From a virus (taxonomy: Duplodnaviria; Caudoviricetes), in the IMG/VR virus record IMGVR_UViG_3300016667_000797, positions 1-64,000 of that record: a stretch of 64,000 bases of DNA; one strand, given 5' to 3'. How positions within the stretch are numbered: the stretch's first letter is position 1; each line of letters starts with the position of its first letter. Made by a program: the position numbers and the translations under genes. Of this stretch, positions 1 to 64,000 are shown one piece after another. A model generated the notes under the pieces. That model made no database searches. It had not been told where the DNA came from and was given only the letters and a program-made list of their open reading frames with translations.

Positions 1-79
1 GGGTTGCGTCTTGCCCGAGAGTGGAACACCAAACCGCCCTGGCCCGCCTGGGATGACATTCAAGCAAGGAGAGACGGTT

Positions 80-577
80 ATGGCACGAAGACTCGAAACA
101 CTGAGAGAGGCTGAGACTGAAATCCTCGGCTGGCTGGCAAATGACACCGTCGTACTCAAGGGTGTCGCCGGTCCTGAAGTCTGGCTCGAACGTGACCAGC
201 ATTGGACTTGTCAGATTGAGATTGATGGTGTCGGATTCAAGTTCATGCGATGCGCAACACCGGAACAGCTGAAAGAGATGCGCGAGGTTCGACCAGAATC
301 TGAGGGTATCTACATCCATCTGTTCCACGGCCGTGACAACGTGGACGAGGCCATGGACGACTGGGGGTTCGACGGTCCGGTGCTGGGCCCGTTACCCTAT
401 GTCCACATCACTTACATGTCGGAGATCAAGATCGGCGACGACTTTGAGCCATTGCGGATCAAAGACGACTGCGTCGAGTACGACGGCAAGTATTATGGCG
501 ACTGGTCCATGTTCAACAAGCGGGCCATGCTGAAAGACGGATTCAAGCCTGTACTACCCAAGAAGAGGGATGAGTGA
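80..577 (+). CDS. hypothetical phage protein
   Basis: ORF 11..577; the ATG at 80 follows an AGGAGA SD-like site; overlaps the next gene. Confidence 0.7.
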   Translation: MARRLETLREAETEILGWLANDTVVLKGVAGPEVWLERDQHWTCQIEIDGVGFKFMRCATPEQLKEMREVRPESEGIYIHLFHGRDNVDEAMDDWGFDGPVLGPLPYVHITYMSEIKIGDDFEPLRIKDDCVEYDGKYYGDWSMFNKRAMLKDGFKPVLPKKRDE

Positions 578-1139
578 TATGCCGAAGTTTGTGTTGCGGA
601 GCAAGACCGACGACAACGTCGCAATCAAGCTCGAAGCCGAAACAATCATGGACGCCTGTGTCGCCGCAATCTGTGAGTTGGGTTATTCGCTGTGCATGCC
701 CGGTATGCCTGCAAATAAACCAGCTGTACCGGCAGTTCAAGAGTTTGAGACGGCGGCCAAGCTGCTGGCGCACGAGGTGTGGCGGGACGAGTCCAGTCAC
801 GAGGCGTACGAGAACCATCTGGCCGACGGAGGTGACCCTCGCGACCATGCTTACTATGCGGCCGCTGTCGTACTCGGGAAGAGTTGGCTGTTTAAGGACG
901 ACGTTGACGAGTACCTGACCGCCGAGGCGGAATGGCGCGCCAAGTTCATACTGGGTGACACCGTAACCATCCAAGGATATGACATTTCCGGCGATAAGAA
1001 ATCCGCCTGGGCCATCGGCAAAAAGGCCACGTTGCGTGCCATATTGGAATTACATGGGACTGAGGTCGGGGAAGTGTTGATACGGGACAACGGACCTGAA
1101 ACCAAGCTCTACCCCCTCAAGAATCTGGAACCTGTATGA
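570..1139 (+). CDS. hypothetical protein
   Basis: 189 aa ORF, coupled to neighbours by start/stop overlaps. Confidence 0.7.
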   Translation: MSDMPKFVLRSKTDDNVAIKLEAETIMDACVAAICELGYSLCMPGMPANKPAVPAVQEFETAAKLLAHEVWRDESSHEAYENHLADGGDPRDHAYYAAAVVLGKSWLFKDDVDEYLTAEAEWRAKFILGDTVTIQGYDISGDKKSAWAIGKKATLRAILELHGTEVGEVLIRDNGPETKLYPLKNLEPV

Positions 1140-1327
1140 GCCCGCGCGAAGACCAAAAATTGGCCAAAATCCGGCGTATAGCGGTGGAGCTGTATGCCAA
1201 CGACGACATCGAGTTTGACGAGCCACTGAAACCTGAAGACATTTCAGAAGGCGCGGCCGGGACCTGGGTACATGCCTGGGTCTGGGTACCGGCCGAAGAG
1301 CTGAACAAGGACAACCTCGATGCTTAG
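1136..1327 (+). CDS. hypothetical protein
   Basis: 63 aa ORF, ATGA overlap with the upstream gene. Confidence 0.6.
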   Translation: MSPREDQKLAKIRRIAVELYANDDIEFDEPLKPEDISEGAAGTWVHAWVWVPAEELNKDNLDA

Positions 1328-1703
1328 AGAACCTCGCGGTCGGTATGGGCGAAAAGCCAAGACCGACCTGATGGCCTGGTTGGTTGAAAACCGATACGAG
1401 ATAGAGGCCAACAACAGTTCCTGGGTGTCCGTGCGTAACGAGTATCGACACCTGCAAGGTACATATGTGGCGGCCAATCTGTTTCGTGCCTGCCTTACCG
1501 AACTGGGTGTTCGACTCCAGGGTCGACTGTTCAGCTACACACCGACGCCCCGTAAATCGAGCGACGTCGAAACCTGCTGCTACGCGCTGACTACTCAGCC
1601 CCGCGTGTCGCAAGCAAAAGCCCCGGATGTAAACCCTTGGCGGCGCAAACCCGCTGCACGTAAGCCGCGACACGTAGCTTTCTTTCCGGATCTCATCTTT
1701 TGA
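1320..1703 (+). CDS. hypothetical protein
   Basis: 127 aa ORF in the operon frame series. Confidence 0.55.
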   Translation: MLREPRGRYGRKAKTDLMAWLVENRYEIEANNSSWVSVRNEYRHLQGTYVAANLFRACLTELGVRLQGRLFSYTPTPRKSSDVETCCYALTTQPRVSQAKAPDVNPWRRKPAARKPRHVAFFPDLIF

Positions 1704-1713
1704 AGGAGTATGC

Positions 1714-2406
1714 ATGCCCTTACGACCTGGTAACCAGAAGCTCGGGCCGCTCATCCATCACTGGAGCATACCTTCCGGTGTCAAAAAAATTTGCGTAGGC
1801 GCCTCTGACCTTTGTCTGATGTTGTGCTACGCCATGCGAGGTCACTACAACCACCGAAACGTCAAGGAGGCTAATCAAACCAACTACGAAGAATCTCGCC
1901 GGAGTGACTTCGTAGTGTTGATGTGTGCGTGGATCCGCGCCATGTTTGCTCGTGTTGTTCGGATTCACGCTTCCGGCGAGTTCTATTCTGCAAGTTACGT
2001 AAAGAAGTGGATTGCGATTGTCACACGCAACCCGACTGTCACGTTCTTTGCCTACACTCGAAGCTGGCGGAACCCGACAATCCTGGTTCCGTTGATTAAG
2101 CTGGCCCAGCTGCCCAACATGCGGCTCTGGTTCAGTTGCGATCGGGAAACCGGACCGCCCCCTGAAGTACCTTATGTCCAACGGGCATACATGTCGCTCG
2201 ATGATGAAGATCAGCCGGAGTTCCCGGTTGATCTTGTTTTTCGGGTGCAGCGACACACCGTTCGGAAGTGGTATAACCGCACGCTGGTCTGTCCGGCCGA
2301 GAACGGTGTCACTGCGACCACGTGCTCAAAATGCCAGCTGTGTTTCCGCGACAAACCGATTCCGATTCGCTCTGCCGAGCTGCAAGGCGAACTAATATCC
2401 GGTTAA
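1714..2406 (+). CDS. Gp88-family phage protein
   Basis: GNQKLG..WSIP..C...C...CYA..G, RIHASGEFY, FFAYTRSW and a C-terminal CPA..CxxCxLC, typical of GP88-like proteins; AAGGAG SD. Confidence 0.75.
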   Translation: MPLRPGNQKLGPLIHHWSIPSGVKKICVGASDLCLMLCYAMRGHYNHRNVKEANQTNYEESRRSDFVVLMCAWIRAMFARVVRIHASGEFYSASYVKKWIAIVTRNPTVTFFAYTRSWRNPTILVPLIKLAQLPNMRLWFSCDRETGPPPEVPYVQRAYMSLDDEDQPEFPVDLVFRVQRHTVRKWYNRTLVCPAENGVTATTCSKCQLCFRDKPIPIRSAELQGELISG

Positions 2407-2523
2407 ATTCCGGATTTTGCAACTACCTGGGCCCGTGCTTGGTGTACGGGCTCGGTCAACTCAGCAATATCTCACGAATAACTCGTGTACTGCCCATAAA
2501 CCCAACGAACACATAGGCAAGGT

Positions 2524-3045
2524 ATGAACCCTATTCAAACAAACCAAATCACGCAGGAGCTTATGCGTGAGATGGAATTTGACGCAGCGTGTTGGATTGA
2601 TCTGGATTCAATTGCGCCCGTGTTGAATCTTGCGCTCAAATACGGACTTGTCGAATTGCCGCGAGCTACGGCCCCGATACGCCAAGACCAGATCCCGTCC
2701 GAGATGCACGCCGAGCTAGGAGCCAGTGTCGATCTATTTGCTATTCCAAGCATACTGAACGTCGCCGCCAAACACGGCCTAGTCAGTTTGTCTACTAAGT
2801 GGATCGAAATCACTGATGACCCGGCGACATGGCCGCCAACAGAACGCCTTGTGATTGTGAGGTACGAAGACGGGGAAGAGAGTTTTGGCGTTCGCTATGT
2901 CAACCACAGAGATTGCGCGGACTACAAGTATTTCAGAGACGTGTGCAACGTCGAATGGGATAGAGAGGGTAAACCTCTTTTGTACTTCGACGACTATGAC
3001 GCGCCTTGCATTTACGATGTAACCCACTGGAGATCAATACCATGA
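2524..3045 (+). CDS. hypothetical protein with a DUF551-like C-terminal module
   Basis: WIEITDDPATWPP...VTHWRSIP resembles the DUF551 W..P...VTHW pattern. Confidence 0.6.
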   Translation: MNPIQTNQITQELMREMEFDAACWIDLDSIAPVLNLALKYGLVELPRATAPIRQDQIPSEMHAELGASVDLFAIPSILNVAAKHGLVSLSTKWIEITDDPATWPPTERLVIVRYEDGEESFGVRYVNHRDCADYKYFRDVCNVEWDREGKPLLYFDDYDAPCIYDVTHWRSIP

Positions 3046-3203
3046 ACGAACCAATCAAGACAACCGACATTACCGGCAAGGTTTATTGGGAACTTCAGGC
3101 ACAATCGAGCAAGCCCATAACACCTTTTGAAATAGCCAAGATCCTGAATTTGGCTATCAAGCATGGAATTGTCAAACCGCCAGAAAAGGAAGTGCGATCA
3201 TGA
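3042..3203 (+). CDS. small hypothetical protein
   Basis: ATG overlaps the upstream stop; the ILNLAIKHGIV motif also occurs twice in the 2524 ORF. Confidence 0.55.
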   Translation: MNEPIKTTDITGKVYWELQAQSSKPITPFEIAKILNLAIKHGIVKPPEKEVRS

Positions 3204-3436
3204 CAGAGACACCAATTAGCCTCGACGCCATCGCTGCCATCAGCAGTGACGAAGAGGGGCGGGCCGTGGCGTTGTTGCTGTATAACCAGTTGCAAACCAA
3301 GAACAGATTGATCGACAGTCTTGTCAACGAACTTGAGTTTGCCCTCGATTGGGGGCAGTTTGATAGCAGTTTTGGCGAGCGCGTTGAGAAGTCGGGCCGG
3401 GAGCTCCTTGCACAGGTTAAAGGGAGGCCGATCTGA
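3200..3436 (+). CDS. hypothetical protein
   Basis: 78 aa, coupled start/stop. Confidence 0.6.
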   Translation: MTETPISLDAIAAISSDEEGRAVALLLYNQLQTKNRLIDSLVNELEFALDWGQFDSSFGERVEKSGRELLAQVKGRPI

Positions 3437-3777
3437 TGAGCGAGCCAATCAAAATCACGCTCGCCATGTTGCAGGACATCAAAAATAAAGCTGAAGCCTT
3501 GTGCGATGAGGACCAGCTTATTGTCAGTCCCGCCGTCATGCTGGCGATGGTGCGTGAAATCGAGCTACTCAGAAGCCGCAGGGGATGGCGCATCCAAGCA
3601 ATGTTGCGCGATATTGAGCTATCAATTGCAGCAGTCAACGGCAGCAACGAAAGCGAAGATTTCGTGGAAGATTACTGCAAATGCGACCGAGAAGTTGGCA
3701 TTTGTTGCCAATACTGCCAGATTTTCCACACGCTAAAGAGATGCAAATCTCACATAGAAAGCGAGGTCGAGATATGA
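3436..3777 (+). CDS. Ead/Ea22-like hypothetical protein
   Basis: SPAVMLAMVREIE resembles the Ead/Ea22 P..vlaLl.E motif; C-terminal Cys cluster. Confidence 0.5.
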   Translation: MSEPIKITLAMLQDIKNKAEALCDEDQLIVSPAVMLAMVREIELLRSRRGWRIQAMLRDIELSIAAVNGSNESEDFVEDYCKCDREVGICCQYCQIFHTLKRCKSHIESEVEI

Positions 3778-4256
3778 GTCAGATTAAAATCACGCACGAG
3801 CGCCTTGCTGACATTGAGGCAAAGGCGGCAGTGTTCAAACAAGCTCATCGAACTTGGAGGTTCGATCCTCTCAGAGGAGTCATAGAAACCTTTGAGGACA
3901 GGTTTCCTGTCTGCGACACACTCGGCGAGGACCGCGTGGGCAAGTTTGTCACCGCCGCCAACCCCGCCGTCATGCTGGCCATGGTCGAGTGGATCAGGCA
4001 ACTTGAGGCGGCACAGCGTTGGGTGAAGATCACAGACGACCCGGCAACGTGGCCGCCAGTGGGTTCAATAGTTTGGGCCGTAAACGACTGTCGTGAGGTC
4101 GCCGTGCTGATGTTCGACGGGTTTGAAAACAATCGGATGCTGTGGTACAAGGCCAAGAAGATGAAACTTGGCCATTACCCTGACGAAGACAAGATTGTCT
4201 TCAAATATTCGATTACATCGGACCACGGGCCTATCACCCACTGGAGGCCGATCTGA
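3774..4256 (+). CDS. Ead/Ea22-like plus DUF551-like protein
   Basis: AANPAVMLAMVEWIRQLE followed by WVKITDDPATWPP...ITHWRPI. Confidence 0.6.
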   Translation: MSQIKITHERLADIEAKAAVFKQAHRTWRFDPLRGVIETFEDRFPVCDTLGEDRVGKFVTAANPAVMLAMVEWIRQLEAAQRWVKITDDPATWPPVGSIVWAVNDCREVAVLMFDGFENNRMLWYKAKKMKLGHYPDEDKIVFKYSITSDHGPITHWRPI

Positions 4257-4528
4257 TGAGCGAGCCAAAGTTTACGCCGGGACCGTGGAAAGCCAAGGCC
4301 GCTACCATATGCGGAAAATCCCCGACGAATCCTGAATACGAACCCGTCGTGGCAATCATGAACTATGGCAACGCCCAGTTCATGGGCAACCAGAGCTTGA
4401 TCATCGCCGCCCCATGCATGCTCGAAGCTATCGAAGCATACCTGGAAGCGGAATGTCCAGACAGCGTTCAACGGGCTGTAGACATGATGGAAGCTGCTGT
4501 TAAACGAGCGAAAGGCGGTGCGGAGTGA
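4256..4528 (+). CDS. hypothetical phage protein (FTPGPW...LIIAAP family)
   Basis: KFTPGPW and LIIAAPCMLEA motifs common in small phage proteins. Confidence 0.6.
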   Translation: MSEPKFTPGPWKAKAATICGKSPTNPEYEPVVAIMNYGNAQFMGNQSLIIAAPCMLEAIEAYLEAECPDSVQRAVDMMEAAVKRAKGGAE

Positions 4529-4797
4529 GCGGTGAATTTGTCGGAACAACACAGAATGTCTTCATGATGCAAGCCGACGACGGCACGCTGGAAGCCGCAA
4601 TAGAGGTCATTCTGTTGTGTAGTACGCCGATCTACGTGATTAAAGACGGAGGTGTACATAAGACTGACCGGATCGAAGAATTGCGGTTCATTGCTAACCC
4701 AGACCGCATCAAAACATTGATCGAACATCTGACCGACATGGCCGAGCAGGCTGAGGTTTTGAAGGCACGAATCGAACTGAAAGGCGGTGCGGAGTGA
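4525..4797 (+). CDS. hypothetical protein
   Basis: 90 aa, GTGA overlap, AAAGGCGG SD. Confidence 0.6.
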   Translation: MSGEFVGTTQNVFMMQADDGTLEAAIEVILLCSTPIYVIKDGGVHKTDRIEELRFIANPDRIKTLIEHLTDMAEQAEVLKARIELKGGAE

Positions 4798-5111
4798 GTG
4801 AAGCGCTGAAATTCGTAATTCAACCAATTGATACGCCACCGGGTCGAGTTGGGCAATTCTCAGAAGCGAAATTGTATGACGCCAAAGGGTTTGCCGTTAT
4901 GCCATTTGCTACAGCCCACATTAGGCACAGCCTGACGGGGCCAACGGTTGAGTTCATTTGGGTTCCAGACCAGTGCCGCAGGCGAGGATATGCCACAAAA
5001 CTGCTCGAATACTGTTTTCAGCGGTGGCCTGACTTGCAACTTACAGACGGGGTGAGTGAGGCCGGAGAGGCGTTGGTGGCGAAGTTTCAAAAGAAAGAAG
5101 GTGCGGAATGA
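4794..5111 (+). CDS. GNAT-family acetyltransferase-like protein
   Basis: FIWVPDQCRRRGYATKLL matches GNAT motif A (V.p..R.rG.a..Ll). Confidence 0.7.
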   Translation: MSEALKFVIQPIDTPPGRVGQFSEAKLYDAKGFAVMPFATAHIRHSLTGPTVEFIWVPDQCRRRGYATKLLEYCFQRWPDLQLTDGVSEAGEALVAKFQKKEGAE

Positions 5112-5611
5112 CCGATATCGAACAGTTGCGGGCGGCGATTGCAACGCTGGAGGCGGCAAAAAAAGATATAGACCGGATCAGTGCGACCTATTTTCCGCCG
5201 GGATATTGGCGGGAGATAACTGAGCACGCAATCACTACGGAATTAAAAGAAAGGCTCGCCAGGCTCGAAACCGAGGAGGCTGAAGAGGCTGACCCGTGGA
5301 AAACAGCCAAGAATGCGGTAGCTGCTTTGGTGGATTTTCTTAGGTCAACCGATTCGGTAGATACGACATGGACGTCAGTCACGACGCACACGGCCTGTGA
5401 GATAGCGTACTTCGTCCGGCACCTTGAGCAGCGTGTGGCCGAGCTGCAAGCACAGCTTGCCAAAAGGCCGGTTGTGTGGTGCAACAGATTGCCAACGGGC
5501 GAATGTCTCCGAGACGTTAGCGGCCATGTCAAAGTGTACACCAACAAAGAGAAAGAGGACTGTTTTCTGGTTCGGGGCAGGTTCGAGCCTTACACAGGGG
5601 AGCAGGAATGA
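5108..5611 (+). CDS. hypothetical coiled-coil protein
   Basis: 167 aa, coupled start/stop. Confidence 0.6.
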   Translation: MTDIEQLRAAIATLEAAKKDIDRISATYFPPGYWREITEHAITTELKERLARLETEEAEEADPWKTAKNAVAALVDFLRSTDSVDTTWTSVTTHTACEIAYFVRHLEQRVAELQAQLAKRPVVWCNRLPTGECLRDVSGHVKVYTNKEKEDCFLVRGRFEPYTGEQE

Positions 5612-6030
5612 GCCCGTCGAAGCACACGCCGGGGCCGTGGAGGATTGAAAGGAGGGTTCGCACCGCAATATATGCTGGCCAAAAGCATATTGCGATGGTT
5701 GCGTTCTTCAAAACTGGAATTCCTGAGACGTGCATTGGCGATCAGGAGCATGAGGCTAATGTCAACCTTATTGGGGCCGCGCCAGAATTACTCGATGCGC
5801 TGGAGTTTCTGCTTGCGGCAGCTGGAGGCGTGTCGACAGAAGCTACGCTCAAGGTAAGGGCTGCGATTGCAAAAGCAAAAGGCGACCCAGAGTATCACAC
5901 ACTAAACCAGACTCTTCCCGGTGTCTGCTCCGACTGCGCGGCTCCGCTGGAGGAGTGTGGTGTTGATATTGAGCTCAATTCCGTATTTGAGTGTCCAAAT
6001 TGCGACAGAACAGGAGACGACGTGAAATGA
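5608..6030 (+). CDS. hypothetical phage protein with C-terminal Zn ribbon
   Basis: KHTPGPW...LIGAAPELLDAL; CSDC and CPNC pairs. Confidence 0.65.
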   Translation: MSPSKHTPGPWRIERRVRTAIYAGQKHIAMVAFFKTGIPETCIGDQEHEANVNLIGAAPELLDALEFLLAAAGGVSTEATLKVRAAIAKAKGDPEYHTLNQTLPGVCSDCAAPLEECGVDIELNSVFECPNCDRTGDDVK

Positions 6031-6746
6031 GTGAGACTGAACGACCACAGGCCGATAGCGAGACAGCAAAGTCCACACAAAGGTATCCTGACGAGAGTCG
6101 GGAAATGTCTAAAAACCTCTTCAGCGAAAGCCCGCCACCGGCAGTTCGTATAGAAGGAGAGTTCAGAACACATAAGCACTGGAAACAAGTGCAAACGCCT
6201 GAAAAAATGCAGCAGGATCTTACCTGTAGCCGGGAAAAAGCGCGAAACCGATTCAACGAAATTTTGCCTTCGTTAATCAAAAGTTTCGCCGAGACGACAA
6301 CTGAGCTTGCGAGCCGCAACAGTAACAAGCCGGACGCTGCAATTCGCGCAGAAAGAGAGTCCGGAATCGCTGAGGTCGGCAAACAGGTGCGCATGATTGA
6401 AAAAATGCAGCAGGTTCGCGATGAAGTTGCTGCAATGCCGGGTCGACACGAGATTGCTCGAGAACTTGATTCGGTGATTTTCGACAAACAGGCGCAACTT
6501 GTCAGTTATCGTGCACAGATGACTGACAGCCAGAAGCAAGGTAAACAAATAGTCGAAGCCTGGTTAACGTACGGAGTCCTTGGGCCCCAGGCCGTAGTTG
6601 CTCAATTCGCCCGGGAACTTATGGACCGGGTAGTCGAACTAGAGTTGCAAAGCTGTGCGGATATTCAAACAATCTGCGATCTGGAGCGCACGTTGGAAAT
6701 GCGCGATGCGCAACTTGCCGCAGTTGAGCCTTACCTGAGGAGGTAA
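6027..6746 (+). CDS. hypothetical protein
   Basis: ORF 5991..6746; ATG at 6027 overlaps the upstream stop. Confidence 0.55.
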   Translation: MSETERPQADSETAKSTQRYPDESREMSKNLFSESPPPAVRIEGEFRTHKHWKQVQTPEKMQQDLTCSREKARNRFNEILPSLIKSFAETTTELASRNSNKPDAAIRAERESGIAEVGKQVRMIEKMQQVRDEVAAMPGRHEIARELDSVIFDKQAQLVSYRAQMTDSQKQGKQIVEAWLTYGVLGPQAVVAQFARELMDRVVELELQSCADIQTICDLERTLEMRDAQLAAVEPYLRR

Positions 6747-6751
6747 TTCTA

Positions 6752-7144
6752 ATGGCAGTGATTGCAAGCATAGAGGAACTGGCAGAGGCCAGCGGTGTTA
6801 CAGTCGTCGAGGATTGTGACACGGGAAATGGCGGGCGATTTGGTTACTATACTACCGAGTCGCCCGACTGCACGTTTGTTGGCTACAAAACACGTAAAAG
6901 CGCGTACAGAGGCTGGTTTGTACGCGCTTTTGGTCGGCCAACTGCGCAGGCTTTGACGACTGTTTTTAAGGAGCTTGCTAAGTTACGCGAGACCCAGTGC
7001 TGGGTCATTGTGAACCGCAAAACCAACAGCGTGCAATCCGGTCCGTTTTTTAGCAAAGCGGACGCCGAGGGTAAACTGCAGGCATTTCCGTTTGCATTCC
7101 AGAAAGCACATAAAATTAGACTGCGCAAGCCGTGTGACAGATAA
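6752..7144 (+). CDS. hypothetical protein
   Basis: 130 aa ORF, last gene before the convergent terminator. Confidence 0.6.
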   Translation: MAVIASIEELAEASGVTVVEDCDTGNGGRFGYYTTESPDCTFVGYKTRKSAYRGWFVRAFGRPTAQALTTVFKELAKLRETQCWVIVNRKTNSVQSGPFFSKADAEGKLQAFPFAFQKAHKIRLRKPCDR

Positions 7145-7181
7145 TCACTCGGCTTGCGCTCGTCGATTGCGTCGACCACAA

Positions 7182-7219
7182 AATAATAGCAACGGAACTT
7201 AAACTCTGTTGCTATTATT
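7182..7219. terminator. probable bidirectional terminator between convergent operons
   Basis: aataatagcaacgga / acttaaac / tctgttgctattatt, a 15-bp AT-rich stem between convergent genes. Confidence 0.6.
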
Positions 7220-7221
7220 AC

Positions 7222-8394
7222 TTATTGGTAGCTCGCGGCCAGCTCTTCCAGGACTTTTTCATCCAGCGGCTCGTAGGCCGCGGACTTGTTCAGTTGTGGT
7301 TGCTGTCCGGATTCGGACAGCAACTGTTCCAACAACTCGGCGTCCGGCCGCGGCAGCGTGTGAGCCAGTTCGGCAATCTTCTCCGGATCGACATCCAGAC
7401 CGGTGCAGACTTCGGCAGCGAAGTCGTTACCGAACAAATTGATTACGTCTTCGCGGGCCAGTTTGGAGAACTGGTCCTTCTCGTAGACGTTGCCGGTCGT
7501 CAGTGCACACAACCTACCATGATCAGCGGCCGCCTTGGTGTAGGTCACCTTGAAGATGACGTCTTCCGGACGTGGCAGCGTCTCTGTGTATTTGCCCTTG
7601 AGGCCGATGGCGTAGTCGACCATGTCAATAGTCGCGGCCAGCTTCACCAGCTCGTTCTGTTGCAGCGTCAGACGCGGAGCAGCTTTGACGGCACTGGCGA
7701 GCTTGGCGATGGCTTCACGGTGCTGCTGGGTTTTGGCCAGCATGGCCCGACGTTCCAGCATGGCATAAAGCTCGTCCGGGTCAGGAATACCGCGACCAGC
7801 CTGCTTTTCAACGAAGTCGGTCAGCGACTCACCCAGGGCGGCGCCATAGCGGGCGGCCTTTTCGACGATCTTGTTACCGATGACGTTTCGATCCGAAAAT
7901 GGAATACGGTCCTGGTTGTCGCGCAGCCACTCGGCGGCAACTTTGACTTCCAGCGTATTGGTCATCGGGTAGTATCGTTCTTTGACACCATCCTTGGACT
8001 GCCAGACGTAGGCGTAGCTGCTGTCCGGCAACGTGTCGGCGCCACGAAGGGCTTCCGCTCGCTTGACAAGTTTGTCATATTCTGGACGGATGCCAAAATA
8101 ATCAGCGAAGCGCTCGAATCGTTCACAGATCCGCTCGCGCTGTTTAGGATGGTATTCCGCAGATTTCTCGTGGAAGTATGCGGCTGACAGCCAAGTAGCG
8201 GCTGCGGTGTGGCAGGCGTACTTCTTTTGAGTGGGATCAGCATAAGCTGTGACAGCAATTTGACCGGGGTCCATCGTGGCATCCAGATCCGCATTGCGGA
8301 CGAAGCCCGGGAAGTCATAGCGGCTGGCAATTTTGGTCAGCTCGGTCTTCGCCTTATCGGCGGTCGGATCGAGCATAAGGGAAGGATTCGGCAT
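7222..8394 (-). CDS. hypothetical protein, 390 aa (possibly virion or head-assembly related)
   Basis: ORF 7222..8469; ATG at 8394 preceded by AGGAGA on the minus strand; contains CHTAAATWLS; function not recognised. Confidence 0.65.
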   Translation of the reverse strand: MPNPSLMLDPTADKAKTELTKIASRYDFPGFVRNADLDATMDPGQIAVTAYADPTQKKYACHTAAATWLSAAYFHEKSAEYHPKQRERICERFERFADYFGIRPEYDKLVKRAEALRGADTLPDSSYAYVWQSKDGVKERYYPMTNTLEVKVAAEWLRDNQDRIPFSDRNVIGNKIVEKAARYGAALGESLTDFVEKQAGRGIPDPDELYAMLERRAMLAKTQQHREAIAKLASAVKAAPRLTLQQNELVKLAATIDMVDYAIGLKGKYTETLPRPEDVIFKVTYTKAAADHGRLCALTTGNVYEKDQFSKLAREDVINLFGNDFAAEVCTGLDVDPEKIAELAHTLPRPDAELLEQLLSESGQQPQLNKSAAYEPLDEKVLEELAASYQ

Positions 8395-8395
8395 T

Positions 8396-10621
8396 GTGAG
8401 TCTCCTAGACATCCATGCTGGGCTAACGTACGCGGCGATCGCTCCCGTCCTGAGGTTGGAACCAGTCACGAAATACGCCGTTTTGGCGAAGTGTCCTTAC
8501 TGCGAGGCGCACGCGTGGACCATTCACCAGGATACCAGAAACCTGGAGGAGTGGCATTATTGTTCCCAGTGTAAGGTCAACGGCAGCGTGCTGGCAATGG
8601 CAGCTGAGCGACTGGAGATGGCACAAGACGATGCGTTACGCTACCTGGCCGACCGGTTGGGAATGACGCTCACGTTTGATCACCTGAAGGCTTATCACAA
8701 AAGCCAGCACTATGCCAAACAGCTGCGCGAGACCTGGCAGCAAGTCCAGAAATCAAACCTCTCGCGCGAAGAATTTCAGTTGCTGCACCAGCTCGGCTGG
8801 CACAACTCGGTACCTGTAAGTCCGGCTCGTTTTGCGGCAGGCATGGGTCAGCTTTACGGCGTGACGAACTCCAGCGTCATTAAAGAACGACTGGACAGCC
8901 ACTATCGCGGCGGGAAAAACCTGACCGCGCTGGTGCCTTACTACAAAGCCATCAACCAGGTTGGTGCGTTCTACGGGCATACCGGAATTCGCGAATACTT
9001 CTTCGCACCACCACACGTTGGAGTCAACGCACACGCCGTGGGTGAGTACGGGTTTGCCGGGTTGCCCTTCCTGCTCCAGTCGCAGTCGAACACGTTGGTG
9101 CTGACAACCATGCTGCATGTCATGATGCAGACGCACGCGCACAACTTTAACTATAACGATACGCCGCTACCGTTGCTTGCCTGGCGGCAACACCAGGCAG
9201 GCGGAGCCGAGCGGCAGTGGTCGTCCCTGGGTGGGCGCGACCTGGTGTTGTGGGAACGTACACCTACAGCAGCCGTACTGCACCAGGCCATACTGTCAGA
9301 CGCCCGACTGTCATTCGTAGGTCCAGAGACAGATCACCAGCAGCCGCAGGAAGTCTCCGGCAAACGCTGGTGGGCTTGGGTGCACGATGACGCTGCCCCT
9401 GTCGTATGTGAGCGCATTGTGCGCTCCTCACGCCCGTACGAGCACGCACTGAAAAACTGGGCAAGAATCTCTGCACCAGCGGACAAAGCCCGGCTGCTTC
9501 AGGACGCCGAACAGTATTCACCTCGCGTGGCTGAACTGGTGCGTTCGGTGGTTGGAACCGCAGCGCGTACCACTGTCGGCATGCGGGTCAATATCCCGGC
9601 CGGAAACTTGCGCGGTGCGGGAGGCAGTCGTACCTACACAGCATTGATTGAACGAGATGGCAAGTGGTTTGATTTGCAGGGAAACATCCGGTTGCCTGCT
9701 ATCCTGCGTATCACGCACACGGTGGTGCGCGCCAATCGAAAGAAAGAACACATTGGCTACCTCGAACACGACGGTCGCCGCTACGAATTTCGCGTACCGG
9801 AGGCCAAGACAACCTGGACGTGGCTGCGTGACTTTGCCCTTGAGAACGGTATTCCGTGGCACGTAGACGCCACGGCAAACAGCAGCTTTTGTCCGTTCGA
9901 CGCGGCTTGCCGGTTACAACCCCCTGAGTTGACCGTAGGGAAGGATCAAATTGGCTGGGATGGTACTGGTTTCCAGTTCCGCAACGCTTTCCTGGTCGAC
10001 GGCGTATTCACGCAAATTCCGGATTTTATACTGCCTGACGACGTACCTGGACCAAAACAACACTTTGCCAAACTGCATGACGACGTCAAGGAAGCGCTGA
10101 CACGTGAAGGGCCAGAGATGAAAATCATGTGGTCCTTCGCAATGGCGCTCTGTGCTCAGGTCACTGCGCCAGTGCTGGACATGGAGCCGCTGAGCATCGG
10201 GCTGAAGTATCCCAAGAACGACCTGTTCCTGGGTGCGCTTTACAGCCGATTCGGCATCACCCGTAATGACTACCGCGACTGGCCGCACCGCTGGCCGCGC
10301 TGGCTGGAATCTTACAACAAGGCGGTAACCCTGGATGATACCGGATTCTTCGTGGCTCGCTTGGCGCTCGACTCCAAGCCCAAGCGGTACGGCTCGATGG
10401 TGCTGGACCTGGGAGACGAAGAACTGGCACCGCGGGCCATCACGCACAGCGCCGACAAGGTGGTGCTGAATTACCTAAGGGAATTCAGCACCAACCTGCC
10501 GACGACCCCAGTAAACTGGCACACCTGGCTGGACGAAACATCCCGCCGAATGCGCAAGCTCTTTCCCTGGGTGCGAACGACTGCATTGCGCGAGGCCCGC
10601 CAACGGATCATCCTGCCTTAG
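8396..10621 (+). CDS. large protein with N-terminal CHC2 primase-type zinc finger (degenerate primase-like)
   Basis: KCPYCEAHAWTIHQD..WHYCSQCKVNGSVLAMAAERLEM...DALRYL resembles the DnaG Zn-binding domain; no intact TOPRIM EGxxD seen; GTG start at 8396 with an AAGGA SD. Confidence 0.65.
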   Translation: MSLLDIHAGLTYAAIAPVLRLEPVTKYAVLAKCPYCEAHAWTIHQDTRNLEEWHYCSQCKVNGSVLAMAAERLEMAQDDALRYLADRLGMTLTFDHLKAYHKSQHYAKQLRETWQQVQKSNLSREEFQLLHQLGWHNSVPVSPARFAAGMGQLYGVTNSSVIKERLDSHYRGGKNLTALVPYYKAINQVGAFYGHTGIREYFFAPPHVGVNAHAVGEYGFAGLPFLLQSQSNTLVLTTMLHVMMQTHAHNFNYNDTPLPLLAWRQHQAGGAERQWSSLGGRDLVLWERTPTAAVLHQAILSDARLSFVGPETDHQQPQEVSGKRWWAWVHDDAAPVVCERIVRSSRPYEHALKNWARISAPADKARLLQDAEQYSPRVAELVRSVVGTAARTTVGMRVNIPAGNLRGAGGSRTYTALIERDGKWFDLQGNIRLPAILRITHTVVRANRKKEHIGYLEHDGRRYEFRVPEAKTTWTWLRDFALENGIPWHVDATANSSFCPFDAACRLQPPELTVGKDQIGWDGTGFQFRNAFLVDGVFTQIPDFILPDDVPGPKQHFAKLHDDVKEALTREGPEMKIMWSFAMALCAQVTAPVLDMEPLSIGLKYPKNDLFLGALYSRFGITRNDYRDWPHRWPRWLESYNKAVTLDDTGFFVARLALDSKPKRYGSMVLDLGDEELAPRAITHSADKVVLNYLREFSTNLPTTPVNWHTWLDETSRRMRKLFPWVRTTALREARQRIILP

Positions 10622-12582
10622 AACCAGTCGTTGGGGTTGACGCCTCTCGCCGACTGTGCCGCATCGGCGTCGATCTCCACGTCTTCGTAAGCCGCCATGT
10701 CCGGCCAGGAGCCGTGCATCTGGAAGAGCATCATGGTGCCCATGGTCACGGCCTGCGCAAAGTCATCCGGACCGGACGGATCGCGAAGGATCTTATACTT
10801 GTCTTTGGTGAACCCCGTCTCCCGCTTGTCTTCGATCAGGTTCAGAAAGTCGTGCAGCAGCCCCGGGTCTTCCGAGCCTTTGTAATCGTACTGGAAGAAC
10901 CGGACGATGCCGCTCTTGATGAACTGACAGCAATACGACAAGGCCCGGTTCCGGTCCATTGTGTAGTGGTTTCGAGGGTGTATACGGGTCGCGGGCTTGA
11001 ACGTGATCAGGTTGCCCTTGGCCGGTCCAATGTAGGAGACCGGCAGGATGTTGTTCAGGCTCAGTCCCGACTGCGTCAGCAAGGTTTCCCGCACCGTACC
11101 GGCACCGGTGTAGTCGTGCACGACGTGACTGCACCGAAAGGTGCTCATGATCCCCAGGATCAGCTTGGCCTCACGCACGTGCTCGTGCGGAGTCATGCTG
11201 CGGAAACCGTAGATCACATCCACCTGTCCGTTGGGAAGCATGCCGCACACGGCGATGGACGTGTAGGATTGGAGCGCCAGGTCACTCCGCCCCTTGCTGA
11301 CCCCACCACCGCCCCAGTCGACGGCCACGAACCGGTAGGTGTACCGTTCAATGTACGGCTTGGCTTCGTCCAGCCGATTCTGCCATGGCAGACAGGCGGC
11401 CCGCTTCAGGTCGGTGACGGAGACGAGCTTCGTGCCCGAGTCCCAGCTCTCGCCGCAAACTTCGTTGTAGAAGACGTGGACCGGCGTGTTGCCCTTGCCG
11501 TTCATCTTGTCTACGAGCTTCTGCCACTTTTCCACGCTGGCATAGTGCATCGGCATGATGATCTGCGGCACGTGGTATCCGGCAAACGACCAGCGACGTT
11601 CCGCGTGGCGATGCACCCAGCGGCCCGTGCCGCCCTGTGAGGGTGGCCTGGGGTTGATGGCTCTGGCGCACTTGGCGCAGATCACGCCGGGACAAGTGTT
11701 GTTGATTCCCTCATGCACCGGCCCAATCATCTTCAGCAGGTCAAACTCTAGAGATGGGATGTTCCAGTGACCGCAGCCCGGATGGTGGCACCGGATCACC
11801 CACTCGGCCATCGACGAGTCCGTCCAGAGTCGCTCAATCGTATTGTCGAGTGTCTTGGGTGTCCCGGCGTACTGGATGATGCCCCAGTCCCGCGACGCCG
11901 AGATGGTTTCATGGATGATCGGCAGGAACGCGATGTCCATGTCCTGAATTTCGTCGATCACATTCTTGTCGGCTGAGATACCCCGTGTCCGCTCGGCGTC
12001 GAGGTAGGCGAAGCTGAAGATCATTTGCGACCGGTTCTTGAAGCTCCGCTGCAGGACGTTGTTGGTGGTGGTCGTACCACTGAACAGCCGCGCCACCGGG
12101 CTGGTCTCGATAAACGGCGCGACGTAGTTCTGCGAGAAACGCCGGATCATTTCAAACAGCGGCGTCAGGTAGAGCGTCGAGAAGTAGGGGATGCAATTTG
12201 AAAACAACACACCCTGGGCAGCCAGGGAGGTTGACTTGGAGACCTGCCGACCGGTCTTCAGGATTGTCTTGGTCGGCATTCGCGTGCGAAAGAAAGGAGC
12301 GAACGGAAAGTGATCCGTCAGGTGATACGGTTTACCGCGGATCGACAGCAGCAACGGTAGTAGCGGTTTCAATGTCAGGTTGCCTGACTGCCGCATGATG
12401 TGTTGCGCCACGTGCAGTCGCTGAATGATCGGGTCTGCCGACTTTGACGGCCGGTACCCGCCCATCAGTGGCGAGCTCAACATGTCGCTCAAGTCCACGT
12501 CAAACGGACTGGCACCGTCGTTCTCCTCGGCGAGAACCTGGCTGGCCGTTTTACGTGAATTCAACAGGTCCTGGTAATCCAT
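10618..12582 (-). CDS. terL: terminase large subunit (GpA-like)
   Basis: KTGRQVSKST Walker A-like, VIDEIQD Walker B, GTPKT motif III, CxxxxCGHW Zn element, VAVDWGGG and DDFAQA nuclease acidic residues. Confidence 0.9.
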   Translation of the reverse strand: MDYQDLLNSRKTASQVLAEENDGASPFDVDLSDMLSSPLMGGYRPSKSADPIIQRLHVAQHIMRQSGNLTLKPLLPLLLSIRGKPYHLTDHFPFAPFFRTRMPTKTILKTGRQVSKSTSLAAQGVLFSNCIPYFSTLYLTPLFEMIRRFSQNYVAPFIETSPVARLFSGTTTTNNVLQRSFKNRSQMIFSFAYLDAERTRGISADKNVIDEIQDMDIAFLPIIHETISASRDWGIIQYAGTPKTLDNTIERLWTDSSMAEWVIRCHHPGCGHWNIPSLEFDLLKMIGPVHEGINNTCPGVICAKCARAINPRPPSQGGTGRWVHRHAERRWSFAGYHVPQIIMPMHYASVEKWQKLVDKMNGKGNTPVHVFYNEVCGESWDSGTKLVSVTDLKRAACLPWQNRLDEAKPYIERYTYRFVAVDWGGGGVSKGRSDLALQSYTSIAVCGMLPNGQVDVIYGFRSMTPHEHVREAKLILGIMSTFRCSHVVHDYTGAGTVRETLLTQSGLSLNNILPVSYIGPAKGNLITFKPATRIHPRNHYTMDRNRALSYCCQFIKSGIVRFFQYDYKGSEDPGLLHDFLNLIEDKRETGFTKDKYKILRDPSGPDDFAQAVTMGTMMLFQMHGSWPDMAAYEDVEIDADAAQSARGVNPNDWF

Positions 12583-12599
12583 TCCACGGAGGTCCTTCT

Positions 12600-12764
12600 A
12601 TGGATGACTTTAAGCCCAGCAGCGCTGTGCTGAGCATGATGTATACGTGCGTCATGTGTACACTAGGCGTGATTCAGTTAATCATCGCGATCCTTTGCTT
12701 CGGAGGGACGTGCGTTGCTAAAATGATTGCAGCCCTTGATCCGGCGCAGTCTGAACCAAGATAA
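12600..12764 (+). CDS. small membrane protein
   Basis: ATG after GGAGGT; hydrophobic LGVIQLIIAILCFGG. Confidence 0.5.
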   Translation: MDDFKPSSAVLSMMYTCVMCTLGVIQLIIAILCFGGTCVAKMIAALDPAQSEPR

Positions 12765-12788
12765 CACGTTATAACGGGGGAGGCTATC

Positions 12789-13001
12789 ATGCCATCTCGC
12801 AGTCCTTTCGCCTACCAGCGGCGCAAACAATTACGATCGCTTGATTGGCCATCGCCGACGTTTGCGCCAGGGCAACTTCTGATTCACCAGTATCCGGATC
12901 CGTCCGGCAAACCGCTGAGTGAATTGGTTGCCGGTGAAGGGGCACCCCCTCCGGATCGTGTGATTCTGAATTCTTGGTCTCCCCCGCCGCAGGGGGAATA
13001 A
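12789..13001 (+). CDS. hypothetical protein
   Basis: 70 aa, GGAGG SD. Confidence 0.5.
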   Translation: MPSRSPFAYQRRKQLRSLDWPSPTFAPGQLLIHQYPDPSGKPLSELVAGEGAPPPDRVILNSWSPPPQGE

Positions 13002-13144
13002 TGACGGACACTGATTCAACCGTAGCGCTGTGGGGATTGTGTTTTCTCGTTTCGTCGCTTATCTTTTTCTGTGCCGGAGAGTTCGGCGCAGGCTTGTTTA
13101 GCCTGGCGTTCTTGTACGCCGTGTTGAAGACAGGCGGCTTGTGA
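13001..13144 (+). CDS. 47-aa two-TM membrane protein (not in the ORF track)
   Basis: Manual translation MTDTDSTVALWGLCFLVSSLIFFCAGEFGAGLFSLAFLYAVLKTGGL; coupled to both neighbours. Confidence 0.55.
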   Translation: MTDTDSTVALWGLCFLVSSLIFFCAGEFGAGLFSLAFLYAVLKTGGL

Positions 13145-13512
13145 GAGACACGCCCATGCAGCTGCTCATCGCCGCTCTCGCGACCTGGCAGGTCGTCGAG
13201 ATTTGGCACCATTCGTTACTCATGGCCCCGCTCCGGGCTCGCACCGAGATGTGGACAGGCAAACTGGGTGAGCTGCTGGCCTGCCCGTGGTGCCTCTCTG
13301 TCTGGGTCGGGTTTGGCTGCGGGGCTGCCTTGTCAACCGGCTATCGCGGGCTGTACGTGATCCTGTTCGGATTTGCGTGCTCCCGGCTGGCCAACCTGGC
13401 AAACGACTTGACCCACAGTCATTGTCGCACGCCACGCATCGGAATCGACATCAGTGCCTGGGAGGCACAACCGGAACTCATGGAGGAGGACCAACCCACG
13501 GAGACCACCTAA
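13141..13512 (+). CDS. DUF1360-like membrane protein
   Basis: LLACPWCLSVWVG motif with flanking TM segments. Confidence 0.7.
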   Translation: MRDTPMQLLIAALATWQVVEIWHHSLLMAPLRARTEMWTGKLGELLACPWCLSVWVGFGCGAALSTGYRGLYVILFGFACSRLANLANDLTHSHCRTPRIGIDISAWEAQPELMEEDQPTETT

Positions 13513-13790
13513 TGGGCTGCTGGACCTATGACGTAAATGGCGTGTCGGTTAAGTTTGCCGAGGCGGACGACACCGTTCCCTGCCTCTGTGATTTTGACCC
13601 GGAAGGTAGCTATGTGTCGGCGCGTGATGTCTACGCGCTGGCACTGCTCGGCGCGGCCACACTTCTGATTGACTGGAAGCAACTGCACAGCGGTGTCGGG
13701 TTGCCGTACTGCCTTCCACCCAAGATGGCGGAAGGCATTGTGTCACACATCAAGGATTTTGACCCGACCGACCCTGAGTCGGGGCGCTAA
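13512..13790 (+). CDS. hypothetical protein
   Basis: TAATG coupling to the upstream gene. Confidence 0.5.
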   Translation: MGCWTYDVNGVSVKFAEADDTVPCLCDFDPEGSYVSARDVYALALLGAATLLIDWKQLHSGVGLPYCLPPKMAEGIVSHIKDFDPTDPESGR

Positions 13791-13805
13791 CCAAAGGATG
13801 CCACG

Positions 13806-14204
13806 ATGGACGAACCAACTGAAGACGAAAAACAGCCACTCATGTTCGATGAGAAGCTGGACACCTTGTTCCGGAATGCCGGACATCAGGCATTCCTTAC
13901 GGTGCCTGAGCTGCGCAGCGTGATCGTCGTTTACGATTACTTTCGGGAACTGAACGACGTGCCGGACATCAGCAAAGGTGTTTGGCTCTCTGCCGAAGGC
14001 GATGCTGAACGGCCGCTTGACGCTGTTATGGGCTCATTCGGCGTGATGCTTCAGGGCACAGCACAAATCCTGGACTCGCTGTTTCAGCGCCATGCCATTC
14101 TGCAGGCCGAGCTTACGCGTGTCAGCCAAGAGCTGCTTGACGAGTATCAGAAGCTGGCACGGGTCAAATCCGGGCAGGAGACACCTGATGAGTCTAGCGA
14201 CTGA
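13806..14204 (+). CDS. hypothetical protein
   Basis: 132 aa ORF with AAGGA SD. Confidence 0.6.
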   Translation: MDEPTEDEKQPLMFDEKLDTLFRNAGHQAFLTVPELRSVIVVYDYFRELNDVPDISKGVWLSAEGDAERPLDAVMGSFGVMLQGTAQILDSLFQRHAILQAELTRVSQELLDEYQKLARVKSGQETPDESSD

Positions 14205-14766
14205 GCGAGAAGACCTGGACGCGCTGCTGGCGCGTATGGGGATCGAAAAATACGACCTGCTGTTGGTTGGTGACGGTTCTGGGTCCACTTGGGAACGACA
14301 CTGTGGCTGGGGTTGCGTTTCGATTGAACGTGATACGATGGCACGGCGGGTCTGGCACGGAGCCATGAATCACGGCACGGTCAACTTTGCCGAGCTCATG
14401 GCCTACCTGCAACCGCTGGTCTGGTACGTACAACGTGAGATGAAGCGGCGCAAAGAAGGTAAGTCGGTCGTGATGCGTCAGGTCCATATCCTGACGGATT
14501 CGTCCTATGCCAGCAATCTACAAGGAAGCCCGCCCGACCGTCGGGCCGGTCACAATGTCGTGTTGTGGCAGGTTTTCCGTCAATTTACATCGCAAGGTGT
14601 CCAGATTCACTGGCACTGGATCCCGCGTGAATCAGTCGAACTAAACCGATTGACCGACGCGATCAGCAAAAAGGCGAGGATTCACCTGGAGTCGAAAGAC
14701 CTGGTGACGGAATCGCTGGAACGATTCTCTCTGAACTCGATTTACGAATTTAACGCAAAGGACTGA
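14188..14766 (+). CDS. rnhA: ribonuclease HI-like protein
   Basis: GDGS, TVNFAEL, ILTDSSY, WHWIPR, N..TD: the RNase H catalytic D-E-D-D set. Confidence 0.8.
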   Translation: MSLATEREDLDALLARMGIEKYDLLLVGDGSGSTWERHCGWGCVSIERDTMARRVWHGAMNHGTVNFAELMAYLQPLVWYVQREMKRRKEGKSVVMRQVHILTDSSYASNLQGSPPDRRAGHNVVLWQVFRQFTSQGVQIHWHWIPRESVELNRLTDAISKKARIHLESKDLVTESLERFSLNSIYEFNAKD

Positions 14767-14769
14767 CAC

Positions 14770-15351
14770 GTGAATCAGTGGTGGCAATTCTGGCCGCAGC
14801 ACTTCTGCGCCAAAGACTGTGACGAGATCATCCGCATGGCCAAGACCTTCCCGGTTGTGGAAGGTAGTGTCGGTCACGGTGCCAACCGCAACATCATCGA
14901 CACAACCATCCGGCGCAGTCAGCTGCGGTGGCTACCGCGATTCGACCATCAGTTCTATGCCTTGTTCGGGATCATGAAAACTCTGTTTGCCGAGGCAAAT
15001 CGTAACGCGTTTGGATTCGACGTGACGGAGTTTCACGAAGTTCAGTTCACCGAGTACAACGCGGATAATGTCGGACACTACACCTGGCACCACGACACCA
15101 TGTGGACCAGTAACAAGCTGTTCCGACGCAAGCTGTCCATGGTTATCCAGCTGTCCGACCCCTCCGACTACGAAGGCGGTCAACTGGAACTTGCGGAAGA
15201 CGAGTGCCACGAGGTACCCAACGCCGCTGAAATCAAACAACGAGGAACCGTGATTGTATTCCCCAGTTTTCTCCGACACCGGGTAACGCCTGTCACGAAG
15301 GGACGGCGTTACTCGCTGGTCTCCTGGATGGAAGGACCATTTTTCCGATGA
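14770..15351 (+). CDS. 2OG-Fe(II) oxygenase (prolyl-hydroxylase/PKHD-like)
   Basis: YTWHHD, RKLSMVIQLSDP.DYEGG, VFPSFLRHRVTPVT.GRRYSLV.W. Confidence 0.9.
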   Translation: MNQWWQFWPQHFCAKDCDEIIRMAKTFPVVEGSVGHGANRNIIDTTIRRSQLRWLPRFDHQFYALFGIMKTLFAEANRNAFGFDVTEFHEVQFTEYNADNVGHYTWHHDTMWTSNKLFRRKLSMVIQLSDPSDYEGGQLELAEDECHEVPNAAEIKQRGTVIVFPSFLRHRVTPVTKGRRYSLVSWMEGPFFR

Positions 15352-15635
15352 CCGAGTTTGACGACATGGTCAACGCCTATCTCATGGACGCCCCAAAACC
15401 TCAGCCGCGCGCTGAGGTTTTTTCGTCTAAAGTGCGCCCGGCCGATGACCGAGTGCCGATCGACATGGAATACCGCAAGGTACCGGAGCTGCGCGCCCAA
15501 CCACTCTGTACCACCTGCGGCAAGAAATTGCACCACAACCGAAAAGCCTGGTACTACAGTGACGCGGTGTCGCGGAACTGGTTCTGTACCAAGTGCATGA
15601 AAACCTGCTGCGGTGTCAACCCGCCAAGAGGATAA
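15348..15635 (+). CDS. Zn-finger hypothetical protein
   Basis: CTTC and CTKC pairs. Confidence 0.55.
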   Translation: MTEFDDMVNAYLMDAPKPQPRAEVFSSKVRPADDRVPIDMEYRKVPELRAQPLCTTCGKKLHHNRKAWYYSDAVSRNWFCTKCMKTCCGVNPPRG

Positions 15636-15638
15636 ACC

Positions 15639-15857
15639 GTGACAAAAATCTCAGCCGACCATATTCCCAAACTGATCGTGCGCGACGAACAGAACGACGT
15701 GAGCACGCAGCTTCGCATTCAGCAAATCGCCAACGGGTTTGTCGTCCGCTCGGGCGGTGACCCGATCTTCTACCCCAACATAGAAGAAGTGGCCGAGGCG
15801 GTGCGCCTGGGCATCCTCCAGATCCAATGGCCTATCATCACAAGGAAAACCAAATGA
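15639..15857 (+). CDS. hypothetical protein
   Basis: 72 aa, coupled to neighbours. Confidence 0.55.
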   Translation: MTKISADHIPKLIVRDEQNDVSTQLRIQQIANGFVVRSGGDPIFYPNIEEVAEAVRLGILQIQWPIITRKTK

Positions 15858-16291
15858 GCGACCTGGCCAGACAAGTTGCCGCCATCAAGCCCATCTGCGA
15901 ATACCTCAGCAAGCTCGGCGTCGTCGGCGTCGTTGCCGAGTACGAGGGCAGTAGCGACGAAGGCGCCACAGAGGGCATCTACGCGGTTAAGGAAATCCTG
16001 GAAAGCCCACTCCTGACGGCTTACAACGCCGCCGACGATGAAGTCAAAACCAAGGAATTGACCGCGCTGGACGTACCCAAGGAATTGGATGCATTGACCA
16101 GCCATACCTACGGAACCGACCTACTGGAATGGCTCGGCGACTTTCTGGTCTTCTTTGCACCAGACGGCTACCAGGACGGCAACGGCGGCAAGGGTCGCGT
16201 CGTACTCGACGTGGCAGCCGGGCGCGTCGACGTCGAACATGACACGTACTACATCGAAACCAGTTCTGACAGCTACAGCTACCCGGAGTAA
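15854..16291 (+). CDS. DUF6878-like protein
   Basis: VAEYEGSSDEG ... GYQDGNGGKGRVVLDV...VEHDTYY. Confidence 0.6.
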   Translation: MSDLARQVAAIKPICEYLSKLGVVGVVAEYEGSSDEGATEGIYAVKEILESPLLTAYNAADDEVKTKELTALDVPKELDALTSHTYGTDLLEWLGDFLVFFAPDGYQDGNGGKGRVVLDVAAGRVDVEHDTYYIETSSDSYSYPE

Positions 16292-16294
16292 CTC

Positions 16295-16777
16295 ATGAAA
16301 AACTTTCGATTCGACTACACCCAACCCCTAAGTTCCAGTACCCGACGGGCGGAATTCAAGCGCAACCGAGATCTTGTCTGCAAGCTCCTGGCTGAACACA
16401 AAGTCCCGGCCGTGCTCATGCGTTATTCGGGCTACAGCGACAGCGGCTGCGTCGACGCAGTTTGGGTATTGAATAACAGCTACGGAGACGACATCGACGA
16501 TGCCGCTGCCTCCGAGGGCCTCGATGAGAGCAAAGCGCTCACGACGAAGCTGCGCACGACGCCGCTGCCGTCAGAGTTGGCTGCGGCGACCGGCTATACC
16601 ACAAACCAAAACGTGCTGGATTGGGTGGGCGACATGCTCATGCTTGTCACACCCGACGGGTTCGAACTAGATGATGGCGGCGACGGCTACGTCTTGCTTA
16701 ACGTCAAAACCAAGGCGGTTCAAACCCGAAACCGGACCATTACGATCAACACCGAATACGACAGTATCGAGGACTAA
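16295..16777 (+). CDS. DUF6878-like protein (tandem paralog)
   Basis: MRYSGYSDSG ... GFELDDGGDGYVLLNV. Confidence 0.6.
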   Translation: MKNFRFDYTQPLSSSTRRAEFKRNRDLVCKLLAEHKVPAVLMRYSGYSDSGCVDAVWVLNNSYGDDIDDAAASEGLDESKALTTKLRTTPLPSELAAATGYTTNQNVLDWVGDMLMLVTPDGFELDDGGDGYVLLNVKTKAVQTRNRTITINTEYDSIED

Positions 16778-16781
16778 GCCC

Positions 16782-17447
16782 ATGATTTGCAAAGAAAAAC
16801 CAGGCGACCTGGAGCTTGATTTCTTCTACGAAATCTACCAAGCGCCCCCGGCTGAAAAGGATTGGGCACTTTCCAATTGCTGTTCACTGGCAGACTGTTG
16901 GAATCGGTTGCCCGCCAAGTATCTGATCTGGCTGGCCACACGCCCGCACGTCCTATCCGATGCTGATCAATACCGGCTCGCCGCCTATTGTTGTCGCATG
17001 ATTAAACATCTGGTGCGTCACCCAGTTACGAACCGGGTAATTCAACTCACCGAAGCGAGGGCCCGAGGGCGTGCTTCGGTGAGCAAGATAAACGAACTGT
17101 TTGCCACGCTGTCCGAGCTGCCATCTGCGCTGCCATCTGCCTCAGAACCTTTTGTGCATTATGCCGCGACATGCTGCCTCATGGAGGCGTTGAACGACGA
17201 GGCCTGGTCTGCCGCAAGCTGTGCCGCAGACCAAGCAAGCCATGCATTGTCACTATGCGTGCCATTCGAGTCGGCTGTTGCCAAAAAGGGTAAAGCGCAG
17301 GTTCGGATCGCCAACTACATCCGCAGAACCTATAAACCTCGGTTTAACTGGAAGATTCATCGCAGGTCCAGCAACTACTGGGGTCCACCCAGCCTGGACC
17401 CTGGCGTTCCGGAAGCTGCTTTTCAGGAAGTAAATCCCAATGACTGA
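16782..17447 (+). CDS. hypothetical protein (RLAAYCCR / Ala-rich helical family)
   Basis: CWNRLPAKYLIWLA..VLSDADQYRLAAYCCR, paralogous to the C-terminal half of the 19942 ORF. Confidence 0.6.
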   Translation: MICKEKPGDLELDFFYEIYQAPPAEKDWALSNCCSLADCWNRLPAKYLIWLATRPHVLSDADQYRLAAYCCRMIKHLVRHPVTNRVIQLTEARARGRASVSKINELFATLSELPSALPSASEPFVHYAATCCLMEALNDEAWSAASCAADQASHALSLCVPFESAVAKKGKAQVRIANYIRRTYKPRFNWKIHRRSSNYWGPPSLDPGVPEAAFQEVNPND

Positions 17448-17694
17448 CACCGACGAACAGGACTTGGCCCACGCCAAGTATACCCGCCAAACCTACGGCG
17501 AGTCCGGCTGGCTTCTCAGCTGGGCCCGCACCCCGGACGGCAAGTGGGTCGCCCGGGTCAGCTGCCCTCAGTACGACGAAACGATAGAGGGCGAAGGCCC
17601 TACCCGGCGTGCCGCAATCAATAAAGCCTCGGCCCAGCTGTTGGACCGACTGCACAAAGATTACAAGGCAATCAAGAAAGGGACATACACATGA
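17440..17694 (+). CDS. hypothetical protein
   Basis: 84 aa, coupled. Confidence 0.55.
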   Translation: MTDTDEQDLAHAKYTRQTYGESGWLLSWARTPDGKWVARVSCPQYDETIEGEGPTRRAAINKASAQLLDRLHKDYKAIKKGTYT

Positions 17695-18206
17695 TCGTCA
17701 ATGACCGCGAGATCGCAATCATCACGGCCGCACTCTCCTACATGTTTAGCAACATCGCCGACGTCAACGAGGCCATGGACGCGACCTTCACCGAAACCGA
17801 AGTCAACAGCCTGCTGGAGACCTTCCGCCCGTTGGCAGGCTGGCAAGGGGTCAACCCCACCGGAACCGTCGCACAGATTCAAGCTATCAAGTGCGCCTAC
17901 GCGGACTTGGTCGGAGCTTACCAGGCCCGGCAACAACTGGATCTGTTTGCTCACGACTGGAAGGAACACTACACCACAATCGACGAGCTTGAACAGGCGT
18001 TCGACTTCATCGAGCCTGTCTCGCTGGAGGAACCATTAGACGAAGACGGCCCGGACGACGAGGAAGATGAAGACGATTTTGCCGACGAAGACTTCGATGA
18101 CGACAAGAACGGCATCGAACCGCTCGATGCGCCTGGACTGGAAGCCTTTTTCGACAAATACGCCAAAGACACTGAAGAAGAGAAGGACGACGATGCCGCG
18201 ATATAA
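17691..18206 (+). CDS. hypothetical protein with acidic C-terminus
   Basis: 171 aa, D/E-rich tail. Confidence 0.6.
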   Translation: MIVNDREIAIITAALSYMFSNIADVNEAMDATFTETEVNSLLETFRPLAGWQGVNPTGTVAQIQAIKCAYADLVGAYQARQQLDLFAHDWKEHYTTIDELEQAFDFIEPVSLEEPLDEDGPDDEEDEDDFADEDFDDDKNGIEPLDAPGLEAFFDKYAKDTEEEKDDDAAI

Positions 18207-18591
18207 GATCAAATACGGGATGGACGTGCCTGCTTACGGCGAGGCCATCATCAAGACAACCTCCAAAAACCTGAAACGACTCGTCCGCAATCTACACAGC
18301 GTAGACCAGTTGATTGACGACTGGGACCCTGTCGGCGAGATGAGTGAAAACCATCGCGTTCTGGAGATCTGGCGCGAGGGCAAAGATGACGAATGGGAGA
18401 TCGTCGACTCGACCGGATTCTCCCTGGACGAGCCGGAGCCGACGTCGGTCTCGACAAAAGCCCAACTCTGGATCGCCTACAACCCAATCACTGACAAAAT
18501 CCTCGGCCACACCAACAACCTGGCCGGGGTCATACTGCTCCGTCGAGCACACATGGATCCAAATGTTCAAATTCTCAGCTGCGGCGAGTGA
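18193..18591 (+). CDS. hypothetical protein
   Basis: ATG at 18193 after AAGGA. Confidence 0.55.
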   Translation: MPRYKIKYGMDVPAYGEAIIKTTSKNLKRLVRNLHSVDQLIDDWDPVGEMSENHRVLEIWREGKDDEWEIVDSTGFSLDEPEPTSVSTKAQLWIAYNPITDKILGHTNNLAGVILLRRAHMDPNVQILSCGE

Positions 18592-18637
18592 CGCAGCTGC
18601 TTTCCCGCACAAGACCTACCCTGAAGGAGAATAATTC

Positions 18638-19276
18638 ATGTCACACCCATACCATCATGCTCTCAGTAGCGTCAAGAAATACGGCGGCAAAGTATCAGAC
18701 TACATGCGCATCCACCAATTCTTCGACGAAAGTAAGGAACACTTCGCTGACTTCCGGCACCGCGCCTTGCGCCACCACAGCGAGGGCATCTTCCTGGCCG
18801 AACGCATGTTCGGCACCACGATCACCAACAGCGACGGCCGAGTAATCCCGGTGCGGTTCATCGGCGAGCAGCACGTCATCGAGGATTGCGGTTTCATCCC
18901 GACGCTGGCGGACTGGCTCAAGTGCATCCAGGCTGAGCCCTGGATGAAGCGCGTCGGCGTCAAGCTGGGTCAGGAGCAACCGGAGCCAAAACCGGCTGAC
19001 GAGGATCCGGAGTCTGTCCTTGTAGAGAAAATGTTTTCAGAATCGGCGCAACGTAAACAACTTGTGCGCGAATGTCCTGAACGAGCAAGTCTTAGAGATT
19101 TAGGTATCTCAGTTCGGGCAAGGAATGTGTTGCACAAACACGAAATTGAGACCGTAGCCCAATTGATGACGCACACGCCAAAAAGCCTACGACAATACCG
19201 TGGCCTTGGTTATGACTCCCTAAAAGATATTGTCGACGCGTTGGCACGGTTCGGGCACGCGTTGGCTGTTGAATAA
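18638..19276 (+). CDS. DUF6915-like domain fused to an RNA polymerase alpha-CTD-like domain
   Basis: N-term SHPYHHALSSVKKYGG...HRALRHHSEGIF...EQHVIEDCG; C-term LRDLGISVRARNVLHKHEIETVAQL...RGLGYDSLKDI. Confidence 0.75.
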   Translation: MSHPYHHALSSVKKYGGKVSDYMRIHQFFDESKEHFADFRHRALRHHSEGIFLAERMFGTTITNSDGRVIPVRFIGEQHVIEDCGFIPTLADWLKCIQAEPWMKRVGVKLGQEQPEPKPADEDPESVLVEKMFSESAQRKQLVRECPERASLRDLGISVRARNVLHKHEIETVAQLMTHTPKSLRQYRGLGYDSLKDIVDALARFGHALAVE

Positions 19277-19342
19277 AGGCGCCCCGTTCGCGTTTGTGCT
19301 AAGCTATGGGGCGGATTCAACCGACCTCAAAGGAAGCAAGAC

Positions 19343-19882
19343 GTGAAACTCACAGGCAGCGCCATTCGGGAGGCGATTGAACGCGGCGACATCCTGATCG
19401 ACCCGTTCAACCCGGCCCAGCTTAACCCCAACAGCTACGACCTGCGGCTGTCGCCGTATGTCGTGCAATATACTGACGAGATCCTGGATGCCGCCAAGGC
19501 GCCGAAACTTCGTCACTACGAAATCTGCAAACGCGGCCTGGTACTTCTGCCGGGCGAACTCTACCTGATGTCCACGGTAGAGCGTACAGCCACCGGCCTC
19601 TATGTGCCCTGTGTCGAAGGCCGGTCATCGACCGGGCGGCTCGGCATCAGTGTGCACGAGACGGCCGGGTTTGGCGACGTCGGCTTCGACGGCACCTGGA
19701 CCCTGGAGGTCTCGGTCAAACGTCCCGTGCGTATATACGCCGGAATGCGCATCTGTCAGGTCTTCTTTGAGACCTGCACAGAAATCAAGGAGCCGGGCGA
19801 CCGATACAAAGGTAAATACAACGGGCAAATCACACCCAAGCCCAGCGGCATCTGGGTTGAACGTGACGAGTGGCTGCGCTGA
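19343..19882 (+). CDS. dcd: dCTP deaminase
   Basis: QLNPNSYDLRL, EGRSSTGRLG, GFGDVGFDGTWTLE, GMRICQ, KYNGQ. Confidence 0.95.
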   Translation: MKLTGSAIREAIERGDILIDPFNPAQLNPNSYDLRLSPYVVQYTDEILDAAKAPKLRHYEICKRGLVLLPGELYLMSTVERTATGLYVPCVEGRSSTGRLGISVHETAGFGDVGFDGTWTLEVSVKRPVRIYAGMRICQVFFETCTEIKEPGDRYKGKYNGQITPKPSGIWVERDEWLR

Positions 19883-19894
19883 CACAAACTCACC

Positions 19895-19923
19895 GGCCCG
19901 GGGCGCAAGCTCCGGGCCTTTTT
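19895..19923 (+). terminator. intrinsic terminator
   Basis: ggcccggggc-gcaa-gctccgggcc followed by TTTTT. Confidence 0.8.
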
Positions 19924-19941
19924 CATTGAAGGAACCTATAC

Positions 19942-20922
19942 ATGGCAGAAATCAGCCAACTGAGAGACAAGATCGAAAGCCTGAAGGTGGCCGAAGCCAT
20001 CCTGCTGGAAGCCGGAATTCAGGACACCTCACTCCGGGCGATCGAGAAGGTGGTCGGCAACCTGGAGAGCCAGATCCGCTCGACGCTACCGCGTGAGCTG
20101 CTGGAACAGCAAAACGCCGACCTGACCAATGCCAACATCCAGCTGAAGCTGGAGCTGGACGGCCGCACCCGACAGATGAACCGAATCATCGCGGACCTCA
20201 AACTCGAGCTGAGCCAGCGTCCGCCCGTGTACGCCATCCACTGTCCCGATAAATGCGAATGGCTGCATGGTCCGTATGGAGAGATACCGGTCTTTCTTAC
20301 AACAGACTTGGCCCAGGAATTCATGGTGTCTCGCGGCCTGTCGTCGATCTGGCGCGTGACCCAGTACTTCACGGCCCCCATTGAAGACCCCCGAGAGCTG
20401 ACCATTGCCGATTTCTTCGGCAAGCACAAAGCCTATGGTCGCGTCCAGGACTGGGCACTGGCCAACTGCAAAGACATGCAAGAATGCTGGGACAAGCTGC
20501 CGGACGGCGATCTGATCTGGATTGCCGGGTTTGCCGACGTGTTGACTGACAGAACGCAGCGGCTATTTGCTGTGGCCTGTTGTCGTGAGGCCTACCACCT
20601 GCTGGAAGATCAGCGCAGCCGCGATGCGCTGTACGTGGCAGAGTCTTACGCCCTGGGTCAGTCCGATAGTATCGAACTGTACAAAGCGTGGAACGAATCG
20701 CAGGCGGTTGGAAATCACTGGAAGAACGGAACGGCAAAAGATCTGGCGGCTACGGCGGCCGCCTTTGCGGCAAGCGCGGATCCGTTGCAAGCAGCAAGGG
20801 AAGCCTCAAATTACGCGATCAAGGCGTTGGCTGCGGCCTCGCCGGGCTGCGAAGCTGAGGTACAGGCAGCGCAAGCCAGGTGGCTGCGCGACAACTGTAA
20901 ACCCAACTTCAAAGGATGGTGA
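19942..20922 (+). CDS. coiled-coil protein with RLFAVACCR helical domain
   Basis: TQRLFAVACCREAYHLLEDQRSRDALYVAESYALG, similar to a family I recall being expanded in planctomycetes. Confidence 0.65.
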   Translation: MAEISQLRDKIESLKVAEAILLEAGIQDTSLRAIEKVVGNLESQIRSTLPRELLEQQNADLTNANIQLKLELDGRTRQMNRIIADLKLELSQRPPVYAIHCPDKCEWLHGPYGEIPVFLTTDLAQEFMVSRGLSSIWRVTQYFTAPIEDPRELTIADFFGKHKAYGRVQDWALANCKDMQECWDKLPDGDLIWIAGFADVLTDRTQRLFAVACCREAYHLLEDQRSRDALYVAESYALGQSDSIELYKAWNESQAVGNHWKNGTAKDLAATAAAFAASADPLQAAREASNYAIKALAAASPGCEAEVQAAQARWLRDNCKPNFKGW

Positions 20923-20923
20923 G

Positions 20924-21313
20924 ATGAGCGTGAGTGACGACACACACAGGCAAATCATGGCGCTGCACGAAGAAATACGCCAAGCCCAGCGTGTGGTGTG
21001 TATGTTTGCCGACAATGATGAAGACGGCAAACCATTCGATCTGGGCGGAAAAATCACTATGGCCTGGGCAAATTGGATCGCGACAAAGAAAGTCGAGATC
21101 CGGAGGTTGCTTGGAGAGGAGGCAGGTTCAGACCCGTTCGACGTGATAATACACAATCCGGATCCTATCGTTGCGGCACAGCTGCAACGAGACTCCGACA
21201 TACAAGATGTGCTACGCAGACAGCAAATAGCCAGGGATGAGGTTAAACGCGACGCCAAGGAGGAGCGTCTGATGCGGAAATACGCTGAGAAAGAGGAGGA
21301 TTGTGATGCCTAA
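20924..21313 (+). CDS. hypothetical protein
   Basis: ATG directly after the upstream stop. Confidence 0.5.
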   Translation: MSVSDDTHRQIMALHEEIRQAQRVVCMFADNDEDGKPFDLGGKITMAWANWIATKKVEIRRLLGEEAGSDPFDVIIHNPDPIVAAQLQRDSDIQDVLRRQQIARDEVKRDAKEERLMRKYAEKEEDCDA

Positions 21314-21647
21314 AGAACTCACGGAAGCTGCGTTGTTCAGACTTCGCAAACGTGCCAAGTCCATGCTGTCCACACCCAACTTCATGGACCACCGGATAAG
21401 CCTTCAAAAATGGGCGGCCAGTGCCAGCCCTGAAGTTGTCTTGAGCCTGATTGACACGATCGAGTGTCTACAGATGCAAGTCAAACCGGCTTGCACTCAC
21501 TTTCAAATGCCCGACTACGGATCCAATGAGTGGGGATGTACTTGCCGACCCGGAACCTACCACATACCTGAGGGAGGCGAACTTGCCGACTTCTGCAGCT
21601 ATTGTGGCGGGCCGGTAGAGATTGATCCCGAATCAAGTTGCGACTGA
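21303..21647 (+). CDS. hypothetical protein with Zn ribbon
   Basis: WASASPEVVLSLI, CTC..CSYCGG. Confidence 0.55.
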   Translation: MMPKELTEAALFRLRKRAKSMLSTPNFMDHRISLQKWAASASPEVVLSLIDTIECLQMQVKPACTHFQMPDYGSNEWGCTCRPGTYHIPEGGELADFCSYCGGPVEIDPESSCD

Positions 21648-21678
21648 ACCCGAACAGACCTAACCAAAGGAGAGAAGC

Positions 21679-22335
21679 ATGCAAAATCCGGAATTTAACA
21701 CCCTGTGCGATGCAATCGCCGACGAGTTGCGACGCTTGGACTGGGTGTATTGTAAAGAAACAGACAAAGGCCTCCGGGTGTCCACCGAAGATTGCCTGAA
21801 CAATCACGTCGCGCTGGTGGCTGAGGACGGTCGAGAATGGTCCGGACCTGCGGACCTGATACTGAGCCGATTGCGAGCTACGTCCAGCGGTACGACGATA
21901 AACAACTCCGCCCTGGATCTCTTGCTGGGCTCGCCTGTCAAACTAGCTAAATCAATAAGTCAGCAGCAAGACGAACTGACTAAGCTGGAAGCCAGTGCCC
22001 GTCTGTTACTGGATGACCTGGGCTACGTACCGGCCATGCTGGAAGACTCCATCGCAAAACGCATTGCTCGCCTGGCCAGGGCAAAGAAAGAAGTGCGGGA
22101 TGATTTTGTCTGGACCCTTATGGGCAATAATCCCCGCTATCTTGTGGAGCGAGAAGCCAGCCAGGTCCTGGACTACCTGCGTGAAACCCATGAACAGCAA
22201 ATACGGCTATGTCTGACACTGAAGGACATTCTCGAGTTCTTTCAAGCGTCTGACAACTGCTGTAGCGCCGAGCTAAACTCACTGCTCAAGAAAGCCAACG
22301 CCGTTCTAGCGGAAGCCAAGGAGAATGTGCTATGA
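21679..22335 (+). CDS. hypothetical protein
   Basis: 218 aa, AAGGAG SD. Confidence 0.6.
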   Translation: MQNPEFNTLCDAIADELRRLDWVYCKETDKGLRVSTEDCLNNHVALVAEDGREWSGPADLILSRLRATSSGTTINNSALDLLLGSPVKLAKSISQQQDELTKLEASARLLLDDLGYVPAMLEDSIAKRIARLARAKKEVRDDFVWTLMGNNPRYLVEREASQVLDYLRETHEQQIRLCLTLKDILEFFQASDNCCSAELNSLLKKANAVLAEAKENVL

Positions 22336-23072
22336 AGTTGATCACGCCAGCGCCTGCTGTTACTCGCTTCACCGAGAACTTCAAGGCACCAAAACGCGGT
22401 GAAACCATCCTCTTCGACGCCCAGTCCTACATGGACTGGGCGTCTTTCGTACTGCCGCAGATGATCGGCATGAAACCGCTGCCCTACGACCGATCTCGTG
22501 TACTGAAGGAGGCCAAGGCGGTCGGGCAATACTACTTCTACGTCCGGCGACTGGAACCAGTTGGTTGCACGTTGTGGGGGCAGGAAGGACGATCCACGCT
22601 ACCGATGGGTCGCAAGCAGAGAAAAACCTATTGCGCCTTTACAGACGCGGTAGACATTCCAATCGTGTGCAACCGGTTCCTGGACCCGATCATGTCGCTC
22701 ACGCCCAGCGAGGTCCTCACCCTCCGGTCGCAGGTGCGCTTGGCTCACGGTCAGGTGGCAATTGCCGGTCTGGGCATGGGTTGGCTTACCCGCCGTGTGC
22801 TTGACCGCACCAAGGTCGAGCATGTGACCGTAGTGGAGAAGGACCCCGGGATCCTGGCCTACTTTGGCGAGCCGATCAAACAGCAATATGGCGACCGCGT
22901 GACACTCGTGTGCGCAGACGCCTACGAATTCGACTACGCAAAGCACGATGTGGTGCTTTGGGATATTTGGTACGGTTACAGCGATTCCAACAGTGACCCG
23001 AAGTTTCACCAGATCGCGACTGACCTGATCCAGCAGGGCAAGGTCTGCACAGGCTGGGGTTACGTTCACTGA
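22332..23072 (+). CDS. class I SAM-dependent transferase (spermidine-synthase-like)
   Basis: VAIAGLGMGWL, VTVVEKDPGIL, LVCADAYEF, DVVLWDIW. Confidence 0.75.
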   Translation: MKLITPAPAVTRFTENFKAPKRGETILFDAQSYMDWASFVLPQMIGMKPLPYDRSRVLKEAKAVGQYYFYVRRLEPVGCTLWGQEGRSTLPMGRKQRKTYCAFTDAVDIPIVCNRFLDPIMSLTPSEVLTLRSQVRLAHGQVAIAGLGMGWLTRRVLDRTKVEHVTVVEKDPGILAYFGEPIKQQYGDRVTLVCADAYEFDYAKHDVVLWDIWYGYSDSNSDPKFHQIATDLIQQGKVCTGWGYVH

Positions 23073-23085
23073 TAAGGAGAGATTC

Positions 23086-23394
23086 ATGCTAGCAACGCAG
23101 TCGAAAACCCTGACCGTGGCAGGCAGCCACGGTTGGATTACAGCTGATGCTGAGACTGGATGTATTTTGCGGGTACAACTCAACGACTTTCCGTTTCTGT
23201 CCTCGGAGGACAGTTATACAAGGATCATTCGGATTGATGTAGCCGAATATCAACAGAAATACGGAAACCTTCCGGACGAGTTGGACATTCTTGACGTCGG
23301 CTATTGGACGGAAGACGATGGCTACGAACCTCCGTGCCAGGACTGGCGCGAAGATCGGGACAACATGAGAAAGTACGGTGATTTGTATGTCTGA
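23086..23394 (+). CDS. hypothetical protein
   Basis: AAGGAG SD; LDILDVGYW..DG.YEPP. Confidence 0.6.
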   Translation: MLATQSKTLTVAGSHGWITADAETGCILRVQLNDFPFLSSEDSYTRIIRIDVAEYQQKYGNLPDELDILDVGYWTEDDGYEPPCQDWREDRDNMRKYGDLYV

Positions 23395-23824
23395 AGACAC
23401 CTACAAGTGCCAGCGCTGCGGCGACGACAGCGACGACTTGCGCACACTCTGGCATGCCTGTCTCTACGACATGAATGAACTGAACGTACCATTCCGGCAA
23501 CGACAAATTCACGGACAACTGATGGCCCACATCGGCGACGAGACGGTTGAGCTGTTGGGTCGCAAACGCACCGTGGCCAAGTTTGACAACATACCCGATG
23601 TGCCGCCGCGCAAATATCCGTTCTATACGCTGCGGGTCTGCAAGTCGTGCCGTGGCAGCTGGATGGCCGCGATTGAGCACTGGTTCCAGCACGTCATCCC
23701 CGACCCAAGTCCTGGCACCGGTATCTTTGTCCGGCGCAACGGGGCCAACGTCGAGATCACTGAGGAGGAGTTCTATGCAGCCAGACAAAAGGTGGCTGAC
23801 AGTCAAGCTCAACCGCCTGATTGA
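23387..23824 (+). CDS. Zn-binding hypothetical protein
   Basis: CQRC and CKSC pairs. Confidence 0.6.
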   Translation: MSEDTYKCQRCGDDSDDLRTLWHACLYDMNELNVPFRQRQIHGQLMAHIGDETVELLGRKRTVAKFDNIPDVPPRKYPFYTLRVCKSCRGSWMAAIEHWFQHVIPDPSPGTGIFVRRNGANVEITEEEFYAARQKVADSQAQPPD

Positions 23825-23859
23825 CGTGCCGTGCGCAAACCCAGATAGGAGGTAACATA

Positions 23860-24090
23860 ATGCTGCCGTATGCTATCAAGCTAGTTGATACGCACATTTC
23901 CAACCTCAGGATTGGTGACACAGTCATCTATGCTGGCCATATGCGAACTTTGACCAAATCCAATCTTTCTCGCGGCTTCATGGGCCGTACGCTTTACGGT
24001 GACAGCCATAAGCTCGGATTGGTATCGGTTAAATTGGTACTGTTTCCCCGATTTCAACGGGGAAACTATGTTGGCCATTATCCCAAGTAA
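23860..24090 (+). CDS. hypothetical protein
   Basis: AGGAGG SD. Confidence 0.55.
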   Translation: MLPYAIKLVDTHISNLRIGDTVIYAGHMRTLTKSNLSRGFMGRTLYGDSHKLGLVSVKLVLFPRFQRGNYVGHYPK

Positions 24091-24101
24091 CGGAGTAACT
24101 G

Positions 24102-24242
24102 ATGTCTCGAATAACCCAAACCAAGGGCGATGAGGCCCTGTCCGTGTTCCTGTTTCTGGTGCTGGCCTGTTGTGTGCTGGGTATGGAGTCTTGCGCCGAG
24201 TCCACAGCACGCTACCAGGCAGCCCAGCAGGCGCAGCCATGA
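24102..24242 (+). CDS. 46-aa membrane or secreted peptide (not in the ORF track)
   Basis: MSRITQTKGDEALSVFLFLVLACCVLGMESC..., coupled to the next gene. Confidence 0.45.
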   Translation: MSRITQTKGDEALSVFLFLVLACCVLGMESCAESTARYQAAQQAQP

Positions 24243-24799
24243 TTACCGAACGTATGCTGCTCGACGAGCAGGAGCACTGGCGAACCTATTACCGTAACGC
24301 TTATCCGGTAAATCCGTTGTCTCATGACCCGTACGCGTCTCCTGAATCCGACCCGGTACAGAACGCAATCTACAGTGAGCTGGGCGATCGCATTTGCCAG
24401 GCTTACCTGCGATTTGATTTGCTGGACCGTAAGATAGCTCAAGGTCATCTGTGCGACGGCTTGAGCTATGACACGCTTACAGCGAAGTACGGCGTATCGA
24501 AAGAGTACATCCAGGTCATGCTGCATGACTTGCACGACCAAATTCACCAGATGCGTGGGTTTGGTCTGTATGTCGTCTCAATCTCCGAGTGGTTTCCCTC
24601 GCTAAGAGGTTATTACGCACTGGTAATGGAGGAACACACAGATGATCGCGGGCGAAACAAGGCGTACCGTTGTACCTCTGACGCCCGAACAGCAGGCGCT
24701 CGTGTCACAAAACATGAGGCTGGTACCATGGTTCATGAAGCTCCATGGAATACCATTCGGGATGAGTTATTCCGATTACATGAGCTGCCTGTATCTTGA
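24239..24799 (+). CDS. sigma-region-4-like HTH protein
   Basis: LDRKIAQGHLCDGLSYDTLTAKYGVSKEYI resembles a sigma4/HTH. Confidence 0.45.
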   Translation: MITERMLLDEQEHWRTYYRNAYPVNPLSHDPYASPESDPVQNAIYSELGDRICQAYLRFDLLDRKIAQGHLCDGLSYDTLTAKYGVSKEYIQVMLHDLHDQIHQMRGFGLYVVSISEWFPSLRGYYALVMEEHTDDRGRNKAYRCTSDARTAGARVTKHEAGTMVHEAPWNTIRDELFRLHELPVS

Positions 24800-25475
24800 A
24801 ATGTGCATAGTGACGCCCAAGCACGATGCCACTTTGGGCCGTTACAGCACTTTTATCATTGCCTGCCTCTGGCGCGCCCGCTGGCGTATCTTACGCAAGC
24901 TGGAGGCGCGACCGCGACCAGAGTCGTTGGATGCACATCTGGACGACCTGCTTCCCGGCGAAATGGATCAAGCTCTGGTAACGCCCGCGGTGGATTACTT
25001 GAGCAAAGTCTGTGATGCCGAGTTCTTGATCAACATCCGGTCGCTTGTCCGCGAACGTCACTGGAAGTTCTTCTGGGCTTACTATGCCGAAGACAAAACG
25101 CTCCAAGAAATTGGCGATATGCACAGGCTAACCCGAGAACGCATTCGCCAACTGGCAACAAAAACATTCGAGCGGGCCCAACACTGGGGTTATCTGTTCG
25201 AAACCTACGGCATATTGGCCTTGAGTACGATCAAGCGCAAACGTACCAGCCAAACCAAACAACCTAAACCTACCAAAACGCAGGTGCTGGACGAACCTGA
25301 TCAACCCACAAAGAAACCTAGGCAAATGCACATCTGGGCCGACTATGCGGCCAGTGAGCTGAAACCTCAAACGGAGGAATCCAAACATGAGTGCTACATC
25401 GACACAAGCGTCCACCAGCGCCGCTTTAGAATCGCTGGAACAGTGCCTGTACGGACACATCAGCAACGTCGCTGA
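24642..25475 (+). CDS. sigma70-family RNA polymerase sigma factor (regions 2 and 4)
   Basis: LTPEQQALVSQNMRLVPWF, HDATLGRYSTFI (region 2); EDKTLQEIGDMHRLTRERIRQL (region 4.2); GGAGGA SD. Confidence 0.75.
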   Translation: MIAGETRRTVVPLTPEQQALVSQNMRLVPWFMKLHGIPFGMSYSDYMSCLYLEMCIVTPKHDATLGRYSTFIIACLWRARWRILRKLEARPRPESLDAHLDDLLPGEMDQALVTPAVDYLSKVCDAEFLINIRSLVRERHWKFFWAYYAEDKTLQEIGDMHRLTRERIRQLATKTFERAQHWGYLFETYGILALSTIKRKRTSQTKQPKPTKTQVLDEPDQPTKKPRQMHIWADYAASELKPQTEESKHECYIDTSVHQRRFRIAGTVPVRTHQQRR

Positions 25476-26061
25476 TCGTTGGCGCTGGAGGCTCTACCTG
25501 ACCGAGCAGGGCAGTATGCGCCTGGCCTCGATCGCGGGCTACATTCAAGCCCTGATACATGCCAGACAGGAAGAGTTTGCCGAGAAGATGTGGGCGGACT
25601 TGCAGGACAAACTGGACTGGCTGACACAACATGAGCAGCGGGTCGAGTATCCGGTGGCCGAAGGTGTGTCGCTCCAGATACCAGCACGCAAGGTCATCCT
25701 CTCCGACGATGGCACGCTGCATGGCTTCGGCTTTCAGATCTACCGACCAGTGGACTGGCAGGTTTACAGCGATGCGCTGACCCGTCACGAGGCTGCAATT
25801 GAGGAAGAGCGAAAGCAAGGCAAAACAACCTACGACACCGCCCACAAACGCGCTGTCCAGGAATTGCGAATCCGCGAGACTATGGACAGCTCGGCACCCC
25901 ACTCGTCCGAGTTGAGCGAGCGGCGTTACGCCAACGATCGGTTCTACATGATTCACTACGTGCCCTGGTATTACGGCGGCCTGATCTATCACGGACCAGG
26001 CGCCGGGCAGACGTTTACGGTGTCGCTTGACACCCGTCACTTCTGGGGCATTCATACCTGA
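25387..26061 (+). CDS. hypothetical protein
   Basis: GGAGG SD; C-terminal YYGGLIYHGPG...WGIHT. Confidence 0.65.
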   Translation: MSATSTQASTSAALESLEQCLYGHISNVADRWRWRLYLTEQGSMRLASIAGYIQALIHARQEEFAEKMWADLQDKLDWLTQHEQRVEYPVAEGVSLQIPARKVILSDDGTLHGFGFQIYRPVDWQVYSDALTRHEAAIEEERKQGKTTYDTAHKRAVQELRIRETMDSSAPHSSELSERRYANDRFYMIHYVPWYYGGLIYHGPGAGQTFTVSLDTRHFWGIHT

Positions 26062-26088
26062 TCTTGGAATAGCAACCTGAATAACTCG

Positions 26089-26117
26089 CCCGCCAGGCAA
26101 CTGGCGGGTTTTTCTTT
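26089..26117 (+). terminator. intrinsic terminator
   Basis: cccgccag-gcaa-ctggcggg then TTTTTCTTT. Confidence 0.85.
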
Positions 26118-26149
26118 GTCCCGATTCAACTCGTGAATAGGAATTGACC

Positions 26150-26626
26150 ATGGGTTACACCCACTACTTCAGTACCAAGAAGGGCAGACGGCTGAACCCT
26201 TATCTCTGGAAGCAGGCGTTTGTGCCGCTGGTCCGCAAGATCTTCGCCTTGGCAGAAGAGTGCGGCATTGAGTTGCAACAAACCTGCAGTGAAGGCATCA
26301 CCAGCTATACGCCCGAGCGACTGGTACCACTGGCGACCAACACCCAGGTTCGGTTCAACGGCAAAGAGTCCTGCGAAGACTTTCTGCTGTTCCTCGACAC
26401 CCTGCTGCGCAACAGCAGTTGGTTCTGCAAGACAAACCGGCTACCGTACGACACTGTCGTCGTGGCCGTACTGATCGCCGCGGAGCATGTCTTCGGCGCC
26501 AACTTCGAATGGAGCAGCGACGGGACTGACGACGACCACGCAGCCGGGCGAGCGCTTTGCGACGCGGCCATGCAGCGTCTCACGTTCCCCCGACGCAAAC
26601 ACAAACCGCTAAAACTTGACGTGTAA
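26150..26626 (+). CDS. conserved phage hypothetical protein
   Basis: MGYTHY...FCKTNRLPYDTVVVAVLI...WSSDG. Confidence 0.65.
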   Translation: MGYTHYFSTKKGRRLNPYLWKQAFVPLVRKIFALAEECGIELQQTCSEGITSYTPERLVPLATNTQVRFNGKESCEDFLLFLDTLLRNSSWFCKTNRLPYDTVVVAVLIAAEHVFGANFEWSSDGTDDDHAAGRALCDAAMQRLTFPRRKHKPLKLDV

Positions 26627-26678
26627 GCCTTCCACGCCGCGCGCAGCTTGTTATTATGCTTGACATACACAGGCTCGC

Positions 26679-27008
26679 ATGGTGGGAGAACACGCAGGCA
26701 TGGAAATGCACGGAGGCCCTGAACGGCGCAAGAGGCGCTGCAAGCCCGAACCTTACTGGGTGAAGTTCTTCACTGAGGAAGATCGGGAAAAGAAAAGGGT
26801 CGCGCACTGGAACACCGTGTCGCTGGCCGATGTCGGCATTCCGGTCCGGCTGGCCAACACGCTTGAGCAATATGGCATCCTTACAGTCGGCGATCTGACC
26901 AGGCTCACGCTTGCCGACCTGGAAGAGATACCCAACCTGGGTGAGATCACCCGGGTCAGGTGCAGCCAACTCTTGGACCAGCTCAAGCTGCCCAACCACC
27001 TAAAATGA
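26679..27008 (+). CDS. stand-alone RNA polymerase alpha-CTD-like protein
   Basis: SLADVGIPVRLANTLEQYGILTVGDL...LEEIPNLGEIT. Confidence 0.8.
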   Translation: MVGEHAGMEMHGGPERRKRRCKPEPYWVKFFTEEDREKKRVAHWNTVSLADVGIPVRLANTLEQYGILTVGDLTRLTLADLEEIPNLGEITRVRCSQLLDQLKLPNHLK

Positions 27009-27017
27009 GTAGATGTA

Positions 27018-27115
27018 ACGCATAAAAATATTATGCGTATCTTCTCCTATGGAGAAGATGTAAAACAAGCGTGCCATATGGCACGCTTGTTGGCTTTACA
27101 GGTTGAATAGAAAAA
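27018..27115. repeat. left copy of an inverted triple-hairpin element
   Basis: Three abutting hairpins: 27018-27038, 27039-27059 and the 28-bp perfect palindrome 27064-27091. Confidence 0.85.
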
Positions 27116-27119
27116 GGAG

Positions 27120-27359
27120 TTGCGGATGTATCTGCGTGTCGTCAGTGATTTCGTCAAAAACCAGTACGGGAGCTCGTATCCTGTAGCCAACATCCAGGTC
27201 ATCAATGGAGATACCGGAGATCTGGTTGCAGATGTCTGTGTAGAGATCTATTACTGCGATAAACCTCGGGTGATCCTAACACCGGCTATAGAGCTTCGGG
27301 AAAGTGAAGAGGCTACCCTCGCTATAGACCTGGTCACAGGGGAGAATATCCCCCTGTAG
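27120..27359 (+). CDS. 79-aa hypothetical protein enclosed by the inverted repeats
   Basis: AAAGGAG SD before a TTG start. Confidence 0.5.
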   Translation: MRMYLRVVSDFVKNQYGSSYPVANIQVINGDTGDLVADVCVEIYYCDKPRVILTPAIELRESEEATLAIDLVTGENIPL

Positions 27360-27454
27360 AGGTAAACTATAGTTGTCGTAGGGCGGAAGACCTGCTTCTC
27401 CATTCGTGAACAGGTACTTGCCGCCCTTCCCTCTACCTGAGTCTCTATCGGCAT

Positions 27455-27550
27455 TTTTTCTATACTAAACCCTGCTAAAACAACAAGGCGTCAAACGCCT
27501 TGTTTTACATCTTCTCCATAGGAGAAGATACTCATAAAAATATTATGAGT
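27455..27550. repeat. right (inverted) copy of the triple-hairpin element
   Basis: 27499-27531 is the exact reverse complement of 27037-27069 (33 bp); hairpins at 27482-27504, 27509-27529 and 27530-27550. Confidence 0.85.
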
Positions 27551-27669
27551 TACGGTAAACTTGTAAATTTATATGGTGTAGTGACTTATTGCAATTTTGT
27601 TGCTCATGCCATAATTTGCGGTAAATTACCTGCTGCACCCTTCTCTGCCGGACAAACTCGGAGGTTACT

Positions 27670-28554
27670 ATGGATCCAAATCCGGATTTGAGTGAGGCCC
27701 TGTTTGCCTCTGCCTCGGTCGTTCCGAGGCTATCTGCTGTTACCGATAGTCTCGGACTTCGCCTGCTTCGAGCCTGCGTGTTACGTCCCTACTGTCAAGC
27801 TGGCGGCGCAACCGACGTGACGCAGGCGAGTTGGCTGCAACAGCAGCTTCGACAACAGTTCTTCCGCCTGATGCGTCAATACCCTGAAGCTCGGTTGCGA
27901 TACACGTATCAGATGAACTGCCCTCCGGTTGGCCTTCGCATGCGACCTCAATCTCGCGTGTGCAACCATCCGGTTGTTTGTCCTTGGTGTCTGATCCGCA
28001 GACGAGCTCAACCTGCTTATGAGGAACTGATCAACGTACCAACGCTGGTTCGCGAGCCGCTTAAAGTTCTACTTTGGCGGCGAGTGGGTCCATTGAATTC
28101 GCGGTTCATCTTTTTTCCGGTTTACCAGGGGCCGCACACGTTGTGTCGGTCCGCCACCACAATTCAGCTGGGTACCCCAGTGGGAGAGGCTGAGCACCAG
28201 TTGAGCATGCGCGTGACGGGTATCCAACTGGTTCCGAAGGACTTTGATGTAAAATCGGTATTGAGTTGTCCCAGCATACAACCCAAGCTGACGTTGAAGG
28301 AGTATCCCGACGCGGCGGATACCACGATATTTGACGCCGTGGTCCAGGCCTGCGCGTACGACTGTCGCGTCCCGCTGGCCGAAGCCAATCTTGCTACGTT
28401 CCATACACTGGCTCATTACCACAACACCCACGCCAAGACCCGGCTGTACCGGGTCAGCAAATACAAACCCCAAGGAGATCTTGATGGACATCAGCAGCCC
28501 ACCGTATCCGAAGAACAACACCAGTCCTCAGCTGCTCTATCGCTATTTGACTGA
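27670..28554 (+). CDS. hypothetical protein with Cys cluster
   Basis: GGAGGT SD; CNHPVVCPWC. Confidence 0.6.
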   Translation: MDPNPDLSEALFASASVVPRLSAVTDSLGLRLLRACVLRPYCQAGGATDVTQASWLQQQLRQQFFRLMRQYPEARLRYTYQMNCPPVGLRMRPQSRVCNHPVVCPWCLIRRRAQPAYEELINVPTLVREPLKVLLWRRVGPLNSRFIFFPVYQGPHTLCRSATTIQLGTPVGEAEHQLSMRVTGIQLVPKDFDVKSVLSCPSIQPKLTLKEYPDAADTTIFDAVVQACAYDCRVPLAEANLATFHTLAHYHNTHAKTRLYRVSKYKPQGDLDGHQQPTVSEEQHQSSAALSLFD

Positions 28555-29029
28555 ACTGTATGACTGGGCGGCCGAACAACGCGACTGGGCTAATGCGGAG
28601 GCCGAGCGCCTGGGTGCTCCGGAATCCCCGTTTGTACCTCCGCTAGGTCGTCGACCTGCCTCCGATCAGCTGGAGCGGTTTCTAAACCTGGCCGTGCCGG
28701 ACATGTACGCCTCATGGCAAGCGCTTCGGTTTATTCGCGAGCGGCATGATGAGGTTGTGCGCAACTACGAACTGCAAGAAGAGTGGGATTCCAATCCTGC
28801 CATCTATCACCGCATCAACCTGGTCAAGGGTGCGTTGGTAATCCTGGACAATGCGTTTCTTGCCTACGAGCAGCGCGAAGCTCGCACGGCCACCGCCATT
28901 GACCAGAAAAAGAAAGAGATCATGGAACTGCTCAAGACCGTTTTCAAAGACGGCAAGATCAAGTTCTTGGACACCGAAGAGGTTGAAAAGCTCGGCTTAG
29001 ACAACCTGTTTGACGAAGATGATGAGTGA
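28484..29029 (+). CDS. hypothetical protein
   Basis: AAGGAG SD before the ATG at 28484. Confidence 0.6.
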   Translation: MDISSPPYPKNNTSPQLLYRYLTELYDWAAEQRDWANAEAERLGAPESPFVPPLGRRPASDQLERFLNLAVPDMYASWQALRFIRERHDEVVRNYELQEEWDSNPAIYHRINLVKGALVILDNAFLAYEQREARTATAIDQKKKEIMELLKTVFKDGKIKFLDTEEVEKLGLDNLFDEDDE

Positions 29030-29271
29030 GTTTCACAACTATTTGGCATTTAAGGACTTCTAAAAAATCCAAAACGGATTTGTCAGAAGTCCTTATGCCT
29101 TAAATAGTTATTTTGTTCATTGCAACTAAATACGACGTAACGACTTATGGCGCTGCAGAAAAGCTAAACGCCATAAATCGTTATAAACTTAAAGTTTGTG
29201 GCGCTGACTTGTGTCAGAGCTACGTAATCCTACTACACAGCATAGGTTGCGGAAACCCTAAGGAGAATCTC

Positions 29272-29988
29272 ATGCCCAATCATTGTGAATGTCGGTTGAC
29301 GATCGGTGGTCGCGAGTCGGCAGTCCGTAAGGTGCTGAGCCGAATCAAGTCGACCAACGAGAAGGATGAAGTCACGCATTTTGACTGCAATCAGATCATC
29401 CCCATGCCCGAGTCGCTGGAGGGGACAAGTGCCGGTCCGTGCGAGCAGACGCATGAGGCATTGTTTGGTCAGATCACAGACGCCACGCATTTTACAGAAG
29501 ACCACGACTACGTCTCGGACGCGCTGATCGGTGAGTACCGATTTGAAAACATTCGGGCGTTGAATCATTACGTGACTCGATTCAACATCATCCGCTCTGA
29601 CATGTCTGACGAAGCTCGGATCAGTCAGGTGCGAGCCTGCGAAGAACAGGCCAAGCGCTACGAGTACAACATACAGACGTACGGGTGCCGTACCTGGTAC
29701 GACTGGGCGATTGAAAACTGGGGTACTAAGTGGGGTGCCTATGATGTTTGCGTACCGGAAATCAAGCCACTGTCCAAGGCGGGATGTATCCGGGCCAGTA
29801 TCCGGTTTGATTCGGCCTGGGGTCCGCCGGAGCCGGTGATTCGTCGGATGATCGAGATGTTCCCCAAGTGCCGGGTTACGCTCCGCTACTGGGAGGGCGG
29901 CGCTGGATTTCAGGGCAAAATCTCCGGATACAAGGGCAAAGTGACGGAAGAATATTTGCATGAATATCATGGCCGTCGAGGGGGTTGA
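29272..29988 (+). CDS. YubB/Api92-like ferredoxin-fold protein (DUF1281-like)
   Basis: MPNHC...FDCNQIIPMPESL...WYDWAIENWGTKW...FDSAWGPP...RYWE.G. Confidence 0.75.
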   Translation: MPNHCECRLTIGGRESAVRKVLSRIKSTNEKDEVTHFDCNQIIPMPESLEGTSAGPCEQTHEALFGQITDATHFTEDHDYVSDALIGEYRFENIRALNHYVTRFNIIRSDMSDEARISQVRACEEQAKRYEYNIQTYGCRTWYDWAIENWGTKWGAYDVCVPEIKPLSKAGCIRASIRFDSAWGPPEPVIRRMIEMFPKCRVTLRYWEGGAGFQGKISGYKGKVTEEYLHEYHGRRGG

Positions 29989-30101
29989 CTGGGTGATTAG
30001 ACTACATTATAGTTCTACTCATCAGGATCAGTTGCTGGTCATGAGCCGCAGGCGGTCTGCGGCTTTGGCAGCTAATACACAAGATAAGAAGGAGAAACAT
30101 T

Positions 30102-30455
30102 GTGGTGAAGTTAGCGCAAAAACCGGTTTTTAAGGCCAAAGACAAGGCCTTGCAGCGATTCGAGAACCTGCTGGTGTCGATCACTGGTCAGGTTCAAAGC
30201 GTTGATCGCCACGCTAAGGGTCATTTGTTCTTTGTCCTGAGCGACGCTCAGGTCACGGTGACAGGTCACGGTCCTGTGGATGATGTGAACTACATGCACC
30301 TCGGTTTGTTTGAATGGCAAACCTGGTTGAATCCGTCCATTGTGAAGGTCGGCGCAAAGCTGACTGCGACGGGTCTGGTTGAGCATTACCGTCGTCGTTC
30401 TAATGGCGAGGCGGGTTATGGAATCAGACGCATCATGGAACTACACCCGGGTTGA
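30102..30455 (+). CDS. small OB-fold-like protein
   Basis: SITGQVQSV...KGHLFFVLSD...VKVGAKLTATGLVEHY resembles an OB nucleic-acid-binding fold; AAGGAG SD. Confidence 0.5.
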   Translation: MVKLAQKPVFKAKDKALQRFENLLVSITGQVQSVDRHAKGHLFFVLSDAQVTVTGHGPVDDVNYMHLGLFEWQTWLNPSIVKVGAKLTATGLVEHYRRRSNGEAGYGIRRIMELHPG

Positions 30456-30488
30456 TCCTGGGTTGTTGGGTTGAAGTCGATAGGTACA

Positions 30489-30530
30489 GCTCACGCTAAA
30501 GAAGATTGTGTTGATCTTTTTGGCGTGAGC
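30489..30530 (+). promoter_or_regulatory. leader stem-loop upstream of the RAMP-like gene
   Basis: gctcacgctaaagaagat/atctttttggcgtgagc, a 17-bp stem with one G-U pair, 24 nt before the ATG. Confidence 0.5.
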
Positions 30531-30554
30531 ACAACGAAGGAAGCGATTAGGAAC

Positions 30555-31163
30555 ATGGCAATTGCTACAGAAACCAAGGTTCGGTTGGAAATCAAAGGCA
30601 TTCGTCCGCTGTTGATGCACTCAGCCCGGGCTTGCGATCCGCTTTCCGAAGAAGCGAAAGCGATGAAGCGGCTGACATCCATTCGTAAGAAGTCCGAAGA
30701 AGATATTCGGGCAATCTGCAAAGCCGACTGGGCTGCTGCTTTCTATTCGGACGAAAAAGGTCGCCCGATTGTTCCTGGCGATGTCATGCTTGGTGCGCTC
30801 ATCGCCGGAGCCAAGAAGTTGAAGCTCGGCCCGCAAGCCAAGGCCGGGATCATCGCGGTTGACGACTCGATCGTACTCAATCACGGACACCCTGCGGGCG
30901 AGTCTGCCACCGCGCTGGATTTCTGGAATGATGGTGTCGGTCCTTACGTCGACGCACGTGCTGTCAAGGTTCAGCAAGCTCGGTTGATCCGTTACCGCCC
31001 GCGGTTCAACTTCTGGACAATCAAGCCGGTTGTCTGGCTCTCTGACGAGGTGGACAAGGACATGCTTGAAAACATCGCCGAGACCGCTGGACGTCTTTGC
31101 GGCTTGGGTGATTTCCGACCCAGGTTTGGCGGGTTCGTCGTCGAACGTGTCACCGTGCTTTAA
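30555..31163 (+). CDS. stand-alone RAMP/Cas7-like RNA-binding protein (Vipr-like)
   Basis: N-terminal strand LEIKGIRPLLMHS, central P.....G.L..GAK helix, R.RPRF..W, and C-terminal Gly-rich loop AGRLCGLGDFRPRFGGFVV; immediately followed by the pentamer array. Confidence 0.75.
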   Translation: MAIATETKVRLEIKGIRPLLMHSARACDPLSEEAKAMKRLTSIRKKSEEDIRAICKADWAAAFYSDEKGRPIVPGDVMLGALIAGAKKLKLGPQAKAGIIAVDDSIVLNHGHPAGESATALDFWNDGVGPYVDARAVKVQQARLIRYRPRFNFWTIKPVVWLSDEVDKDMLENIAETAGRLCGLGDFRPRFGGFVVERVTVL

Positions 31164-31187
31164 TCCTGTCAACGCCTGACCAAACGT

Positions 31188-32166
31188 CTAGTTTAGGCTT
31201 GATATGTTAGGGCGCGGTTGGGTTTGCTACGGCGGGGTATGGTTGGGTATGGTGAGGCTCGGGCCGCAAGGCTAGTTTTGGCGAGGTACGGTTCGGCTGG
31301 GCGAGGCAAGGTCTGGCGAGGTCTGGTAATGCCTGGGCCGCAAGGCTAGTTGGGTGTGGTTGGACGCGGCGAGGTAGCGCCTGGTGTGGTGGGGCTTGGC
31401 AGGGCTCGACGTGGGCCGCAAGGCTAGCGAGGTTTGCTCTGGTTGGGCAGGGTCCGGTCTGTCAGGGTCCGGTCTGACAGGGGCCGAGAGGCTAGTTCAG
31501 GTTAGGCGAGCTAAGGTGAGGTGCGTCAAGGCGATGTCTGGCGGGGTCTGGTTGGGGCCGTAAGGCTAGTAAGGCCTGCCGTGGTGTGCAAAGGTAAGGC
31601 ACGGTACGGCGTAGCAAGGTCAGGGCCGGAAGGCTAGTTTGGCAAGGCGTGGTGAGGCCTGTTCTAGGCTGGGCAGGGCAGGGGCCGCAAGGCTAGCATG
31701 GTGTGGTAAGGCACGGACTGGTCTGGTACGGTGAGGACAGGTGAGGACAGGCAAGGTCTGGGCCGTAAGGCTAGTTACGGTGTGACCTGGTTGGGTGAGG
31801 TATGGTAATGCGAGGCGCGGTTAGGCTGGGTCAGGCTTGGGCCGCAAGGCTAGTCCGGTGAGCCATGGTAAGGTCGGGTTTGGCAAGGTCGGGTATGGTG
31901 TGTCAAGGGCCGAAAGGCTAGTTTTGGTATGCCCTGCCAAGGTAAGCCACGGCAAGGTGCGGTTTGGAACGGTTTGGGCCACAAGGCTAGCAAGGCTGGG
32001 TGTGGCGTGGCGTGGCGAGGTATGTCGAGGTCTCGTCAGGCGCGGTCCGGTCTGGTTAGGGCCGCAAGGCTAGTACGGTTTGCCGTGGCGGGGTACGGTT
32101 TGCCATGGCGGGGTTCGGTCTGCCGTGGCGGGGTCAGGTTCGGTGAGGCAAGGGCCGCAAGGCTAG
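31188..32166 (+). ncRNA. 13-unit guide-like array: GGY-NN pentamer runs separated by GGGCC-GNRA-GGCTAG hairpins (VIPR-like vrRNA array)
   Basis: Repeats start at 31261, 31335, 31413, 31481, 31555, 31623, 31682, 31760, 31839, 31907, 31976, 32059 and 32152; spacers are 44-78 nt and parse as a 3-4 nt leader plus 8-15 pentamers. Confidence 0.85.
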
Positions 32167-32196
32167 AGTTCACACAAACCATTTACAGAGGAAAAC

Positions 32197-32727
32197 ATGA
32201 GAATTGATCCACAGTTCATACAGTCGCTCAAAAAGGGCGACTGTTTGACGTTTGACGTCGTTTGTAGCTGCGCGGAGGCATCGGATGCTCTGCCTCGTTT
32301 GCTGAGTGATCAGGATAAGCGCATGTTGGCCTTGAAGGTGGCCAAAAAGATCGAACGTCAGCTGCATAAGATCGGACGTATCTGGACGTTAAGTGTAGGT
32401 AACGATTTTAGTGTGCAGGTTCTGACCGATTCTGACGCACTGACTTATCGACGACGGCAAGGCCGCAGCGGAGTCCGTAAGGTCCGCGGGTGCGCCAAAG
32501 GACTGGGCGGTATCGACACAGCTAACCTGTCCACCACAGAAAAAGTTGTGCATGACCGCGAGTTCACGCTGGCGGCATCTCGCGCGTTGGCATTGCGACG
32601 CCACTTGAGAAACAAAGATCCGTTTGAACGGATCAAACCAACCACAACAGAACAACTGGCCGCCTCACCTAAACAGGTGCGGCTCGATCCGTTTGACAGA
32701 TTCAAACAACCATCACAGGAGTCTTGA
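32197..32727 (+). CDS. array-associated accessory protein
   Basis: Starts 30 nt after the last repeat with a GAGG SD; basic helical LTDSDALTYRRRQGRSGVRKVR..A...IDTANLS..E...HD. Confidence 0.65.
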   Translation: MRIDPQFIQSLKKGDCLTFDVVCSCAEASDALPRLLSDQDKRMLALKVAKKIERQLHKIGRIWTLSVGNDFSVQVLTDSDALTYRRRQGRSGVRKVRGCAKGLGGIDTANLSTTEKVVHDREFTLAASRALALRRHLRNKDPFERIKPTTTEQLAASPKQVRLDPFDRFKQPSQES

Positions 32728-32730
32728 TAG

Positions 32731-33408
32731 ATGAACGCAACGACAACCAAGCTCAAGGTCATCATCACATTGGACGATGACGTAGACACGGACAGTCCGT
32801 TCAAGATGTCCGACTGGTCGCTACGTACGATACGCATGGGCAAGATTCATGACGTGGCGGATGGCTGGACGCTCAACGACGAGTTGGCTGCACCAGTCCT
32901 GGGCACTAACTGCTGGCAGATCAGCTGCTATCGTCATGGCTGCGAGTCCTGGTTCCTGGCGGGTGATCGTCCAGGTTCGTGCAAGTGGGACACGCGGCAG
33001 CTGGCGGGGTACCTGGTCTACAAGGGCGAAGACCCGCTAGAAAATCCCGAAGAAGCAGCTCGAGAGATGATCAAGGAATACGATCTCTGGGCCAATGGCG
33101 ACTGCTACTGGTACCGGATCGAGCAGGAGCACGACACCGGTCGCATGCGTAGGCCACATGCCTGTGAAAGCTGCCAGTGTCCAATGATTTCGGAAGATCC
33201 GGAAATTGAAGAAGAGTCCTATTGCGGCGGCCTGATCGGCTGGGACTACACCAAGGAAACCATTCGGGATGAGCTGCGGGCTATGACCGAGCGCAAGCAA
33301 ATCTCGCCCGAGGCTTACGTCCTCGCGCTCAATATTTCGTCCGAGTTGCGGTACCTGACGCAGGAACTACAAGAAGAGCTTCAGGCGCTAGGGTATTCCA
33401 TCGTCTGA
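32731..33408 (+). CDS. conserved phage hypothetical protein
   Basis: EYDLWANGDCYWYRIE...CGGLIGWDY. Confidence 0.65.
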   Translation: MNATTTKLKVIITLDDDVDTDSPFKMSDWSLRTIRMGKIHDVADGWTLNDELAAPVLGTNCWQISCYRHGCESWFLAGDRPGSCKWDTRQLAGYLVYKGEDPLENPEEAAREMIKEYDLWANGDCYWYRIEQEHDTGRMRRPHACESCQCPMISEDPEIEEESYCGGLIGWDYTKETIRDELRAMTERKQISPEAYVLALNISSELRYLTQELQEELQALGYSIV

Positions 33409-33446
33409 ATTTCGGGCTAAGATAGGCACGACAACCAAACATTTAC

Positions 33447-33735
33447 CCGGTGACTATGCTGATGTACATTTGGTTGGCGCGCGTCGTGTGGGTGGTCCTT
33501 TTTCAGCCGCTTTCGTTCCAAACAGATCAAGGGCAGGATCGGCCCTTGAGCGGCGCACGCCGACCAAATGTACATCAGTATCGCCGGTAGGTGTTTTGCA
33601 TTTCTCCAGTGGTGATGCCGCCTTGTATCTCAGGCGGCGTGTGGTGGGTGTTCGGCTTTCCTTTGACTTTGTAGCCATAGCGCCTCAACCGAATCGAGAA
33701 CAGGATCGGTTCTCGAGCGCCACACAAACCACTGG
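33447..33735 (+). ncRNA. two tandem paralogous structured-RNA candidates
   Basis: Long stems with G-U pairs on the + strand; both carry an 8-bp stem with an identical AGGATCG loop and compensatory stem changes. Confidence 0.6.
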
Positions 33736-33752
33736 ATGTTCAAATCTGGAAT

Positions 33753-34142
33753 TTAACCGCTGACGTGATTCATCTTGCAGTCCGCAAACTCGTCCTGGTT
33801 CACCAGGCTGGTGATCTGGTTCTTCAACGCGACGCGTTGGCGGTTCAGATCGCGCACGACAATGGCACGGCGGCCGACCTCTTCCAGGCCCAGGCGGTCA
33901 TCCAGACCCTTGCGGATTGCCCATTCGGCGTCCCAGATCTGGCCGTTGATCTCTCGCAGGTCGACGATCAGGTTTTGTAGTGGTATGTTGCGTGGGTCGA
34001 CACCGGACCAGTAGTAGGCAATCTGTTTCCGCAATCCTTGTTTGTCCAGCTCGTCATCGGGCAACCGCTCGTATTTGAGCTGGGCAATGGTCAGCCGGTC
34101 GCAGAGCTCGCAGATGGGCATGGCGATGGCTTTCACAGACAT
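33753..34142 (-). CDS. DUF6165-like protein
   Basis: MPICELCDRLTIAQLK...LREINGQIWDAE..IR...RAIVVRDLNRQRVALKNQI. Confidence 0.65.
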   Translation of the reverse strand: MSVKAIAMPICELCDRLTIAQLKYERLPDDELDKQGLRKQIAYYWSGVDPRNIPLQNLIVDLREINGQIWDAEWAIRKGLDDRLGLEEVGRRAIVVRDLNRQRVALKNQITSLVNQDEFADCKMNHVSG

Positions 34143-34161
34143 TCTAACCTCGGAGGTATCT

Positions 34162-35331
34162 ATGAAGTTGCTTGTGGCAAGTGATCTGCACTTGAGTGAT
34201 CGTATCTGGCGGCACCGGCCCATCGAGGGCGACAGCTATCATAGCTGGAAGCAGATCGTGGACCTCGCGATTCAGGCCCGTGTCAATGGTGTGATTTTGG
34301 CTGGCGACATTCTGGACAAGCAGTCCAATCTTTCCGGACCGGCTCTTATGCTGACGCAAGGATTGGCTCGTTTGACTGAGGCCGCAATTCCAGTCTACTA
34401 CAATCAAGGGCAGCATGAGTACCAAGGTAAACCTTGGATGTCTCTGATACCAGAAACGCAATGGATTCACGAAAAACTCGTACCATTGCCAGAAGGCTGG
34501 AAGATGGTCGGGTGCGACTATCAAAACGAAGAGAACTTTCAGGCGTTCTTGAGAAGCGACATGGCCCGCGCAGCCGACATCCTGGTATGTCACCAGGTCT
34601 GGCGAGACTTCATGGGCGACACAGGCAAACCCCAGGCCTCGTTTGATGATGTACCTGAAAACGTCAAGATACTGATTACTGGCGATTTTCATAAGCATCA
34701 ATTAGTGACTAATGCTGCTGAGACGTTGGCGGTGTTGTCTCCCGGCAGTACGCATAAGCGGTCGATTGCCGAACCGGATCCCCATGCGGTATTCCTGCTT
34801 AATCTGCGCAACGTGGCAAATTGTCCGACACCAGCCCTTGGAAGGCCGGTGGAAGGCTATACTGCGCGCACGATCTACATACGGACACGGCAGTGTGTCC
34901 GAGTAACAGCTAAAGGGATAAGTTATGCGCAGCTGCAGGAGCAAACCGATGCCGCGCTGGCGGACGCCGCGGAATTGGCCGAGGCATACCGTTTACCGGA
35001 CCAACTTCGTATGCCCTTGATGCAGCTGACGCATACCAGGCAGGACGCGGATCTGGTGCGCAAGTGGCAACAGGCTTACCACGGCAAAGCCCACCTCTTC
35101 TTCAAACAAGTTGGTGAGACCGTGGACGAACACGAGGAGAATCGTGAGTTCATGCAGCATATGGACCCGACGGACCGGGTTGGTATGCTGGGGTGCGTTG
35201 ATAACTTTATCAACAGGCAGGAACATCCCGACAGGTATGGGCTCGCCCTATCGTTACTGCACAGCCCGGACTACGAGCAAGCGCTCCACCGATGGGTCAA
35301 GGAACAGCTCACCCATGACAACCCTGTATGA
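34162..35331 (+). CDS. sbcD: SbcD/Mre11-like metallophosphoesterase nuclease
   Basis: SDLHL, LAGDILD, GQHE, VCHQ, TGDFHK, SPGST. Confidence 0.9.
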   Translation: MKLLVASDLHLSDRIWRHRPIEGDSYHSWKQIVDLAIQARVNGVILAGDILDKQSNLSGPALMLTQGLARLTEAAIPVYYNQGQHEYQGKPWMSLIPETQWIHEKLVPLPEGWKMVGCDYQNEENFQAFLRSDMARAADILVCHQVWRDFMGDTGKPQASFDDVPENVKILITGDFHKHQLVTNAAETLAVLSPGSTHKRSIAEPDPHAVFLLNLRNVANCPTPALGRPVEGYTARTIYIRTRQCVRVTAKGISYAQLQEQTDAALADAAELAEAYRLPDQLRMPLMQLTHTRQDADLVRKWQQAYHGKAHLFFKQVGETVDEHEENREFMQHMDPTDRVGMLGCVDNFINRQEHPDRYGLALSLLHSPDYEQALHRWVKEQLTHDNPV

Positions 35332-36082
35332 CATCGTTGACCTTGGCACGAAGCACGGTAACGCGATTGACGAATTTCGACGGCGAGGCTCACAGCGTGT
35401 GTTGCCTGCCGTTGATCCGAAATCGTGGATACCTGCTAAGTGCCTGGGCATCGAACGACCGGAAGCGGCCATGTATCGCACGGTTGTCGAAAACAAGGGT
35501 TATCGGTTTCAGCTAGGCAACCTGGCACAGGATCAGGTGCTGCGGGAATTGCCGCCTGCGCGTGTTTACCTCGGCTGGCATTTCCTGGAGCACCTGCCGA
35601 ACAAAGATTTCTCCTACTTGGCAGCACAAGCCGCAATGGATAAGGCTACGGAGCTGGTCTGGTTTCGCTTGCCCAGCTTCGAGCCGGACGATATCTGCGG
35701 TGAAGGATTGCTCAAACGGATGGATCTGCGATTCACCTGGACACACTGGAAGGGGCACACCAGCCGATGGTTGCTTAAGGACGCAGAACGTGCGGCACGA
35801 GATTGGGCCGCAGTCAATCCCAAACGTCCGTTTGAATTCACGATTCGACCGGCGCGTTACATTCGTGAGGTAGCTGACCTGCGGGTTGTACCAATCGACG
35901 CTCCGATTGACACAAACAAATATCATCCAAGTCTCGGACCCAAGCCTCGAGATTACCGATTGGCGCGTCCAATCATCTCGGAGTGGGAAGTCACCATGAG
36001 GTTCAAATGCAAATCCGAAATGTCCAACTACAAAATATTGGTCCCCACCGAACGCTCAACGTCGATTTCGGAAGCGGACTGA
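35315..36082 (+). CDS. SAM-dependent methyltransferase-like protein
   Basis: IVDLGTKHG motif I-like, CLGIE, WHFLEHLP. Confidence 0.5.
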   Translation: MTTLYDIVDLGTKHGNAIDEFRRRGSQRVLPAVDPKSWIPAKCLGIERPEAAMYRTVVENKGYRFQLGNLAQDQVLRELPPARVYLGWHFLEHLPNKDFSYLAAQAAMDKATELVWFRLPSFEPDDICGEGLLKRMDLRFTWTHWKGHTSRWLLKDAERAARDWAAVNPKRPFEFTIRPARYIREVADLRVVPIDAPIDTNKYHPSLGPKPRDYRLARPIISEWEVTMRFKCKSEMSNYKILVPTERSTSISEAD

Positions 36083-38115
36083 TTGGCCTGACCGGCTCCA
36101 ACGGAGCAGGCAAGTCCACCCTGGTCAACGCCATCTATGCGGCGCTGACCAATGACTTCTCCCGGTTCAATGCCACCAAGGCGGAGATCATCACCAACGG
36201 CTCGGGCACTGAACCGAGCTTCATCCGGCTGACAGGCGAACACCGCGGTCAGGAGTTTACCTTGACGCGCTGGTTGCGTCCCAGCAAAAACGAGTTTGAG
36301 ATCGGTGGCCGGAGCTTTACCAAGGCTAACGATGTCAACGACGCGGTTATGGCCGAGCTGAACATCTCCAAGTCGGTGATTGACAAATATGTCTTTGTCG
36401 ATCAGTGGCAGATGTTCGGGTTTCTGGATCAGACCGACAGCGAGCGGGCCAAGACCTTCCAGTATCTCTGCGGCACGGAATCCGCGTCGCAGATCTACAA
36501 GGTCTGCAACGACTATGTGACCAAGCAGAAAGGCACCGAGATCGTCGACAACAGCCTTGAGTTGCAGGAGGCAATTGACGAGGCCCGGAAGAGCATGACG
36601 GACTGGCAGCAAGAGATTGCTCAACTCAAACCGTTCGCACTGGATGATGCAACGGCAAACGAGCTCCGACAAGTCTTGGCTCGGGCAGCTGCTGCCGAAG
36701 AGGCCGAAGCTGAGCTGGGGATCAAGGCAGAACTGCATGATCCCTGCCAGGACAAGTTGACTGCCGCAGTCACAGCCTTGCAGGAAGTGCAAATCGAAAA
36801 GCGTGAAACGGAAGATTGGCTGGCCGAGAACGCCGACAAGGAGAAACGAGCGCACGATCGGGTACGTCAGTGGCAAGCCGAGCAGAAAACTCAGGCACAG
36901 CGGGCACAATGGGAGAAAACGCTGGCTGAGACTCAGGAATTCTTGGCTCAGTGTGACTGGCCAAAATTGCCGGAAGCCTACTGTCCGGCAGAACAACGCG
37001 AAGCCTTGAAACAAGAACGCGATCGGTACAAAGCCTTGCTGCAGGCAACACAAGGACTACAGCTGGACGATCCTGTTTGCGCTTACTGCGGACAGGAGAT
37101 CAGCGAGAAACATCGGGAAAAACTACAAACACAACAAGACGGTAATCTAGATGCTTACAATGCCATCATGCTGCGGCTGTCCAGGTCCCAGGCCTATGAC
37201 GAGCGTATGGTGCGGCGTAAGCAACAAATAGACGCGCTTGAATCAAAAATTCGGGAACTGGAAGCGAGACTGGAGACGCTCCCAGCCATCGGCACGCAAA
37301 GTTCCGCTCAGGGTGCCGAGGCATTTTTGCAGCGTGTTGCGTCTAAACGAGAATTGCTGGAACAGCTGCGGGAAAAGGTGGTGCGTTTGGAGAAATTGCG
37401 GACGCGCGCCGAGAGTGAGTTGCAGGTGCTGGAGCAACGGATTACCCACCTGCGCAACCAAATCAGCAAAAAGCCCACGGACGACGAGTTTGCTGAGGCA
37501 CACGAACGGCTGACGGCAGATCGCGACGCAGTGCCGCGCATCGCAGAAGCCTCAGGAGCCTATCACGAAGCGGAACGCACGGCCAAGCGTGCGCAGCTGA
37601 CACTGGATCAGCTTAAAGCACGGCTGGCCGGTCGAGTCAAAATCCGGAATTTGCTGGACACGATTTCTGCCGTAGGTGATGTGTTTCACTGGAACAATTT
37701 GCCTAAAATGGTGTCTCAGGCCAATCTTGAACTCTTGGTGGGCGACATCAATGCCAATCTCGAGTTGTTCAACAATCCGTTCACGGTGGAAGCTGACGAG
37801 GACTTGACGTTCCGTGTCTACTTCCCAGGGCAACGGCCAGTCAAAGCCAAGCAGTTGTCCGGTGGGCAGAAGGTCATTTTGGCAATTGCGTTCCGGGCTG
37901 CGCTGGGGCGCGTGTTTGGTCACGATGTCGGTATGCTCTTTCTGGATGAGCCGACCAGCGGCCTGGACGCAGATAACGTCTCCTACTTTCACGAGGCGTT
38001 GCAGCAATTGTCACAGAAGCTCGGCGCAAATCGTCAGTTGGTGGTGATTACGCACGTGCATGAGTTGAGCGAAGTTTTTGACCAACTCGTTGAGATTAAG
38101 AAGAACGGGACATGA
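36007..38115 (+). CDS. sbcC: SbcC/Rad50-like SMC ATPase
   Basis: GSNGAGKST Walker A, FVDQ Q-loop, coiled coil with CAYC zinc hook, LSGGQK signature, FLDEPT Walker B, VITH. Confidence 0.95.
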   Translation: MQIRNVQLQNIGPHRTLNVDFGSGLIGLTGSNGAGKSTLVNAIYAALTNDFSRFNATKAEIITNGSGTEPSFIRLTGEHRGQEFTLTRWLRPSKNEFEIGGRSFTKANDVNDAVMAELNISKSVIDKYVFVDQWQMFGFLDQTDSERAKTFQYLCGTESASQIYKVCNDYVTKQKGTEIVDNSLELQEAIDEARKSMTDWQQEIAQLKPFALDDATANELRQVLARAAAAEEAEAELGIKAELHDPCQDKLTAAVTALQEVQIEKRETEDWLAENADKEKRAHDRVRQWQAEQKTQAQRAQWEKTLAETQEFLAQCDWPKLPEAYCPAEQREALKQERDRYKALLQATQGLQLDDPVCAYCGQEISEKHREKLQTQQDGNLDAYNAIMLRLSRSQAYDERMVRRKQQIDALESKIRELEARLETLPAIGTQSSAQGAEAFLQRVASKRELLEQLREKVVRLEKLRTRAESELQVLEQRITHLRNQISKKPTDDEFAEAHERLTADRDAVPRIAEASGAYHEAERTAKRAQLTLDQLKARLAGRVKIRNLLDTISAVGDVFHWNNLPKMVSQANLELLVGDINANLELFNNPFTVEADEDLTFRVYFPGQRPVKAKQLSGGQKVILAIAFRAALGRVFGHDVGMLFLDEPTSGLDADNVSYFHEALQQLSQKLGANRQLVVITHVHELSEVFDQLVEIKKNGT

Positions 38116-38957
38116 TGCAGCGCGATCAGATTTGTCTCCATACGGGCTCCGACGGCATTGTGTGGGCCATGACGTCCGCCGGGTTGCCCAAACCAATTGG
38201 TGACACAATCACCAAAGGTCCATTCTGGCCGGGACTCTATCGCATAGCAGCTGCCCCCTGCAATTACCGGTTGCTTGTTGAGCTCTACTCGTCGCTTACC
38301 AGCAAAGACATTCAGGCCACGCTTCTGGCGGGCAAGCCTACGCTCGCCAGAGGTTCGGTTCAGGATGTGTTGAATCGGCTGACGCTGTTGGAGGTGCACG
38401 ACAACCTGCCGCACACATGGCATGCCATGACGCGGGAAACCTATAACCATTACCTGCTGTTACGCCAAGCGCATGAGCAGGGTTACGGCGCTCACCTGGA
38501 ATACTTGTTCAATCATCATCAAATGCGCGAGCATTTGAAGTTTCTAGGTATCCAGTCGGTAGCCTTGGCTGTGGAGCTGTTGGCAGCTATCGGCGATCCG
38601 CGCTGGTTCATCAATCCGAACCGGCCGCATCGCCTGGATTGCCTTTACAGCTACTTCCGCCTGATGCCCAAGCAGTTCTCGGTTGTTCTGTTGCGGGAGC
38701 CGTACTTGTCGCCGTCCTGTCGGCGCGCAAAGTTGCTGCTGGAGATCCTGGGAGACTTACGGAAAGACAGCTTTCTGTTTCACGATTCCGGTCGTGCCAC
38801 GGCCATGCAACACACCATGAAAGCCTGCCGCAGACTACTGAGCTTTGTGGCGTATAATTGGATTGAGTTGCTGACCCACGGCGCCGCCAGCTTTGACGTT
38901 GACCGGTTCTTTCAGGACAGGGACAATCGTCGACACTACCGATCGGCTTTCAGGTGA
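38112..38957 (+). CDS. protein with an IS110/IS116-transposase C-terminal-like (Nop-related) domain
   Basis: FLGIQSVALAVELLAAIGDPRWF...LYSYFRLMP resembles the IS110 C-domain pattern PGIG..tAa.llaeIGD..RF....laSYaGL.P; no DEDD RuvC start recognised. Confidence 0.5.
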   Translation: MMQRDQICLHTGSDGIVWAMTSAGLPKPIGDTITKGPFWPGLYRIAAAPCNYRLLVELYSSLTSKDIQATLLAGKPTLARGSVQDVLNRLTLLEVHDNLPHTWHAMTRETYNHYLLLRQAHEQGYGAHLEYLFNHHQMREHLKFLGIQSVALAVELLAAIGDPRWFINPNRPHRLDCLYSYFRLMPKQFSVVLLREPYLSPSCRRAKLLLEILGDLRKDSFLFHDSGRATAMQHTMKACRRLLSFVAYNWIELLTHGAASFDVDRFFQDRDNRRHYRSAFR

Positions 38958-38963
38958 CAATCC

Positions 38964-39458
38964 ATGCGGGAACTCAGCGTTCGGATCCGTTTTACAAACC
39001 CAAGTCTGGGAAATGAAAAAGACCCCAAGACCGGGCGTTTCAAGTTCCAGCGCAGCCCGGGTCGAGAAGGAAAAATTCTTTTCCTGGCCACCTGGCACCA
39101 CAGCAACATGAAACTGGCGGCCGAGATGATGGGCCGACACCAGGAATCGGTAAAGCAGATCTGCTGGGACATCGAGGTTGATGCCCAGCTGCGCGAAAAG
39201 TGTCTGATCCGTTGCTTCTATCAGAAGTCACCGGGCGGGCGCGAGCGCTGGAGCCTGCACGAATCACTCATGGCCGGGCAAACCATCGTGGTCAACTGCG
39301 TGGTGCCTGCCGACATCGACGATCAGGATTTCTGGACGTTGATGCAGATTGCCGGGAAGTACAAAGGATTGTCGCCCTGGCAGCCAGGCAAGTACGGCCA
39401 ATATGAGGTGGTCAGCATCCATCCTCGCCGGTCTCGATTTGAGTCCGACCTGGGTTAA
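38964..39458 (+). CDS. second, divergent RAMP/Cas7-like protein
   Basis: VRIRFTNPSLG N-terminal strand, HESL..G and a C-terminal AGKYKGLSPWQPGKYGQYEV Gly-rich loop. Confidence 0.55.
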   Translation: MRELSVRIRFTNPSLGNEKDPKTGRFKFQRSPGREGKILFLATWHHSNMKLAAEMMGRHQESVKQICWDIEVDAQLREKCLIRCFYQKSPGGRERWSLHESLMAGQTIVVNCVVPADIDDQDFWTLMQIAGKYKGLSPWQPGKYGQYEVVSIHPRRSRFESDLG

Positions 39459-39461
39459 AAC

Positions 39462-39496
39462 AAAAATGCCGTCCAGGTGGCGAATCCCGGACGGCA
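39462..39496 (-). terminator. hairpin, possible minus-strand terminator
   Basis: AAAAA-tgccgtcc...ggacggca. Confidence 0.4.
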
Positions 39497-39583
39497 GGAG
39501 CGTGTAGCGGTTGGGGCGTATTTTGGCGCTCAACCGCTGCGTATTGTACATAGACACCACAAGAAAATCAACGAGGGGGACAA

Positions 39584-41080
39584 ATGAATGCCAAACGCAT
39601 TGTGACCATGTACAAACATGGCAATACCATGTTCCTGGATCCGACGACGGATCGGATCTTCGCCATCCTGAAGCCAATTCTTAGCTTTCAGGAGCAGGTG
39701 CAATATCGTGGAATTGAGGCGACACAGCGTAAGCAGCTGGGTCTTTCTGTTCAGGAGCGCGTGCACCATACGCTCTTTGAACTGGATCACCGCCATCGGA
39801 TCGTGACCACGTTCGGGTTTTGGAAGGTCGTGCGAGACGCGCTGCGCAAAGCCGGGTACGAAGTTCGGCTCAAAGACATGACGCCGTCAGACCCGGCCAA
39901 GTTTGAACCGCACTGGCACAACATCGCGCACTACAAGCTGCGGGAAAACCAACCAGAGTTTTTACAGAAGATCCTGACCAACCGGTGTGGTCGGTTCGAT
40001 TGTCCACCCGGTTTTGGCAAGTCGTTCATGATTGGCTTGGTGGCAGCGCTGTTGCCCAAGGCCAAGATCGACGTCGTAACCCGCCGCGTGGCCGTGCTCC
40101 GCGACCGAATCTATCCGGAGCTGGTCCAGATGGTCGGTGATGTCGGTATCGTAGGCGGCGGCAAGAAGGTGCTCAATAAGCGGGTCATGTGTTATACCGT
40201 CGGTTCGATGGCACACAGCCCGGCCACAGCAGACATTCTGATTGCCGACGAAGTGCACGAGCTGGCTGCTGATAACGCGGCGGCTCAGCTGGTGCGTTGG
40301 CAAAAGAGCCGCAACTACGGATTGTCAGCCAGCCACGACATGCGTTGGGATGGCAAGGATGCCCGGATGCATGGAGTTTTTGGTCCGATCATCTTTCGGG
40401 TCGATTATCAACAGGCGCAGGCGGCCAACATGGTGGTGCCGATCGAGGTGCACTGGTCTGACGTGGTCATGGACGTTGACCCGGCCAGTGGGCGGGAAGA
40501 CGTAGAGAAGAAACGATACGGTATCTGGCGTAACAAGTACCGCAATTCGGTGATCGCCCGGGATGCTCGCAAGTATGACGCCGACACGCAGGTGTTGATC
40601 ACTGTCGATACGCTCGAGCACGCCATGCATTTGAAGAAACTCTTGCCTGAGTTCACCCTGGTCTACATGGAAAATGGACTGACTTCCAGTGATCGGACCA
40701 AATATGCCAAAATGGGTTGTTGTGAGCCGGATGAACCGTTCATGGATTTCAACCGGCGACAGCAACTGACTCGCGATTTCGAATCAGGAAAACTGAAGAA
40801 GGCGATCTGTACTACGGTATGGAACGTCGGCGTCAGCTTCAATAAACTGTCAGTGCTGATCCGGGCAGCCGGAGGCGGCAGTTCAATCAATGACATCCAG
40901 ATCCCGGGACGCGTTTCGCGGGTGGCGGAAGGTAAAGATTGTGGTGTCGTGCACGACTATCTGGATCAGTTCAATCCCGGGTTTCGCAGGCAGGCGACCG
41001 CCAGGTCGCAGACCTACGACGACAACGGTTGGCGTCAACTGCGTCCGGGCAAAACGGAAATGGGAAAACGGTTGACCTGA
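39584..41080 (+). CDS. SF2 DExH helicase (UvsW/Res-like)
   Basis: CPPGFGKS, ADEVH, GLSAS, CTTVWNVGVS, QIPGRVSR. Confidence 0.9.
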   Translation: MNAKRIVTMYKHGNTMFLDPTTDRIFAILKPILSFQEQVQYRGIEATQRKQLGLSVQERVHHTLFELDHRHRIVTTFGFWKVVRDALRKAGYEVRLKDMTPSDPAKFEPHWHNIAHYKLRENQPEFLQKILTNRCGRFDCPPGFGKSFMIGLVAALLPKAKIDVVTRRVAVLRDRIYPELVQMVGDVGIVGGGKKVLNKRVMCYTVGSMAHSPATADILIADEVHELAADNAAAQLVRWQKSRNYGLSASHDMRWDGKDARMHGVFGPIIFRVDYQQAQAANMVVPIEVHWSDVVMDVDPASGREDVEKKRYGIWRNKYRNSVIARDARKYDADTQVLITVDTLEHAMHLKKLLPEFTLVYMENGLTSSDRTKYAKMGCCEPDEPFMDFNRRQQLTRDFESGKLKKAICTTVWNVGVSFNKLSVLIRAAGGGSSINDIQIPGRVSRVAEGKDCGVVHDYLDQFNPGFRRQATARSQTYDDNGWRQLRPGKTEMGKRLT

Positions 41081-41108
41081 CTCACACAACGGAGGCGAAG
41101 TTGACCTG

Positions 41109-41882
41109 ATGACGCGTCGTCAATTCAGCCGTCAGCCGACTCCTGGCGCGACGGCACGACCGAGCCATCGGCTCGGATCCGGCGAAACTGATCCAATCAT
41201 CGAGGCGTTCAAGCAAACCTATGTGCTTGAACGCCGCGTGCTTGAGCGTTTTCGTTTCGGCGATGTCCCGGCTTATCAGCCCTCGGCGAGCCTGGACGGC
41301 AATCAGCTGTTCGACACGCCCGAGGAGAAGCCAAAGGAAAACGAGTGGGCGATCGCTTACAACAAAATTCGAACCGTACAGGCGATAGACCCCAACCATT
41401 ACCTGAGATTGGTATTTCGGGTGTTGCGGGGTTCGGCGTTGTCAATTCCTACGATCAAACAGGTTGCAACTGCTCGTTGGTTCGAGCTGGCTCGAGAATT
41501 TGCGGAGGCCAGCAAGTTTGAAGTAAGCCAGCAATACTTGTCTGAAAGCCAACGGGCAAGGTCGGCGATCATAAGGCACCAAAAGGGGGGTGGTCACACA
41601 CTCTCGTTGGCGGTATATTACGCGATCGTCGACGACCGGTTGGAGCTGTCGCCATTGTTCAGGTACTGCCTGGCGATGTCGTCCAGCAAACAGATCCGGG
41701 AGGCCGATAAAACCGATTTGTACTGCGACCGGCTCGAGAAGTTGGGCAAGCGGTACGAATTCCTGGCGGCGATGGATTACACGTTGTTCCCCGATCTCTA
41801 TGACCGGGCCTGGGGTAACGTGCTTCCATCGGGATTTCGTGTAGCGGCATTTGCTCTTCTGGAGGCTGCCCGTGGGCAGTAA
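41109..41882 (+). CDS. hypothetical protein (possible helicase loader, by position only)
   Basis: 257 aa ORF directly upstream of the DnaB-like gene. Confidence 0.55.
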   Translation: MTRRQFSRQPTPGATARPSHRLGSGETDPIIEAFKQTYVLERRVLERFRFGDVPAYQPSASLDGNQLFDTPEEKPKENEWAIAYNKIRTVQAIDPNHYLRLVFRVLRGSALSIPTIKQVATARWFELAREFAEASKFEVSQQYLSESQRARSAIIRHQKGGGHTLSLAVYYAIVDDRLELSPLFRYCLAMSSSKQIREADKTDLYCDRLEKLGKRYEFLAAMDYTLFPDLYDRAWGNVLPSGFRVAAFALLEAARGQ

Positions 41883-41908
41883 TGGGTGTATTTTGCGAAA
41901 GGAAGCTC

Positions 41909-43591
41909 ATGCAGCAAGACCGGCAGTCTGCGAGACTGTCAGGCGCCCATGTACGGTTGTTTATGGCGATCCTGCTTCACAACGAAGCTGTGTTTGCCGA
42001 TTTCCAGGGTAAGCTGACAGTCGATCATTTTTCTGAAGAAAGCTATCGCCTGCTCTACCGGGTGATGCTGGACCTTTTCCAGGACAACGCTGCGTTGCCC
42101 ACATCGGCGGAGGTCTGGACAGAACTCGAGAGCCACTTCGAGGCGGATTCGGAAATCGTCTCGGAAGAGAGTCGGCTGGATCTCGAGGAATTTCTCGAGT
42201 TCGCTTACGATCCCGAGCTGTTTCACGATAGTCCGCCCACCGGTAAAAAGATGGAGAACTTTGCCTTCAAGGTAGGCAAACGACTCCTCTGGCAATATAC
42301 GCAGCACAAGATCGAGGTCACGGTGCGGAACGCGCCGTCCCTGGATCAGTTGCCGTTCATATTGCAGCAGCACCAGGCTGAACTCGACGTCATTGAGATG
42401 ACGTCGCAGAAGAAACAAGCGACCCTGACAATGGGTCCCAACTGGTCAAAGCATCGACCGATGGATATTCGGTCCACGGGACTTGGTTTCCTGGATCGTT
42501 ATATGGGTGGCGGTGCGGCGGCAGGCGAAGCCTACGGCTTCATGGCCCCTTACGGTACCTGTAAGACGACCGTGGCCGTCATGCTCTGGTCCTGCGCAGC
42601 ACAGCAGTGCTACGAGGATACGCTGTCTGAAAACTGGGACGGACGTAAAGGCCTTTCTGTGCTGGTGACCTACGAAGCACCATTGGCACCAGAAATCCTG
42701 CATCGTCTGGTCATGTACTCGGCTCAGGTAAGCCGATACAGCCTGGAACGCATGGGTATGGATGGGATCGACGCACTGGGTGACGATCCGGATAATCCGT
42801 TGCCTTATGAAAAAGAACGCTTCAAGCAGCAATTGACTGATGTTGTATTCAAGACCGAAAAACAACGCGTGGCTGAGATCGAGCCCTGGGTAAACGCACA
42901 TACCCTCTGTCTCGACTTCTCTGGCTCTGATCCGGAGCATCCAACGGCAGGCAGCGGAGGTATTCCGGAAATCGTTCAACGGATCCGTCAGGAGCTGAGG
43001 TTGCGTGGACCGGAATACTACGTCCGAAATGTGATTGTGGATTATCTGGGTTTGATGGTGGACCGTGACCTGGCAATCAAGAATGCCAAGAAGCAGGCTG
43101 AGGATCACAAGACTTATCAGCAGGCCGGTGAACAGGTCGTCCATCAGATTTCCAAGTTTTTCAACTGTCACACTTGGCTCATGCACCAGCTTTCGGGCCA
43201 GGCCAACGCCAAGCTGAGCGCCACGGCGACGATGCACCACACCGACGCCAAAGGTTCCAAGTCGTTCGCAGAAAATCTCAACTTCGCGTTCGTGGTTGGC
43301 AACCTGAACATTGATGGCTTGGGTCAGATCACCTGTACCAAGCACCGGCGTTACCGAAAACTACCTGCCACGATTATCAAAGTCGATGGTGAGTTCAATC
43401 TGGTACTCTCGCCAGACAACTATCAAATCGACAATCGGGGCAACATCGTGGACAAGGCCACGGCTTCGTTGGTTGGCAATGCGCCTGCGCTAAATCACGG
43501 TGTCTTCAATGACCTGGATCCACCAGAACTGCCTCCAATGACTACCGCAGCCGAGACAACGTACGAAGACACTGCTTCGTACACCGATTAA
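41909..43591 (+). CDS. dnaB: replicative DnaB-like helicase
   Basis: N-terminal helical domain; APYGTCKTT Walker A, IVDYLGLM Walker B, HQLS, KSFAENLNFAF, KHRR. Confidence 0.85.
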   Translation: MQQDRQSARLSGAHVRLFMAILLHNEAVFADFQGKLTVDHFSEESYRLLYRVMLDLFQDNAALPTSAEVWTELESHFEADSEIVSEESRLDLEEFLEFAYDPELFHDSPPTGKKMENFAFKVGKRLLWQYTQHKIEVTVRNAPSLDQLPFILQQHQAELDVIEMTSQKKQATLTMGPNWSKHRPMDIRSTGLGFLDRYMGGGAAAGEAYGFMAPYGTCKTTVAVMLWSCAAQQCYEDTLSENWDGRKGLSVLVTYEAPLAPEILHRLVMYSAQVSRYSLERMGMDGIDALGDDPDNPLPYEKERFKQQLTDVVFKTEKQRVAEIEPWVNAHTLCLDFSGSDPEHPTAGSGGIPEIVQRIRQELRLRGPEYYVRNVIVDYLGLMVDRDLAIKNAKKQAEDHKTYQQAGEQVVHQISKFFNCHTWLMHQLSGQANAKLSATATMHHTDAKGSKSFAENLNFAFVVGNLNIDGLGQITCTKHRRYRKLPATIIKVDGEFNLVLSPDNYQIDNRGNIVDKATASLVGNAPALNHGVFNDLDPPELPPMTTAAETTYEDTASYTD

Positions 43592-43601
43592 GGACAGAAC
43601 C

Positions 43602-44684
43602 ATGACGAATGACGAAAAGCAGGCCCTGAACCGGGCTCTGTATCGTCGCTGTGTAGCTACCTTCAGGTACGTCAAGGTTCGTAACCCAGGAGAAAATCAG
43701 ACCCGCAAGTTGCGCATGGATTTGACGAGCGGCAAGCATAAGCCGTTCATCATACATCCGGGTGAATACTACGCGGTCTGCTGCCCCTTCTGTAACGACA
43801 CCCGCTTTCGGTGCTACATCAACCATCGGTACGGTACGGACGACGAATTCCGTCGACCGCAGACCCACCTGGCGACCTGCTTCAACGCGGGTTGCCCCCT
43901 CGCCAACAAAGACCAGGAAACGTATCAGCAGCTCGAGCAGATGCTGCTCGGACACAAGCTGGTTGAGCTGCGTACCGCCCAGATCCAGCCCGGCCGTGAC
44001 ATCGACGTCGATGCCGTGCGAATGAACTGGCCGGGCAAGGTGACGCGTGTGGACAAACTCCCCGCCGCACACGAAGCCCGGATCTATCTGGAAAGCCGCG
44101 ACTTTGACCCGGACGTGATCGGGCGGTTCTGGAATGTCCATTGGTGTTACGAGGCCGATCGCTACATCTGCCAGGATCGTCTGATCATCCCCATCTACCA
44201 CAACAAACGTATGGTGGGCTGGCAGGCGCGTGCGGCCTATGAAACCAACTGGAAACTTTCCAATCTCCCCAAGTATTACACGGCACCAGGCACACCCAGA
44301 CGTCAGATTCTCTACAACTTCGGCAACGCAGTCCGGCATCAGACCGGGATCGTTGTCGAAGGTGTGACGGACGTCTGGCGGATTGGGCCTCAAGCCATGT
44401 GCACGCTGGGGGCCAGCTTTACCACGCAGCAGCAGACCCTGTTTCGACGGGGCTTTCGCGACTATTCTGGCGTGCTACTCTACGATCCGGACGTGAAAGA
44501 GAAGCTGGCAGAGCGCTCTTCGGAAATCGAGACGAAGCTCAACGAACAACTCAAATCCGGATTTTGCAGCGTGCAATTACCGGACGGAACTGACCCGGGG
44601 TCACTCTCTCGGGATTTTCTCAGACCCTATATCAGCCAACAAGCCGCCGAAAAGGGCGTGCATATTTCTTGGAAACGGAGGTAA
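43602..44684 (+). CDS. dnaG: DNA primase (Zn finger plus TOPRIM)
   Basis: CCPFCND...CFNAGC, RLIIPI, GWQAR, PKYY, IVVEGVTD, LYDPD, TDPG. Confidence 0.9.
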   Translation: MTNDEKQALNRALYRRCVATFRYVKVRNPGENQTRKLRMDLTSGKHKPFIIHPGEYYAVCCPFCNDTRFRCYINHRYGTDDEFRRPQTHLATCFNAGCPLANKDQETYQQLEQMLLGHKLVELRTAQIQPGRDIDVDAVRMNWPGKVTRVDKLPAAHEARIYLESRDFDPDVIGRFWNVHWCYEADRYICQDRLIIPIYHNKRMVGWQARAAYETNWKLSNLPKYYTAPGTPRRQILYNFGNAVRHQTGIVVEGVTDVWRIGPQAMCTLGASFTTQQQTLFRRGFRDYSGVLLYDPDVKEKLAERSSEIETKLNEQLKSGFCSVQLPDGTDPGSLSRDFLRPYISQQAAEKGVHISWKRR

Positions 44685-44687
44685 ACG

Positions 44688-47600
44688 ATGGCGTTGCCTG
44701 GTCGTAAGCTGCGGATACAGAAAGGCGGGATCGAGCTGACGGCCCCCGCTGTCAACCCCATGCGAGCCCAGGTGCAGGCCAAGCGTCTGCACGACATGCA
44801 GACTGGCTCGGCGATCTTCCCGCTGGATGCTCCTGGTCTGCCGATCCTGCCGCCCAACTCTGCTTTCATCAGCCACGTGAATGCGCTTGGCGATAAAGAG
44901 AGTCGGATCATAGAAGAATCGGTCAAAGGTGCCGACGGCAAGAAGACTGTTGTCAAAAAGCTGGCGTACGGTGACGCACTCCAGGATTTGATTCAACGGG
45001 CGCTCCGCACACCTGAGTTCACCTTACCGGTGGAAGTCGGGCCGCACCAAGAAAAGGAAGCGATGTTCGTCCCTGGGCATATCTGGGGTGGCGACCACGG
45101 GACCGGGCCGAGGGCGGCCAAGGTCATGGTTATCAACAAGAATCCCTGGGTCACGGAGATCAACCAGCAGCGGTGCCTGAACGGTGAAGAGGGTAAGCTG
45201 CTGATTGACATCTTCCAGAGGCTCAAGGCCAAGGGCGTCGGCAAGTATTACGTGACACACCTGGTCAAGTTCATGCCGCCTGACTACAAGACCGTGCTCA
45301 AGTCGGTCTGGGTCAAGGACTGCATGCACCTGCTCATGCAGGAGATCAAGATCGTCCAGCCGGACTACATCCTTTGTCTGGGTGGCGATGCCAGCAAGGC
45401 GATCCTGGGTAATGGGTCCAGCGTCACGGATATGGAAGGACGCGTCGGCACGTTCCGTTACAACACGGCGTATTCGGCCAAGGAAGAAGCCGAAAGCTGG
45501 CGTGAAGCCAAGGTCATGACGGTCGTCCACCCTAAGCAGGTCCTCCGTGACCAGTCGGCCTTGCGCCAGCTGGAGAACGGCCTGGCCCGTTTTGTGGCGA
45601 TGGTCAACGGCGCTGATGTCGGTGCCACTGAAACCGTTGACCACAAAACGGTGGACGATCACTGGGATTTGCTGGACCTGCTGATCCAGATCGAGCAGGA
45701 TGAAACCAAAGAAGACGACGTGATCGCGGTGGATGCCGAGTGGCATGGCCAGCACCCGGTCAATGCGGGCAGCTACATGCGGACGATCCAGTTTGCCTGG
45801 AAGCCCAAGCACGCAGTCGGCATCAAGCTGCACGAGCCGGGCGGTCGACCAGTCGCCGGGTTTACTGGTGCGGACGACGAGGTGACTGACCGGGGTATCC
45901 GCACCAAGTCGATCGAGCTCCTGAATACCTTCTTCAAGGGTGGCGAGTATGATCTGGGCCAGGAGAAGATCAAGTTCCGCCGCAAGCGTGTGGTCGGACA
46001 CTTCTTCAATGCTGACTTGGAGTGGTTGGTGGCCTATGGCCTGAACATCCAGGAATGCTTCATGGCCCCGCTCTACGACTTTGTGTTGGATGCGACCAAC
46101 CGGCACAAGAAGACCCGCAGGCTCTACCGGCTTTACCGCCAGGAGGGCTTCAAGGACGGCGACCGGGTTCCGGCCTGGTATCGCACCAAGTTTGAAGGCG
46201 GGGCCGACACCGGCCTGATGGCGCACGCCATCGAGGAGACGGCCAGCTACAAGCTGGAGACCCTGGCCATGCGTTACACCACCGCGCCACGGTACGACCA
46301 GGCGCTGCAACAGTGGAAGACCGACTACTGTCGCACAGAGGGGTTGAGCAACAAGGCGCTCGAAGGGTACGGCATGTGCCCGGACGAGATCCTGCTGCCA
46401 TACGGCATCTATGACGCCGACGTCACGCTCCGACTCTTCTACAAGTTCGACCTGCTGTTGGACGAGGACTACGAAGGCAACAACTGCCGGGAAGCGTTCT
46501 GGGAATCCCAGATCGCCACGCCCGCTGTGCTGGAGATCCACCGGACCGGCATCACGGTCGACCGTAACCGGATCGACTTCCTCACGGCTCGGTTCATCGA
46601 GGCCAAGACCGGCCTGGAGTCAAAGCTGCGGGAAGAGATCCAGTGGCCCGACTTCAACATCCGGTCGACCCACCACGTGCGCGAGTTTCTCTTCGGGCAC
46701 AAGCTGAACGGTCGCCTGGACAAGACGACGGGTAATCCGGTGCGGATCCGGCCGGAAGGTGCGGCGACGCTTGGGCTGACACCGATTTTTGACACGTCTA
46801 AGCCGCCCAAGCCGTGGCGGGAAATCCAGCGGATGAATCGGGAGCACGAACATGCCCCGTCAACCAACAAGCAGGTGATGTCGCTCCTGGCGCAAAGTGC
46901 GCCTAGTGAACGACAGGGCCGCCTGGTCAACATGCTGCGTGACTACCGGTTCCTCGACCAGGTCCTGAAGACGTTGCTTCGGCCGCCCAAGACGGACGAC
47001 GTCACCGAAGAGACCATCTACAACGAAGACGGCTTCATGGAGTACGAGGACGGTCTGGCGTCGATGTGTTGCGATGACGGCAAGGTCAGGACGCACATTT
47101 ACCAGACCAAGGAAACCGGCCGGTGGTCGAGCGCGCGCCCCAACTTGCAGAATATCAGCAAGCAGCGCGATCCTGACTACAAGCGGCTCCTGGGTGACCA
47201 GTACAAATACAGCCTGCGGAGCGTCCTCAAGGCGTCGCCCGGGCACACGCTGGTGGAAGCTGACTATGTCGGTGCCGAGCTCTTCGGTATGGCGGTCATG
47301 TCGGGCGACCCGAACATGATTGCCCATGCCCAGCGTAACCAGCTGCCGGAAGACCACCCGGATTACTATGACATCCACAGTAATGTGGCGTGCTTTGCGT
47401 TCAAGCTGACCTGTCCGCCTACCAAGAGCGGCCTGGAAAGCATTGGCAAGAAGCACATCCGGATCGTGGCCAAGTCGGTGATCTTCGGGATCGCTTATGG
47501 TCGTGGGGCCAAGGCGATCGCGGTGGCGGCCAAGGAGCAGGGCATTCAGATCGACGTCAACGAGGCCCAGGCCGTGATTGACGCGATCTTCCAGATGTAC

Positions 47601-48329
47601 CCGCTCCTCAAGCCGTTCTTTGATGAGTGTCAACAACGTGCGGCCGGGGTCTATATTGATCCGCGCACCAACGAACCGGTCACCGAGCGTTACCTCTGTA
47701 ACTGCTACGGCCGGTTCCGGCGGTTCCCTGATTCCAGCAGCGACGAGTCGTTGCGTGCGGAGTTCGGGCGACAGGCCATGAATTTTCCGATCCAGTCAAT
47801 GATTGCCTCGGCCGTGAGCCGCGCCCTGGCCTACATCTACGACTACAAAGCACGCCAGCTCAAGCGGGGCCGGGACGTCTTCAAGATTGTCTTGCAGATC
47901 CACGACGCCATCCTGCTGGAGGTGCCCAACGAATATGTCGAGCACGTGTGTGAGTATGTGCTGCCGACTTTCATGCGCAAAGCGGTGCCGATCTATCCCA
48001 GCACGCTGGACGGTATTCCAACCGGCAGCGGTCCGTATTACCTCGGCATTGAAGCTGAGGTAATGAATCACTGGGGCGAGAAGCTGACAGCCCAGGAAGC
48101 CGAGGAACGGGGTATTCCTGTGGGCCACGGCGGTGCCGAGGGCTGCGTGGTGACCTACAGCAAGCCCGGCCCACCCAAGCCGCAGCGTTCGGTGGTACAG
48201 GCCAGCAAGGTCCGGCCACCGCGCGAGCTGGAGGACAAGGAATACACTAACTGGCTCAGGAAAAAAGAACGGAGGAAATGGTGTTCGTTGTCATTGATGG
48301 ACTGGATGGATCAGGCAAAGGGACAGTAA
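44688..48329 (+). CDS. polA: family A DNA polymerase with N-terminal uracil-DNA-glycosylase-like domain and 3'-5' exonuclease
   Basis: UDG-like QEIKIVQPDYILCLG/VVHP; ExoI VDAE, ExoII FNADL, ExoIII YDAD; TGRWSSARPNLQNI, ADY..AEL, AKSVIFGIAYG, NFPIQS, QIHDAIL. Confidence 0.95.
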   Translation: MALPGRKLRIQKGGIELTAPAVNPMRAQVQAKRLHDMQTGSAIFPLDAPGLPILPPNSAFISHVNALGDKESRIIEESVKGADGKKTVVKKLAYGDALQDLIQRALRTPEFTLPVEVGPHQEKEAMFVPGHIWGGDHGTGPRAAKVMVINKNPWVTEINQQRCLNGEEGKLLIDIFQRLKAKGVGKYYVTHLVKFMPPDYKTVLKSVWVKDCMHLLMQEIKIVQPDYILCLGGDASKAILGNGSSVTDMEGRVGTFRYNTAYSAKEEAESWREAKVMTVVHPKQVLRDQSALRQLENGLARFVAMVNGADVGATETVDHKTVDDHWDLLDLLIQIEQDETKEDDVIAVDAEWHGQHPVNAGSYMRTIQFAWKPKHAVGIKLHEPGGRPVAGFTGADDEVTDRGIRTKSIELLNTFFKGGEYDLGQEKIKFRRKRVVGHFFNADLEWLVAYGLNIQECFMAPLYDFVLDATNRHKKTRRLYRLYRQEGFKDGDRVPAWYRTKFEGGADTGLMAHAIEETASYKLETLAMRYTTAPRYDQALQQWKTDYCRTEGLSNKALEGYGMCPDEILLPYGIYDADVTLRLFYKFDLLLDEDYEGNNCREAFWESQIATPAVLEIHRTGITVDRNRIDFLTARFIEAKTGLESKLREEIQWPDFNIRSTHHVREFLFGHKLNGRLDKTTGNPVRIRPEGAATLGLTPIFDTSKPPKPWREIQRMNREHEHAPSTNKQVMSLLAQSAPSERQGRLVNMLRDYRFLDQVLKTLLRPPKTDDVTEETIYNEDGFMEYEDGLASMCCDDGKVRTHIYQTKETGRWSSARPNLQNISKQRDPDYKRLLGDQYKYSLRSVLKASPGHTLVEADYVGAELFGMAVMSGDPNMIAHAQRNQLPEDHPDYYDIHSNVACFAFKLTCPPTKSGLESIGKKHIRIVAKSVIFGIAYGRGAKAIAVAAKEQGIQIDVNEAQAVIDAIFQMYPLLKPFFDECQQRAAGVYIDPRTNEPVTERYLCNCYGRFRRFPDSSSDESLRAEFGRQAMNFPIQSMIASAVSRALAYIYDYKARQLKRGRDVFKIVLQIHDAILLEVPNEYVEHVCEYVLPTFMRKAVPIYPSTLDGIPTGSGPYYLGIEAEVMNHWGEKLTAQEAEERGIPVGHGGAEGCVVTYSKPGPPKPQRSVVQASKVRPPRELEDKEYTNWLRKKERRKWCSLSLMDWMDQAKGQ

Positions 48330-48961
48330 CCGGATTGCTGAACGAGCGTCTGCAGAAGCTGGGCTACAAATCCAGCAAGTTCAGCTTTCCGGGTTACGAC
48401 AAGACGAGCTGCGGCAAACTGGTGGGCCGATACCTGAACGGCGAGTTCGGGACCGGCATCCATCCCTACCTCTGGGGCTCGCTCTACGCCCTGGACCGGT
48501 TTGAGCTCAAGCCTGCGCTTGAGCGGGAACTGGCCCAAAACGACTTCGTACTGGCCGACCGGTACGTCACGTCGAATCTCTGTTATGCCGCGATGCAGTC
48601 GTCTCCGGACGAGCGCGACGCGGTGGTCAACCACTTCGTGACGCTGGAATACGGCATCCTCCGGATGCCCATTCCGGATGTCATCATCTTTCTGGATATG
48701 CCGGTGAATTTCGCCGTCCAGAATATTGCAAAGAAGGAGACCAGGACGTACACTGGTCGAGCTGCCGACATCAATGAGGCAGACGTAAACCTACTAGCAC
48801 GGACGCGGGAGTTTTACGCCAAGGAGCTGATGGCTCGCCATCCACTTCAGTCGCGTTTCATTCCCGTTGAATGTACAGCCAACAATCAGCTCGTCGCGAT
48901 CGCAAAGATCGTTGAGCAAGTCTTCGGCACTATCTCGAATCTACACTCAAGGAGCATCTAA
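48278..48961 (+). CDS. tmk: thymidylate (dTMP) kinase
   Basis: VIDGLDGSGKGT, SFPGY, LADRYVTSN, PDVIIFLD. Confidence 0.92.
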   Translation: MVFVVIDGLDGSGKGTVTGLLNERLQKLGYKSSKFSFPGYDKTSCGKLVGRYLNGEFGTGIHPYLWGSLYALDRFELKPALERELAQNDFVLADRYVTSNLCYAAMQSSPDERDAVVNHFVTLEYGILRMPIPDVIIFLDMPVNFAVQNIAKKETRTYTGRAADINEADVNLLARTREFYAKELMARHPLQSRFIPVECTANNQLVAIAKIVEQVFGTISNLHSRSI

Positions 48962-48964
48962 CCC

Positions 48965-50836
48965 ATGCGCGCCAAACGTACTCTCGTTCCTCGCACACGT
49001 GAATCCATCAATCGCCGAATGGAGCCCGATCAAGACCAAGGCAATAACGGCTTACTACGCGGTGACTACACAATCAATCCAAAACTCCAGAACGTCCGTT
49101 ACGACCGCCTGCGTTGCTACGAAGGCGGTAAAGCGGTCATTCGTATCTGGAACATGCTTGACCCCGAACAACCGGGTGACGCACTTCTCAATGGACGCCT
49201 AAGCACCCAGCAGACCGCTGGTCTGGGCGGCATGTCAATTTCCGAGCCTGCTACCTGCGTACAATTCGCCGGTCTGAGTAAGAAGTCCGGCTACGCCCTG
49301 CTGAATGGGCAGGACCCCGCACAGTTCAGCTACATCATTGCACGTAACCGCCAACGCGTGGTGGATGACATCAGCTTCTGGGACGAGCCCTATGTCAAGC
49401 TCTACGTCACGGCCAAGAAGGCTCGCGACATGGGTGAGTTTGGCAACGGCCGCATGTGGGATCCGCGCTGGAATCAGCTCATGGCTGGCCAGTATCACGC
49501 GCTCTCGGCCTTCAAGTCCAAGTATTTCGTGGTCGCCTCAGTCTACGAGAACGGTTCAAATCTGGATTTGACTCGGGAGCACATTGAGTACACCAAAGGC
49601 AGCAAGACGATCGTCAAGGATATACTACGCAACGGCCTGCCGTTGGGTGAGGCACCCAACGATCCGCTGGTCGTGTTGCAGCTGCCCGTTTCGGCAGGCA
49701 GCCGGATCTTCAAGCTCGCCAACAAGGAGAAGCAGGAATGGACCGGCGACGAAACCATCGACCCGAGCGTGCTTTTCACCTACGGTGATCCGTGCGGCCG
49801 GTTCCAGCCTGCGACCAACACGGTCAAGGGTGGTCTGTTCTTCACGTTCTATAATCCGGATCACGTGACGATCGACAAGCACACGACGTTCAAAGGCTCG
49901 TCTTCGGACAAGGCGATCGTCGAGTATGAAGTCGCGGTCAGCACCAAGTATGAGGGTCCAAACGGCACTCTTTCGGCCAGTCTAAATGCTGATCAGGTGG
50001 ACAACATCCTGGCCAAGCACCTCTTCTTCTGGAAGGAGTTCGACCAGGATCCGGCCGACAGTTACCTGCTGCATGAGCCGTCCCTGGAAGAACGCTGCGT
50101 CTGGATTGCCAAAGGCTTCCGCACGATTCCGAAGCTGCTGGAGTTCTCCTGGATGTCCAATCCGGAATACCTCAACTTCAGCTCGGTGCAGGGCATACTC
50201 AACAACCGGACTTCGGTTGTCATGCCTGCCATCGAAGCAGACGAGGAGGATGCCGAACCGCAAGCCCCTCCGGCCCGCCGTACGATAGAGACCACGGCCA
50301 AGCGTTCCCGGCCCGCTCAGGTGGAACCGGACGAGGACTTTGCAGAGGAAGCTCCGGTACATCGCCGGGCGGCGACGTCTGACCTGTCGCAGTCCGGGTA
50401 CAAAAAGTCGAGGGAACGTGACGACGAGTTTGAAGTCGAAGCTCCCAAGTCCAAAGCGGCCGCGATTGCGGACGAGTTCGAAGCCGAAAATCTCAAGCGA
50501 GCTTCCAGCAAACCCAAGTCCAAAGCGGCCGCGATTGCGGACGAGCTTGAACTTGAGTTGGACGAGGATGCCGAAGAGGAAATTCCGAGCAAGCCGAGCC
50601 GTACTCAGGCTCAGATTGAAGAGGATGACGACTACGGCGACGATGATGAGCTTGAGGAAACCGACGACGAAGAGTCGGAAGATTCCGAAGACTTTAATAG
50701 CTGGGACGATGAAGCGGCGGGCGACGCGCTCACCGACCAGTTGAACAACAGCATGGCCAAAGCCAAGGGTCTTGCTCGTAGCCAGAGTCGGCCGTCAAGT
50801 GCGCCTGAACCGGCACCCAAGCGTCGCACCCGCTGA
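48965..50836 (+). CDS. putative single-stranded DNA-binding / recombination protein with long acidic tail
   Basis: Aromatic-rich N-terminal domain plus about 200 aa of D/E-rich tail, located directly before recA; the assignment is inference. Confidence 0.45.
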   Translation: MRAKRTLVPRTRESINRRMEPDQDQGNNGLLRGDYTINPKLQNVRYDRLRCYEGGKAVIRIWNMLDPEQPGDALLNGRLSTQQTAGLGGMSISEPATCVQFAGLSKKSGYALLNGQDPAQFSYIIARNRQRVVDDISFWDEPYVKLYVTAKKARDMGEFGNGRMWDPRWNQLMAGQYHALSAFKSKYFVVASVYENGSNLDLTREHIEYTKGSKTIVKDILRNGLPLGEAPNDPLVVLQLPVSAGSRIFKLANKEKQEWTGDETIDPSVLFTYGDPCGRFQPATNTVKGGLFFTFYNPDHVTIDKHTTFKGSSSDKAIVEYEVAVSTKYEGPNGTLSASLNADQVDNILAKHLFFWKEFDQDPADSYLLHEPSLEERCVWIAKGFRTIPKLLEFSWMSNPEYLNFSSVQGILNNRTSVVMPAIEADEEDAEPQAPPARRTIETTAKRSRPAQVEPDEDFAEEAPVHRRAATSDLSQSGYKKSRERDDEFEVEAPKSKAAAIADEFEAENLKRASSKPKSKAAAIADELELELDEDAEEEIPSKPSRTQAQIEEDDDYGDDDELEETDDEESEDSEDFNSWDDEAAGDALTDQLNNSMAKAKGLARSQSRPSSAPEPAPKRRTR

Positions 50837-50853
50837 TCGTTGTTTTCACAGAG

Positions 50854-50886
50854 GGTCGGGGCTCGGTGCCCCGGCCTTTCCCTTTG
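50854..50886 (+). terminator. intrinsic terminator
   Basis: ggtcggggc-tcggt-gccccggcc then TTTCCCTTT. Confidence 0.6.
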
Positions 50887-50906
50887 CCTGACATACGGAG
50901 TAACTA

Positions 50907-52418
50907 ATGGCAGATCTTGAAGATGAATTTGAAAGCATGGCGGGAGATACTTCGCAGCCAATCAAACCGCTGGTGCGTCCCGGGCAAAATTCGGAATTGA
51001 AAAAACCAAAACCCGAGGCAACCAAAAAGGTGGCCCCAACAAAAAAGACCAAACCGGAAGTTGGCAAGAAAGCCAAACCCGAAGCCGAACCTGAACCTGA
51101 ACCGACTGTTGTGCGCCGACCGATGATCTCGATGGTGGACAATCGCAAGCTGAACAAGCAGGAGAAGGAGACGGTTCGGCAGCGTTGGTCTGCCAGCAAC
51201 GGTGCCGAGTCGCGTTCCAAAATGATGGCCAGTCTGCTGGATCAGGGTCGAGACAAGTTCGGTGCCGACCGCGTTTTTGGTTCGCGTGAGGAGTTGGCTC
51301 AGCTAGCCATCGGTATTCCCACGCCGTCCCTGGCGTTCGAGTATCTGATTGCTAATGACGTTTTCCCGCTCTCCAGCGTCATGATGCTGGCTGGATCGTG
51401 GGGTAGCTGTAAGTCAGCCCTCTCTTACGAGTTCTTCCGTTGGTTCTATGAGCGGAATGGCATCGCAGTGCATATCGACACCGAGGACAAGTTTGACGCA
51501 GACTTCGCTTGCGACATCATGCGGGTGCAGCACGATCAGACGCCGATCATTTCAAACCGAGCCAACTCGGTCGAGGTGATGCAGCAGATCCTCTCGTACT
51601 ATGTAACCGAGATGCAGCGGAAGATGCTGGATAAGACCAGCGATCCGCCTGGTCCCGGCAAGACGGTGCCGATCTGTTTCTGTATCGACTCCCTGGCTGG
51701 GGCCACGTCGGAGGAGATTCAGGAAAAAATTCGTAAGGACGGTATGGTCGGACGGTCCCACCCGATCAACGCCCTCAAGAACTCGAACTATCTGCCCGGC
51801 ATCAAGCGATACTTCGAGGGTTGGCCGTTTACCCTGTTGATCGTCAATCACCTCAAGGAAAAGACGGACGACATGGGTAACACGCACCAGTACACGCTGG
51901 GCGGACAGACCTTCAACTTCCACGAAAGTTTTGAATTGCGGAACTCAGTCTGGAAGTCCAAGTTCAAGAATTCCCAGTTTGAGGGGATTGGCATCAAGAT
52001 CGCCTGCTCCAAGAATTCCTTTGGGCCAACGGGCCGGGCGATCAAGACCCGGTTCCTTTGGTGGATCGAGGACGACCCGGAAACAGGTCGCCCACGTGAC
52101 GTCTTCATGTGGGACTGGAACTGGGCCATCTGCACCCTGCTCAACGAGCTGGACGGCACGGCCCGACAGCGGCTCAAGGATCGGGAACTGTTGATTGACT
52201 GCAAGAGTCCGACAGCGGATATCGAGTGCCTGGCCAACTTCCGGGCGGTCGGCATGGCCAAGGGCGAGTACCTGCCGTTCCAGGAAGTGGGCCAGATGAT
52301 TCAGGACAACGAGGAAGTCTGCGAGCGGATTCGTGACGCTTTGAACATCAAACGTCGTGTACGGCTTGAACTTCCGTTTGACGATCTCGTGGCGCAACAT
52401 AAACAACAAGCGGAGTGA
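50907..52418 (+). CDS. recA: RecA/UvsX-like recombinase with P/K/E-rich N-terminal extension
   Basis: IPTPSLAFEYLI..., GSWGSCKS, HIDTED, CIDSLAG, LLIVNHLKEK, TLGGQTFNFH, CSKN. Confidence 0.85.
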   Translation: MADLEDEFESMAGDTSQPIKPLVRPGQNSELKKPKPEATKKVAPTKKTKPEVGKKAKPEAEPEPEPTVVRRPMISMVDNRKLNKQEKETVRQRWSASNGAESRSKMMASLLDQGRDKFGADRVFGSREELAQLAIGIPTPSLAFEYLIANDVFPLSSVMMLAGSWGSCKSALSYEFFRWFYERNGIAVHIDTEDKFDADFACDIMRVQHDQTPIISNRANSVEVMQQILSYYVTEMQRKMLDKTSDPPGPGKTVPICFCIDSLAGATSEEIQEKIRKDGMVGRSHPINALKNSNYLPGIKRYFEGWPFTLLIVNHLKEKTDDMGNTHQYTLGGQTFNFHESFELRNSVWKSKFKNSQFEGIGIKIACSKNSFGPTGRAIKTRFLWWIEDDPETGRPRDVFMWDWNWAICTLLNELDGTARQRLKDRELLIDCKSPTADIECLANFRAVGMAKGEYLPFQEVGQMIQDNEEVCERIRDALNIKRRVRLELPFDDLVAQHKQQAE

Positions 52419-52421
52419 CCG

Positions 52422-52985
52422 ATGGATCGCATCAACCCGTTGAACCCGTTGCTGAGTCTAATCGAAAGATTTGAGCAGGCAGAAGGGCGGATCAGGCACT
52501 GGGAATCAGCTAGGGTAGAATGGACGTTGCGCCGCCTCAAACTCGAGGCGCCGCGACGGGAACTTCAGTCTAGTGCGGATTTTACCGGGTATACTTGCGA
52601 CGATTTCAACCGCGTTGTCGGGACTTTTCCGATGTATCTCTTTGCCGAACAGTTGGAAGACGAACCGCCAATCCACCGGGATGGACGAGCTGTCCATCCC
52701 AACTGGTTCAAGACGTTTCGTAATCTGCCGTTCGTCAAGAAGTACGAAGAGCGGTTTGAAGAGTTGTATCCTAAGTACAAAGACCGGCCGCTGGCGATGA
52801 TCTTCCCCCGCAAGGGGTTCGCCCAGGGGCTGGTCTTACATAACGGGAACTGGGACTTGTTTGTTCCGCCCCAGGCCAGTTGTCACCTGTTCAAGGGTGG
52901 CAAGAAACACGCGATGACCCTGGCCGTACAACCTTACGCCGGGTTTATCGACCACATCCACCAGGGACTGGCCTGGCGGATGTGA
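52422..52985 (+). CDS. hypothetical protein
   Basis: 187 aa, GGAG SD. Confidence 0.6.
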   Translation: MDRINPLNPLLSLIERFEQAEGRIRHWESARVEWTLRRLKLEAPRRELQSSADFTGYTCDDFNRVVGTFPMYLFAEQLEDEPPIHRDGRAVHPNWFKTFRNLPFVKKYEERFEELYPKYKDRPLAMIFPRKGFAQGLVLHNGNWDLFVPPQASCHLFKGGKKHAMTLAVQPYAGFIDHIHQGLAWRM

Positions 52986-53018
52986 CTTCAATTCCAGATT
53001 TTAAGAAGGACCCATGAC

Positions 53019-53906
53019 ATGTTGGCACAGACATCGGATATGACTCTCAAGTCCCGGGAAGCAATTTTCGAGGACATGGCAGAAGTGACGCGGCACGCGG
53101 CCCTGGAGGGTGCTCGCAAGATCACAGCCGGTTACAAGATTGCACTCATGGTTCAGTATGACCTGGGTTCAATTGTCAACCAGGTTCACGAGGATGCAGC
53201 CCTTAATGAACACCAGAAGCGTAACGAAATCCGTAAGCTGGCCGCCTACTGGAACCAGCCGAACTTGAATCCGACCACGCTCTACGATCTGCGGAACGTG
53301 TCGGCCGCGTTTTCTCGGGATTTCGTGCAGTCCCAGGTGGAAGAGCGGATGGCCAACGGCCTTTACCTGACCTGGAGTCACTTCAAGGAACTCCAGAAAA
53401 TTGGTGACGAGAAGAAACAGCTGGCGGTGCTCAAGAAAATTCGGCAGCATTGCTGGAGTGCCAACGAGCTGGCCCTGGAACTTCAGGGCAAGAAGGAAGC
53501 CGCCATTCAACGCTCGGGCGGGCGCAAGCCGCTGCTGCCCAAGACGCCCAATGCCATGATGCAAAAGCTCTACACTACGACACAGCTGGCCGACAACTAT
53601 GTGGCCGCGCTGGCTGAGCCCCTGGAGAGCACTTTCCTGGAAATGGCGCCCGCAGAGATCGACAGCCAGTTTGTCGAGAACGTCAGCAGCACCAAAGCCA
53701 AGATCGAGGAAGCCATTCGTCACTTCCAGGAAACAGTAAACCGGCTGGACAAGGTTATGCACCGAGCCCAGAAAGTGGTCACGACTTCAGCAACGATGGC
53801 GGCCAAGCAGGCTGCCGCGGAGCCTGAACTGGAGGAATACGAAGAGGAAGCCCCAGCGCCCGTCGTTGAGCGAAAGCTGCCTCGCCGGGCCAGCGTCGCT
53901 CGCTGA
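53019..53906 (+). CDS. YhcG N-terminal (DUF1016_N)-like protein
   Basis: YDLGSIV...LYDLRNVS...LTWSHFKEL...WSANELALEL. Confidence 0.55.
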   Translation: MLAQTSDMTLKSREAIFEDMAEVTRHAALEGARKITAGYKIALMVQYDLGSIVNQVHEDAALNEHQKRNEIRKLAAYWNQPNLNPTTLYDLRNVSAAFSRDFVQSQVEERMANGLYLTWSHFKELQKIGDEKKQLAVLKKIRQHCWSANELALELQGKKEAAIQRSGGRKPLLPKTPNAMMQKLYTTTQLADNYVAALAEPLESTFLEMAPAEIDSQFVENVSSTKAKIEEAIRHFQETVNRLDKVMHRAQKVVTTSATMAAKQAAAEPELEEYEEEAPAPVVERKLPRRASVAR

Positions 53907-53924
53907 CGGCTGGTCTTCTTCGTC

Positions 53925-53954
53925 GCCCGCGAACAGGTTTCGCGGGCTTTTTTT
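53925..53954 (+). terminator. intrinsic terminator
   Basis: gcccgcgaa-caggt-ttcgcgggc then TTTTTTT. Confidence 0.9.
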
Positions 53955-53978
53955 ATCACTTGGCGCTCGGAGGTTCTT

Positions 53979-54806
53979 ATGTTTTCCGTATGTGCCGTGC
54001 TCTACGGCGACCATCCACAACTGGCCCGACGACTTCTGAACTCGCTGGAAAGCCATGCCTACGTGCAGGATTTCCGTCTAGGTCTGAATGCAGTCTGTGA
54101 TGAGACGAAAGAAGTCGTTGTCGCCTGGGCGTTGCAGCAGATGCATCGCTGTCCGGTCTACACCTACGAAGAAGACATGGGGCTGAACCTGGGTAAATAC
54201 CCACTGATGCGTCAGATGTTTCGTGACCGTACTCCGGCTGACAAGATTATGTGGTTTGATGACGATAGCTACCTCGACCACACCACTGGCGTGCCTTGGT
54301 GGCATCGGATCGCAGAGCACAGTCGCGGCATGCTACAACTGGGCGTCCCGCACTACATCCAGCAACGTGGGCGGCAGCATGAGGTAATCGTGCGCCAGCC
54401 CTGGTACAACAACAAGCCCGTAGATGCCAAGCATCGGTACCGGTTTGCTACCGGCGGCTGGTGGGTGGCTGATACGGCATTCCTACTTCAGTGGAACTAT
54501 CCGTTCCCGGCCCTCTACCACAATGGCGGTGATTCGATCCTGGGCGAGCTGATCCGCCAACAGAATGGATCGGTGATACATGCGATCGAAGAAGCGCAGT
54601 GTCATTGTGAAAGCTGCGCCATGCGGGGACTGCGTACGGGTGTGCCCGTGGTACACATCAATGTGGGCGGTCGTAAGGGTCGCCGCGGTATCGGCGTGCA
54701 GAACGAACGCTATGTCTGGGCAGACGGCAATACCAAACCGCCGCTGACTCATCAGGATTTTGATTTGCGCATCTCGCGGTACGAGGTCGCGCTCTATCAG
54801 GCATAA
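53979..54806 (+). CDS. GT-A fold glycosyltransferase-like protein
   Basis: NLGKYPLMR, IMWFDDDSY (DxD), FATGGWW, GDSILG. Confidence 0.6.
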   Translation: MFSVCAVLYGDHPQLARRLLNSLESHAYVQDFRLGLNAVCDETKEVVVAWALQQMHRCPVYTYEEDMGLNLGKYPLMRQMFRDRTPADKIMWFDDDSYLDHTTGVPWWHRIAEHSRGMLQLGVPHYIQQRGRQHEVIVRQPWYNNKPVDAKHRYRFATGGWWVADTAFLLQWNYPFPALYHNGGDSILGELIRQQNGSVIHAIEEAQCHCESCAMRGLRTGVPVVHINVGGRKGRRGIGVQNERYVWADGNTKPPLTHQDFDLRISRYEVALYQA

Positions 54807-54815
54807 GGAGAAACG

Positions 54816-55256
54816 ATGAGCTTTGACTGGAAACAAATGCAGCCGGGCGATGGTTACTTTGCTGAACGGCGCCATGACGTACACAACTACACCAGCGAGC
54901 TGGTGGTGGGTTTGAACATACGAGGCAACGCGTCGCATGTTCAGGTGCTGGAGAGCAGCTTCAATCCAACCCCGGATCAGGTGGCCGCACACAAGCGGAA
55001 ACTGATGTTCTTGGAAGCCTACGCGTCCTACCTGAATGCAGGTGGTTCTCCGGCCGAGGCTACGCGACTGCTTGAGACCTGGACTTCGTACGGCGGCTTG
55101 GTCTTCGACGGCTGGTTTTACTTTGACTGCGGCCGGTCGGAGGACGGACACGTCTGCCACGAGTTCCGCAACAAAACGTCCGATCGGTTTGTGCGCTGGG
55201 TCGAGAACGAGTACATCGACACTGATTTGACCGCACAAGACATTTTGGAGGGGTGA
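54816..55256 (+). CDS. hypothetical protein
   Basis: AAGGAG SD. Confidence 0.6.
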   Translation: MSFDWKQMQPGDGYFAERRHDVHNYTSELVVGLNIRGNASHVQVLESSFNPTPDQVAAHKRKLMFLEAYASYLNAGGSPAEATRLLETWTSYGGLVFDGWFYFDCGRSEDGHVCHEFRNKTSDRFVRWVENEYIDTDLTAQDILEG

Positions 55257-56167
55257 TGACGCAAGCCAAACATCCACCGCTGCCGTCGATCTCGATCAAG
55301 GCGATTGTGGCGCGTCGCAATGCGCTGATTTCCAAACTGGCTCCTTTTGTCGGGCAGCAGCTGATCGCGGACAAGTATTATGAGTTCGTGGATCGGCTGC
55401 ACTATGCATTGCCGGAAGGAATCTTGCGCGACGTGGTGCATGACAGCGTCAAGAGCCTACTCAAGAAGGAGCTGACCAACGACCTGCTGGTGTCAACCTG
55501 CTGGCGCCTGGCAGCCAATATCGAGCAACTGCGGTCGGTCAAGCCGGTACCACCCTGGACACGACAGCGTGTATTTGAGTGGATTCCGGTGCAGATCTGC
55601 GGTGTGGAGACACATCGTAAGGGTAAAAGCCTGACCAACCTTTTCACGTTTCAAAGTCTGGGTGGTTCCCTGGTGCCCAAGACTCTGGCACAGAGCTGGT
55701 CGCTCAACAAGACAAACTATATGGCTCGGTATCGCAACGAAAAGGGCCTGGGATTCGGCTTCGGCCGGTCGCACGTCAACCAGCGTGGTGAGCAGAAAGG
55801 TCGTGGCCTTTTTCTGGATGTGCAGCAGTTTTACGGACTGCGCTGTTTTCTGCTGCTGGATCCAAACCGGTCGCAAACCGACCCGTTTGCTGTTGAAGTA
55901 GGCCATACGCATTCCACGATGGAATATAATAAGCAACTCATCGCTGCCCGAGACCGGCAGCAGAACCCATGCATCAACGGAATTTCGGATTCCTTGGAGT
56001 GTTTTCTTTGCCCGTATGGAGTAGACCGCTGCGTCTTGGCGACACATGCGGTAACTTATAGGCGGCAAACTTGTCCGCGGTGCAAACAGCTCGGGTTCAC
56101 AGACCCAAACGAGTTTGATCATCCGGGGACGTGTGTCAACTGTGTCTTTGAACTGAGGAAGCTATGA
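55253..56167 (+). CDS. hypothetical protein with C-terminal Cys clusters
   Basis: CFLC..C, CPRC, CVNC. Confidence 0.6.
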   Translation: MMTQAKHPPLPSISIKAIVARRNALISKLAPFVGQQLIADKYYEFVDRLHYALPEGILRDVVHDSVKSLLKKELTNDLLVSTCWRLAANIEQLRSVKPVPPWTRQRVFEWIPVQICGVETHRKGKSLTNLFTFQSLGGSLVPKTLAQSWSLNKTNYMARYRNEKGLGFGFGRSHVNQRGEQKGRGLFLDVQQFYGLRCFLLLDPNRSQTDPFAVEVGHTHSTMEYNKQLIAARDRQQNPCINGISDSLECFLCPYGVDRCVLATHAVTYRRQTCPRCKQLGFTDPNEFDHPGTCVNCVFELRKL

Positions 56168-56673
56168 CGTTACAGGCTCGGATGAGTTCCAGTGACCCGC
56201 GGTTGTATAACCCGTCTCGTGACGTGGCACACAACTTTCAGCAGGTGATGGAGCTGGTCGCAGGTAGGTTAGAGGATCGTGTCTGGCCCGAGTTGGACAG
56301 CGTGCTCGATCGAGAGCAGATTACGCTTGACGATCTGGGGGCGGCGTGCGGCGCCTATTGCTGCTATCTGGCGTCTGCGGCGCAGGAACCGGAACTTAGC
56401 CTGTTCGAGGGGTTGAAGAAATCCGGCTTTCTGGATTGCAAGCCTGCGGCTCAGGTTGCTGTAATGGCACATATTGGCGCGTGTTACGCTGCCATCCAGT
56501 ATGCCGGTGTGCGCGAGGCTACGATCAACGGAGAAGGCCCGCTCATGACAGTGACCGACCTGTTGGGCTACGCTGACCAGTTCTACCGGTACACCGGCAT
56601 GTCCAGACGCCGTCGGCGCTGGGAGCAATTTAAGGTCCGATTGCGCGCAGGGCTGCAAGCAATCCGTAAGTGA
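56164..56673 (+). CDS. hypothetical protein
   Basis: 169 aa, ATGA coupling. Confidence 0.6.
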   Translation: MTLQARMSSSDPRLYNPSRDVAHNFQQVMELVAGRLEDRVWPELDSVLDREQITLDDLGAACGAYCCYLASAAQEPELSLFEGLKKSGFLDCKPAAQVAVMAHIGACYAAIQYAGVREATINGEGPLMTVTDLLGYADQFYRYTGMSRRRRRWEQFKVRLRAGLQAIRK

Positions 56674-56694
56674 GGGAAGGTCTAGGGAAGCTGC

Positions 56695-57645
56695 ATGATC
56701 ATCAATGATTGGGATCAGACGTTCACCGTCAAGTATGGGCATCAGTTTCCCCGGTCTTATCTTTGCTTTGATACGGAGTTCACCGGCTCCGACGATCGCA
56801 ATGATCTGATTGTCGAAATCGGTCATACGATGGTAGAAGACGGCAAAATCGTCGACCAGCTTAACCTGGTGTTGAACTGGTACAACCATCCGGAAGTTCA
56901 AGCCACCTGGCTGGACTACAAGCTCAACAACATGCGATCGCTGGTCGGTCCCGGCTGGCGACTGTTACCCCATGTCGTCAAAGGTGAAGGGCAGGATCCG
57001 CTTCAGGTACTTCGGTTTTACCACAAGCTGTTCGCCACCTGGAGCAAACGCGGGCTCCCTTTTGTAGCGCAAAATGGCCAGTCCGCCGACGAGCGGCTGC
57101 TTCGTGGTAATTTCGATCGCTTCCTGAACAAGAGCTTCGAACTTCCGGCGAACGGCTACTTTGACACAGGCGCGATTTTCAAGGCAAACCAGATCTGGCA
57201 AGCCCAGGATTCCAATCTGGCAAACTATCGACTGGCCATGATGCCGACACGAGCAGACACGCTGAAATCTTACTTTCAGCGTGTCTGCCATACCCGGGTC
57301 ACGGGAGTGAAGTGGGGCCTGAAATTTATCCTCGAACATTACGATCTCATCTCCCGGCACGGGGTGGACGTTAATCAACTGCATAACGCAGGATACGATT
57401 CACTCTGCTTACATTGGGTGATGGAGGAATATCGGAATCGAGTCCTGCCTCGCCCCGCTGGCGAATTAAACGCCGCAAACTTACAGCAGATTTTCGAGGA
57501 GGAAACCGCCAAATATCAAAAAGATAGGGCAAGAGCGGCAGCCGTATCAGGAAAATCGGAACCGGAGGGTCCGGTTCGTCCTGTGCGAACGACTCCGGCC
57601 CTGTCACAATCACGGCGGCCACAACGCAGACAACGCTTGATTTGA
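56695..57645 (+). CDS. DEDDh 3'-5' exonuclease (DnaQ-like)
   Basis: CFDTEFTG, IVEIG, VAQNG..AD, YFDTG, LHNAGYD. Confidence 0.85.
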   Translation: MIINDWDQTFTVKYGHQFPRSYLCFDTEFTGSDDRNDLIVEIGHTMVEDGKIVDQLNLVLNWYNHPEVQATWLDYKLNNMRSLVGPGWRLLPHVVKGEGQDPLQVLRFYHKLFATWSKRGLPFVAQNGQSADERLLRGNFDRFLNKSFELPANGYFDTGAIFKANQIWQAQDSNLANYRLAMMPTRADTLKSYFQRVCHTRVTGVKWGLKFILEHYDLISRHGVDVNQLHNAGYDSLCLHWVMEEYRNRVLPRPAGELNAANLQQIFEEETAKYQKDRARAAAVSGKSEPEGPVRPVRTTPALSQSRRPQRRQRLI

Positions 57646-57655
57646 GGAGAATCGG

Positions 57656-58012
57656 ATGGCCAAGAAAAGGATCAATTCCCGTGCCAAGGGCGCGGTCGGC
57701 GAGCGAGAGTTGGCCGGTGAGTTCAATCGCCTGTTTGGGACGCAGGCACGTCGTGGTCAACAGTTCAGCGGGATTGAAGGTGAAGACGTGGTCGGCCTGA
57801 CAGGCATTCACGTGGAGTGTAAGCGGGTCGAAGCCCTCAACATCCACAACGCGATTGCCCAGGCCAAGCGCGACGCCAAAGAAGGGAACGTCCCTGTGGT
57901 GTTCCACCGCAAGAATCGGACCAACTGGCTGGTAACATTCGAGCTCGACGAAGTCGAGTCGTTCGTGGCCCGGATCGGCGATCTGCTGGCCGCGGCTGAA
58001 GGCGTGGAGTGA
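57656..58012 (+). CDS. PD-(D/E)xK Holliday junction resolvase-like nuclease
   Basis: NSRAKGAVGERE, EDVV, HVECKR, PVVFHRKNR. Confidence 0.8.
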   Translation: MAKKRINSRAKGAVGERELAGEFNRLFGTQARRGQQFSGIEGEDVVGLTGIHVECKRVEALNIHNAIAQAKRDAKEGNVPVVFHRKNRTNWLVTFELDEVESFVARIGDLLAAAEGVE

Positions 58013-58043
58013 GTTTCAATTCCGGATTTTAGGAAGGACACCG

Positions 58044-59132
58044 ATGTCGGACCAGGAAGCAGTGAACCCGAGCGACGACGAGGCGCTCAAGCAGGAGATG
58101 GAGCAGGCGGGCGATCTGGCCAATCTGCTGGTCAAACAGAACGCCAAGTTCGTGAAGGCCGTCTCCGGCATGCTGGCGTCGAGGCAGCTTTACACAGTCT
58201 GCGTCTACGAGCTGGACTCGTTGCTCAAGGAGTTCAAAACCGTCGATCCCGACGGCACGTCGATCACCGACCGGCAGCGGGAGATGATTCGTGAGTTGCT
58301 GGTCAACTCGGCTGCCGTGCAGGCGCAGCAGCCGTTTGACGAGCGCACACTCTTTGACGGACTGACCAAGGTGATCTTTCCTTGGCTTGAGTCGATCGTG
58401 GAGCACCACACACACCAGCAGGAAGAGGCACGCAAGCGGGCCGAAGCCGCTCGGCTACAGTTGCGAATCAATTCCAAGATCGACCTAGGCGACATGTTTA
58501 TTGACGCTCCGGCTGAAGGCCTGGGTCGAACGTCGCGCGTGCTGTTTGTGGGTGACCCGACTGCGCTGCGGTTCGTGGCGGCCCAGATTGCAGACAAGCT
58601 GCTGACCGCGGAAGACCAACAGCTGCAGGTCGTGCACCTGGCGGAAAAGCGATACGTTCCGGCACAGCCGACGGCGTATCTGGTCACTGTACCACCCAAC
58701 GTCTGGGCTGACTGTGCCAAGAATGGCGTAGGCTTCCAGAAGGTTTACCAGTCGTTCGTCCTGGCGCAGATCAACCACACGCCGGACGTGCTGCTGGTCT
58801 CGAACCTGCCCAAGACCAACACCGGCCTGCATACCAGTGTCGGGGCGGTCTCATTGGCCAACGTCAACGAGGCCCAGCACAGGCTGGCCAAGTGGTGCGA
58901 GCTGGCCGCGGCGCTGTTGGTCAGTTTCCTGCCGCTGGATCGACCACTGCGGGACGACGAGCTGAACTCGGAAGCCTGGGAGCAGATCAACCGCCACAAC
59001 CTGGTGCGGACCGTGACTGTCCGTCCAGCGGATGGCGGCATGGTCGAGATCTTCACCGGCGACACCAGGCTGTGCGAGGTGTCCCGCGAGACACTCGACC
59101 AGTTCAAAGACAAGTTGATCATCACCAGCTGA
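58044..59132 (+). CDS. hypothetical protein with a degenerate RecA/DnaB-like ATPase fold
   Basis: RVLFVGDP (no GKT), PDVLLVSNL, RLAKWCELAAALLVSFLPLDR. Confidence 0.4.
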   Translation: MSDQEAVNPSDDEALKQEMEQAGDLANLLVKQNAKFVKAVSGMLASRQLYTVCVYELDSLLKEFKTVDPDGTSITDRQREMIRELLVNSAAVQAQQPFDERTLFDGLTKVIFPWLESIVEHHTHQQEEARKRAEAARLQLRINSKIDLGDMFIDAPAEGLGRTSRVLFVGDPTALRFVAAQIADKLLTAEDQQLQVVHLAEKRYVPAQPTAYLVTVPPNVWADCAKNGVGFQKVYQSFVLAQINHTPDVLLVSNLPKTNTGLHTSVGAVSLANVNEAQHRLAKWCELAAALLVSFLPLDRPLRDDELNSEAWEQINRHNLVRTVTVRPADGGMVEIFTGDTRLCEVSRETLDQFKDKLIITS

Positions 59133-59142
59133 GGAAGCAAAG

Positions 59143-59790
59143 ATGGATGTCCTATTGAGCTGGGCCTATCTCGATCTGGCCGAGCAGTTCTACGCCGATT
59201 TACCTGACAAAAAGGCGCGGAGCGCGGCGGAAGTTTCGGTACCCGAGCTGATCGAGTATCACAAGCGAATGGAAAAACCGCCCGAGCGGTTGCCGGACGA
59301 GTTGAACAACAACTTGCTGGCGATCCGAATCGTGGTGCCCGAGGAAAACGATGTGAGCACATTCCGGCTGGCCAAGCGCATGCCGGGTGATTCGCAGTTA
59401 CCTCCGGCACTGGCAGCTCGGAGTTATATGCTTTCCCGGTTTCCGACCGAATGGCACATCGCTCCGGGCAAGAAACGGCAGCTTCGATTTATCGGGTTGC
59501 CGGGGCTTTCTCAGTTCCTGGAATACTGGGCGGTGTCGTGTGCTGCTCTAGGGCAGTCGCTGCCGACCTCGCTTTGGCGAGACACACCGGTCCTGGAGCT
59601 GCCTGAGACTGAGCTGCTTTGCAAGCTCTTGTGGGCTTGCGCCTACAACGACAAGGGAGACAATCAGCAGATATTTGCCAATCTGCATACGAACTGGCAC
59701 GGGCCCGGCCGTAGCGCCGACCTGGACAGTACCGTCTTGTTGGCATTGACCCATCGGTTGGGCGTATACCAGGGGCCAACCGATGAGTGA
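59143..59790 (+). CDS. hypothetical protein
   Basis: 215 aa ORF. Confidence 0.6.
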   Translation: MDVLLSWAYLDLAEQFYADLPDKKARSAAEVSVPELIEYHKRMEKPPERLPDELNNNLLAIRIVVPEENDVSTFRLAKRMPGDSQLPPALAARSYMLSRFPTEWHIAPGKKRQLRFIGLPGLSQFLEYWAVSCAALGQSLPTSLWRDTPVLELPETELLCKLLWACAYNDKGDNQQIFANLHTNWHGPGRSADLDSTVLLALTHRLGVYQGPTDE

Positions 59791-60481
59791 TATGCCTCGT
59801 CCCCAGGAAGACCAGTTCTACACGTTCAAGCCGTTTGTGGTACCCAAGTATCACATCAAGTTTGAACGGGCGGCTCAGCTGGCGGACATTCCGGGCTATG
59901 TCTGGTACAGCCCGGCACCGCTCTATCTCTGGGGTCGCTTCTCGGAGTCGAACCTGGCGGACGCGGTGCAGCGCCACGACCTGAAGATCTTTTGGTACAA
60001 GTTCGACCAGCCGATCTTCGGCGGGCTTCAGCTGCCGGGCGACAACAGCTGGAACCATGCCCTTTGGGCCGCACGCGAAGACCAGTGGAACCTCCTGGTG
60101 GATGCGATCCTGGAAACCGTACAGTTCGACATTCCGCAGTCGCGGCTCTACCAGTACGCGCTGCAGAAGTTCTCAATCTACGATCCACTGGCGGTGGACG
60201 CTCAAAAGCTGGTGACAGCCAAAACGCCTCGCGTGCCGGTCAACGTCTTCGCGGTGCTGACCAACGAGCGGCAATATGCGTTTGACACACGCAAGCCGGA
60301 GATGCCTCAGGCTCCGGCGATTGCCAGCTTCAAGCCAAGCCAGATTCACGTGGATGCAGCCCGCACCCTGTTTGCAGCCAAGAACCTGACGCAGGACAAG
60401 GCGTTTGCGCGTTACAAGGAAATCATGACCCAGGCACAGGACCTGGAGCATCAGAAGAAAATCAACCAATATCGAAGGTGA
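59783..60481 (+). CDS. hypothetical protein
   Basis: 232 aa ORF. Confidence 0.65.
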   Translation: MSDMPRPQEDQFYTFKPFVVPKYHIKFERAAQLADIPGYVWYSPAPLYLWGRFSESNLADAVQRHDLKIFWYKFDQPIFGGLQLPGDNSWNHALWAAREDQWNLLVDAILETVQFDIPQSRLYQYALQKFSIYDPLAVDAQKLVTAKTPRVPVNVFAVLTNERQYAFDTRKPEMPQAPAIASFKPSQIHVDAARTLFAAKNLTQDKAFARYKEIMTQAQDLEHQKKINQYRR

Positions 60482-60488
60482 GTGAGTC

Positions 60489-60707
60489 GTGTCTGAGTTT
60501 CCCATTCCATCGTTGCGGCAATTCCTGCTGCCGGATCAATTGGTCAAGGTCATGGTCTTTGCTGCGGCGGATCTGGCCGAACTGAACCAGGTGGTCAATG
60601 CCTGGGTCAACGAGACCAAGGCGATTGTGGCCACCGTGAGTGCCCCAGCAATTACTGACACAGGTGCAACCCTGTCGTTGACCTATATACCTGCGACGGG
60701 AGCCTGA
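60489..60707 (+). CDS. hypothetical protein
   Basis: 72 aa ORF. Confidence 0.55.
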   Translation: MSEFPIPSLRQFLLPDQLVKVMVFAAADLAELNQVVNAWVNETKAIVATVSAPAITDTGATLSLTYIPATGA

Positions 60708-60708
60708 G

Positions 60709-61296
60709 ATGAAGGATAAGAAGGCGGTCGAACGCTGGAGCGCTTTTCAGGCCAAGGTTCCCGGCCTGGTGGAGGCTATGCGGGAGGTTCAGGAGGTCGT
60801 CACTGATCAAGACATCGAACTGGCTGACCTGAAGAAGCGATTGCCGCAGGACGTAGTGGACTGGCTGGACGACAGCAAGCGCAAGCATGACCCCAGACGC
60901 TGGAGCCGGGATCTGGCCCACAAGTGGATTCTGTGTGAGATGCCGTCAGGCAGCTATCCGGTGATTCGCGAGTTTGAGACTCTGGACGAACTGCGAGAGG
61001 CCCTGGCGGCACTCGAAGACACAGAGACGGCTGCGGTGGTCACCTACGGGGCTCACATCCCGTTCTCGACCCCGCTGACTCGGATGGACGGGCGCAAGTT
61101 TCGCTACCTGATGTTGCCCAACGAGACGTCGGTTGTGGTGGGCAACGGCGAAACCCAGCAGCTGATCTTTAACGACGAATTGCCCGAGGATTTGGAAGTC
61201 CAGCCACACCACTGGCTGGGCGATCCGCGTGATCTGGAAGGTGGCTACTACACGCCGGGATCAGATGACGCCGGGGCCGACGGGGCCTCGGCGTAA
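60709..61296 (+). CDS. hypothetical protein
   Basis: 195 aa ORF. Confidence 0.6.
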   Translation: MKDKKAVERWSAFQAKVPGLVEAMREVQEVVTDQDIELADLKKRLPQDVVDWLDDSKRKHDPRRWSRDLAHKWILCEMPSGSYPVIREFETLDELREALAALEDTETAAVVTYGAHIPFSTPLTRMDGRKFRYLMLPNETSVVVGNGETQQLIFNDELPEDLEVQPHHWLGDPRDLEGGYYTPGSDDAGADGASA

Positions 61297-61331
61297 CAAC
61301 CCTTTCTTTTAGCTATCAGAAGGAACAACGC

Positions 61332-62264
61332 ATGGCAAACAATGAATTTCGCGCAGACACGCCGGATCCCACCCAGTATTTCGTGGACAAGGGTCCACGG
61401 CCGGGTACGATGATTCCGCGCTCCAACGACGAGGGCGTCTCCCTGGGTTTTGATCACAATCAACCGCAGAAGGTGATTGTCGATCCCGGTATGCCGGATG
61501 GCGGATTCGTGCTCGACCTAGGTGCGATGCGGGAAAGCTCGGCATTCAAAAACGCAAGAGTGCGATCAAGCTCGGACGTGGCATCGTTTTATCGTGAAAT
61601 AAGTCAAAAGCTGGCAGAAGAGGCTGCGCAGCCAAAAAAGGAGAAACCTGTGAGTGCCCCGTTGAAGCCGTTGCCGGAAGCGCCTGCCGAGGTCAAAGTC
61701 GAATTGACGTCACAGATCAATCAACTGCTGCAAGAGGAAGCGGCCAAGGCCGCAGCAGTCAAGGCCCATTACTTTGACCAGGCAGGCGGTTTTCCACCAC
61801 CCCAGATGCCCTCCCCTGCTGAGCTGCTCCTGCGAGCACAGCTGGCGCAGCAAGCGCAGGTCCTCAATTCGCTGGTCGAGCGAATCAACACCATGCAACC
61901 AACCCCGGCAGAAGAACCTCCTGCGGTTGAGCCGTCTAACTTCGCCTCGTTTCAAATTCCGTTTTTTAACGGAGCCAAGCCTGAGCGACCCCAGTACGAA
62001 ATCTACTTCGAAATGGCGCGAATGGGTACAATGGCAGCTCGGTATCATGCTGTTGTTGACGGGACCGACTGCGTCGCCCTGGTTTACGACACGCGGTTTG
62101 AAGACGGTTTCCAGTATCTGCCTCCCAACCTAGGTGAAGAGCAGATTACCATCACGGTGCCCAAGCTCAAGCAGAAGTTTACCTGTTCCTCACTGGGGCT
62201 ACATTGGTCACTGGGCTGTCTGGATATTGTCATTCTGCTCAAACATGCAGGAGAATCGGTATGA
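61332..62264 (+). CDS. hypothetical protein
   Basis: 310 aa, AAGGA SD, P/A/E-rich linker. Confidence 0.65.
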   Translation: MANNEFRADTPDPTQYFVDKGPRPGTMIPRSNDEGVSLGFDHNQPQKVIVDPGMPDGGFVLDLGAMRESSAFKNARVRSSSDVASFYREISQKLAEEAAQPKKEKPVSAPLKPLPEAPAEVKVELTSQINQLLQEEAAKAAAVKAHYFDQAGGFPPPQMPSPAELLLRAQLAQQAQVLNSLVERINTMQPTPAEEPPAVEPSNFASFQIPFFNGAKPERPQYEIYFEMARMGTMAARYHAVVDGTDCVALVYDTRFEDGFQYLPPNLGEEQITITVPKLKQKFTCSSLGLHWSLGCLDIVILLKHAGESV

Positions 62265-62464
62265 TGGAAAAGAACGGCGCAATCAATAGTTGCACACCCG
62301 GCGGCTGCAAGAACGGCTGTCAGTCCAAGCAGGCCAGCGACACACCACGGTTGAAGCAGCAGACGCGCTTCCCGATGGATGACGAGCAGGCTAATCGGAT
62401 CGACAACGATCTGACGAAGCAGGCGGCCGAGATTGTGCGCGACGCCACCAAAACCAGCCGGTAA
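62261..62464 (+). CDS. small hypothetical protein
   Basis: AGGAG SD; ...LDNDLTKQAAEIV. Confidence 0.55.
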   Translation: MMEKNGAINSCTPGGCKNGCQSKQASDTPRLKQQTRFPMDDEQANRIDNDLTKQAAEIVRDATKTSR

Positions 62465-62491
62465 GACTGTCCGAATCACGGAGGATCCTCG

Positions 62492-64000
62492 ATGTCGCTT
62501 TACGGCTCCAGTAGCCCCTTTTTCAACCGTGGCGCCGCTTCGGCCTCAAGCGATGTCGGTTTCGCCGATCCGTTCAATGACATCGCCACAACCCAGATGC
62601 CCACCACGATGCGTTCGGCGTTGTGGTGGTCTGAGTATATCTGGATGGTGCAAGGCACCTACCGGATGGCGATGGAACGTATCGTCAGTTACTTCCTCAC
62701 CGACATCGAGCTGGGCGGCGACACCAGCGATGACGAGAAGAAAAAGTACAAGGATTACCTCGACAACCAGCTGCACGCCACCAGCTTTCTAGGCCTGTTG
62801 CTGCGCGACCGCATGTGTTTTCACGGCGACGTGAAGACCACCACAAGGAACGGGGTGTTCAAACTTCGTGACCTGGTTGGGCAGACTGTCGATGTCCTGT
62901 CTCGCGACGGCGTGTATCGTCCCGCGACGTTCAAATCTTTTGGCCGCCAGGAGCTGCTGGAAGTTGAATTTTCGGACGGCCGCACCGTACTGGCCACGCC
63001 AGATCACGAGTGGGTTGTGTTGAACTGCTCCAACAAGGAAGTCGTTGTGCCGACCAGCGAGTTGCGCACCGGCTACAAGATTCGCAGGACCGTGGCACCG
63101 CGTCCGGAACGCAACGAAGATTACTTCGAAGGTATTCGACACGGTTTCACGTTCGGCGACGGTTACCTGCATGAACGCGTGCCATCCCGGCCTGGCGGTG
63201 CGGAGCGCCCGGCTGTTGCCTGTGCCTGCTTCTTCGGAGACAAGGACGCTGAAATGCTGTCCTACTTTGAAGGGCACGGTTACAGGCCGTATAAGAAGGC
63301 AGAACAGAACTGTACGGTCATTGACGGCCTGCCTGCCCACTACAAGCAGCTGCCGGACAATGCTGCCAGTGCAAGCTACTGGTATGGCTTCGTGTGCGGC
63401 TTCCTGGCTGCGGACGGCACTGTGGATACCTATGGCTGCTCTGTGCTGACACAGATCTCCAAGGCGACGCTGGAGGCCGTTGAAGCGCAGTTGCCGCGTA
63501 TTGGCATGTGCGCTGGTCCGATTCGAGCACAACAGCGAATCACGGACCTAAGCAAGTACAACAAAAATTACCGGTCAAATTCCGGAATTTACGACACCAC
63601 AATCCACTACATGACACTGCTGAAGCAGTTCATGCAGCCGGAAGACATTCTCCTGAGCAAGCACCGGGAGAAGTTTGAAGAGAACTGGAACCCGGACAGC
63701 AAGTACGGGCAGTATGTCGGGATTCGCGGCGTAACCGAAACCGGAATCGTCGACGAAGTCTTCTGCTGTCAGGAAATGGAGACGCACACATTCGTTGTGG
63801 ATCAGGCGATCCTGACGAAAAACTGCTACGGTAACGGCTTTGCCAGCGTGATGGTACCGTTCCGGCGCTATTTGCAATGCCCCAAGACCGGCGCCATGTA
63901 TCCGCTCAAGGTCGTCTACCACAACTTCAACTTTGAGTTCAACTCGGAGTTCGAGTTTGTGGCCACCTGCCCCCAGACCGGCTGGCGTGGTCCTTGGCAG
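62492..64000 (+). CDS. portal protein (5' part, runs off the window), intein-containing
   Basis: Manual translation is open from the ATG at 62492 (GGAGGA SD) to the window end; the spliced junction LLRDRM|CYGNGFASV matches the portal D...yGNaf motif. Confidence 0.75.
   Translation, partial: MSLYGSSSPFFNRGAASASSDVGFADPFNDIATTQMPTTMRSALWWSEYIWMVQGTYRMAMERIVSYFLTDIELGGDTSDDEKKKYKDYLDNQLHATSFLGLLLRDRMCFHGDVKTTTRNGVFKLRDLVGQTVDVLSRDGVYRPATFKSFGRQELLEVEFSDGRTVLATPDHEWVVLNCSNKEVVVPTSELRTGYKIRRTVAPRPERNEDYFEGIRHGFTFGDGYLHERVPSRPGGAERPAVACACFFGDKDAEMLSYFEGHGYRPYKKAEQNCTVIDGLPAHYKQLPDNAASASYWYGFVCGFLAADGTVDTYGCSVLTQISKATLEAVEAQLPRIGMCAGPIRAQQRITDLSKYNKNYRSNSGIYDTTIHYMTLLKQFMQPEDILLSKHREKFEENWNPDSKYGQYVGIRGVTETGIVDEVFCCQEMETHTFVVDQAILTKNCYGNGFASVMVPFRRYLQCPKTGAMYPLKVVYHNFNFEFNSEFEFVATCPQTGWRGPWQ
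62816..63823 (+). mobile_element. intein with LAGLIDADG homing endonuclease (336 aa)
   Basis: Starts CFHGD, block B ATPDHEW, LAGLIDADG-like GFTFGDG and GFLAADG, block F VFCCQE..THTFVV, ends TKN followed by a +1 Cys. Confidence 0.9.

Follow-up and report, generated by a model that had tools for sequence, protein, structure and literature searches.

We found that a 539-bp unit in the DNA of an uncultured freshwater phage consists of a small gene enclosed by two mirrored arms, each made up of three abutting perfect palindromes, and that it is best explained, with a probability that we put at roughly 45%, as an accessory-gene cassette with insulated boundaries, similar to a moron or to the PeSL (promoter-early stem-loop) motifs of T4-like phages. 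The arms look more like insulating and recombination boundaries than like a replication origin, which was one of the roles that the first-pass annotation of this DNA had offered.

Two mirrored arms of perfect palindromes

The phage has a large dsDNA genome, and the 78-kb record from which the window (the 64,000-nucleotide stretch that we analyzed) is taken is ~37% complete and encodes terminase, SbcCD, a DnaB-like helicase, and PolA. The unit is placed in an early/regulatory region, within plus-strand transcription and 7 kb from the DnaB-like/PolA/SbcCD module. The description of the region as AT-rich in a GC-rich genome was borne out: GC content is 33–38% in the arms and 45% over the whole unit, versus 56% for the record, and the arms rank first and third for AT-richness among the record's 120-nt windows. 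The gene to the left (26679–27008, plus strand) encodes a stand-alone RNA polymerase alpha-CTD-like protein of 109 amino acids (PF03118, E 9.2e-10; rpoA equivalogs match the C-terminal part only), and its stop codon lies 7 nt ahead of the left arm. The gene to the right (27670–28554, plus strand) encodes a 294-aa protein of no family with a Cys4 cluster formed by C84, C98, C104, and C107 (CNHPVVCPWCLIRRR); a candidate extended −10 element of this gene, TGcCATAAT, may lie at 27607–27615 on the plus strand, with TTGCAA 15 nt upstream (27589–27594). Sigma-like and alpha-CTD-like proteins are encoded adjacent to the cassette, the sigma-r4 protein by 24642–25475, and the cargo adjoins an RNA-polymerase-related gene block. 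A tRNA search found no tRNA.

The well-conserved 55 nt of the left arm (27015–27069) and of the right arm (27499–27553) form an inverted repeat with 91% identity (E 1.5e-16 within the record); every other inverted pair in the window is shorter. This repeat contains the exact inverted 33-bp core described by the first-pass annotation (27037–27069 and 27499–27531), and all six of the hairpins that it had listed are present with perfect stems. On the left, hairpin 1 (27018–27038) is a 21-bp palindrome, ACGCATAA-AAATA-TTATGCGT; hairpin 2 (27039–27059) is another 21-bp palindrome, ATCTTCTCC-TAT-GGAGAAGAT, whose 5′ arm is pyrimidine-rich and whose 3′ arm is purine-rich; and hairpin 3 (27064–27091) is a 28-bp perfect palindrome. 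On the right, hairpin 3 (27482–27504) reads AACAAGGCGT-CAA-ACGCCTTGTT and is followed by TTTTAC, hairpin 2 (27509–27529) reads ATCTTCTCC-ATA-GGAGAAGAT, and hairpin 1 (27530–27550) reads ACTCATAA-AAATA-TTATGAGT, in which one G:C pair of the left copy has become T:A. The order of the hairpins is thus reversed between the arms, as had been claimed, but the mirroring is incomplete, because the AAATA loop of hairpin 1 is in direct orientation and only the loop of hairpin 2 (TAT/ATA) is inverted. A degenerate inverted duplication continues inward to ~27115 and ~27454, which brings each side to ~100 nt; it comprises 27092–27115 on the left (TTTACAGG..TTGAATAGAAAAA) and 27454–27498 on the right, where it enters the first part of hairpin 3 (27482–27498), and 23 of 2000 shuffles scored equally well as this extension.

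When perfect hairpins with a stem of at least 8 were counted over the whole 78-kb record, 6 of the 38 fell in a single stretch of 533 bp (Poisson P ~1.3e-7), a clustering far above chance. The 58 stem pairs are all Watson-Crick, with no G-U pairs and no bulges. Folding of the hairpin region gave z-scores of −7.7 to −12.7 and very stable local triple hairpins, and no Rfam family was matched.

Read by eye, the left copy of hairpin 3 looks like a bidirectional intrinsic terminator and the right copy like the intrinsic terminator of the cargo gene. The left copy has a GC-rich stem (GCGUGCC-AUAU-GGCACGC) that is followed on the minus strand by UUGUUUUAC and on the plus strand by a weaker U-rich tail, UUGUUGGCUUUAC. 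The right copy, which lies immediately past the 3′ UTR of the cargo gene, has the stem GGCGU-CAA-ACGCC followed by UUGUUUUAC, and the stem base and minus-strand tail of the left copy are the same as those of the right copy. As RNA, the left hairpin is predicted to fold with −21 to −22 kcal/mol and the right hairpin with −13.7 kcal/mol (z −7.5). Because an A-tract lies upstream of the right copy, it too may be usable in both directions. A terminator consensus scan, which picked up ordinary intrinsic terminators elsewhere in the record (e.g., 26088–26109), listed neither copy, probably because the scan takes the maximal stem. The 28-bp palindrome on the left had no exact copy in JGI metagenome contigs. 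This terminator anatomy was missed by the first-pass annotation, and it gives a third of the structure a conventional explanation.

Hairpins 1 and 2 are probably DNA-level symmetric sites (either bound by a dimeric protein or extrudable as hairpins) rather than RNA elements, because their pairs are all Watson-Crick and the RNA contexts of the two copies differ, the right copies being downstream of the predicted cargo terminator and the left copies in a 3′ UTR. The earlier idea of paired operators is possible for these two outer palindromes. Neither has a further match with up to 3 mismatches in the 64-kb window, and pattern scans of IMG/VR returned nothing for hairpin 2. The hairpin-1 pattern gave 39 matches in IMG/VR, a number close to the chance estimate, with unrelated loops and contexts; one match that we followed up (L017) turned out to be a convergent pair of ordinary terminators. 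A candidate sigma70-like promoter lies on the plus strand of the right arm (27504–27532; TTTACA-17-GATACT, matching at 9 of 12 positions), with its spacer taken up by hairpin 2, and the mirror of this sequence in the left arm reads GATACG, in which the final T of the −10 element is missing.

The cargo gene and its divergence among relatives

Between the arms, the first-pass annotation had recorded a 79-aa ORF. We take this ORF to be a real gene on the strength of its Shine-Dalgarno sequence (AAGGAG, 27114–27119, plus strand) and ATG, the conservation of its frame in a second allele, its three small homologues (42–46% identity), and an AF2 model with a pLDDT of 78. In the second allele, this frame alone stays open, and three 1-nt gaps total one codon. 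The product is most likely 77 aa long, however, starting from the ATG at 27126 (27126–27359, plus strand), and the TTG start is lost in relatives, which read GC at 27120–27121. The protein, which belongs to a small orphan family, is all-beta with hypervariable loops, and it is acidic (12 D/E versus 5 K/R); its acidity and fold make it unlikely to be a DNA binder. It had no match in Pfam, PHROGs, PADLOC, or NCBIfam, Foldseek searches of PDB and BFVD yielded no hit with E under 0.1, and it contains no HUH motif and is not transposase-like. No promoter was identified for the gene. Its 3′ UTR contains a long hairpin (27356–27436, plus strand; GUAGAGG...CCUCUAC around GGGCGG...CCGCCC) that is almost invariant among relatives. 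A 67-aa ORF on the minus strand (27251–27454) was taken as non-coding, as it has no ribosome-binding site and an antisense-like composition.

The first-pass annotation had named relatives as a check on the element, and it is not absent from them: the layout is kept in contigs from four other studies, with the cassette at the same site in four of four relatives. Two of these, X2 and X3, have flanks that are 99% identical to the window (9–13 differences in 1067–1499 nt), and yet 31 of the ~35 differences in their inner contig fall within 27120–27292, an 18% divergence that covers the 5′ two thirds of the cargo gene. This divergent patch ends at ~27292, inside the ORF and not at an arm. The pattern is reversed in X10, whose inner part (27060–27425) is 98% identical to the window, whereas its left flank is 93% identical and its right flank is unalignable over 27551–27906; the 5′ third of the 294-aa gene is likewise unalignable in X10, and the N-terminal part of the 294-aa protein is mosaic relative to its one homologue. 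Because the divergence of the cargo and that of the flanks are discordant, we conclude from the alignments that the cassette region is a mosaic.

Hairpin 2 of X10 has been replaced in both arms by TACTCCTCTT-(TAC/GTA)-AAGAGGAGTA, such that the right arm reads TACTCCTCTT-GTA-AAGAGGAGTA and the left arm is its exact reverse complement. The new palindrome is in the same place, after TTTTAC, and like the original it has a loop of 3 nt and a 5′ arm rich in pyrimidines; IMG/VR pattern scans returned nothing for it. X10 also has two versions of the right terminator loop. Judging from loose contig ends, the candidate promoter of the right arm appears not to be kept in X10.

The Logan contigs in this comparison were assembled with k=31, and they break at the exact core because this is shorter than 33. 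The inner contig and the core have ~0.55–0.6 of the depth of the flanks in X2, X3, and X8. Searches of INPHARED by blastn and tblastn gave no match, and there were no hits in protein-pattern scans of IMG/VR with alignment A2 or for the 294-aa, 77-aa, and alpha-CTD proteins, nor in a scan of JGI metagenomes with alignment A1.

A proposed insulated accessory-gene cassette and known systems

If the 539-bp unit is a self-contained accessory cassette, it would comprise a fast-evolving cargo gene with its own ribosome-binding site and structured 3′ UTR, bracketed by the ~100-bp inverted duplication. Hairpin 3, next to the cargo in each arm, would act as a factor-independent terminator in both directions, so that transcription from upstream would halt at the left copy, cargo transcription would halt at the right copy, and the cassette would be insulated from the operons on either side. 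The arms would stay alike through gene conversion, and they would serve as conserved linkers at which related phages swap cargo, as has been proposed for PeSL motifs. This explanation assigns no specific role to hairpins 1 and 2, and the mirror geometry is unneeded if insulation is the sole role.

PeSL motifs of T4-like phages are composite terminator/promoter elements of ~100 bp that flank orphan ORFs, and their stem-loops often lie between the −35 and −10 elements (Arbiol et al., 2010, PMC2839356). They are direct repeats, present in ~50 copies per genome, between which recombination excises mini-circles, and they have been proposed to be sites of preferential recombination by which the gene between them is shuffled (PMC2839356; Comeau et al., 2014, PMC4122927). 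Like them, the arms described here are intergenic AT-rich motifs of ~100 bp that flank a small orphan gene in a plastic region. They may also combine a stem-loop terminator with promoter-like hexamers, and the candidate promoter of the right arm has hairpin 2 inside its spacer. The flanked gene also differs between otherwise near-identical phages, as X2 and X3 illustrate (and X10 in reverse). In contrast to the many dispersed direct copies of PeSLs, there are two copies here and they are inverted, so that recombination would lead to inversion and not to excision. Each arm is built of three distinct perfect palindromes, a promoter component is doubtful, and the phage is not known to be T4-like.

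Morons, which occur in lambdoid and other tailed phages, are extra genes with their own transcription signals inserted between two genes. The cassette resembles a moron in being a single accessory gene within a co-oriented block, with a differing base composition, a predicted terminator hairpin, and variation between relatives. It differs in that mirrored flanks are not part of the definition of a moron, that we found no cargo promoter, and that all four of the relatives examined carry the cassette, with no moron-less form known.

A further parallel is the immunity region of lambda, where the operator triplets OL1-3 and OR1-3 are mirrored around cI-rex and the operators on both sides change together between heteroimmune phages. 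There, too, two sets of three palindromic sites stand in mirror order around a small gene block. However, the six lambda operators represent variants of a single 17-bp site, to which the repressor encoded between them binds, whereas the three palindromes here are unrelated to each other and one of them is a predicted terminator; moreover, the cargo is acidic and all-beta, and the gene was unchanged when hairpin 2 changed.

Alternative readings of the arms

An RNA-level device is unlikely. In such a device, the arms of a read-through transcript would pair into a panhandle of ~55 bp, and cutting by RNase III would free the cargo mRNA; alternatively, the local hairpins would cap mRNA ends, the upstream mRNA being shielded from nucleases at its 3′ end and the downstream mRNA at its 5′ end. 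The stability of the triple hairpins is consistent with this, the MFE fold of 27005–27565 pairs the arms end to end (z −12.7), and maturation of 16S and 23S rRNA is known to run via flanking processing stems. However, a panhandle needs no three perfect internal palindromes per arm, G-U pairs are absent from the stems, right hairpins 2 and 1 sit behind a good predicted terminator and would be weakly transcribed, and Rfam yielded no match.

The suggestion that the unit is an invertible or mobile cassette gained some support from the discordant divergence of cargo and flanks, but we found no empty site, second copy, target duplication, or recombinase. Inversion, through site-specific recombination (of the Hin/Gin/Cin or Piv type) or homologous recombination of the 33-bp cores, would flip 27070–27498 and switch the cargo between sense and antisense. 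Exact inverted cores around a gene-sized segment are what this would require, and arms that evolve in concert and variants in loop orientation (the direct loop of hairpin 1 in both arms and the two right-terminator loops of X10) are compatible with it. Domains of the Resolvase (PF00239), Phage_integrase (PF00589), and IS110-type (PF02371) families are nevertheless absent from the 78-kb record (~37% complete), the neighboring genes contain no recombinase domains, and the predicted terminators at both ends of the cargo suit a fixed cassette. We regard inversion as improbable.

MPME1 and MPME2 of mycobacteriophages carry one small ORF. As far as they are described in PMC3029335 (citing Sampson et al., 2009), they are 439-bp ultra-small mobile elements bounded by the inverted repeats IR-L and IR-R; near-identical genomes have them at varying positions, empty sites are clear, and 6 extra bp are seen at IR-L. 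On that description, they and the present unit are alike in being elements of ~0.44–0.54 kb in a phage genome with inverted repeats at their ends, and an MPME- or MITE-like element moved in trans by a transposase encoded elsewhere could also have one small ORF, a GC content below that of its surroundings, and a cargo whose phylogeny is discordant with the flanks. The reduced inner depth in three runs could mean that the element is missing in some genomes. The comparison breaks down in several respects: the arms here are 55–100 nt long and built of internal palindromes, the module is present twice, inverted, with no further copy or comparable inverted pair in 78 kb (the search for other copies had been proposed by the first-pass annotation), and there is no target duplication beside GTAAC...GTTAC. 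No empty site was seen among the four relatives, which share a single site; the viral-contig collection contains no exact hairpin 2 and the metagenome-contig collection no exact left hairpin 3; the Y1 HUH transposase (PF01797) expected for hairpin elements of the IS200/IS605 or REP/RAYT type is absent from the record, and the cargo is not transposase-like. Finally, X10 keeps the inner part and changes the supposed terminal repeats, whereas a transposon would show the opposite. The odds are strongly against a mobile element.

It is also doubtful, to a similar degree, that the hairpins are origin or nick sites used by the 294-aa protein as a divergent initiator of the Rep_1 kind (rolling-circle, HUH-type). 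Of the 30 named clusters closest to this protein in a protein-language-model atlas, 28 are in sets that carry PF01446 Rep_1 (in 20–41% of members; score 0.93), but the atlas recognition value of 1732 is under the level at which such matches are reliable. Its C-x5-CPWC-x2-RRR motif is reminiscent of C-x4-CPxC-xW-R[RK] in the Rep proteins of pC194 and pUB110, and, by eye, SKY-x4-D near its C-terminus resembles the tyrosine motif AKY-x3-D; HxH is absent at the expected position. Profile methods did not follow: Pfam gave nothing even at E 10, a PF01446 search of the record had no match, an HMM of Rep_1 (13 plasmid and phage Reps) scored the protein at 0.4 bits (17 of 1000 shuffles were equal or better), and hhalign gave a probability of 1.6% over 18 columns, aligning the CPxCxxRR motif alone. 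On this reading, the specificity for hairpin 2 would co-vary with the N-terminal part of the protein, and X10 does combine a rewritten hairpin 2 with an unalignable 5′ third of the gene; the arms are also the most AT-rich DNA of the record. Against it, there is no skew switch, and the phage owns a DnaB-like, PolA, and SbcCD module 7 kb away. The stronger form, in which the arms serve in cis as sites for a DNA transaction that depends on hairpins and is performed by the 294-aa protein as a very divergent Rep_1/HUH-like enzyme (nicking, rolling-circle copying, and flip-flop inversion of the cassette are candidates), is very unlikely. If true, it would mean a large dsDNA phage with a Rep-served mini-replicon or an excisable, copyable gene cassette, in which the site specificity set by hairpin 2 co-evolves with the N-terminal part of the enzyme.

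Nothing that we tested supports the bidirectional origin of the first-pass annotation. GC skew does not switch at 27 kb (the 12–40 kb minimum is at 20.4 kb, on a flat plateau), no direct iterons were found, and searches of the 78-kb record matched no primase- or HUH-type family; of the features of theta-type and phage origins, the AT-rich element is present, and iterons and a skew switch are missing. The analogy with G4 oric pertains to ssDNA phages, and this record is from a large dsDNA phage. We also rejected an integron attC (an R-box is missing, and each arm consists of three distinct perfect hairpins where attC is one imperfect hairpin), an N4-type hairpin promoter (we detected no phage RNA polymerase, but the PF00940 search was silent in control genomes too and is uninformative), and a protelomerase site, which would consist of one palindrome, whereas two sites separated by 430 bp are present here.

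None of these results overturns current understanding. The concerted rewriting of the palindrome in X10 shows that selection or active homogenization acts on symmetry at precisely this position, and the outer palindromes are therefore good candidates for a so far unassigned DNA-binding specificity. The cargo can reasonably be proposed as a candidate host-takeover or anti-defence factor. If the insulated-cassette explanation is correct, the unit would be a clean natural case of a phage packing an accessory gene that evolves rapidly into a module that is both insulated and exchangeable, and it would extend the PeSL idea of a regulatory motif that is also a recombination linker beyond T4-like phages and to mirror geometry.

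Two mirrored arms of perfect hairpins

Two arms (27015-27069 and 27499-27553) flank a small gene, the cargo, and each carries three hairpins, h1 to h3, with h3 innermost. All six hairpins proposed in the first-pass annotation were confirmed at their positions (h1 at 27018-27038 and 27530-27550, h2 at 27039-27059 and 27509-27529, h3 at 27064-27091 and 27482-27504), with perfect Watson-Crick stems. The arms form a 55-nt inverted repeat (91%; E 1.5e-16 within the record), and no inverted pair in the window is stronger; the h1 loop, AAATA, is an exception and reads in one direction in the two arms. A gapped alignment extends the repeat in degenerate form to ~27115 on the left and ~27454 on the right, so each side of the duplication is ~100 nt long. 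Of the 38 perfect hairpins (stem ≥8) in the record, six fall within 533 bp (Poisson P ~1.3e-7). The arms are also AT-rich in a GC-rich genome, as had been noted: they have 33%-38% GC, compared with 56% for the record, and are its first and third most AT-rich 120-nt windows. We conclude that the mirrored structure is real, conserved, and unusual-looking.

The 64 kb of the window are the start of a 78,373-bp IMG/VR virus record, estimated to be ~37% complete, in which small genes lie in a long co-oriented block. Its genes include one for a gpA-type large terminase (10618-12582, minus strand) and a replication/repair module comprising an SbcD-like phosphoesterase, an SbcC-like ATPase, helicases including a DnaB-like one, and a PolA-UDG domain fusion. 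A host RNA-polymerase-related set lies directly upstream of the hairpin unit: an alpha-CTD-like protein fused to DUF6915 (18638-19276) and, just left of the unit, a sigma70-region-4 protein (24642-25475) and a stand-alone alpha-CTD-like protein (26679-27008). A 326-aa protein (19942-20922) weakly matches an Imm5-like immunity-protein family (PF21805, E 2e-5, slightly below the curated cut-off).

The cargo gene and mosaic divergence among relatives

The 79-aa ORF described earlier between the arms contains a real gene in the plus-strand frame 27126-27359 (77 aa), but its start is most likely the ATG at 27126, behind AAGGAG; the TTG at 27120 is absent in relatives. In a second allele, rebuilt from the relatives' difference table, only this frame is open, and three single-base gaps sum to one codon. 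In an exhaustive HMMER search, three small homologues (65-75 aa, 42%-46% identity) were recovered, and family and fold searches gave no match. The product is acidic (12 D/E versus 5 K/R), and AlphaFold with the homologue alignment predicts an all-beta protein (pLDDT 78). Substitutions between the alleles at codon positions 1, 2, and 3 number 10, 8, and 11 and cluster in predicted loops, a pattern consistent with an arms race. In the 3' UTR, an ~80-nt hairpin (27356-27436; no Rfam match) is almost invariant across four relatives, while the upstream coding sequence varies by 18%.

Relatives were represented by Logan contigs from four runs of four studies (wetland, soil, unstated habitat, and freshwater), aligned to 26000-29000. 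The element is present in them: all four runs carry parts of both arms (or equivalents) and the inner segment. The contigs end at the arms, and no single one holds the whole unit; because Logan uses k=31, they break at the 33-nt exact inverted core (27037-27069 and 27499-27531) and are therefore uninformative on orientation. In runs X2 and X3, both flanks are 99% identical to the window, and 31 of the ~35 differences in the inner contig lie inside 27120-27292 (18% divergence); X8 shares their cargo allele. Run X10 shows the opposite pattern, with a left flank of 93% identity, a right flank that is unalignable over 27551-27906, and an inner segment (27060-27425) of 98% identity. It follows that the region is a mosaic in which the cargo has its own history.

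In X10, TCCTCTTTACAAGAGGAGTA occupies the 20 nt that precede 27060, and its exact reverse complement the 20 nt that follow 27508. Here both arms carry, in place of h2, TACTCCTCTT-(TAC/GTA)-AAGAGGAGTA, a perfect palindrome with a 3-nt loop and a pyrimidine-rich 5' arm at the same position as h2 of the window, and h1 is kept on both sides (at 23 of 25 positions in the right arm) beside sequence otherwise diverged beyond alignment. The inner contig (27040-27528) has ~0.55-0.6 of the flanking k-mer depth in X2, X3, and X8, where the depth of the 33-nt core is double that of the inner contig, and shows no deficit in X10. The deficit could reflect population polymorphism of the cassette or library/coverage bias at palindromes.

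Predicted roles of the hairpins

The two h3 copies, each facing the cargo, share a stem base (AACAAG/CTTGTT) and the adjoining GTAAAAC/GTTTTAC and differ in the upper stem. In the right copy, a GC-rich stem leads on the plus strand into UUGUUUUAC, and the hairpin lies directly 3' of the cargo 3' UTR; in the left copy, this tail is found on the minus strand and UUGUUGGCUUUAC on the plus strand. Each copy is bordered by an A-rich run on its opposite side. This is the anatomy of putative bidirectional intrinsic terminators, so that one third of the hairpin structure would be ordinary. A simple terminator scan listed neither copy, and the terminator reading thus rests on sequence. At the right h3 of X10, two loop variants coexist, CAA and TTTG, one approximately the reverse complement of the other; together with the direct h1 loops of the window, they are consistent with intrastrand template switching that flips the loops.

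For h1 and h2 we favor a DNA-level role, as putative dimer-binding palindromes or extrudable hairpins, because all 58 stem pairs are Watson-Crick, the two arms occupy different transcript contexts, and the X10 replacement kept exact symmetry. We regard an RNA panhandle or end-protection device as unlikely, although the two arms do pair when the entire unit is folded. The unit matches no known RNA family in Rfam, and nearby VIPR guides do not target it. In the right arm, h2 fills the 17-nt spacer of a candidate promoter, TTTACA-17-GATACT, which X10 apparently does not retain; a candidate extended -10 element (TGcCATAAT, 27607-27615) may be the alternative. Another candidate promoter inside a long hairpin lies at the record's second most AT-rich spot, where an imperfect palindrome (29037-29109; 34-nt arms, 76%; inner AATCC-AAAAC-GGATT) embeds a sigma70-like TTGTCA-17-AATAGT upstream of a gene at 29113-29988.

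A proposed insulated, exchangeable cassette and its alternatives

At a probability of roughly 0.45, our leading interpretation is an insulated accessory-gene cassette with exchange-linker arms and DNA-level h1 and h2. Two facing bidirectional terminators would close the cassette off from the operons on both sides, gene conversion would homogenize the shared arms, and the arms would act as conserved linkers for cargo exchange between related phages.

It is improbable that the hairpins are an origin or nick sites served by the neighboring 294-aa protein (27670-28554), which has a Cys4 cluster and no family. In a protein language-model atlas, 28 of its 30 nearest named clusters belong to Rep_1-carrying sets, and its C-x5-CPWC-x2-RRR resembles the C-x4-CPxC-xW-R[RK] of the pC194 and pUB110 Rep proteins. 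However, hhalign against Rep_1 (13 members, from plasmids and phages) aligned the Cys motif alone (probability 1.6%), the Rep_1 HMM scored 0.4 bits (17 of 1000 shuffles were equal or better), Pfam gave no match at E 10, and HxH is missing from the expected position. As the profile tests did not confirm it, Rep_1 homology is recorded as a low-probability lead and not adopted. The protein is 69% identical overall to its sole homologue, with near identity over the last ~85 residues and a far more divergent N-terminal region, and the gene is therefore mosaic. The suggested replication origin itself is unsupported, with no GC-skew switch at 27 kb and no iterons.

We give equally little credence to an inversion switch of the cassette and to a tiny TIR-bounded mobile element like the MPMEs of mycobacteriophages (PMC3029335). 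Resolvase, Phage_integrase, Y1 HUH transposase, and IS110 C-domain are absent from the 78,373-bp record (~37% complete). Against mobility, the search for other copies found no second one in the window, the arms show no target duplication, and no empty site was seen among the four relatives. Exact copies of h2 in viral contigs and of the left h3 in metagenome contigs were likewise not found.

The proposed insulated cassette would have a counterpart in the promoter-early stem-loops (PeSLs) of T4-like phages, ~100-bp composite terminator/promoter motifs that flank variable orphan genes and have been proposed as conserved linkers for gene exchange (PMC2839356; PMC4122927), and whose stem-loop often lies between the -35 and -10 (PMC2839356). 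Similarly, the right-arm h2 lies between candidate promoter hexamers, and a variable orphan gene is flanked. In contrast, copy number and orientation set this module apart from PeSLs, so it would work like a PeSL and is not a member of that class. Beyond the putative terminators, the hairpin structure is best read as boundary modules of an exchangeable accessory-gene cassette.

What the first reader, a model, noticed from the sequence alone, without database searches (positions are those of the whole stretch)
30555..32727. RAMP/Cas7-like protein plus a 13-unit GGY-NN pentamer guide array plus an accessory gene: a VIPR-like RNA-guided system
Seen: a 202-aa ORF with RAMP hallmarks (N-terminal strand LEIKGIRPLL, C-terminal Gly loop GRLCGLGDFRPRFGGF). 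It is followed within about 25 nt by a roughly 1-kb G-rich non-coding tract. The tract is cut by 13 copies of GGGCC-NNNN-GGCTAG, and 12 of 13 loops are GNRA (GCAA x7, GTAA x2, GAGA, GGAA, GAAA; one ACAA). The stems include a G-U pair, which points to a + strand RNA. Each inter-repeat segment parses as a 3-4 nt leader plus 8-15 pentamers, mostly GGY-NN. Example, 31276-31334: tttt|ggc GA|ggt AC|ggt TC|ggc TG|ggc GA|ggc AA|ggt CT|ggc GA|ggt CT|ggt AA|tgc CT. The trinucleotide is near-constant while NN varies. No cas1/cas2/cas3 was recognised in the window. Knowledge: Cas7 RAMPs polymerise along guide RNA with a fixed periodicity. From memory (please verify), a phage system named VIPR was reported with alternating GGY/NN RNAs whose NN bases specify a gapped DNA target. 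Inference: this phage makes 13 processed guides that load a RAMP filament, probably directed at competing phages/MGEs or at gene repression.
Basis: partly seen in the sequence, partly recalled or inferred. Interest (0 to 1): 0.96.

Follow-up and report, generated by a model that had tools for sequence, protein, structure and literature searches.

The report
Phage VIPR locus, 13 short-tailed guides
This uncultured phage carries a genuine example of the VIPR RNA-guided DNA-silencing system described in 2026 (a Cas7-like protein, 13 pentamer-repeat guide RNAs and an accessory gene), unusual only for its very short guide tails and its gene order, and with targets still unknown.

Summary

- **Protein.** The 202-aa protein matches the solved SUSP1 Vipr protein over its full length (E 4.8e-25). 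It keeps Vipr's RNA- and DNA-contacting residues, and its model resembles Csm3/Cas7.
- **Guide array.** The 1-kb tract holds 13 guide units. Each has 8-15 GGY-NN pentamers and ends in an identical 15-nt hairpin with a GNRA-type loop.
- **Accessory gene.** The downstream 176-aa gene is the homologue of the gene that follows vipr in the nearest relatives. It is probably a distant vap1.
- **Setting.** The record is a 78-kb fragment of an uncultured phage. It has no Cas1 or Cas2.

VIPR was published in three 2026 preprints, and this scan has already noted it in more than 200 genomes. This is therefore a new member of a known kind. Three features differ from the characterised type II loci:

- the tail is 15 nt rather than about 40 nt;
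- there are 13 tightly packed guides;
- the array lies between vipr and vap.

No target was found with the limited scans available, and no guide matches the phage's own genome. Expression, RNA processing and targets remain untested.

The parts
30555..31163 (+). vipr: a 202-aa Vipr (stand-alone RAMP/Cas7-like) protein
   Evidence: - phmmer to PDB 36pp_D 'SUSP1 Vipr protein': E 4.8e-25, residues 10-198 against 5-189.
- phrog_4652: E 2.7e-42.
- 33% identity to the phiSUSP1 gene product.
- AlphaFold model pLDDT 94.7; top Foldseek matches are Csm3/Cas7, probability 1.0, E about 2e-6.
- SUSP1 functional residues H17, K33, R39, K82, R138, C173, D177, W178 and R179 correspond here to H22, K38, R44, K87, R148, C182, D186, F187 and R188.
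31192..31275 (+). vrRNA 1: leader, 13 pentamers (10 canonical), 15-nt GCAA hairpin tail. It is preceded by a half-tail, CTAG, at 31188-31191.
31276..31349 (+). vrRNA 2: 11 pentamers plus GCAA hairpin tail
31350..31427 (+). vrRNA 3: 12 pentamers plus GCAA hairpin tail
31428..31495 (+). vrRNA 4: 10 pentamers with an internal 15-nt duplication, plus GAGA hairpin tail
31496..31569 (+). vrRNA 5: 11 pentamers plus GTAA hairpin tail
31570..31637 (+). vrRNA 6: 10 pentamers plus GGAA hairpin tail
31638..31696 (+). vrRNA 7: 8 pentamers with a 1-nt frame slip, plus GCAA hairpin tail. This is the shortest unit and possibly a degenerate one.
31697..31774 (+). vrRNA 8: 12 pentamers with an internal 10-nt duplication, plus GTAA hairpin tail
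31775..31853 (+). vrRNA 9: 12 pentamers plus GCAA hairpin tail
31854..31921 (+). vrRNA 10: 10 pentamers with an internal 15-nt duplication, plus GAAA hairpin tail
31922..31990 (+). vrRNA 11: 10 pentamers (only 6 canonical) plus ACAA hairpin tail, the one loop that is not GNRA
31991..32073 (+). vrRNA 12: 13 pentamers plus GCAA hairpin tail
32074..32166 (+). vrRNA 13: 15 pentamers made of about three copies of a 20-nt block, plus GCAA hairpin tail
32197..32727 (+). vap: a 176-aa vipr-accessory protein, probably a divergent vap1
   Evidence: - Full-length BLASTP matches to the gene that overlaps the vipr stop codon in related viral loci: L005 E 7e-20, L006 E 2e-20.
- hhalign of this family against the SUSP1/LESphi2 vap1 family: probability 78%, E 1.9e-5, 117 collinear columns.
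- No Pfam or PHROG family.
- The model is only moderate (pLDDT 69) and has no significant fold match.

Best explanation
This is a VIPR (Viral Interference Programmable Repeat) system in an uncultured phage, organised as one operon: vipr, then an array of 13 vrRNAs, then vap.

**Shown here**
- The protein belongs to the Vipr family and keeps the residues that grip the GGY bases and the DNA in the solved SUSP1 complex.
- The non-coding tract has the published vrRNA make-up (GGY-NN pentamers plus an invariant 3' element).
- The downstream gene is the accessory gene that travels with vipr in related loci.

**Inferred from the published type II systems**
- The + strand is transcribed with the genes, and the transcript is cut or trimmed into 13 RNAs of about 59-93 nt.
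- Vipr protomers polymerise one per pentamer and hide each GGY.
- The NN pairs read double-stranded DNA with one skipped base per unit (NNxNNx...).
- Binding silences transcription of a competing phage, satellite or other mobile element, with help from Vap.

For: **The protein**
- Sequence match to the solved SUSP1 Vipr: E 4.8e-25, full length. Identity is 33%.
- phrog_4652: E 2.7e-42.
- The family has 2245 representatives at E <= 0.001 in a library of 1.8 billion proteins.
- Model pLDDT 94.7, with Csm3/Cas7 as the best folds.
- The functional residues named in the cryo-EM paper are conserved.

**The array**
- Pentamer statistics and period-5 autocorrelation.
- 13 identical tails.
- Loop variation confined to the N and R positions of GNRA in 12 of 13 tails.
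- Stops in all three frames.
- No GGY-NN run of 5 or more canonical units, and no GGCTAG on the + strand, anywhere else in the record.

**The locus and its relatives**
- The vap gene is syntenic and homologous in relatives.
- Relatives carry vrRNAs with tails.
- In the tree, this protein forms a clade with L005, L006 and L056 (support 100/98). That clade is sister to the clade holding SUSP1 and LESphi2.

**Context**
- Phage setting: terminase, DNA polymerase, helicases, SbcCD, UvsX. The record is an IMG/VR virus record.
- No Cas1 or Cas2.
- No self-target above the shuffled null, as the published systems also report.
Against: - No transcription, processing or RNP data exist for this locus.
- No promoter-like or terminator-like site was found next to the array.
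- About 22% of the units are not canonical GGY. In SUSP1, guides whose GGY motif was changed to AGY, GAY, GGA or AAY abolished silencing (GGY perturbation; substitution constructs listed in the fig. S12 legend).
- vrRNA 7 has a frame slip.
- The tail is far shorter than any characterised one and cannot form the SUSP1 pseudoknot.
- No natural target turned up in the scans run: five guides in viral contigs, one in genome contigs, one in metagenome contigs, and one guide with up to 3 mismatches in 406 genomes.
- The link of Vap to vap1 rests on a 78% profile match only.
Confidence: 0.88

Rival explanations
1. A decaying or inactive VIPR relic: the genes and the array descend from a VIPR system but no longer silence anything.
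For: - 33 of 147 pentamers depart from GGY, and vrRNA 11 has only 6 of 10 canonical units.
- vrRNA 7 has a frame slip.
- Several guides are built of internal duplications.
- No target was found.
- The tail is minimal.
Against: - Both ORFs are intact, and the Vipr residues that hold G1, G2, Y3 and the DNA backbone are conserved.
- All 13 tail stems are identical, and the loops vary only where GNRA allows, in 12 of 13. This points to purifying selection on the RNA.
- The published paper calls internal degeneracy of vrRNAs frequent.
- The target scans were few and mostly exact-match only.
Confidence: 0.07
2. The G-rich tract is not a guide array but a DNA-level element, such as a G-quadruplex-prone region, an iteron or origin-like repeat, or a recombination hotspot. 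On this view it merely sits beside a RAMP gene in the replication module.
For: - The locus lies among replication and recombination genes.
- The tract is 44% G on one strand.
- It contains tandem duplications.
Against: - The pentamer grammar, the unit number and the 3' element match the published vrRNA definition.
- The G-U pair in the stem works only in + strand RNA.
- Every related vipr locus examined carries the same kind of tract next to vipr.
Confidence: 0.02
3. A CRISPR-Cas derivative: a mini-array with 15-nt repeats and 44-78-nt spacers, served by a Cas7.
For: - The Vipr model resembles Csm3/Cas7.
- There are regularly spaced identical repeats.
Against: - The 'spacers' are themselves GGY-NN repeats, not captured foreign DNA.
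- There is no Cas1 or Cas2 in the record.
- Rfam finds no CRISPR repeat family.
- The protein matches Vipr by sequence and Cas7 only by fold, at 12-15% identity.
Confidence: 0.01

Closest known systems
Type II VIPR systems of Escherichia phage SUSP1 and the Pseudomonas fulva prophage (bioRxiv 10.64898/2026.04.26.720920; structures in 10.64898/2026.04.26.720927, PDB 36pp/36PK)
   Same: - A Vipr protein of the same size (202 aa), alignable end to end, with the GGY-binding and DNA-clamping residues kept.
- vrRNAs of 8-15 GGY-NN units on the gene strand, each ending in an invariant structured 3' element that starts with GG.
- A small accessory gene with a vap1-like profile.
- A phage context, with no cas genes and no CRISPR array.
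   Different: - Only 33-39% protein identity. The protein sits in a sister clade.
- The tail is a 15-nt hairpin with a GNRA loop, not a tail of about 40 nt with a pseudoknot or two hairpins.
- There are 13 guides in one block spaced 18-19 nt apart, against 3-6 guides in the loci I read.
- The array sits between vipr and vap. In SUSP1, LESphi2 and the nearest relatives, vap abuts or overlaps vipr and the vrRNAs flank the pair.
Uncultured-virus VIPR loci L005-L009 (IMG/VR) and L056 (Geobacter MAG), the nearest relatives found
   Same: - Vipr is 46-48% identical.
- The same vap family: E about 1e-19 for L005-L009; the vap of L056 was not compared.
- Single-hairpin tails.
- Closely packed vrRNAs, with gaps of 10-45 nt.
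   Different: - Their tails are hairpins of about 32 nt with 12-bp stems.
- They carry 2-3 vrRNAs upstream of vipr; L005-L009 also carry 2-3 downstream of vap, while none was called downstream in L056.
- In L005 and L006, the loci where ORFs were read, vipr and vap overlap by 4 nt.
'Staggered' vrRNA arrays mentioned in the VIPR discovery paper (fig. S18 legend)
   Same: [quoted passage not shown] There is no ribozyme between units: Rfam finds no hammerhead.
   Different: Only the figure legend could be read. I could not check whether those arrays use a short hairpin or belong to the same Vipr clade.
Class 1 CRISPR-Cas backbone proteins (Csm3/Cas7)
   Same: RAMP fold with a glycine-rich loop and a thumb. 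The published work shows one protomer per repeat unit along a guide RNA.
   Different: - Fold-level likeness only (TM about 0.5, 12-15% identity).
- No adaptation genes and no spacer-repeat array.
- The guide is read discontinuously.

Membership tests
VIPR system | A Vipr protein: a stand-alone RAMP homologous to the published Vipr family | tested here: met
   - phmmer E 4.8e-25 to PDB 36pp_D 'SUSP1 Vipr protein', full length.
- 33% identity to the phiSUSP1 gene product.
- It falls inside the tree of Vipr homologues from phage loci that carry vrRNAs.
VIPR system | RAMP hallmarks: an RRM core, a glycine-rich loop, a thumb, and the residues that hold G1, G2 and Y3 | tested here: met
   - Model pLDDT 94.7, with Csm3/Cas7 as the top folds.
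- H22, R148, D186, F187 and R188 align to SUSP1 H17, R138, D177, W178 and R179.
- K38, R44 and K87 align to the DNA-contact residues K33, R39 and K82.
- K88 of SUSP1 is not conserved.
VIPR system | vrRNA genes: tandem GGY-NN (YNNGG) pentamers, about 9-16 per RNA, with hypervariable NN | tested here: met
   There are 13 tracts of 8-15 units. G, G and Y occupy positions 1-3 at 95%, 83% and 94%. All 16 dinucleotides are used at NN.
VIPR system | An invariant structured 3' tail after each repeat tract | tested here: met
   An identical 15-nt hairpin follows each tract. It is much shorter than the roughly 40-nt tails described, and whether it works as a tail is untested.
VIPR system | A minimal locus with a vipr-accessory (vap) gene, no cas genes and no CRISPR array | tested here: met
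   - vap homologue.
- Cas1 and Cas2 are absent from the 78-kb record.
- No Rfam family in 29000-35000.
- Limits: the record is only about 37% complete by CheckV, and Cas3 was not tested.
VIPR system | vrRNAs are expressed, processed and bound by Vipr | not testable with these tools
   This needs small-RNA sequencing and a pull-down.
VIPR system | The guides match natural DNA targets by the 1-nt skip rule and do not match their own genome | tested here: inconclusive
   - No self-match above the shuffled null in the 78-kb record.
- No target found. The scans covered only 6 of the 13 guides, were exact-match in the collections, and allowed up to 3 mismatches only in 406 genomes for one guide.
VIPR type II (SUSP1 / P. 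fulva type) | Vipr phylogeny, the vap1 accessory gene and the type II array layout | tested here: inconclusive
   - The protein lies in the sister clade to SUSP1/LESphi2.
- The vap1 profile match is 78%.
- The layout differs: the array lies between vipr and vap, and the tail is short.
- The paper's type table and tree were not available as text.
CRISPR-Cas | A repeat-spacer array with foreign-derived spacers, plus the cas1/cas2 adaptation module | tested here: not met
   The inter-repeat segments are pentamer repeats. No Cas1 or Cas2 was found.

The most novel reading that the evidence does not exclude
The 15-nt hairpin (4-bp stem, GNRA loop) may be a complete, working vrRNA tail. That would make it the smallest VIPR handle so far. 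It would also mean that 13 guides can be released from one vipr-array-vap transcript without ribozymes or long tails.

If so, this locus would define a compact, multiplexed array form in a sister clade of type II. It would also set the minimal requirement for capping a Vipr filament.

A further untested possibility concerns the guides built of 10-, 15- and 20-nt duplications: they may be aimed at tandemly repeated DNA with 6-, 9- and 12-bp periods.
Probability: 0.45. Interest if true: 0.55.

Novelty: new member of a known kind. Interest (0 to 1): 0.4.

Why it matters
VIPR is a newly described RNA-guided DNA-recognition system with a non-contiguous code. Natural diversity shows which parts are essential.

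- **Tail length.** This locus suggests the guide tail can shrink to a 15-nt tetraloop hairpin.
- **Packing.** It suggests more than a dozen guides can be packed head to tail inside the operon. Both points are useful for designing compact multiplexed guide arrays.
- **Processing.** It bears on how vrRNAs are processed.
- **Range.** It extends VIPR to a very divergent uncultured phage lineage, whose terminase is at most 28% identical to that of any cultured phage.

It does not change the picture of what VIPR is.

Tried and rejected
**Target search**
- Own 78-kb record, all guides: the best matches equal the shuffled-guide null.
- All 54 loci fetched by then: nothing reaches 80% of NN except two chance-level 16/20 matches.
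- Exact NNx patterns for guides 2, 12, 13, 9 and 10 in viral contigs: none.
- Guide 13 in genome contigs: none.
- Guide 2 in metagenome contigs: none.
- Guide 12 with up to 3 mismatches in 5 genomes that carry related Vipr genes, and in 401 genomes of one phylum: none.
- Reading the guides as codon positions 1-2 gave no motif I could recognise.

**Sibling arrays with the same tail**
- None in viral contigs.
- The single metagenome hit, L055, is an unrelated 22-23-nt tandem repeat.

**Other searches**
- Close relatives by single-protein patterns: none.
- megablast of 24 kb of the window against cultured phages: none.
- Host assignment failed.
- Vap fold: Foldseek and VIA-align gave no match above background. 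Pairwise BLASTP to SUSP1, LESphi2 and MakoManhole neighbours was not significant.
- Rfam: nothing in 29000-35000.
- Folding the whole array is uninformative.

**Tools unavailable**
- The preprint's supplementary tables are not held.
Full report
**What is there.** The window is the first 64 kb of a 78,373-bp IMG/VR virus record. The record is linear, 56% G+C, and about 37% complete by CheckV. It encodes a large terminase, a DNA polymerase, helicases, SbcCD and a UvsX-like recombinase. It has no tRNA genes. No cultured phage is close: megablast finds nothing, and the terminase is at most 28% identical to any cultured phage's.

Three + strand features sit among the replication and recombination genes:
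- ORF 30555-31163, 202 aa;
- a 1,033-nt tract without a credible ORF (31164-32196);
- ORF 32197-32727, 176 aa, followed 3 nt later by the next gene.

**The observation.** The motif GGGCC-NNNN-GGCTAG occurs 13 times without mismatch, all on the + strand between 31261 and 32166. GGCTAG occurs nowhere else on the + strand of the record. The loops are GCAA x7, GTAA x2, GAGA, GGAA, GAAA and ACAA. Each 15-mer folds into a 4-bp stem with one G-U pair (-6.1 kcal/mol).

Anchoring each inter-hairpin segment at its 3' end gives a 3-4-nt leader and 8-15 pentamers:
- position 1 is G in 137 of 144 units;
- position 2 is G in 119 of 144;
- position 3 is C or T in 136 of 144;
- positions 4-5 are mixed, and all 16 dinucleotides occur;
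- the autocorrelation of G peaks at 5, 10 and 15 nt.

By my parse, 114 of 147 units are canonical GGY. The rest mostly keep G1 and Y3 (GCY, GAC, GTC) or read TGY. Segment 7 has a 1-nt slip. The first unit is preceded by a half-tail (CTAG, 31188-31191) and a TTTA leader, so it has the same 5' context as the others. All three + frames are full of stops (13-17 each). A period of 5 is incompatible with coding.

**The protein.**
- Pfam has nothing for it. PHROGs places it in phrog_4652, of unknown function (E 2.7e-42).
- Against the sequences of solved structures, it matches chain 36pp_D, 'SUSP1 Vipr protein', over residues 10-198 (E 4.8e-25). It is 33% identical to the gene product read from phage phiSUSP1.
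- The cryo-EM preprint names the residues that hold the GGY bases: H17 and D177 for G1, R138 and W178 for G2, R179 and C173 for Y3. It also names those that clamp DNA: K33, R39, K82.
- In the alignments these correspond here to H22, D186, R148, F187, R188, C182, K38, R44 and K87. Most are invariant or nearly so among 25 homologues. SUSP1 K88 is not conserved.
- An AlphaFold model built on that alignment has mean pLDDT 94.7. Its best Foldseek matches are Csm3/Cas7 subunits of type III CRISPR complexes (probability 1.0, E about 2e-6, TM about 0.5). That fold library predates release of the Vipr structures.
- The family is large: 2245 representatives at E <= 0.001, the nearest 53% identical.

**The accessory gene.**
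- The 176-aa protein has no Pfam or PHROG family.
- In the closest viral relatives (L005-L009, Vipr 48% identical) the gene next to vipr overlaps its stop codon by 4 nt. That gene is homologous to the 176-aa protein over its full length (E 7e-20 and 2e-20).
- Clustering the genes that follow vipr in the fetched loci gives one family with SUSP1 vap1 and the LESphi2 gene, and a second family with this protein and L005-L009.
- A profile-profile comparison joins the two families at 78% probability (E 1.9e-5, 117 collinear columns). The protein is therefore the syntenic Vap and probably a distant vap1.
- Its model is only moderate (pLDDT 69), and no fold match stands above background. The DNA-binding role proposed for vap1 in the preprint is not confirmed here.

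**Comparison with what is published.** Three 2026 preprints describe VIPR:
- a Vipr protein and vrRNAs of 9-16 GGY/NN repeats followed by an invariant tail (about 40 nt, with a pseudoknot in the SUSP1 clade);
- one protomer per repeat;
- NN bases that pair with double-stranded DNA, skipping every third base;
- transcriptional silencing of satellites, prophages and rival VIPR systems;
- seven types with vap1-6;
- array forms that include staggered and hammerhead-interspersed arrays.

This locus meets every sequence-level criterion. In a maximum-likelihood tree of 34 Vipr sequences it forms a clade with L005, L006 and L056 (a Geobacter MAG), with support 100/98. That clade is sister to the one holding SUSP1 and LESphi2.

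**What differs.**
- **Tail length.** In SUSP1, LESphi2, Medea1 and some twenty metagenomic relatives, tails are 30-45 nt. They consist of a first hairpin that starts GG-GCTG plus a second hairpin or pseudoknot, or of one 12-bp hairpin. Those loci carry 2-6 vrRNAs flanking the vipr-vap pair. Here the tail is reduced to 15 nt, which resembles only the first small hairpin of the LESphi2-type tails.
- **Packing and number.** The units follow one another every 18-19 nt beyond the repeats, and there are 13 of them.
- **Position.** The whole array is inserted between vipr and vap.
- **Precedent elsewhere.** Short tails of about 22 nt and arrays placed directly after vipr do occur in a much more distant Vipr clade, with tracts of 13-42 units. 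Compactness itself is therefore not unprecedented in the family.
- **No sibling found.** No second array with this tail was found in viral or metagenome contigs.

**Evidence that the hairpin is under selection as RNA.** All 13 stems are identical. Six of the seven loop changes fall at positions that GNRA leaves free (N and R). The G-U pair would be an A-C mismatch in the opposite strand. There is no covariation to test, because the stems do not vary.

**Targets.**
- Using the published rule (NN joined by one wildcard, both strands), no guide matches the phage's own 78 kb better than shuffled guides do. This agrees with the published absence of self-targeting.
- No guide matches the 54 related loci fetched by then.
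- Exact scans of five guides in viral contigs, one in genome contigs and one in metagenome contigs found nothing.
- Guide 12 with up to 3 mismatches found nothing in 406 bacterial genomes.
- These scans are a small fraction of what a mismatch-tolerant search would cover. The host is unknown, so the absence of a target is uninformative.
- Several guides contain internal duplications of 10, 15 or 20 nt. This could reflect growth by slippage, or targets that are themselves 6-, 9- or 12-bp tandem repeats.

**Mechanism and confidence.** That this is a member of the VIPR family is about as firm as sequence analysis allows. The following steps are inferred from SUSP1 and P. fulva and were not shown here:
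- co-transcription with vipr and vap (no terminator-like site lies between them);
- release of 13 RNAs;
- filament assembly on GGY;
- gapped reading of DNA;
- silencing of a competitor.

How a ribozyme-free, tightly packed array is cut is unknown. The simplest guess is trimming by host RNases down to the Vipr-protected repeats and the stable tetraloop hairpin.

**Verdict.** The system is already in print, and this scan has noted VIPR-type loci in more than 200 genomes. I file it as a new member of a known kind, of moderate interest for its minimal tail, its 13-guide array and its gene order.

Noticed in passing
window 38964-39458 (+): A 164-aa ORF in the replication cluster has a C-terminus that aligns to the glycine-loop end of the Vipr family (hhalign probability 82.5%, E 1e-5), but over 38 columns only. 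It has no Pfam, PHROG or PDB sequence match and no pentamer array nearby. It may be a second, very divergent RAMP-like protein.
   Followed up: partly
window 30489-30530 (+): A strong hairpin lies between the upstream OB-fold gene and the vipr ribosome-binding site (-24 kcal/mol, z -3.8). No U-run follows it. It may be a regulatory or processing element of the operon.
   Followed up: partly
window 30102-30455 and 29113-29988 (+): The genes just upstream of vipr encode a 117-aa protein with sub-threshold matches to OB-fold nucleic-acid-binding domains (best PF13742, E 4e-5, 24.1 bits against a cut-off of 27) and a 291-aa protein with a DUF1281_C / Api92-like ferredoxin-like domain (E 1.7e-9). 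Neither is shared with related VIPR loci.
   Followed up: no
Rfam finds no family in 29000-35000. I did not examine them further.
   Followed up: no
L031-L050 (IMG/VR loci; Vipr 26-28% identical): A distant Vipr clade has arrays directly after vipr. Their GGY-NN tracts are very long (13-42 units) and are separated by A/T-rich tails of about 22 nt, such as CTCTGGCGAGAAATTTTTAT.
   Followed up: partly
L055 280-570 (metagenome contig Ga0307414_10220383): An unrelated tandem repeat of 22-23 nt happens to contain GGGCCGTGAGGCTAG. It has no pentamer structure and no vipr gene.
   Followed up: yes
whole record G000: GGCTAG occurs on the + strand only at the 13 array tails in 78 kb. This suggests the hexamer (it contains CTAG) is avoided elsewhere in the genome.
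   Followed up: no

Follow-up and report, generated by a model that had tools for sequence, protein, structure and literature searches.

The non-coding stretch between two genes of an uncultured freshwater phage is very probably the guide array of a VIPR (Viral Interference Programmable Repeat) system. The locus consists of a vipr gene, an uninterrupted array of 13 vrRNAs and a vap1 gene, all on the + strand, and we expect its mechanism to be the published one. The stretch of DNA that we analyzed, here called the window, comprises positions 1 to 64,000 of the IMG/VR record IMGVR_UViG_3300016667_000797; all coordinates are those of the window, and the genome of the phage is 78,373 nt long.

VIPR, a CRISPR-related RNA-guided DNA silencer, was first reported in 2026 (10.64898/2026.04.26.720920). 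The parts described are a phage-borne RAMP protein (Vipr), an accessory gene (vap), and vrRNAs with 9-16 GGY/NN repeats and a structured 3' tail (10.64898/2026.04.26.720920). According to a companion preprint, one Vipr protomer binds each repeat, giving a helical filament in which GGY is buried (10.64898/2026.04.26.720927). Under the reported '1-nt skip rule', the NN pairs recognize double-stranded DNA and every third base is skipped; the skipped base is mostly the codon wobble position, and synonymous mutations are described as giving no escape (10.64898/2026.04.26.720920; 10.64898/2026.10.15.759431). Binding is reported to repress transcription, with satellites, prophages and other VIPR systems as the natural targets (10.64898/2026.04.26.720920; 10.64898/2026.10.15.759431). 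In the published systems a target was defined by an NN match of at least 80%, self-targets are reported as absent, and types are assigned by Vipr phylogeny (10.64898/2026.04.26.720920). All three preprints behind this mechanism come from one laboratory and are unreviewed.

For the locus in the window, we infer expression, processing and filament formation. As in the homologous systems of SUSP1 and P. fulva, the array would be transcribed and cut into guides of ~60-95 nt. Each GGYNN repeat would be bound by one Vipr protomer, with G1, G2 and Y3 buried and the NN pairs alone exposed. The filament would bind double-stranded DNA, the target strand pairing with NN and every third base being skipped. 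A rival mobile element, for example a satellite, a prophage or a second phage, would thereby be silenced at the level of transcription. Synonymous mutations would not free the target, because the skip would usually coincide with the wobble position.

Anatomy of the array and its flanking genes

The array occupies 31196-32166 (+) and has 13 units, each with 8-15 GGY-NN pentamers followed by a 15-nt hairpin, GGGCCGNRAGGCTAG. It lies in a non-coding stretch (31164-32166, +) flanked by two + strand genes, and is preceded by a non-periodic leader of 32 nt without GG register that runs from the vipr stop codon to the first repeat (31164-31195, +). When the window was split at the tail motif, each unit was found to consist of a 3-4 nt linker, an in-register tract of pentamers and the tail. 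The + strand of the window has 13 copies of the motif and the - strand none, and no further copy was found on either strand of the 78,373-nt genome. The exact 15-mer gave 38 single scattered matches in IMG/VR, which we take as chance. An earlier note on this DNA, made from the letters by a model, had placed the array at 31192-32151. There is indeed an array there, but its periodic part begins at 31196, and position 32151 closes the last tract, with the final tail running on to 32166. The 13 NN strings given in the same note were reproduced by script for 13 of 13 units, including U6 (AA GT GA CT CT / TG AG AG).

All units are on the + strand. The first, U0 (31196-31275), has 13 pentamers, two of them degenerate, and a tail at 31261-31275 with the loop GCAA. 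U1 (31276-31349) begins with the linker TTTT and carries 11 pentamers before its tail (31335-31349, GCAA), and U2 (31350-31427) has 12 (tail 31413-31427, GCAA). The 10 pentamers of U3 (31428-31495) include an internal 15-nt repeat present 2.6 times, and its tail at 31481-31495 has the loop GAGA. There are 11 pentamers in U4 (31496-31569; tail 31555-31569, GTAA) and 10 in U5 (31570-31637; tail 31623-31637, GGAA). In U6 (31638-31696) a 1-nt insertion breaks the register between 5 and 3 pentamers, and the tail follows at 31682-31696 (GCAA). U7 (31697-31774) and U8 (31775-31853) each have 12 pentamers, with tails at 31760-31774 (GTAA) and 31839-31853 (GCAA). Each of the next two units has 10: U9 (31854-31921), with its tail at 31907-31921 (GAAA), and U10 (31922-31990), whose tail at 31976-31990 has the sole non-GNRA loop, ACAA. 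U11 (31991-32073) has 13 pentamers and a tail at 32059-32073 (GCAA). The last and longest tract, in U12 (32074-32166), has 15 pentamers with an internal 20-nt repeat present 3.1 times, and ends in the tail at 32152-32166 (GCAA).

With the register set by the tail, 114 of the 147 pentamers start with GG and 110 with GGY. About a fifth of the pentamers deviate from GG; five of these belong to the part of U6 upstream of the 1-nt insertion and are read out of frame by this count. The tail can form a stem of 4 bp (GGCC/GGCU), in which the basal pair is G-U, and its loop is GNRA in 12 of the 13 units (seven GCAA, two GTAA and one each of GAGA, GGAA and GAAA). Internal repeats of 15 nt in U3, 10 nt in U7 and 20 nt in U12 would, by the NN code, correspond to target repeats of 9, 6 and 12 bp, or they could be products of slippage. 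The register break of U6 and the tandem duplications of U3 and U12 have a damaged or slippage-made look, which speaks against working guides.

There were no Rfam families in the window at gathering thresholds. No sigma-70-like promoter or intrinsic terminator was found inside the array; the array is therefore probably co-transcribed with the flanking genes. None of the listed RNA runs contains this DNA. Three further GG runs of 7 pentamers in the genome (at 9938, 45075 and 46586), all without a tail, look like chance.

The gene upstream of the array, vipr (30555-31163, +), encodes a 202-aa protein that belongs to PHROG 4652 (phrog_4652, E 4e-42), a family whose function is not known, and has no Pfam family. 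A model of this protein made with AF2 from an alignment of 35 homologues had a pLDDT of 93.5. Csm3, Cmr4 or type VII Cas7 account for all its top-ranked Foldseek matches (E from 1.3e-5), and VIA gave Cmr4 (6s6b_I, Z 10.0, rmsd 3.7 over 152 aligned residues), an E. italicus Csm subunit (9g9a_G, Z 9.8) and Csm3 (6ae2_B, Z 9.0). Vipr proteins are small single-RRM RAMPs with a G-loop and a thumb, akin to Cas5/6/7 but outside these families. The predicted structure identifies the vipr product as such a single-RRM (Cas7-like) RAMP with a fold nearest to Csm3/Cmr4. It is 34% identical over its full length to the Vipr of SUSP1 (L121:2492-3079). In the SUSP1 filament, H17 and D177 are reported to read G1, R138 and W178 to read G2, R179 to read Y3, and K33 to contact DNA (10.64898/2026.04.26.720927). 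H17, K33, R138, D177 and R179 (SUSP1 numbering) are invariant in all six Viprs that we aligned; W178 is F in the Vipr of the window, and Y or F in the other aligned Viprs.

The downstream gene (32197-32727, +) encodes a 176-aa accessory protein and has homologues at the same position in relatives. The alignment of its family matched SUSP1 vap1 (L121:3082-3522) with hhalign at 98.4% (E 6e-15). A second partner family, which follows the RAMP gene in other relatives, is also homologous (hhalign 97.6%, E 4.7e-12). The AF2 model of this vap1 homologue (pLDDT 86) starts with helix-helix-helix-strand-strand and continues into a long helical hairpin; its N-terminal part is small and winged-helix-like. 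The Vap1 of type II systems is predicted to be a DNA-binding protein of winged-helix-like form. The protein had no Pfam match, and its fold had no convincing match among solved structures (best Foldseek E 0.38; best VIA Z 8.0, to coiled coils). Pfam and PHROGs scans of 58 ORFs (17 neighboring and 41 further ORFs of the window) revealed no cas families other than the lone RAMP. Replication and recombination genes (SbcCD, helicase, primase, polymerase) surround the array.

On structural and sequence grounds (the RAMP fold, 34% Vipr identity, the conserved residues, vap1 homology and the anatomy of the array), the locus is a member of the VIPR family. Since the partner gene is a vap1 homologue, we call the system type II-like.

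Relatives of the locus and turnover of its guides

The linkage between the RAMP gene and a GG-periodic array is general among relatives. A search of IMG/VR with the single protein found no relatives, and an alignment-based scan was required; it gave 256 loci that carry a RAMP-gene relative, of which 80 were kept, alongside 38 control loci. GG at a 5-nt period (at least 8 of 10) was present in 78 of the 80 related loci vs 0 of the 38 controls, and a looser caller (runs of at least 6 pentamers) found arrays in 80 of 80 vs 1 of 38. The periodicity of the array is far beyond chance. In the relatives, the array immediately precedes or follows the gene and is on the same strand. Over 3556 pentamers in 253 distinct runs, the profile was G 0.96, G 0.95 and Y 0.87, with positions 4-5 near-uniform, and the runs had 8-27 repeats (median 13).

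Related systems also occur outside IMG/VR. With tblastn, vipr was found in 131 records of cultured phages, including SUSP1, SUSP2 and LESphi2. The phages bearing it include Felixounavirus and Suspvirus (E. coli, Salmonella, Shigella), Pseudomonas LESphi2 and Medea1, and Gordonia and Mycobacterium phages; phage heid and LESphi2 have arrays of the same kind. There were 46 vipr loci in GTDB, 36 of them with a run of at least 9 pentamers, from Proteobacteria, Actinobacteria, Acidobacteria, an Uhrbacteria MAG, and Aenigmatarchaeota and Nanoarchaeota MAGs. A metagenome scan with Vipr gave one weak match only, and blastn of window positions 29000-34000 against phages gave no match.

In a related clade the tail is a 40-nt two-step hairpin. 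None of its 11 pairs is broken in 39 distinct copies, compensatory changes occur at 7 pairs, and G-U pairs are common. The conservation of this hairpin, by comparison of the copies, therefore argues for RNA.

Among the systems described so far, the type II VIPR of SUSP1 is similar to the locus in the window in having one small RAMP with the same GGY-reading residues, a vap1 homologue, GGY-NN vrRNAs that share the gene's strand and end in a structured 3' tail, and a location in a region of replication genes without cas or adaptation genes. Apart from the low identity of the two Viprs, the systems differ in their guides. SUSP1 has 4 vrRNAs, the first upstream and the other three downstream; each carries a 5' hairpin of its own and T-rich spacers, whereas the 13 here are uninterrupted between vipr and vap1. 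The SUSP1 tail comprises ~40 nt and includes a pseudoknot; that of the window has 15 nt, with a 4-bp stem and a GNRA loop, and processing and filament capping could therefore differ from those of SUSP1. The VIPRs of Pseudomonas prophages (the P. fulva clade and LESphi2) likewise have vipr, a vap1 homologue and GGC-rich vrRNAs, and the LESphi2 Vipr, 39% identical to that of the window, is the best match among cultured phages. In contrast to the system described here, they belong to temperate phages and have 3 vrRNAs upstream of vipr, next to cI, with longer hairpin tails; their targets, as reported in the preprints, are regulators of resident prophages.

The backbone of class 1 CRISPR-Cas effectors (Csm3/Cmr4/Cas7) shares with Vipr the RRM core, the G-loop and the thumb. 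It also shares a helical filament on a guide that is capped by a structured handle, with bases flipped at a fixed period, features that Vipr in the window would have by homology. The period is 6 nt in class 1 and 5 nt in VIPR, where the target period is 3 and three guide bases per repeat are read by protein and left unpaired. VIPR has no repeat-spacer array, Cas1/Cas2, Cas5, Cas6, Cas10 or Cas11, and no known acquisition step. The locus in the window is not a class 1 CRISPR-Cas system: its 'spacers' are 5-nt periodic, its repeat is a 15-nt hairpin, and no Cas1/Cas2 or multi-subunit effector was found among the 58 ORFs scanned.

The array turns over much more quickly than the DNA around it. Metagenomes that contain the phage are from freshwater, wetland and soil. 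Four samples apart from that of the window gave contigs that bridge the array, with flanks that are ~97-99% identical. One of these contigs is collinear with the window only through U0-U1 (to 31363) and the other three only to 31198; in-register tracts are ~70% alike by construction, and matching pieces inside the array may be non-homologous. Replacement or re-ordering has affected the interior of the array, which is ~530 nt shorter in one sample. The related clade shows the same tendency. Seven loci with vipr genes 95-97% identical, together with four more distant ones, gave 62 guide tracts, of which 56 were distinct and only 6 were common to different loci. Nine pairs of tracts were near-identical, and their 20 differences fell on NN (16), Y (3), G2 (1) and G1 (0).

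It is possible, but we think it unlikely, that the locus represents a separate VIPR array architecture, with its own cutting of guides at the hairpin (by a host RNase, Vipr or Vap1) and with active making or import of guides, for example by cassette exchange or templated diversification. If this were true, guide replacement would mark a move toward an adaptive memory carried by a virus, beyond slippage and drift.

The skip rule and searches for targets

Because the sources are unreviewed preprints from one laboratory, we repeated the core test of the skip rule on the guides of SUSP1. A SUSP1 satellite is reported in E. coli NZ_CP012379, between yciI and tonB (10.64898/2026.10.15.759431). The four SUSP1 guides were compared with 50 kb around this satellite at periods of 2, 3, 4 and 5, with 200 base-shuffled guides as controls. 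At period 3, three of the four guides matched at 20/22, 27/30 and 18/20; at the other periods the same guides reached at most 16/22, 19/30 and 15/20, and none of the 200 shuffles reached the observed scores. All three matches are inside the 12-kb E. coli PAR satellite. In both matches that are internal to annotated genes (tape measure and recombinase), the skip is at codon position 3, and the match in the recombinase spans about residues 76-85, where the published site is given as residues 79-84 (10.64898/2026.10.15.759431). The third SUSP1 guide had no match in the 50-kb region (19/28, a score equalled by 67 of 200 shuffles). Guides of phage heid had weaker matches in the same satellite, one of which (20/24) had the skip at codon position 2. 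No match was found when the vrRNA region of SUSP1 was compared with E. coli genomes by blastn.

The earlier note had proposed that the guides in the window recognize a gapped target, NNx, through their NN pairs only. This is the rule described for the family in the preprints, it was reproduced with SUSP1, and it is carried to this array by homology. The expectation that the skipped base falls at codon position 3 is also in the preprints and agrees with both gene-internal SUSP1 matches, and insensitivity to synonymous escape is a finding published for the VIPR family. Because no target of the 13 guides was found in the DNA scanned, we infer the 1-nt skip reading of this array by homology only.

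With the array masked, 0 of the 13 guides had an NN match of at least 80% in the phage's own 78,373-nt genome. This agrees with the published lack of self-targets. The earlier note had seen no full match in the window by eye. The best match in the genome, 18/24 (0.75), was equalled by 11 of 200 shuffles, and scans of the genome at periods 2-6 gave nothing above shuffles. The same was true of the 13 guides in 590 kb of fetched loci, of 248 guides in 0.66 Mb, and of the guides of the window in 1.28 Mb that included 126 VIPR loci. When 320 guides from all loci were compared with the 1.28 Mb, period 3 did not yield more matches than periods 2 and 4 or than shuffled guides; matches of at least 90% numbered 3 at period 3, 0 and 2 at periods 2 and 4, and 2 for the shuffles. 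Five relatives found through their DNA polymerase (113 kb) contained no target above shuffles. Overall, comparison of NNx patterns with shuffled controls gave no enrichment for the 13 guides in the phage's own genome and about 1.4 Mb of fetched DNA.

Some NN strings had been read as plausible peptides, and this had been offered in support of a codon-phased target. That argument did not hold up, as any NN string can be read in this way. A codon-phase classifier based on NN composition called 'skip = wobble' for 8 of the 13 guides of the window, 214 of 310 guides of relatives and 204 of 310 column-shuffled guides. Because shuffled guides are classified nearly alike, the classifier is uninformative.

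Alternative readings and significance

The same data can be set against readings in which the array is not a working set of guides. In one, the VIPR is decaying or re-purposed: the filament would still assemble, the NN pairs would be targetless and drifting by slippage, and the RNP would be a scaffold, a decoy for the Vipr of a competitor, or nothing. We consider this improbable. It would account for the lack of a target for any of the 13 guides in the DNA scanned and for the near-uniform composition of NN, as well as for the tandem duplications inside U3, U7 and U12, the register break in U6 and the degenerate pentamers. Internal degeneracy, however, is reported to be frequent in working vrRNAs (10.64898/2026.04.26.720920), and the DNA searched here is a very small amount next to that of the IMG/VR and pangenome searches in which targets of other systems came to light. 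The two genes and 13 of 13 tails are intact, the residues that read GGY are conserved, and repertoires turn over on a fixed scaffold, with 16 of 20 differences on NN and none on G1. Tandem duplications might also be taken as evidence against the NN code itself; we reject this argument in view of the preprints and the reproduction of the rule with SUSP1.

The array might instead have no guide function and be a G-rich protein sponge in the style of TRAP or CsrB, a ring-binding RNA, or a set of two-layer G-quadruplexes. A GG every 5 nt, in 10-15 repeats per unit, does resemble the triplets bound by TRAP. The TRAP ring binds 11 triplets, but tract length varies across the related loci from 8 to 27 repeats, and no fixed ring size fits. 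The array is strictly linked to a gene with a Cas7 fold, the NNx rule finds real SUSP1 targets, and the published structures have one protomer per repeat in a helical filament (10.64898/2026.04.26.720927). A TRAP-like ring-binding RNA, a CsrA-type sponge and G-quadruplexes were dropped on the basis of the RAMP fold and the variable tract length, and we regard this whole class of readings as very improbable. Least credible of all is a repeat acting at the level of DNA (for instance an origin of replication, packaging site or recombination hot spot). Such an element would be at home in a neighborhood of replication and recombination genes (SbcCD, helicase, primase, polymerase), and it could be hypervariable between strains, as this array is. 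The GG register, however, is on the vipr strand in all relatives, the G-U pairs and GNRA loops point to RNA, and a 5-bp period is unsuited to the binding of B-DNA.

For a phage VIPR system, the reading that we prefer, the kind of system, the gapped NN code, the skip at the wobble position and the resistance to synonymous escape are already known from the 2026 preprints. The locus in the window adds a divergent environmental example, from an uncultured freshwater phage, with a Vipr that is 34-39% identical to those studied. What is distinctive here is the uninterrupted array of 13 guides, the minimal tail with a GNRA hairpin and the turnover of guides between strains. The system is compact, with 13 guides in 1 kb, 15-nt tails and no internal promoters, and it therefore suggests that a far shorter tail may be enough and that guides can be processed from long polycistronic arrays. 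Guide repertoires are replaced far faster than the surrounding genes, which raises the question of how new VIPR guides arise. The targets of the 13 guides, if found, would reveal which element this phage competes with and, probably, which host it infects.

Guide matches in the E. coli PAR satellite

The NN dinucleotides of a guide pair with the target while every third base is skipped, and the skip usually coincides with the codon wobble position. The guide of phage heid at L119 4728-4787 matched a gene of the E. coli PAR satellite (L168 27903-27937) at 20 of 24 positions, and the maximum reached in 50 shuffles was 18. In this match the skipped base falls on codon position 2, not 3, an exception to wobble alignment. 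The third guide of Escherichia phage SUSP1 (L121 3735-3804) was unmatched in the E. coli PAR satellite, where its best score of 19/28 was reached by 67 of 200 shuffles. Either another variant of the satellite or some other DNA must carry the target of this guide.

Guide tracts and Vipr homologues in other genomes

In the related clade of VIPR loci (L043-L054), each guide tract between tails measures 5k+3 nt, within a range of 48 to 103 nt, and tract length is therefore quantised in whole repeats. The unit lengths of the array in the window do not fit one continuous register.

Vipr homologues with 27-34% identity are encoded in four archaeal MAGs assigned to Aenigmatarchaeota and Nanoarchaeota (L145, L150, L156 and L163) and in a MAG of the CPR lineage Uhrbacteria (L161). 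These homologues are accompanied by at least one run of at least nine GG pentamers.

Genes around vipr and on the contig

Two plus-strand genes lie directly upstream of vipr in the window, one for an Api92-like/DUF1281_C protein (29113-29988) and one for a 117-aa OB-fold protein (30102-30455); their adjacency to vipr was not conserved in the relatives examined. Downstream of the VIPR locus, at a distance of 7 kb, a 164-aa ORF (38964-39458, plus strand) had no match in Pfam or PHROG. Its N-terminal start resembles the first strand of a RAMP, and its C-terminal stretch AGKYKGLSPWQPGKYGQYEVV aligns weakly with the G-loop region of Vipr (hhalign, 21%, E 0.001). The ORF may represent a further RAMP-like gene in a degenerate state.

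One small protein of the phage (26679-27008, plus strand) contains the C-terminal domain of RNA polymerase alpha (PF03118, E 9e-10) and is a candidate for a role in host transcription takeover. The 78-kb contig also carries genes for replication and recombination (DNA polymerase, primase, DnaB-like helicase, UvsX-like recombinase and SbcCD) and for nucleotide metabolism (dCTP deaminase and thymidylate kinase). There were no recognisable structural genes in the window (1-64000), and the contig may be a piece of a larger phage genome.
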